From an uncultured virus (IMG/VR IMGVR_UViG_3300017971_006749) (taxonomy: Duplodnaviria; Heunggongvirae; Uroviricota; Caudoviricetes), in the IMG/VR virus record IMGVR_UViG_3300017971_006749: DNA of 20,000 bases, one strand, 5' to 3'. This document shows, piece after piece, positions 1 through 20,000 of this stretch. Numbering within the stretch: the first letter of the stretch is position 1; each line of letters begins with the position of its first letter. The translations under genes and the position numbers were made by a program. The notes below the pieces were generated by a model, which had not been told where the DNA came from, ran no database searches, and saw only the letters and a program-made list of their open reading frames with translations.

Positions 1-828
1 GTCATGACCATTCATCAGCCGTTCACACATCCTCTGCCCCCAATAACGTCTATGGATGGTATGAAGTATATCACCATTTTGATGTATACCTATATGTTTC
101 TTTTTACCTATCATACGTTCCTGTAGCTTTACATGATTATTCTGTACAAATACCCATTGAGTCGATGGCAACGGATATACGTCTTTAATCATGCCTGTCT
201 GAAGTAATGTAAGATTTACCGGATGCATATCGCCTGTAGTTTCACGTCCATAGGTAGGATGGTATTTCTTAGGATTCATAGCATATTCAGGTATCAATGG
301 AAATAGCTCTTTAGCTCGTCTGCCTGTAATAAAATAGGGATTACTGTATAGTGGTGGATTCTTACTCATAGCTCTATCATCATCATAATTAAACCACATA
401 GCATCTGACCAGTCATTACCTGCCAGTCCTATCATATCAGACCTAGCTATCATATCGAACCATCTGGTGAAATTACTGACTATAATTCTATCAGCATCAA
501 GTATACAAATAGCATCATAATCTGATAATTTATCTACAGGATACCACCATCTGGCAAACTTCATGCTGGATTTGCTATGCTTCTTCTGCTCTTGCCAATA
601 TTCATTACGACATTCTTCGTAATACTCATTGATATTCACAGGATGAAAAAACGACCCAAAAGCTATCCTAGCCTCCTGAATATATCTACTATTTTCAGGA
701 ATAGAATGCACTAAATGAAATTCTACATTATCAGAAAGACCATAATATTTCATGCCATTTAACATTGCATTATAACCCGCTAGGAATCTTTCATCAGCAG
801 TTACCACTATAGCAAATTTACCATTCAT
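1..828 (-). CDS. GT8-like glycosyltransferase (GT-A fold), 3'-partial; not in the ORF track
   Basis: Hand translation from ATG at 828 (SD GAGGA): MNGKFAIVVTADERFLAGYNAMLNG...KFARWWYPVDKLSDYDAICILDADRIIV...GDMHPVN... The frame stays open to the window edge. The N-terminal 'IVVTADERF' and the 'YD..(C/Y)LDAD' DxD motif are typical of GT8. Confidence 0.75.
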   Translation of the reverse strand, partial: MNGKFAIVVTADERFLAGYNAMLNGMKYYGLSDNVEFHLVHSIPENSRYIQEARIAFGSFFHPVNINEYYEECRNEYWQEQKKHSKSSMKFARWWYPVDKLSDYDAICILDADRIIVSNFTRWFDMIARSDMIGLAGNDWSDAMWFNYDDDRAMSKNPPLYSNPYFITGRRAKELFPLIPEYAMNPKKYHPTYGRETTGDMHPVNLTLLQTGMIKDVYPLPSTQWVFVQNNHVKLQERMIGKKKHIGIHQNGDILHTIHRRYWGQRMCERLMNGHD

Positions 829-958
829 GTCGTTTTCCTCTCTTCTTTATTTTTGGAGTATTAGACCAGATAGCTGCTATACAGGTCATAATAAGTGGTA
901 TTCCAATAACTGTGAATATTACAGCCAATATTCCAAATAAATGTTCATACCATGTCAT
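818..958 (-). CDS. small single-pass membrane protein (46 aa); not in the ORF track
   Basis: MTWYEHLFGILAVIFTVIGIPLIMTCIAAIWSNTPKIKKRGKRHEW. AGGTGA SD upstream, one hydrophobic helix then a basic tail, stop overlaps the start of the GT8 gene. Confidence 0.6.
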   Translation of the reverse strand: MTWYEHLFGILAVIFTVIGIPLIMTCIAAIWSNTPKIKKRGKRHEW

Positions 959-1109
959 CCTATCATCATCACCTTTAATTTGCGCTCTATGCGATTTGTT
1001 CTTCCGTATGTATAATATATCACAAAACTATATGAAACCCCTTAGAAACGAAATTTGCCCTACTCAACAGCTTATTAAACATAATATTACCACAGCTATT
1101 CTTTAATTA

Positions 1110-1595
1110 CTATCTCCTAACTATCCACATTTTACATGCCCGTACAGGAGCAGTCTCAACATTCATCTCATCATAATACCTATCCACTGCTTTCTTCACA
1201 CCCGGAAACCTTCTATTTTGATAATCATGACCACAGATAATTCCACCTTTTCTAACTTTAGGTGTCCATAGATGTATATCTCTATCAACTGATTCTTCAT
1301 CATGTAAACCGTCTATAAATATCAAGTCAAATTTATTGGTATTACTGTAGAAATATACAGCCGCTTCTTTAGATGTCATCTCGTAAAGTTTAGCTTCTGG
1401 ATGTCTGGAACAGAAGTCGTATATACCATACTGATTATTCAATGCAGGATCGACTAAGACATAACTATCAAGGTCGCAATTCTCCATTACAGGAATAGCT
1501 GTCTCACCCTTGCAAACACCTATCTCTCCTATTTTCTTATAGCCATATTTGTTGATTAAATCTATAATGACCTGCGCCCGTTGCGTTATTCTCAT
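1110..1595 (-). CDS. class I SAM-dependent methyltransferase (Methyltransf_24-like)
   Basis: Motifs EIGVCKGET, FDLIFIDGLH and GGIICGHDY; SD GGAGG upstream. Paralog of 5787..6281. Confidence 0.85.
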   Translation of the reverse strand: MRITQRAQVIIDLINKYGYKKIGEIGVCKGETAIPVMENCDLDSYVLVDPALNNQYGIYDFCSRHPEAKLYEMTSKEAAVYFYSNTNKFDLIFIDGLHDEESVDRDIHLWTPKVRKGGIICGHDYQNRRFPGVKKAVDRYYDEMNVETAPVRACKMWIVRR

Positions 1596-1603
1596 ATCCC
1601 CTC

Positions 1604-2077
1604 CTAACCCAATATATTATGATCATCATGATATGTTTCAGTGTCATTAGTGACATTCATATAATCTTTAGTATTGATGCCATACTTCTTAACCAGTTGA
1701 TAAAATTTCGTCTGACCATAAGGGCTGGCCTGTATAGCAGACACAACAGTAGGATTTTCAATAAGACAATTGATAATCACTTCCTTCTCTGATTTCAATC
1801 GCTGCTTCATTTTTTCAACTAATGGTGAGATAATATCAGGTTTTTTATTCTCTTTCTTCTCCAATGGTTCGGTCATATCTCTGAGAATAGTCTTAGCTGT
1901 ACGACTGGCTATCAATTCCTTCTCAGGATGTGCTATTAAAATCCTAGTTCTTTGAAGTTTAGTCCGAATATACCTACCATTACTCTCAATAGGCTCTACT
2001 GCTATGATAGCATCTGCATTTACCCACCTATCATGTCCCAACGAAATCATACGTCTTATACCAATTCGTTTAGCCAT
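1604..2077 (-). CDS. putative transcription regulator: RemA/FlbD-like N-terminal domain plus C-terminal Fis-type HTH
   Basis: The N-terminus 'ISLGHDRWVNADAIIAV...RTRILI...LIASRT' resembles the RemA (DUF370) pattern. The C-terminus 'EKEVIINCL...AIQASPYGQTKFYQLVKKYGI' resembles a Fis HTH_8. Strong SD GGAGGT. Confidence 0.5.
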   Translation of the reverse strand: MAKRIGIRRMISLGHDRWVNADAIIAVEPIESNGRYIRTKLQRTRILIAHPEKELIASRTAKTILRDMTEPLEKKENKKPDIISPLVEKMKQRLKSEKEVIINCLIENPTVVSAIQASPYGQTKFYQLVKKYGINTKDYMNVTNDTETYHDDHNILG

Positions 2078-2088
2078 TATACACCTCC

Positions 2089-3105
2089 CTAATCAAACAT
2101 GATTCCATGATCATTTTTTAATATCTCATACTCACTCTTAAACCAATTCACCGTCTTATGTATACCATCTTCCAAAGACCATTGTGGTATCCAGCTCAAT
2201 AACGTTCCTGCCTTATTTATATCTGCATAAGTAGCCCACACATCACCAGCTTGCGACTCTACATTATTAACCTCAATACTTTTTTTAGCTAAATGATACA
2301 TAATACAATTTATCAAAGTATTTAATGATAAAGGATTGCCCGACCCCAAGTTAATGATCTCATAACCTTCAATATCTCGTAAAGCTAAAAGACCATCTAT
2401 TATATCATCAATATAAGTAAAGTCTCTAAGTTGTTTCCCATCTCCATATACGTCAATACTCTTACCATTCATCAGTCTTTGTATGAATTTGAAATAAGCC
2501 ATATCAGGCCTTCCTGCTGGTCCATACACAGTAAAGAATCTGGGAATTATCACATCATATCCATATAATTGTTGATAAGTATATCCAGCTAATTCCATAG
2601 CTATCTTGGTCATTGCATAAGGCGATGATGGCCTATCTGTCTTGTCTGATTCCGAACATGGAATAGGATCAACCATAGAAGGAGATTTATTCATAGCACC
2701 TTCGCCATAAATACTTGAAGAACTTGCTAAGATAACTTTCTTTATTCCATGCTCTCCTCCTTGCCTTAAAACAGTGATACTGCCTACGATATTATTGTGT
2801 ATATATTTATATGGGTCTTCAATACTCTTTCTGACCCCCGGTATGGCTGCTAAATGATATATAGCATCAACATCTAAAGGAATATATAGCCATGTTTGGA
2901 GGTTACATATATCAGCATCCACCCACCATAACGAGCCATCTAAAACCCATTTCTTCAATTTATTATGTCTATATTGCTTTAACCTGCTATCATAATAATC
3001 ATTAAAATTATCTACTCCTACTACTTCATGACCTTCTTCCAGTAATCGTTTAGTTAGATGATAGCCTATGAATCCTGTATAACCTGTTACTAAATATCTT
3101 GACAT
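2089..3105 (-). CDS. NAD-dependent nucleotide-sugar epimerase (UDP-glucuronate 4-epimerase/CapI-like SDR)
   Basis: VTGYTGFIG Rossmann motif, HLAAIPGVR, ASSSSIYG, YxxxK (YAMTK), RFFTVYGPAGRPDMA, RDFTYIDD. Start reassigned to ATG 3105 (MSRYLVTG) after SD GGAGG. Confidence 0.9.
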   Translation of the reverse strand: MSRYLVTGYTGFIGYHLTKRLLEEGHEVVGVDNFNDYYDSRLKQYRHNKLKKWVLDGSLWWVDADICNLQTWLYIPLDVDAIYHLAAIPGVRKSIEDPYKYIHNNIVGSITVLRQGGEHGIKKVILASSSSIYGEGAMNKSPSMVDPIPCSESDKTDRPSSPYAMTKIAMELAGYTYQQLYGYDVIIPRFFTVYGPAGRPDMAYFKFIQRLMNGKSIDVYGDGKQLRDFTYIDDIIDGLLALRDIEGYEIINLGSGNPLSLNTLINCIMYHLAKKSIEVNNVESQAGDVWATYADINKAGTLLSWIPQWSLEDGIHKTVNWFKSEYEILKNDHGIMFD

Positions 3106-3887
3106 AATCCCTCCAACCACTTCAATATACTACCACACTCATAATCCATCACATCAACTGATTGAATACGTTCATCAGTCGTATACGTCCTCAGGGGATG
3201 ACTTCTCTCTAAATACATGGTTCTCTCTGGCATAATAGACATAGCTGCTACCAGTGGTCCCGAAGCTACTCCTATGAAAGCATGACACCGTTGAATTAAG
3301 CCAAATAGATTCTGTAATGTAGCTCTATAATTCCTCACTGATAAATCTATCCAATTAAACTTAACATTGGCTTTATTGTGGAAAACATGCTGAAAGTGTA
3401 CCTCAATAGGTATTAACCCAAAATCCTTTACTTCTTGCCATACCTGTTTAGCTATCTTCTCTGGACAATTTACCGAATTAGGTAATGCTGTACCATGAAA
3501 GTGTAAAGCTACTAAGGGAGATGGTAATTGAGGCAATATAACAAGTTCTGGTATTCCTATAAGACACTCAAATGGTATACCTATCTCATCCAATCCACAC
3601 TTATGTTGTTTAAGTAAATCAGTGCCTTCAGACATAGGAAAATGAATTATAAAAATTATATCATATCCAGATGGTTCTAATTCATCCACTGAGTCCCATA
3701 TTTCTTCTTGTCCACATTCAACATATAGGTCAAAAATGGATTTTGGATAAGAACTCCTAAGCCAATCAAGTAATGGCATAAACATTATACTATCACCTGC
3801 GCCATGGCCGAAACGTAATAAATATCTGCCATTTGGCTGTATATAGTCAAGTAATTTCTTATCTTTATACTGGTCAACAATTATCAT
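3090..3887 (-). CDS. GT9-like (heptosyltransferase-like, GT-B) glycosyltransferase
   Basis: N-terminal 'HGAGDSIMFMPLL..LR..YP' and C-terminal 'LIQRCHAFIGVASGP' match the GT9 GIGD and FIGxDSGP motifs. Confidence 0.7.
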   Translation of the reverse strand: MIIVDQYKDKKLLDYIQPNGRYLLRFGHGAGDSIMFMPLLDWLRSSYPKSIFDLYVECGQEEIWDSVDELEPSGYDIIFIIHFPMSEGTDLLKQHKCGLDEIGIPFECLIGIPELVILPQLPSPLVALHFHGTALPNSVNCPEKIAKQVWQEVKDFGLIPIEVHFQHVFHNKANVKFNWIDLSVRNYRATLQNLFGLIQRCHAFIGVASGPLVAAMSIMPERTMYLERSHPLRTYTTDERIQSVDVMDYECGSILKWLEGLCQDI

Positions 3888-4117
3888 TTTTCATATCCAA
3901 TCTTTGGCTTCCAGTTCTTATCCAATATAGGCTCTAAAACTCTCTGCCAATCATCACTAGCAGCACACTTGATATAGGTACATCGCCAATGCCAATTATC
4001 GCCATCTAACATCTCAACATATATATATCGTTTCCAACCTCTTTTGAGACATAGAGGACATAAATATTTAGTTTCTAATTCATCATTCCTTATCTTCATA
4101 ATATCCATCCAATTCAT
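3884..4117 (-). CDS. small zinc-ribbon-like hypothetical protein
   Basis: CPLC...CTYIKC cysteine pairs; ATGA overlap with the downstream gene. Confidence 0.55.
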   Translation of the reverse strand: MNWMDIMKIRNDELETKYLCPLCLKRGWKRYIYVEMLDGDNWHWRCTYIKCAASDDWQRVLEPILDKNWKPKIGYEK

Positions 4118-4218
4118 GTATTCCTAACATACGAAACATCTGTTCATTAAACTTATCCAATTGTTTTCCTGCCTGATAGCCCTGTATTAAATGCCCTATA
4201 CTGACTAGTACCAAAAGG

Positions 4219-4443
4219 CTATTTTTTCTTTTTCAGATCCGGTTCTTGATCGCCGTAGAGTAATTCATATGTAGAGACACCTAAAACTAAGCTGAGCTTG
4301 ACACCGAGTTCCAGCGATATGCCTCGACGGTTTTTTTCCATCTCGCAGATTCTCGGCTGTGGTATATCCACCGCTGCCGCCAATTCTTTCTGAGTAAATC
4401 CGGCCGCCAACCGCGCCTCTTTCAAATTATAATTGTAGTGCAT
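4219..4443 (-). CDS. XRE/Cro-C1 family HTH regulator
   Basis: LKEARLAAGFTQKELAAAVDIPQPRICEMEKNRR is a canonical HTH_3 pattern. The gene is visibly more GC-rich than its flanks. Confidence 0.85.
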   Translation of the reverse strand: MHYNYNLKEARLAAGFTQKELAAAVDIPQPRICEMEKNRRGISLELGVKLSLVLGVSTYELLYGDQEPDLKKKK

Positions 4444-4444
4444 T

Positions 4445-4918
4445 TCATATCTCCAATATATCTATATTATACAATACATCTCCTATAGTCATTATCTGTT
4501 CAGTAGTCAATGGCTCTATATCATATTTATTGAGAAAAAAGTCTGTTAATTCATCCATATCTAAATGCCTATTATTGATACTGCATCGTGGTGGACTCCA
4601 TCGCATCAGGTAAAATCCTTCGTAATGATAACTATCAGGATCACCTTTTCTTAACAAGCCATCTATCAGAGCATATATCCTACGTTGACCATAATCCATC
4701 TGAGCATTGCCTTGTTTGATCTCAATTATCTTGAACTTACCATTTGCTCGTGGATTTCTATCTATATGCTTGCCGAATAATGTCGTGACCAAATCAATAT
4801 CCTCTACTGATAAACCAGCTACTTGTGGAAACGGCATCTCTGGAAATTCACCTCTAAACCACCGTCTCCAAGGTAACTCTTGATATAGGTCTGGATTTCT
4901 AAATATATATTTATTCAT
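4445..4918 (-). CDS. putative PD-(D/E)xK (restriction endonuclease-like) nuclease
   Basis: 'EDIDLV...KIIEIK...MDYGQ' fits the D...ExK...Q arrangement of VRR-NUC/REase-fold proteins. Confidence 0.5.
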   Translation of the reverse strand: MNKYIFRNPDLYQELPWRRWFRGEFPEMPFPQVAGLSVEDIDLVTTLFGKHIDRNPRANGKFKIIEIKQGNAQMDYGQRRIYALIDGLLRKGDPDSYHYEGFYLMRWSPPRCSINNRHLDMDELTDFFLNKYDIEPLTTEQIMTIGDVLYNIDILEI

Positions 4919-5615
4919 GCCACCATTTTAATTCTGCTATACCATTATGTAACTTTATAAAAGGATAGCCATTTACGAAACATTTAGTCCAAGTACCACA
5001 ATTCATCACCACAATATTATCTATCAACCATGTTCCTGCTAAATGATGATGTCCATATATCACTATAGAACAGTTATGTTCCTTAGCTAATAAGGCCATC
5101 TCCTGATTGTAGTCTGCTACTCGTTTCTGTATCAGGTTATAAAGATATTCTAACCAAGTATCCATATCTTTATGTATGTATTTCTCCATCAAGCCAACAA
5201 CTTGAGTCACTATCCTGCCTAAACTAGTACCACACCTATTATATTTATCACACTGATGTCCATGTAATACTAAGATTCTTACTGAATTGCTAACGATTAT
5301 ATTGATATCAGGCTTTACCTGCCAATCAATAGTATCATCATGATTACCACGAACGAAATTAAATTTATCCCCTAATTTCCGCCATCGTCTGAATATGTCT
5401 TGATGCGCTTCCTTAATATCTTCTTGCTTACCTTGCCATAATTCAAGACCATCGCCTACTACCCAATGATTTCCCGACTGCTCCAAGAATGACAGATATG
5501 CTCTATCCGCATGAAAGTCCTCTGACTTATCATAGCCCAGGTGTAGATCACTTACGAAGTAATGAGGTAACTCGTTTAATTGTTCAAGTCTGTCTAACGT
5601 TTCTCGTGATAGCAT
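4911..5615 (-). CDS. calcineurin-like metallophosphoesterase, LpxH-like (UDP-2,3-diacylglucosamine diphosphatase family)
   Basis: SDLHLG, VGDGLELW, RGNHD, LHGHQCD, IYGHHH and NCGTW motifs. Start probably ATG 5615, because the GTG at 5660 sits inside a hairpin. Confidence 0.8.
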   Translation of the reverse strand: MLSRETLDRLEQLNELPHYFVSDLHLGYDKSEDFHADRAYLSFLEQSGNHWVVGDGLELWQGKQEDIKEAHQDIFRRWRKLGDKFNFVRGNHDDTIDWQVKPDINIIVSNSVRILVLHGHQCDKYNRCGTSLGRIVTQVVGLMEKYIHKDMDTWLEYLYNLIQKRVADYNQEMALLAKEHNCSIVIYGHHHLAGTWLIDNIVVMNCGTWTKCFVNGYPFIKLHNGIAELKWWHE

Positions 5616-5622
5616 TGGATTC

Positions 5623-5665
5623 TCACATGATAATGTGGAGGCCTCTCTTAAGACCTCCACTGTGA
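5623..5665 (-). other. intergenic stem-loop
   Basis: Minus strand reads GTGGAGGTCT-TAAGAG-AGGCCTCCAC (10-bp stem with one G-U pair), extended by TCACA/TGTGA. No U-tract. Confidence 0.6.
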
Positions 5666-5786
5666 TGAAGCAAATAGTGTACTAGGTATTATATACAAAT
5701 CTAATCCATCGGAATCATCTCCTATCTTTTGGAATAAGCGACTGACTCATCCATGCTTCGTTATAAGGACTTGCCACACGTCGCTC

Positions 5787-6281
5787 CTAAAATCTTACTA
5801 CCCATATCTTACACTCTTTCCTGCCAACAGGTATCAATTCAATATTATTACCAAATACCTCATCTACAGCTTCTTTAACTCCTTCGCAATGAATTTGTCC
5901 ATAATCATCGCCACATAGTATGCCACCATTCCTAACCTTTGGCTTCCACGACTCTATATCTGCTTTAACATTATCATAATCGTGTAAAGCATCTATAAAC
6001 ACTAAATCTAATGATTGATTATCTATAACCTTTACTGCCATATCAGACCTTACAATCCAATACTGAATGTCTGTCTTAATTTGCTTTCGTCTCTCAATTA
6101 ACCATTCTGCAAAAGGATAATACTGAACAGGATCAATACAATAATATTCGTCTAATTCACAAGCCTCTAAAATATGTCTGGCTGTCTTGCCATGATAGAC
6201 CCCTATCTCTGCTATTTTTCTATAATTATTAGTTTTAATTAAGTCTATCAATACCTGCCAACGATTCATGTCTAATTCCAT
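5787..6281 (-). CDS. class I SAM-dependent methyltransferase (Methyltransf_24-like)
   Basis: EIGVYHGKT, LDLVFIDALH and GGILCGDDY motifs. Start uncertain: TTG 6308, ATG 6281 or ATG 6269. Confidence 0.85.
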   Translation of the reverse strand: MELDMNRWQVLIDLIKTNNYRKIAEIGVYHGKTARHILEACELDEYYCIDPVQYYPFAEWLIERRKQIKTDIQYWIVRSDMAVKVIDNQSLDLVFIDALHDYDNVKADIESWKPKVRNGGILCGDDYGQIHCEGVKEAVDEVFGNNIELIPVGRKECKIWVVRF

Positions 6282-6353
6282 AAAAATAGGAGCATCGCCC
6301 AAAATCAAGTCCCACCTCCGCAGATAAAACTCGAAATCTACGACGATGCTCCT
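6282..6353 (-). terminator. long irregular hairpin followed by ATTTTT (terminator, processing site or switch)
   Basis: AGGAGCATCG/CGATGCTCCT perfect 10-bp arms (6288-6297 and 6344-6353). On the minus strand the interior also pairs, with many G-U pairs. Confidence 0.55.
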
Positions 6354-6359
6354 TGTAGT

Positions 6360-7700
6360 TTATCCAAAGGTAACTATCTCTGGTATTATTCCTTCCCTAT
6401 AACAGTTCTCATACTTTTCTATGTGTCTCTCTGGATTCTCACCTTCAGGTATATGCCATTCCTGTTCCTCAGGTAATTCTAACCTTGAACCGTTATAATG
6501 ATCTAATACAGCTTGCGCTATCTCTTCAGGAGTGGTAAGCTCGAAACACAATGGCACTGTTTCATCCATATCATCAGGTTTTATCAAATTCCTGCATTTA
6601 CCTTTCTTACCACCTAACCAACAGCCATCTGATTCAGCACACGGTAAACAGCCATTCTTATTTAACCATCTGACATGATTATAAACATGCCACCTAAGAC
6701 CCTCTTTACCACCAGCTACTACCACGTTAGGTTTATAACGTCTCAATACTTCTTCTTTGGTATTCTTAAACTCAGAAGCACCTATCACAAATTGGAACGA
6801 AATCGGCCCTATAAGGCCATCAGACCAATAAGCTAACCTAAGTAACTCTCTGGTCGTCGTTTGTCCCACAAGGCTAAATACACCCCTTAATGGCCTATGT
6901 ATGTGAGACATACCACCAGCACTCTTACTCCCTATCTGTACTATCCTGACTCTACCTTGCCAAACATCATTCAGTATATCTACCACTTCCTGCCATCTAT
7001 GATACTGCTTTAATTCATTATCGCTCTTCATGCCAGCATTTAATAACCAAAAAGGGCCATCCCAATAATAAGTACAATGCACTTGATTATACCACGATAA
7101 CTCCTCATCTGAAAAGAATAACTCAGGATATAAGCCAGTCTTAGGTATCTGAACAGGATCGGATTGCCTGTCATCATGTATATATACTTCTATATTTACT
7201 TTCTTATTATCAGCTTTGCCTACCAAGCTATATAACGTATCACCTTGAAATAAATGCCATACATAATCATCGCCTTCTCGCGGCTTTACCTGTAATATAT
7301 CATCTTCAACTAAAGGATGCCACTGTTTCTGAAATGCTGATTTGACGTATTCTTTAACCTTGCCTAAATCATCAACTCTTGGTAATGGAATACTGAATGA
7401 GAATATATGTAGATCATTTAACTTTCGCTCTATATCATTACGAAAAGCATCACTGAAATGTAAACCATCCCATCCAGATTTATTTATATCGTCATAAGTT
7501 ATCGTATATACTTCAACATCAGATTCAGACTGCTCTAGTTTGGTAATAAATGGACTGTTCTCAAATAGGTCAGGACATGCACTATGAACATCTATCTGCC
7601 AATCAGGATATGCTCTACATAGGTCATATACTGCTCTACTCATCGTTAGTATATCGCCAGGACTTTGTTCCTCTCTTAAGATTATTTTTCGTTCATTCAT
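6360..7700 (-). CDS. GT9-like (ADP-heptose:LPS heptosyltransferase-like) glycosyltransferase with an internal insertion and Cys-rich C-terminus
   Basis: QSPGDILTM, RWQEVVD, IVQIG, SLVGQTTTRELLRL, VVVAGGKE and LPCAESDGCW...C...C motifs. Confidence 0.75.
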   Translation of the reverse strand: MNERKIILREEQSPGDILTMSRAVYDLCRAYPDWQIDVHSACPDLFENSPFITKLEQSESDVEVYTITYDDINKSGWDGLHFSDAFRNDIERKLNDLHIFSFSIPLPRVDDLGKVKEYVKSAFQKQWHPLVEDDILQVKPREGDDYVWHLFQGDTLYSLVGKADNKKVNIEVYIHDDRQSDPVQIPKTGLYPELFFSDEELSWYNQVHCTYYWDGPFWLLNAGMKSDNELKQYHRWQEVVDILNDVWQGRVRIVQIGSKSAGGMSHIHRPLRGVFSLVGQTTTRELLRLAYWSDGLIGPISFQFVIGASEFKNTKEEVLRRYKPNVVVAGGKEGLRWHVYNHVRWLNKNGCLPCAESDGCWLGGKKGKCRNLIKPDDMDETVPLCFELTTPEEIAQAVLDHYNGSRLELPEEQEWHIPEGENPERHIEKYENCYREGIIPEIVTFG

Positions 7701-7703
7701 ATG

Positions 7704-7907
7704 TTATTTCTCTTCCTTAGTTCCATTTATTAAATCATCCACTTTAACACCTAACACTTTAGCCAACCTATTAGCTATTCTTAACCCAGGTATTCTGCTG
7801 CCATTTTCAATAGCTGTAATCATAGAATAACTTACCTCAGCTTTATAAGCTAATTCTTCTTTAGTCATTCCACGTTCTTTTCTTAGTTTATCAAGAATAA
7901 TATTCAT
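7704..7907 (-). CDS. XRE/Cro-C1 family HTH regulator
   Basis: LRKERGMTKEELAYKAEVSYSMITAIENGSRIPG is a canonical HTH_3. SD GGAGG; first gene after the 7929-7957 promoter. Confidence 0.9.
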   Translation of the reverse strand: MNIILDKLRKERGMTKEELAYKAEVSYSMITAIENGSRIPGLRIANRLAKVLGVKVDDLINGTKEEK

Positions 7908-7928
7908 TCATAATTACCTCCTGTTTAT

Positions 7929-7957
7929 ATAATACTAAATTAAACTACTTCTGTCAA
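7929..7957 (-). promoter_or_regulatory. sigma70/sigmaA-type promoter
   Basis: TTGACA-17 nt-TATTAT on the minus strand, just upstream of the SD and the XRE gene. Confidence 0.8.
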
Positions 7958-8091
7958 GTACAAAATGGGCTGTATTCAATTCCACCGCCTAAAATGATAT
8001 ATTACCCAGACCACCATATAGAATCTCGTTAGAGACGAAGTATGAAAGTTTAACAGGTATATTAGACATTATCTTAATTCCAAAAATTACA

Positions 8092-8157
8092 GGTGAGAAA
8101 GAATGGATATATAATAATATCTTATATTATTATTATATATCCATCTTCCTTATCACC
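8092..8157. repeat. long AT-rich inverted repeat (possible terminator, cruciform or operator)
   Basis: Perfect 17-bp arms atggatatataataata (8103-8119) and tattattatatatccat (8128-8144) with an 8-nt loop, extended by ggtga/tcacc. Followed by TGTAATTTTT on the minus strand. Confidence 0.8.
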
Positions 8158-8166
8158 ATGATTTGT

Positions 8167-8193
8167 ATATTAGAGCCATATTAGAGTATATTA
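8167..8193. repeat. phased ATATTA direct repeats (3 copies)
   Basis: atatta at 8167, 8178 and 8188 (spacing 11 and 10 bp). Confidence 0.45.
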
Positions 8194-8385
8194 CACCAAC
8201 TTAGATGGATCAATATCTAATGCCAATGCTATCGACCGTAATGTTGATACAGTGATGCCTTTTCCATCTAATACATTTCGTATTGTGCCTATTGATAATT
8301 TGCTTTCTTCGGCAAGTTGACATATCTTTTTATTGTTATCTTTCATCAGTTGTCTGAATACATTACTTCGTTCTTGATTCGTCAT
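8191..8385 (-). CDS. XRE/Cro-like HTH protein
   Basis: QLAEESKLSIGTIRNVLDGKGITVSTLRSIALALDI HTH pattern; SD AGGAG. Confidence 0.8.
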   Translation of the reverse strand: MTNQERSNVFRQLMKDNNKKICQLAEESKLSIGTIRNVLDGKGITVSTLRSIALALDIDPSKLV

Positions 8386-8531
8386 TTATCTTCTCCTTGC
8401 TTTTCACTCCTATCAATTACCCTTCGCGTTTTTTCAGCAGTATCACCTGTTCGTTTACCTGATACCAATATTGAAATTATCACAAGCTCAAATAAAACAA
8501 CTATACCCGCTGCAATAAATACTGTAATCAT
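8382..8531 (-). CDS. small membrane-anchored protein (49 aa); not in the ORF track
   Basis: MITVFIAAGIVVLFELVIISILVSGKRTGDTAEKTRRVIDRSEKQGEDK. SD GAGGAG; ATGA overlaps at both ends. Confidence 0.7.
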   Translation of the reverse strand: MITVFIAAGIVVLFELVIISILVSGKRTGDTAEKTRRVIDRSEKQGEDK

Positions 8532-8668
8532 GACGGTCTCCTCGTTACTGGTCTGTAGTTGATAAACTGTAAATGTTTATGCAATTTCCTGGCCTCTCGT
8601 TTGTTAATTGCCCGTTTTACGTTCATTCTAAATCTTTCTCTAAGTGTCCATTTGTGATTGAACTCCAT
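8528..8668 (-). CDS. small basic hypothetical protein (46 aa); not in the ORF track
   Basis: MEFNHKWTLRERFRMNVKRAINKREARKLHKHLQFINYRPVTRRPS. Strong SD GGAGGTG; ATGA overlap with the next gene. Confidence 0.7.
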   Translation of the reverse strand: MEFNHKWTLRERFRMNVKRAINKREARKLHKHLQFINYRPVTRRPS

Positions 8669-8674
8669 GCTATA

Positions 8675-8890
8675 TCACCTCCCCCTTAATCTCTTCCAAT
8701 TATCTCTATGCGCCGGTTCAAGTATTTTTAAGCTGCTCTTCCATTCGGCAGAAGAGCTCCTACGACTTGGATCGTAGGGTAGATACCAGCAGACCTCTAC
8801 TGTAAAGCTGTTCTCTCCACCATAGATTATACCTTCATATTGCGATAATTCTGGATTGGTATAACCTACTATTTCACCTACGTTGAACAT
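8675..8890 (-). CDS. small hypothetical protein (possible SH3-like/KOW-like beta fold)
   Basis: MFNVGEIVGY...GII...VEVCW pattern. Start reassigned to ATG 8890 after SD GAGGAG. Confidence 0.6.
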   Translation of the reverse strand: MFNVGEIVGYTNPELSQYEGIIYGGENSFTVEVCWYLPYDPSRRSSSAEWKSSLKILEPAHRDNWKRLRGR

Positions 8891-8903
8891 TTTAACTCCT
8901 CTC

Positions 8904-9983
8904 TTAATACACCTCATAATAACAGCCAGTATTGGCTATTGCTTCCTGACTCTCTTTAACTCCATGATAGTCAGTTAGGTCTTTGTCAAATACCATCCTA
9001 TGAACTATATCACACCATCTCAAAGCACCCATATCAGAACTAATTATCTGTGTCTTATCCATGCTGTAAATACCTGCCATCTCAACACCTAAGACCTCAG
9101 CTAAGTCTGTCGCTATTCTGGTCATCATATCCTCAGTGATAGTCCTTGAAGCTGAAACGTAGTCACTGCCATATTGGTATAGTTTATCATCCTTTTCATG
9201 TTCGATAAAACTGGCTAAGTCTATCATGCCATCGAAAGTTTTACCTTCATACTGTCTCAACATTTCTTCTACAGCTTTCTGACTAGCTCCGTCTGTCCAC
9301 TCAACATATATCGAACTGCCACCTGAATACCTGTCTGACCTCACCTTAAATTTCTGGCCGGGAAACTTGGTTTTCAAGTTCTTACGAACTATCTTAGCCA
9401 CGTCTACTACGTCAATATATACTCTCTCTAGCTCTGGTTTTGGCTCAACTAATACTGTATCATCATCTGCTCTAGCTTCACCTAACTGTCTGAGAAGTTT
9501 ATCAACATAAGTTTCTTCAAGTATGCCAGTATCTAAGTCATAAGTATCAAGAAATTCTTGCGCATCCTCCTTATCTTTCTGATCTGTATCAATTATCCAT
9601 TGCAGGAAGTTCCTGATATGCTGTGCTATACAAAATTCAGCATCTTTATATGACCAATGCTGTACGTCAAAACGGCCTTCATAAATATAGCCATCCTCAA
9701 AGATAACCTTGAAATCGTGTTTATCATAAGCTCCACCTTTGGGAGCGGTCGTGCTATTCTCAATTATCTGTCTACTGGCACTAGCGAAGTCTTTAAAGAA
9801 CCATGATAAACATAGGTTACTCGGCCCCTCTGCTCTATCAAGCATTATGCCTTTGACCTGTATCTTTTTCTTTGTCGTTAGTTGCCTATCTACACATTCT
9901 TTACAAATAACAAACTTTCCATTAACTGTTATTGATTCCATATCTTCTATTGGTTTTTCTGTGTGGCAAATATAACAAGTCAT
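8904..9983 (-). CDS. multidomain protein: N-terminal Zn ribbon, LPD25-like domain and LPD29 (large polyvalent protein-associated) domain
   Basis: CYIC...CKEC at the N-terminus. 'YDKHDFKVIFEDGYIYEGRFD' is LPD25-like. 'AKIVRKNLKTKFPGQKFKVRSDRYSGGSSIYVEWTDG...FDGMID' is the LPD29 signature. Confidence 0.7.
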   Translation of the reverse strand: MTCYICHTEKPIEDMESITVNGKFVICKECVDRQLTTKKKIQVKGIMLDRAEGPSNLCLSWFFKDFASASRQIIENSTTAPKGGAYDKHDFKVIFEDGYIYEGRFDVQHWSYKDAEFCIAQHIRNFLQWIIDTDQKDKEDAQEFLDTYDLDTGILEETYVDKLLRQLGEARADDDTVLVEPKPELERVYIDVVDVAKIVRKNLKTKFPGQKFKVRSDRYSGGSSIYVEWTDGASQKAVEEMLRQYEGKTFDGMIDLASFIEHEKDDKLYQYGSDYVSASRTITEDMMTRIATDLAEVLGVEMAGIYSMDKTQIISSDMGALRWCDIVHRMVFDKDLTDYHGVKESQEAIANTGCYYEVY

Positions 9984-9984
9984 T

Positions 9985-10170
9985 TTATATCTCCTTTAGA
10001 TTATCAATAATCTGCATCGCTCTTGCAATAGCATTATTCTTGAATTTATAGATGTCAGTAGAATCAATATCCTTACCATTACGACCAATGATAAAGCAAT
10101 AATAACCACCATCATCAGGACTGTAGGTAACTTCGATAAAATAATCTCTATATTCAAGCAAATTAAACAT
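9985..10170 (-). CDS. small phage-type hypothetical protein
   Basis: 61-aa ORF with SD AGGAG, tightly packed in the operon. Confidence 0.7.
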   Translation of the reverse strand: MFNLLEYRDYFIEVTYSPDDGGYYCFIIGRNGKDIDSTDIYKFKNNAIARAMQIIDNLKEI

Positions 10171-10187
10171 TGTCTATCTCCTTTTGG

Positions 10188-10388
10188 TTATTTGACTTCT
10201 TCTATCTGTAGTCCAAAGTATTTTGCTAAACTCTCCATTACCACCTTGCTGTGTGTTATATAGCCACCGGGATTACCTCTTGACCATTCCCAACCACACA
10301 TCTCCAATGACTTCCTCTTCTTATGAATACCCTCAAGTATCCATGTATCTTTGTAACCGTCAAATTGATGCCTGATTACCATGTTCAT
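10188..10388 (-). CDS. small hypothetical protein
   Basis: 66-aa ORF with an ATGA overlap with the upstream gene. Confidence 0.65.
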   Translation of the reverse strand: MNMVIRHQFDGYKDTWILEGIHKKRKSLEMCGWEWSRGNPGGYITHSKVVMESLAKYFGLQIEEVK

Positions 10389-10597
10389 AATATCCCTTTC
10401 ATTTTCAATAATCTTTCAACCTCTTTCCATCCATCATGACAACAGATAGACGTTGCTTCATCTTCTGGGAAATCCACCATCTGTTCATTAGTATAAAAAA
10501 CCTCTACCGATTTATACTGTCCACGAACTATCCAAGATTCTTCCCACTCCATCCCCAATTTATCTAACACTCCCTTTAAGTCTTTTACCTTCATCAC
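10385..10597 (-). CDS. small hypothetical protein
   Basis: 70-aa ORF with SD AGGAGG; MKVKDL..L N-terminus is common in small phage proteins. Confidence 0.7.
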   Translation of the reverse strand: MMKVKDLKGVLDKLGMEWEESWIVRGQYKSVEVFYTNEQMVDFPEDEATSICCHDGWKEVERLLKMKGIL

Positions 10598-10604
10598 TGC
10601 CTCC

Positions 10605-11096
10605 TTATTTATATTGCGCCCTATACCGTTGATAGATAGGAACTAACTCATCGACACATTCATTGCAGTAATATGTATGCCCCTTGAACTCTGTATGAGC
10701 ATCTTCGTAAATTGGATGACTTGAATATCTACCAAATGTCATTACTGAATTATGCTCAGGACATATCGGACTACTGTTTTCTAATGCCGCTCTCCTGCAT
10801 GTTCTGGTCAATCGTTCACCCCAACGATAATCAACTTGATTCATCGGCCCTTCCACCCTTGCAACCCATCCTTCATCAGCCAATTCTTCAAGAGCTTGCC
10901 ACCACTCGTAATCTCCATAATCTCCATATCGTTCCCGATCATTCTCTTCTGTTGGAAATTTATAGAGATAAGTTATCTTGGTTGACTCAGTATAAACCTT
11001 TATTACCCAATTCAATACCTTTCGTTTCATCTCTTGTCGTATTTCAGTCATTTCATTTTCCGCTGTTTTATAACCCCTACCCATTTGACCTCTCAT
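10605..11096 (-). CDS. hypothetical protein, possible winged helix plus C-terminal Zn finger
   Basis: 'ALEELADEGWVARV' is wHTH-like; CPEH...CNEC. SD AGGAG; first gene after the 11148-11176 promoter. Confidence 0.65.
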   Translation of the reverse strand: MRGQMGRGYKTAENEMTEIRQEMKRKVLNWVIKVYTESTKITYLYKFPTEENDRERYGDYGDYEWWQALEELADEGWVARVEGPMNQVDYRWGERLTRTCRRAALENSSPICPEHNSVMTFGRYSSHPIYEDAHTEFKGHTYYCNECVDELVPIYQRYRAQYK

Positions 11097-11147
11097 CTTA
11101 TGTCTCCTTCTAAAGTGTTAAGTAACTTATTTCCTCTTCCATCTAAG

Positions 11148-11176
11148 ATTATAACAGATTATAATATAAAAGTCAA
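11148..11176 (-). promoter_or_regulatory. strong sigma70-type promoter driving the small-gene cassette
   Basis: TTGACT-17 nt-TATAAT with extended TGn and an AT-rich UP-like tract upstream. Confidence 0.85.
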
Positions 11177-11230
11177 GAGAAAAATACAAAAAAATAGACT
11201 TTTTCTAGAAAAAAGCCTAAAAAAGTAGAT

Positions 11231-11280
11231 ATATTACAAAATATTATGGATATATTAGCAGGTATATTAAGAATATGTTA
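11231..11280. repeat. phased ATATTA direct-repeat array
   Basis: atatta at 11231, 11241, 11252 and 11264, plus atgtta at 11275 (spacing 10-12 bp). Confidence 0.55.
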
Positions 11281-11316
11281 CAGGATAGATAACGTTAATG
11301 ATAATAATAGTTGACA

Positions 11317-11461
11317 TAAAAAAACCATTCAGAGAAAATACTGTGTGCGGTTGATGGAGTCTTTGCGACTCGGAAGGTTTTATCTCTGAATGGTTTAATA
11401 GGTATACTGACAATTTTGGTAATGATATGGCCGTCCTTACTATGAATCTGGCCTTGCTATA
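11317..11461 (-). ncRNA. candidate small non-coding RNA (~145 nt)
   Basis: Lies between a perfect promoter (11468-11496) and a 14-bp stem (11322-11335/11383-11396) ending in a U7 tract. Internal GAGTC-GCAAA-GACTC hairpin; no SD-led ORF. Confidence 0.5.
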
Positions 11462-11467
11462 TCTTAT

Positions 11468-11496
11468 ATTATATCATACCTCTATCATTATGTCAA
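11468..11496 (-). promoter_or_regulatory. perfect-consensus sigma70-type promoter
   Basis: TTGACA-17 nt-TATAAT with extended TGn. The -35 element overlaps the last codons (AAG TTG ACA TAA) of the upstream methyltransferase gene. Confidence 0.85.
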
Positions 11497-12114
11497 CTTT
11501 TCATAAATAATTCCCCAAGGTGTGAAGCCTTTACCTCTATATCTGTGAACCAGCTTGAAGCCTCTAACTGTTATGAAATCTATTAAATGTTGCAATGTTA
11601 GCCATTCCATACAGTCATAACTATCGCTCTTTGAGCCGCGATATCCGGGTTCTTTAGTACCACCCTTATTCTCAGTTAAGAATATACCTTGTGGCTTCAA
11701 TACTCGATATACTTCACCGATAATTTTATCAAAGTCTAATACATGATCAAGACTGTTGGTATATACAATATCTATAGTTCTGTCCTGAAAGACAAGATTG
11801 TGAAAATCTCCATGTAGGACATGATGATTATTCTCTCCCGGTTCTAAGTCAATACCAATAGCAAAATAACCCTTATCTATGAAAGCCCTTACTTCGCCGC
11901 CTACCCTTGCCCCTAGGCATAAGACATTACCTGAGGTAGGTATTTCATCCATCAGTATATCAAGTCGTTTCCCTAATGAGCCACGAATACCTATAGAAAA
12001 TCTTTCGCCAGTACCGGGAGCTTTTCGTAACTTCTCACCCTGTATATGAATATACTGGCCGTAATTCTCATAGTCTCTTCGTCTGAATCCACCTGTTATA
12101 TCAATCCAATTCAT
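11488..12114 (-). CDS. class I SAM-dependent methyltransferase (Methyltransf_11-like)
   Basis: VLCLGARVGGEV, AIGIDL, GDFHNLVF, DIVYTNSLDH and EVYRVLKPQG motifs. Tandem paralog of 12111..12770. Confidence 0.85.
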   Translation of the reverse strand: MNWIDITGGFRRRDYENYGQYIHIQGEKLRKAPGTGERFSIGIRGSLGKRLDILMDEIPTSGNVLCLGARVGGEVRAFIDKGYFAIGIDLEPGENNHHVLHGDFHNLVFQDRTIDIVYTNSLDHVLDFDKIIGEVYRVLKPQGIFLTENKGGTKEPGYRGSKSDSYDCMEWLTLQHLIDFITVRGFKLVHRYRGKGFTPWGIIYEKLT

Positions 12115-12770
12115 TTATTTTTCCTGAATAAATAACCGTAAGGTGTGGCCTTACTCTGACGATCATGGTACGAATGAAATAAAGAATAGCCCGATTGCTC
12201 TATTCTTTCAACTAACACCTTAAGAGAATCCCATTCCAGACAGTCCCAATGGTCACTTCCCATATTTTTTTTGTCTATTTCATTACTGCCAGACTTACAT
12301 TCCATCTGTAATATACCCTCAGGCTTTAATACTCGATGGATTTGTGCTAGGACTTTATCAGGTTCTAGACAATGGTCAAAGCAGTTGATATATACTATGT
12401 CTACAGAACTATCGGCAAATTCTAAATCGTGAAAGTCTCCATAAACCACATGCTGATTAGCTGGCCCGGGATTCACGTCTATACCTACAGCAAAAGCTCC
12501 CATATTAATGAAAGCCTCTACCTCTCCACCAAGTCTAGCTCCTAAACATAAGACGGACATACCATGCTTCACTATTCGTAATTGCTTAAGACGTGATTGT
12601 AATAACTGCCTTAATTGCCTACTTCGTTCTAAACACCAGCCCGGCCTTTCATCTAGCTTACTGGCTTGCATCTTTATATAGGCATTATAATCTGTATAAT
12701 TCCTCTTATATAAACCATCTAAGTCAGTCCAGCCCAATTCACTCTCATGTCGTTTCACATCAGGATTCAT
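12111..12770 (-). CDS. class I SAM-dependent methyltransferase (Methyltransf_11-like)
   Basis: VLCLGARLGGEV, GDFHDLEF and IHRVLKPEG motifs. Start reassigned to ATG 12770 (SD AGGAG, ATGA overlap). Confidence 0.85.
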   Translation of the reverse strand: MNPDVKRHESELGWTDLDGLYKRNYTDYNAYIKMQASKLDERPGWCLERSRQLRQLLQSRLKQLRIVKHGMSVLCLGARLGGEVEAFINMGAFAVGIDVNPGPANQHVVYGDFHDLEFADSSVDIVYINCFDHCLEPDKVLAQIHRVLKPEGILQMECKSGSNEIDKKNMGSDHWDCLEWDSLKVLVERIEQSGYSLFHSYHDRQSKATPYGYLFRKNK

Positions 12771-13321
12771 GCTCTTCTCCTGAATAAATATGAATGTATA
12801 TCTTGACGTGGTGGACACTCTGGCTGTCCATGACTTAATAGATCAAAGCCAAGTCTGTGCATGAATGATAGAAATTTTGCGGGTGTGAAATATGTTAGAT
12901 GCTCTCCCGGCTTATAATGCTTCCAATCCTCTAAGACTTTATCCTCTGGCAATATTGGTATGGTAGCAGCTAAAGCCTTAGACTTATCAATCCATTCAAG
13001 CATTTTTCCATCAGGCTTATGTTCCCAATCCACATGCTCTAATACATCCCACAAACATATCAAGTCATAATTTTTATGCCTGATACCTGTCTGAGGATAA
13101 CTGGCTTTTTCTGAGATCATGCCAATATCAAAACTATCTACTATAATACCATCAGGCCTATATAACGAAAAGGCATTATTACCACACCCATAATCAAGTA
13201 TTGTCTTAGGATGTAATTGAGCTACCAATTTCCATCTGATATTACTTATCTCCTGCATTGAACCAGCATACATTTCCAGAAGATTCTCATAGTATTCGAC
13301 ATCGTACCCATCAAAAGGCAT
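12767..13321 (-). CDS. class I SAM-dependent methyltransferase (Methyltransf_23-like)
   Basis: ILDYGCG, YDLICLWDVLEH and PGEHLTYF motifs; SD GGAGGT. Confidence 0.85.
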   Translation of the reverse strand: MPFDGYDVEYYENLLEMYAGSMQEISNIRWKLVAQLHPKTILDYGCGNNAFSLYRPDGIIVDSFDIGMISEKASYPQTGIRHKNYDLICLWDVLEHVDWEHKPDGKMLEWIDKSKALAATIPILPEDKVLEDWKHYKPGEHLTYFTPAKFLSFMHRLGFDLLSHGQPECPPRQDIHSYLFRRRA

Positions 13322-13334
13322 TATTACCTCCTTG

Positions 13335-13730
13335 TTATTGATATGTTTGTAATAAAGCTATATGAGCATCCATAGCAGTTAAAGCTGTATTAGCTTCTAT
13401 TAGCCAATCGTCTTTAGGCACACTGGCACGACCATCAGGCTCGGCAGGATCGGCTACCGAAACATAATAGCCAGCAGGTTTATTCTGTATATTCACAATA
13501 TCTGCCGATAAGCCAAGTCGTACTTGAGAATATAAGGCTAACTGACCATCAATCAAACCTTCCACTGCTTTTGGTACACGAATCATAGGCCGCCACGTAG
13601 ACGGTGCCTGACCATAAACCAGTAATGCTAATAATTCAGCATTAGCATGAGCCTTTTGATTGATCGTATACGACATCCATATCCCAATAATTGCTATTAT
13701 CAATAAGGCTGCTACCAAACTCTTCTTCAT
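13335..13730 (-). CDS. secreted or membrane-anchored hypothetical protein
   Basis: MKKSLVAALLIIAIIGIW...AHA signal-like N-terminus; SD GGAGGT before ATG 13730. Confidence 0.7.
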   Translation of the reverse strand: MKKSLVAALLIIAIIGIWMSYTINQKAHANAELLALLVYGQAPSTWRPMIRVPKAVEGLIDGQLALYSQVRLGLSADIVNIQNKPAGYYVSVADPAEPDGRASVPKDDWLIEANTALTAMDAHIALLQTYQ

Positions 13731-13735
13731 GATCA

Positions 13736-15013
13736 TTACCTCCAATCAACTACCGTTGCATTTCTTGAAGTCCTTGCTGCTTCTATATCTTCTACTGAAC
13801 TACCTGCGGCATGATACAAAGCTTCTAATATCTTAGGATAGTTAATCGCTCCATGCCCGTTATAAATATCAGGAGAGTTATACCGGTCAGAGCCTTGAAA
13901 TATAAATTTCCGAGTACACCATTTCTTTGCTCTTAGCATAACCGCTGCCCCTGTTACATGGGGAGCGGAAAGACTCGTACCAGATACATTGACAATATCT
14001 CCCTTTTTGTTATAGGCAGGAATATATACACCAGGAGCCATGACCCCTGATTTTTTCAGCATATCGCCATAATTGCTGAATGTTGCTCTTGCCCCTGAAA
14101 CTTCTAATGCCCCAACACTTATACACAGGCCAAATCGTGCTGGATAGACTAAATGGTCGCCTTGATCTGTCTTACCGTCATTCCCTGCTGATGCTATGCA
14201 GCCAATTCCCTGTCCTGCACATGCCAGAACAGCATCCTTAAAAGCCTTTGATCCACTATAGCCACCAAGACTGATATTTACAAGCTCTATTTCAGAGTTA
14301 TTACTTATCCATTCAAGTCCTTTTATAATCGTGAAATATGACCCACGTCCGTTACTACTTAATACCTTTACTGCATAAAATTCTGTATCTGGCATCACAC
14401 CGACAATGCCCTTACCATTTCGTCTTGCGCCAATCACTGAGGCAATATACGTCCCATGATTATTGTCATCTTCCCAATTATCATTATTGCCATAAAAATT
14501 ATATCCACCAACAACCTTGCCAGCAAGGTCGTCTACCTTAGATGATATACCTGTATCTAGTATAGCTACCTTTATAGGAGCTAAGGTTACACCATCTAAG
14601 CCCATGGTTTTATCCCAGACCTTATTTGCGCCAACTCTCTTTACACCTCCCGGTATTACTTCTCCCGTAGCCAAGCCTCTAAGTCCACCAGTAGGGCCTG
14701 CCAGCATCTCCCATAGCCCTTGTGGTTCAGGAGCAGCCAGAGCATAAGCAGTACCATTAGGCTCGATATATTCCACTATATCCAAATGTTTTAGAAAGGC
14801 AATATCGGAATCTTTTAGTTTACATAATACGGCATCTATGAGTGTCAGTTTATCGAGAACCTTTATACCAGCCTCCTCAAATACCTGTATAACAGATTCA
14901 GCCTCTTTAGTAAGTTTGACTATATACTCATTAGAACTGCCGCCGCCATTCCAGATAGAACACCCTACCAACAATATAATAAACAATAATAAACCTATCA
15001 ATACTTTTCCCAT
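13736..15013 (-). CDS. subtilisin-like serine protease (S8), predicted lipoprotein with an I9-like propeptide
   Basis: Lipobox LVGC, propeptide ending VEYIEPN, catalytic triad ILDTG / HGT / SGTS, and oxyanion motif SAGN. Confidence 0.9.
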   Translation of the reverse strand: MGKVLIGLLLFIILLVGCSIWNGGGSSNEYIVKLTKEAESVIQVFEEAGIKVLDKLTLIDAVLCKLKDSDIAFLKHLDIVEYIEPNGTAYALAAPEPQGLWEMLAGPTGGLRGLATGEVIPGGVKRVGANKVWDKTMGLDGVTLAPIKVAILDTGISSKVDDLAGKVVGGYNFYGNNDNWEDDNNHGTYIASVIGARRNGKGIVGVMPDTEFYAVKVLSSNGRGSYFTIIKGLEWISNNSEIELVNISLGGYSGSKAFKDAVLACAGQGIGCIASAGNDGKTDQGDHLVYPARFGLCISVGALEVSGARATFSNYGDMLKKSGVMAPGVYIPAYNKKGDIVNVSGTSLSAPHVTGAAVMLRAKKWCTRKFIFQGSDRYNSPDIYNGHGAINYPKILEALYHAAGSSVEDIEAARTSRNATVVDWR

Positions 15014-15037
15014 GATTCTAATTCTCCTTTTTATAAA

Positions 15038-16309
15038 TTACGATTTTCCACCATTCAGACCGTTTTCTTCAAGATACTTATAAACACTTCGCCGCTCATG
15101 TTGTAAGTCAACCTCTTGCCAATCCTTATAACTCACGATAAATGATGATTCTAACTCAGTATCTACTGTCCCTATCATTGAACTGTAATCCTGATATATA
15201 CAATCTTTTATTATCGCTCCAAATTTATCTGGGTATTTAGCTATACGACTGCCAGGATAAGGTACTAAGGTTGTGAATAAAACAATATCAGGCTTCGTTT
15301 GCTCGAAAAACTTTATACTTCGTTCTGCTATACCCGGTTCTTCTCCCGGCAATCCCATGATCATATAAAGCCGTACACGAATACCGACAGCCTTTGTTCG
15401 TTCGATAGCTGCCGCTGCCTGCTCTACTGTAATACCTTTACCAGTTAAAGCTAGTGCCTGTTCAGAGACAGTTTCAAGCCCATAACCTATCTCCCGACAT
15501 CCGGCATCCGCCATAGCCTGTAGTTCTTCTTTCGTTTGTCCTACATCTACTCGTGAACTGCATCGCCATTGGATATGGAGCGATTTTAATTGCTCACATA
15601 AGGTCAGTAGTCTATTACTATCAAGAGCCATTGTATCGTCTTGAAACCTGCATTGCTCTATACCATACCTATTCTTAAGATATTGAATTTCGTCTACAAT
15701 ATTATCCGGTGTTCTAAATGTTACCTGTGTACCCCAGAGAGGTTTACTCGCACAAAATGAACAGCTATAAGGACACCCTCTGGATGTTATCATAGTAGTA
15801 CCTATTTTGCCTTTATCCACAAGCGACTTACTTATAACCAGATTTGAGGGCATTAAATGTCGTGCAGGGAAGGGTATACTATCAATATTTTTAATACGTT
15901 CTGAATGATATACTTTCTTCTCGGTATTTCCATTCTTGAAATCCGTCATCACATCAAGTATAGCTGTTTCTCCTTCACCCATTACTCTCTTATCAAATGT
16001 AGGGTCTATTTCTTCGTTAGCTACTGAGGCATGTACTCCACCTAAAACAGTATAGGCATTATATTTTTTCTTAACACGTTTTGCTATTTCTATAGCAGCC
16101 GGATATTCTGGTGTGGTGGCTGTAAAACCATAAATGTCTGCCATTGGAAGACTCTTATCCATACCTCGTAGGTCGGCGATAATAACTGTATATCCTGCTT
16201 GCTCAAGCACCCCTGCAATATATAATATCCCTAATGGATTATTTTTATACATATCAATAAGATAAAAAGACCCGGGAATTACAAGGCATATCGTCAAGGT
16301 GTTTTTCAT
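15038..16309 (-). CDS. B12-binding radical SAM protein (class B methyltransferase-like)
   Basis: PLGILYIAGVL and VLGGVHAS in the B12 domain; SRGCPYSCSFC (CxxxCxxC), GLE, MGLPGE and PYPGS. Start reassigned to ATG 16309 (ATGA overlap). Confidence 0.9.
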   Translation of the reverse strand: MKNTLTICLVIPGSFYLIDMYKNNPLGILYIAGVLEQAGYTVIIADLRGMDKSLPMADIYGFTATTPEYPAAIEIAKRVKKKYNAYTVLGGVHASVANEEIDPTFDKRVMGEGETAILDVMTDFKNGNTEKKVYHSERIKNIDSIPFPARHLMPSNLVISKSLVDKGKIGTTMITSRGCPYSCSFCASKPLWGTQVTFRTPDNIVDEIQYLKNRYGIEQCRFQDDTMALDSNRLLTLCEQLKSLHIQWRCSSRVDVGQTKEELQAMADAGCREIGYGLETVSEQALALTGKGITVEQAAAAIERTKAVGIRVRLYMIMGLPGEEPGIAERSIKFFEQTKPDIVLFTTLVPYPGSRIAKYPDKFGAIIKDCIYQDYSSMIGTVDTELESSFIVSYKDWQEVDLQHERRSVYKYLEENGLNGGKS

Positions 16310-17013
16310 TGTCCAGCCAGTTCTTTCTGTTTCTTTTCCCAATATATGAGGTCAGGATTAATATCATTTTCAGTGAGTGTGGCAGTTATCGCCTTACCAT
16401 TACCATAAATTGGGCCACCATGCTGAACGAAAACAGCATAACAAATAGCATGTAAATAACCCGCCAGACGTACCCGTAAAGCAAAATCATGATGACCTCG
16501 ATACCACCTAAAGTTTTCGTCAAATAATCCGATATCATCAATGACCGTTCGTTTGATATAAAGAGATTCAGCATCTACCTTATCCTGTGTCACCATGTAG
16601 GGAATCCAGCCAGCTTTACCCATAGGACATGGAGGCTGATTCGCAGGATGTTGTTGTGGATTCTGTGCTGTTTCCAGAAGCGGCCCAACACAACCAATAC
16701 CTTTTTCAGCATAAGCTACCTGTTGTAATTTTTCTACCATATTAGTCGTATGAAGATATAGGTCATCTGTCAATAAAACCACATCATCGTTTTCAGATAA
16801 CTTTATTCCTATATTCCATGCTGAATAAGGACTGAAAGGCACAGGAGCATCTACATATTGAAACATGCTATATTTATTTCTTATATCATCTGTAAGTTCA
16901 TGTAATACGATTAAAGGATATGAGATAGTTTCCAAATACGACATAGCAAAAATATCAAATACCCAATCATGCTTACTAGAAACTATACATGTAACATTAG
17001 GCAGGTTGCTCAT
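16306..17013 (-). CDS. GT2-family glycosyltransferase
   Basis: AWNIGIK, VVLLTDD, IGLFDENF, DFALRVRLAG and VQH motifs. Confidence 0.8.
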   Translation of the reverse strand: MSNLPNVTCIVSSKHDWVFDIFAMSYLETISYPLIVLHELTDDIRNKYSMFQYVDAPVPFSPYSAWNIGIKLSENDDVVLLTDDLYLHTTNMVEKLQQVAYAEKGIGCVGPLLETAQNPQQHPANQPPCPMGKAGWIPYMVTQDKVDAESLYIKRTVIDDIGLFDENFRWYRGHHDFALRVRLAGYLHAICYAVFVQHGGPIYGNGKAITATLTENDINPDLIYWEKKQKELAGQ

Positions 17014-19150
17014 AACTGTCTCCGGGAAAATATTTCTGCAACCAGTCTAATTCGTTCCGCTCAGGATGTAATTGCATCCAGCCACCTGTACCCCGCTTCA
17101 CATCCAGCAACATATCGAAATATTCATCATACATCCACTTAACACGATCTAAAGTAAAATTCGCCATAGCATATCTATAACAATCAGCAGGTTTAATCCT
17201 GCCTATATTCTGTGCCGCCCTGACAAATTGACTAAGGGTTCTGCAACGATAACCGGTTTTGTTATGTATTACCAGTTCCTGAAATGCACCCCAATCGGAT
17301 GTAATTACAGGAGTGCCCGAAAATGCAGCCTCTATTATCACGCCACCGAAAGGTTCAACATACTGTGTTGGTAGAAATAATGCCCTTGCATTTGCTAATA
17401 ATTTCTTCCGTTCCTCTACACCAACAAAGCCTATATATTCTACACCCGGATGATCAAGGTTAATACCTTCACCACCATTCTGTCCTGCGATTATTAACTT
17501 CGCTCCTATAGCATTGATAATAGCTATCGCCTCTCGAATACCTTTACGAACAATCACCCTGCCAAGAAAAACGAAATAATCGCTTTTCTTATCTTGGTAG
17601 CAAAAATCATCAGGGTCAAAATAATTAGGGATTACAACATCATACCATTTACCATTACCCTGTTTCTGTAGACCCCAATTATAGTGCATGTGAGAAGAGG
17701 ACTCAAAAACCTTAAATCTGCAAATAGGGTTATTATAACCAATACCCATCTCTACAACTAAATATAATTTATCAGGCATATTGATATATGAAGTATTGAA
17801 AGCTTCCAGTATAGGTATATATGCCTGAGGTGAGAATGGAATCAGCAGAAAATCATCAACCTGCATTCTTTTCTTTATCTCTGGTATAGTGTTCTTATTG
17901 AATGTCTTATAAGCTAAATCACCTATATTATGCTTATAAGGTACTTTCTTCATATCGTAATCACCATACGTCTCCTTGATAACTTTTTTGGTAGATACTT
18001 GGATGAATTCATCACACTCAACATCTGATCCCTCAACACCATAGAAAAATACCGTATGACCCAGACTCTTTAGCATCTTTCCCATTTTAATAACTTTCTG
18101 AGAAAAAGCACAGGCAAGAGAATCCCCTTTATCAGTTGGTACATGAGGCAATCCTAAAAGATGAAAACGTTTCTTTTGTCTTACTACTCCGGTAAAGACT
18201 GGAAAATCATCAGGAACTTCAGTCGCTATTTCAGGTATATTCGATAATATATCTTTCCATAACTTCGGCTGTAATCCGGAAAATACGGGCAAATCAACAT
18301 TTCGCTGTATAGGAGTTGAGCTTTCTTGTTTCGATAAGCCGGGATTCCATTCATTCTGATCAAGTGTATTTCGTACTAATCTAGCAAATAATATATCACT
18401 ATCTTTAACAAATTGTTCGGATAACTTATTAAAAAATGGAGAATCATTAGCAAAAGCATGGACTATTTCTACCTCAGATGGTAATTCATTTTGAGTATCA
18501 ATTAACCTATCTACTACCCGGTCACTACCACCTCCACCCAGAATACCGTATTTAACCACATCTATTCTATCACGGCATGATCGTACCGTATTATTCAGAG
18601 TAATAGAAATCTCTCCCCTTTGCAGATCGGGTTTCTTTGCTATAACTTCTGACTTCTCTAATACCTGTTTCATAAGTTTCGATGCTGGCTTAGACATCAC
18701 AATAGAAGCATTATAGAAAGGATAGCCGGGGTCGTTTGGTAGGGATTCATCAGGAAGGACTAGCTCTTTATCACTATTCATCAAATGATATAAAGCATCT
18801 TTTACACAAAATGTATCAAGGTCAAGACACATACCACCATATTTATATAGTATCTGCCATTCAATTAAATTACTGACATCCGTACAATAACGTAAACTTT
18901 GTTTATCAGGTAGAGCAGCAATATCCGGCCTGTCGATAATGTGTAATTCAATCTTATCCTTAAGAAGCGGCCAATATTCACCTTGTGGCTCATCAAATGC
19001 CCATAATAATACTCTATCGGTATCTTGAGTTTTAATAACACTAAGGATAGCTAAATAATATCCATAAACCAATATATTACTGGTTAAAATAAAATGAATT
19101 GGTATCCAACATGTTTTCAATGTCTGTCTATTCTTATTCCGGGTATTCAT
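16997..19150 (-). CDS. bifunctional glycosyltransferase: N-terminal GT32-like (DxD) domain plus C-terminal GT4 (GT-B) domain
   Basis: N-terminal ILYKYGGMCLDLD. C-terminal FVFLGRVIVRKG and EPFGGVIIEAAFSGTPVITSDWGAFQE (EX7E motif). Confidence 0.85.
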   Translation of the reverse strand: MNTRNKNRQTLKTCWIPIHFILTSNILVYGYYLAILSVIKTQDTDRVLLWAFDEPQGEYWPLLKDKIELHIIDRPDIAALPDKQSLRYCTDVSNLIEWQILYKYGGMCLDLDTFCVKDALYHLMNSDKELVLPDESLPNDPGYPFYNASIVMSKPASKLMKQVLEKSEVIAKKPDLQRGEISITLNNTVRSCRDRIDVVKYGILGGGGSDRVVDRLIDTQNELPSEVEIVHAFANDSPFFNKLSEQFVKDSDILFARLVRNTLDQNEWNPGLSKQESSTPIQRNVDLPVFSGLQPKLWKDILSNIPEIATEVPDDFPVFTGVVRQKKRFHLLGLPHVPTDKGDSLACAFSQKVIKMGKMLKSLGHTVFFYGVEGSDVECDEFIQVSTKKVIKETYGDYDMKKVPYKHNIGDLAYKTFNKNTIPEIKKRMQVDDFLLIPFSPQAYIPILEAFNTSYINMPDKLYLVVEMGIGYNNPICRFKVFESSSHMHYNWGLQKQGNGKWYDVVIPNYFDPDDFCYQDKKSDYFVFLGRVIVRKGIREAIAIINAIGAKLIIAGQNGGEGINLDHPGVEYIGFVGVEERKKLLANARALFLPTQYVEPFGGVIIEAAFSGTPVITSDWGAFQELVIHNKTGYRCRTLSQFVRAAQNIGRIKPADCYRYAMANFTLDRVKWMYDEYFDMLLDVKRGTGGWMQLHPERNELDWLQKYFPGDSYEQPA

Positions 19151-19166
19151 TTCTATTCCTTTTTTG

Positions 19167-20000
<834 letters not shown>

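Follow-up and report, generated by a model that had tools for sequence, protein, structure and literature searches.

A candidate small RNA transcription unit with a perfect promoter and tandem terminator-like hairpins in an uncultured phage-like element

Between a methyltransferase gene and the gene of a small protein without known family, the DNA analyzed here (a stretch of 20,000 nucleotides from an uncultured virus, hereafter the window) carries what is best read as a self-contained non-coding transcription unit, in which an exceptionally good promoter (P1) leads into about 145 nt without credible coding capacity that end in a long hairpin with a U7 tract (T1), followed by a second terminator-like hairpin (T2; Table 1). 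The promoter, the lack of coding capacity, the two hairpins, and the absence of an antiterminator rest on sequence and computation, and the feature is real and cleanly delimited, an orphan instance of a type that is not unusual. The P1 unit probably gives rise to a small RNA; that this RNA accumulates and has a function is what we infer. The best explanation, which we hold with middling confidence, is a candidate phage or mobile-element small RNA (sRNA) that would act in trans and that represents an orphan of a known general kind. The initial annotation had proposed a stand-alone sRNA at this place, and the architectural part of that proposal stands, including the exceptional promoter, the absence of an open reading frame (ORF) led by a Shine-Dalgarno (SD) sequence, the hairpin with U7, and the separate promoter of the next gene (P2), to which a backup terminator can now be added. 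The specific roles that had been suggested for the RNA (antitoxin, decoy) gain no support.

Table 1. Positions of the features in and around the candidate RNA unit (window coordinates).
Feature	Coordinates	Strand	Description
Methyltransferase gene	11488..12114	−	class I SAM methyltransferase, 208 aa; upstream of the candidate RNA
P1 −35 hexamer	11491..11496	−	TTGACA; doubles as the final Leu-Thr codons before the stop of ORF 11488-12114 (methyltransferase)
P1 extended −10	11468..11476	−	TGaTATAAT; TG 11476-11475, TATAAT 11473-11468, 17-nt spacer
Predicted non-coding transcript	11318..11462	−	about 145 nt; ends inferred from sequence
5' hairpin	11429..11453	−	GGCC/GGCC-closed, loop containing AAGGA; weak
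A/U-rich linker	11397..11428	−	32 nt; predicted unpaired (unpaired probabilities mostly ≥0.7)
T1	11322..11396	−	14-bp stem (11396-11383 with 11335-11322), then U7
Inner hairpin of T1	11357..11371	−	GAGUC-GCAAA-GACUC; 5 bp, enclosed by the 14-bp stem
C/A-rich 16-mer in T1	11341..11356	−	unpaired; DNA CATCAACCGCACACAG, RNA CAUCAACCGCACACAG
U7 tract of T1	11318..11324	−	first three U pairable with AAA of the 5' arm
TAATATAYC, three copies	11269-11261, 11257-11249, 11236-11228	−	in the AT-rich T1-T2 spacer
T2	11188..11219	−	second terminator; 11-bp A/U-rich stem, 3-nt loop, U7 11194-11188
P2	11148..11176	−	TTGACT-17-TGn-TATAAT, 11/12 with TG; the downstream gene's own predicted promoter
Downstream gene	10605..11096	−	163 aa, SD GAAGGAG; conserved C-terminal Cys/His (zinc-ribbon-like) domain

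Genomic setting

All credible ORFs of the 20-kb window lie tightly packed on the minus strand, at a GC content of about 36-38 % and with a GC skew that is negative throughout. We take the element to be a large phage ('phage' is a label that we infer) or some other type of mobile element that has not been cultivated, and its host as an organism that would use σ70/σA promoters and strong SD sites; the element itself is of low GC, with a Firmicute-style promoter and SD grammar. The stretch is complete in two sequencing runs (labelled sediment and seawater metagenome) and partial in a third (sediment metagenome). These three runs, the only ones listed with the stretch, all consist of DNA contigs, with no RNA run among them, and two of the three may be where this DNA comes from. 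Over the RNA region their contigs are identical to the window without any differences, and thus carry no covariation information.

A protein family scan (Pfam and PHROG) covered 28 ORFs of the window. The upstream block (11488-19988, minus strand) is of unusual composition and contains genes for a collagen-repeat protein that resembles tail fibres, for a glycosyltransferase of 717 aa, for a B12-binding radical-SAM enzyme and a subtilase, and for three SAM methyltransferases in a row. About half of the glycosyltransferase aligns with cyanophage proteins, at 45-47 % identity. Downstream of the candidate RNA follow many small proteins without known function, an LPD29-domain protein, and three Cro/CI-type helix-turn-helix (HTH) regulators, as well as a metallophosphatase, two Methyltransf_24 proteins, and an epimerase. 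The upstream block looks like a glycan- or protein-modification cassette. A search for tRNA and tmRNA genes found none. A small unlisted ORF of about 48 aa (8386-8532, minus strand), read by eye, has a good SD sequence (GAGGAG) and a hydrophobic N-terminal half, and sits in the gap between the ORFs 8675-8917 and 8191-8385.

Promoter and predicted transcript

The predicted promoter P1 combines all elements of a σ70/σA extended −10 promoter, namely TTGACA, a spacer within 17 ± 1 nt, TATAAT, and TGn, and points in the same direction as all genes of the window. The two codons that form its −35 hexamer are directly followed by the stop codon of the methyltransferase gene (11490-11488). Among the 92 promoter-like sites of the window, P1 is the only one that matches at 12 of 12 positions, the runner-up being P2 (11 of 12 plus TG), and the perfect TTGACA-17-TATAAT promoter with TGn that had been reported for this place is found exactly where it was described. 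The chance expectation for such a site was estimated from 2000 dinucleotide-preserving shuffles of the window, which gave a mean of 0.046 perfect sites per shuffled window, falling to 0.0005 when the TGn and the 17-nt spacer were also required.

Transcription was taken to start 5-8 nt past the −10 hexamer (11463-11460) and to end inside U7. The earlier statement that the roughly 145 nt after the promoter lack an SD-led ORF was confirmed by a scan of the transcribed strand, in which no start codon with an SD-like sequence and an ORF of at least 8 aa was found. The longest ORF comprises 48 aa, begins with TTG, and is devoid of an SD; it has no relatives and is itself absent among database proteins. 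A small-protein gene was rejected on these grounds. The body of the RNA has a GC content of 37.7 %, equal to the window average, as compared to 21.6 % in the 97-nt spacer between T1 and T2, a difference that fits a sequence under constraint.

As a whole, the RNA folds with −30.8 kcal/mol (z −3.13), and only one of 200 shuffled sequences was as stable. The GGCC/GGCC-closed hairpin at the 5' end is present as the initial annotation had described it, however, with a stability (−6.8 kcal/mol, z −1.56) that does not rise above chance, since 18 of 200 shuffles folded equally well.

Terminators

The 14-bp stem around GAGTC-GCAAA-GACTC, the unpaired stretch, and the U7 tract had all been noted before, and each of them was recovered at its reported position. 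The stem of T1 coincides with the inverted repeat I5 (20 nt, 90 % complementary), and its fold (−23.5 to −24.0 kcal/mol, z −6.27) was not equalled by any of 200 shuffles; T1 is the second strongest combination of a terminator-like hairpin and a T-run in the window. T2, which had escaped the initial annotation, follows T1 as a tandem hairpin shortly before the −35 hexamer of P2 and folds with −8.0 to −8.8 kcal/mol (z −2.87).

Both T1 and T2 have the stable stem-loop and the adjoining U-tract of intrinsic terminators; the combination of a short loop (3-8 nt) and a G+C-rich stem is found in neither, and a consensus terminator scan lists neither of them. T1 encloses 47 nt, as compared to the 3-8-nt loops of canonical intrinsic terminators, and T2 has fewer G-C pairs than the at least three that the scan rule demands. 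T1 and T2 are hence non-canonical candidate terminators, and the 47-nt interior makes the termination efficiency of T1 uncertain.

The hairpin scan of the window revealed no terminator-like hairpin between the stop codon of the methyltransferase gene and T1, and T1 therefore probably ends the methyltransferase mRNA as well. The sequence of the RNA would then double, as it probably does, as the 3' UTR of the methyltransferase operon. P1 and T1 accordingly have the layout of a 3'-UTR sRNA with its own promoter, in which the promoter sits where the preceding coding sequence (CDS) ends and the terminator is common to the sRNA and the mRNA.

When nascent prefixes of 60-128 nt were folded, the 5' arm of T1 was left unpaired and no antiterminator structure appeared; T1 formed once its 3' arm was present. 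With the 5' arm free in the prefixes, termination would be the default. This weakens the option of an attenuator that had been raised earlier, as does the fact that the downstream gene has its own promoter. A riboswitch or attenuator is consequently a weak explanation, there being no competing fold and both T2 and the 11/12 promoter P2 lying between T1 and the gene.

Two more operons of the window end in very long hairpins (6353-6288 and 8148-8097), and T1 may thus reflect the terminator style of the element rather than a functional RNA body. The first of these (6288-6353, minus strand) is a 66-nt hairpin of −36.6 kcal/mol that is followed by T5 and stands directly after the stop codon of a 446-aa ORF. 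The TTG that is listed as the start (6308) of a methyltransferase ORF falls within this hairpin; the more likely true start of that ORF is the ATG at 6269. The second (8097-8148, minus strand) comes after the HTH gene 8191-8385 and has a stem of 23 bp that consists almost entirely of A and U (−23.6 kcal/mol, z −6.65). With the perfect 17-nt palindrome that it contains (8103-8119 / 8128-8144), it could act either as a terminator or as an operator. Over 14 nt, its loop is identical to the −10/start region of P1 (E 0.026).

Spacer, second promoter, and downstream gene

The motif TAATATAYC, of which three copies stand in the T1-T2 spacer, has 11 copies in the whole window where 1.84 would be expected, and none of 200 shuffles reached 11. 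Further copies are located at 7996-8064 (two, upstream of a promoter at 7957-7929), at 1013-1021, and elsewhere, and the sequence TAATATACCTG is identical at 11259-11269 and 8054-8064. The motif is probably a regulator-binding site, and a candidate for the operator that one of the three HTH proteins of the Cro/CI type would recognize.

The separate promoter that had been claimed for the next gene was likewise borne out, P2 matching the consensus at 11 of 12 positions and carrying the TG. A 79-nt module (11126-11204) comprises the 3' half of T2, P2, and the first bases of the P2 transcript. In the source runs this module forms a contig piece of its own, with a depth of 16.6 as compared to about 10-11 in the flanks and with branching contigs at both ends, and the element or co-occurring relatives probably reuse the P2 module at several places. 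Unlike this module, the candidate RNA region is single-copy in the source runs. Given T2 and the independent promoter P2, the next gene is insulated from the P1 unit.

The 163-aa product of this gene was assigned to no family in Pfam or PHROG. Three recorded contigs encode it, the longest of them comprising 91,804 bases, and in the protein database it matched only itself and one partial relative (P0002), which is 60 % identical over the C-terminal 60 residues. A first search of the JGI metagenomes gave no match; an alignment-based rescan yielded two metagenome loci, L003 (162-305) and L004 (1360-1503), with 69 % identity over residues 111-158. Only the C-terminal domain is common to these loci, which have a different gene context and no similarity to the candidate RNA. 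Among species genomes there was one weak match (33 % over residues 80-123) in a metagenome-assembled genome of the Deltaproteobacteria. The Cys/His-rich C-terminal 50-60 residues, which recur in small metagenome proteins that are unrelated elsewhere, may represent an undescribed small domain.

Searches for families and relatives

The initial annotation had suggested an Rfam search and a collection of homologues from related phages, neither of which produced a relative of the candidate RNA. At gathering thresholds, Rfam 15 gave no match anywhere in the window, including the candidate RNA. Below threshold, the RNA strand scored best with the trpB motif (21.4 bits, threshold 59) and ctRNA_pND324 (20.2 bits, threshold 45), matches of a generic hairpin-plus-U type with E values of about 0.5-0.7. 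A permissive scan with E values up to 10 detected no riboswitch, ribozyme, pRNA, CRISPR-repeat, tracrRNA (RF02348), or antitermination family. Several 8-9-nt words of the candidate RNA presumably recur in the tracrRNA of Streptococcus pyogenes. We take this resemblance to be a coincidence, as the Rfam tracrRNA model is without a match at E values up to 10 and the window is devoid of cas genes.

No homologue of the RNA was detected in GenBank phages, plasmids, IMG/VR, or the loci of the relatives of the downstream protein. Nucleotide searches of the RNA region (blastn) against GenBank phages, in both near and distant modes, were without a match, and those against plasmids returned only short matches in 16 records (E at least 0.6, each covering at most 14 % of the query). 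Exact-pattern scans of IMG/VR found neither a 33-mer nor the stem arms with a variable interior. The sole IMG/VR match to a 20-mer (L002) lies inside a 547-aa ORF with unrelated flanks and was dismissed as chance. At the protein level, the 163-aa, 208-aa, and 359-aa proteins had no relatives in IMG/VR, again including an alignment-based rescan with the 163-aa protein, and neither the 446-aa nor the 163-aa protein had a tblastn match among phages.

Possible function and alternative explanations

In the scenario that we favor, the host σ70/σA polymerase would start at P1, whose −35 element the methyltransferase gene supplies with its final two codons, would transcribe about 145 nt and stop at T1, and any read-through would be caught about 100 nt further on by T2. 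The product would consist of a weak 5' hairpin, the unpaired 32-nt A/U-rich linker, and T1, which would display the 5-bp hairpin and the C/A-rich 16-mer. Such an RNA would be made as soon as the host polymerase meets the DNA, and could serve as a trans-acting riboregulator that pairs with its targets via the unpaired linker or the C/A-rich loop. Judged from sequence, trans-acting riboregulation is the most likely function of the candidate RNA.

The window itself offers no target for such pairing. In a scan of six unpaired RNA segments against the 29 in-window initiation regions, no hit stood out from shuffled queries, which did as well in 3, 36, 14, 6, 36, and 15 of 40 cases, respectively; the target prediction suggested by the initial annotation hence brought up no in-window target that exceeds the shuffled controls. 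The abundance of the RNA and the functions that had been put forward there (antitoxin-like RNA, anti-defence decoy, or trans regulator) gain no support from any match in Rfam, any homologue, any target within the window, or any toxin-like partner with an SD. A CsrA sponge was rejected, as the RNA contains just one GGA motif.

It seems very unlikely, although the orphan status of the RNA, a host-type promoter of the greatest possible strength, and the lack of a cis target allow it, that the unit encodes an abundant early phage decoy of an undescribed RNA family, which would sequester a host protein such as a guide-RNA-dependent or other RNA-binding defence effector. The hairpin embedded in T1 and the C/A-rich loop would in that case mimic a host RNA instead of pairing with an mRNA.

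Among the rival explanations, we rank highest, while still considering it rather unlikely, a terminated leader of an antitermination-controlled promoter, similar to the 6S RNA of lambda pR'-tR' or of the put/nut type. Here, a factor of the element or the nascent RNA itself would render the polymerase resistant to the terminators, and P1 would drive the downstream operon on top of P2. The position of a strong promoter some 145 nt before tandem terminators and ahead of a long string of co-oriented genes is what such a leader would look like, and the three downstream Cro/CI-type HTH regulators, together with the motif between T1 and T2, mark a regulatory hub. However, the next gene has the near-consensus promoter P2 right after T2, no Q-, N-, or LoaP/NusG-like protein was recognized in the 28 scanned ORFs, and no RNA antitermination family was matched in Rfam.

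Ranked second, and in our estimate unlikely, is the explanation that the RNA has no dedicated function at all. T1 and T2 would then simply end the methyltransferase operon and the short P1 product would be a by-product, P1 being a strong early promoter that is kept for polymerase recruitment, for insulation, or as a relic. That T1 is the first terminator past the methyltransferase stop codon agrees with this explanation, as do the long hairpins at the ends of other operons in the window, the lack of detectable relatives or of a family for the RNA, and a 5' hairpin that is not significant against shuffles. On the other hand, a perfect extended −10 promoter is very unlikely to arise by chance and would be costly if useless, and the transcribed body is not AT-rich, in contrast to the neighboring spacer.

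The spacer also invites a third explanation, to which we assign a very low probability, in which transcription from P1 would activate or prime a replication origin within this AT-rich stretch and its iteron-like repeats. The intergenic region is the largest near the center of the window, the spacer has the GC content of 21.6 % given above, and its three TAATATAYC copies are spaced by 12 and 21 nt beside a 20-nt inverted repeat. Yet the GC skew keeps its sign across the window, no replication initiator gene was recognized nearby by Pfam or PHROG, and T1 would halt transcription before the AT-rich stretch is reached; moreover, TAATATAYC is also found in the promoter region at 7996-8064, as would be expected for an operator rather than an origin.

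Last in rank, and somewhat less probable still, is a type I antitoxin RNA directed against a plus-strand mRNA of a 27-aa hydrophobic ORF (11427-11510). Over its full length this ORF lies opposite P1 and the 5' part of the RNA, and it is accompanied by a plus-strand promoter-like site (11311-11339, 10/12). However, the ORF lacks the SD that a toxin gene should have, the promoter-like site has a poor −10 element (GAAAAT) without TG, and AT-rich sequence can be expected to show short hydrophobic ORFs when read in reverse. The ORF also crosses the promoter into the coding region of the methyltransferase, which suggests chance.

To return to the trans-acting sRNA, few sRNA candidates come from uncultivated phage-like elements of marine sediments; the RNA, provided that it is made, would be one of these and would enlarge a set of phage riboregulators that is still small. 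The unit is furthermore a clean and portable promoter-terminator cassette that is easily tested in vitro. The present evidence opens no new question; the value of the unit is that of a well-delimited candidate once a host or related genomes exist.

Comparison with known systems

RNA anti-CRISPRs (Racrs) are described as solitary CRISPR-repeat mimics in viral genomes (PMC10651486). Like these, the candidate is a small non-coding viral RNA gene with a promoter of its own, and conceptually Racrs come close to the decoy of the initial annotation. Unlike them, it shows no CRISPR-repeat or tracrRNA match in Rfam at E values up to 10, and the window contains neither cas genes nor CRISPR arrays.

In phage lambda, the 6S RNA of pR'-tR' arises from a strong constitutive promoter as a short terminated RNA and is subject to antitermination by Q. 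The candidate would likewise be a short terminated RNA from a strong constitutive promoter ahead of a long block of co-oriented genes. In contrast to the lambda 6S unit, no Q-like gene was recognized, a separate promoter follows the terminators, and the genes further on resemble regulatory or early genes, not late ones.

Stand-alone phage sRNAs that run from promoter to terminator are well documented, as described for OOP and sar, of which lambda OOP measures 77 nt and is transcribed from pO, and P22 sar measures 68/69 nt (PMC12197685). Similar to OOP and sar, the candidate is a short non-coding unit with its own promoter and terminator that is placed between operons near Cro/CI-type regulators. 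It is, however, about twice as long and has no sequence or Rfam relationship to either; and whereas OOP and sar are antisense to a neighboring gene (cII and ant, respectively), all ORFs around the candidate lie on the same strand, leaving it without a cis-antisense target.

A further point of comparison is provided by the 'type I' 3'-UTR sRNAs, which are transcribed from an internal promoter and include the enterobacterial DapZ and MicL. While DapZ and MicL are chromosomal, Hfq-dependent, and controlled by σE or HilD, the candidate has a housekeeping-consensus promoter and resides on a phage-like element; as in DapZ and MicL, its promoter reaches into the 3' end of the CDS that precedes it, and its terminator is common with the mRNA.
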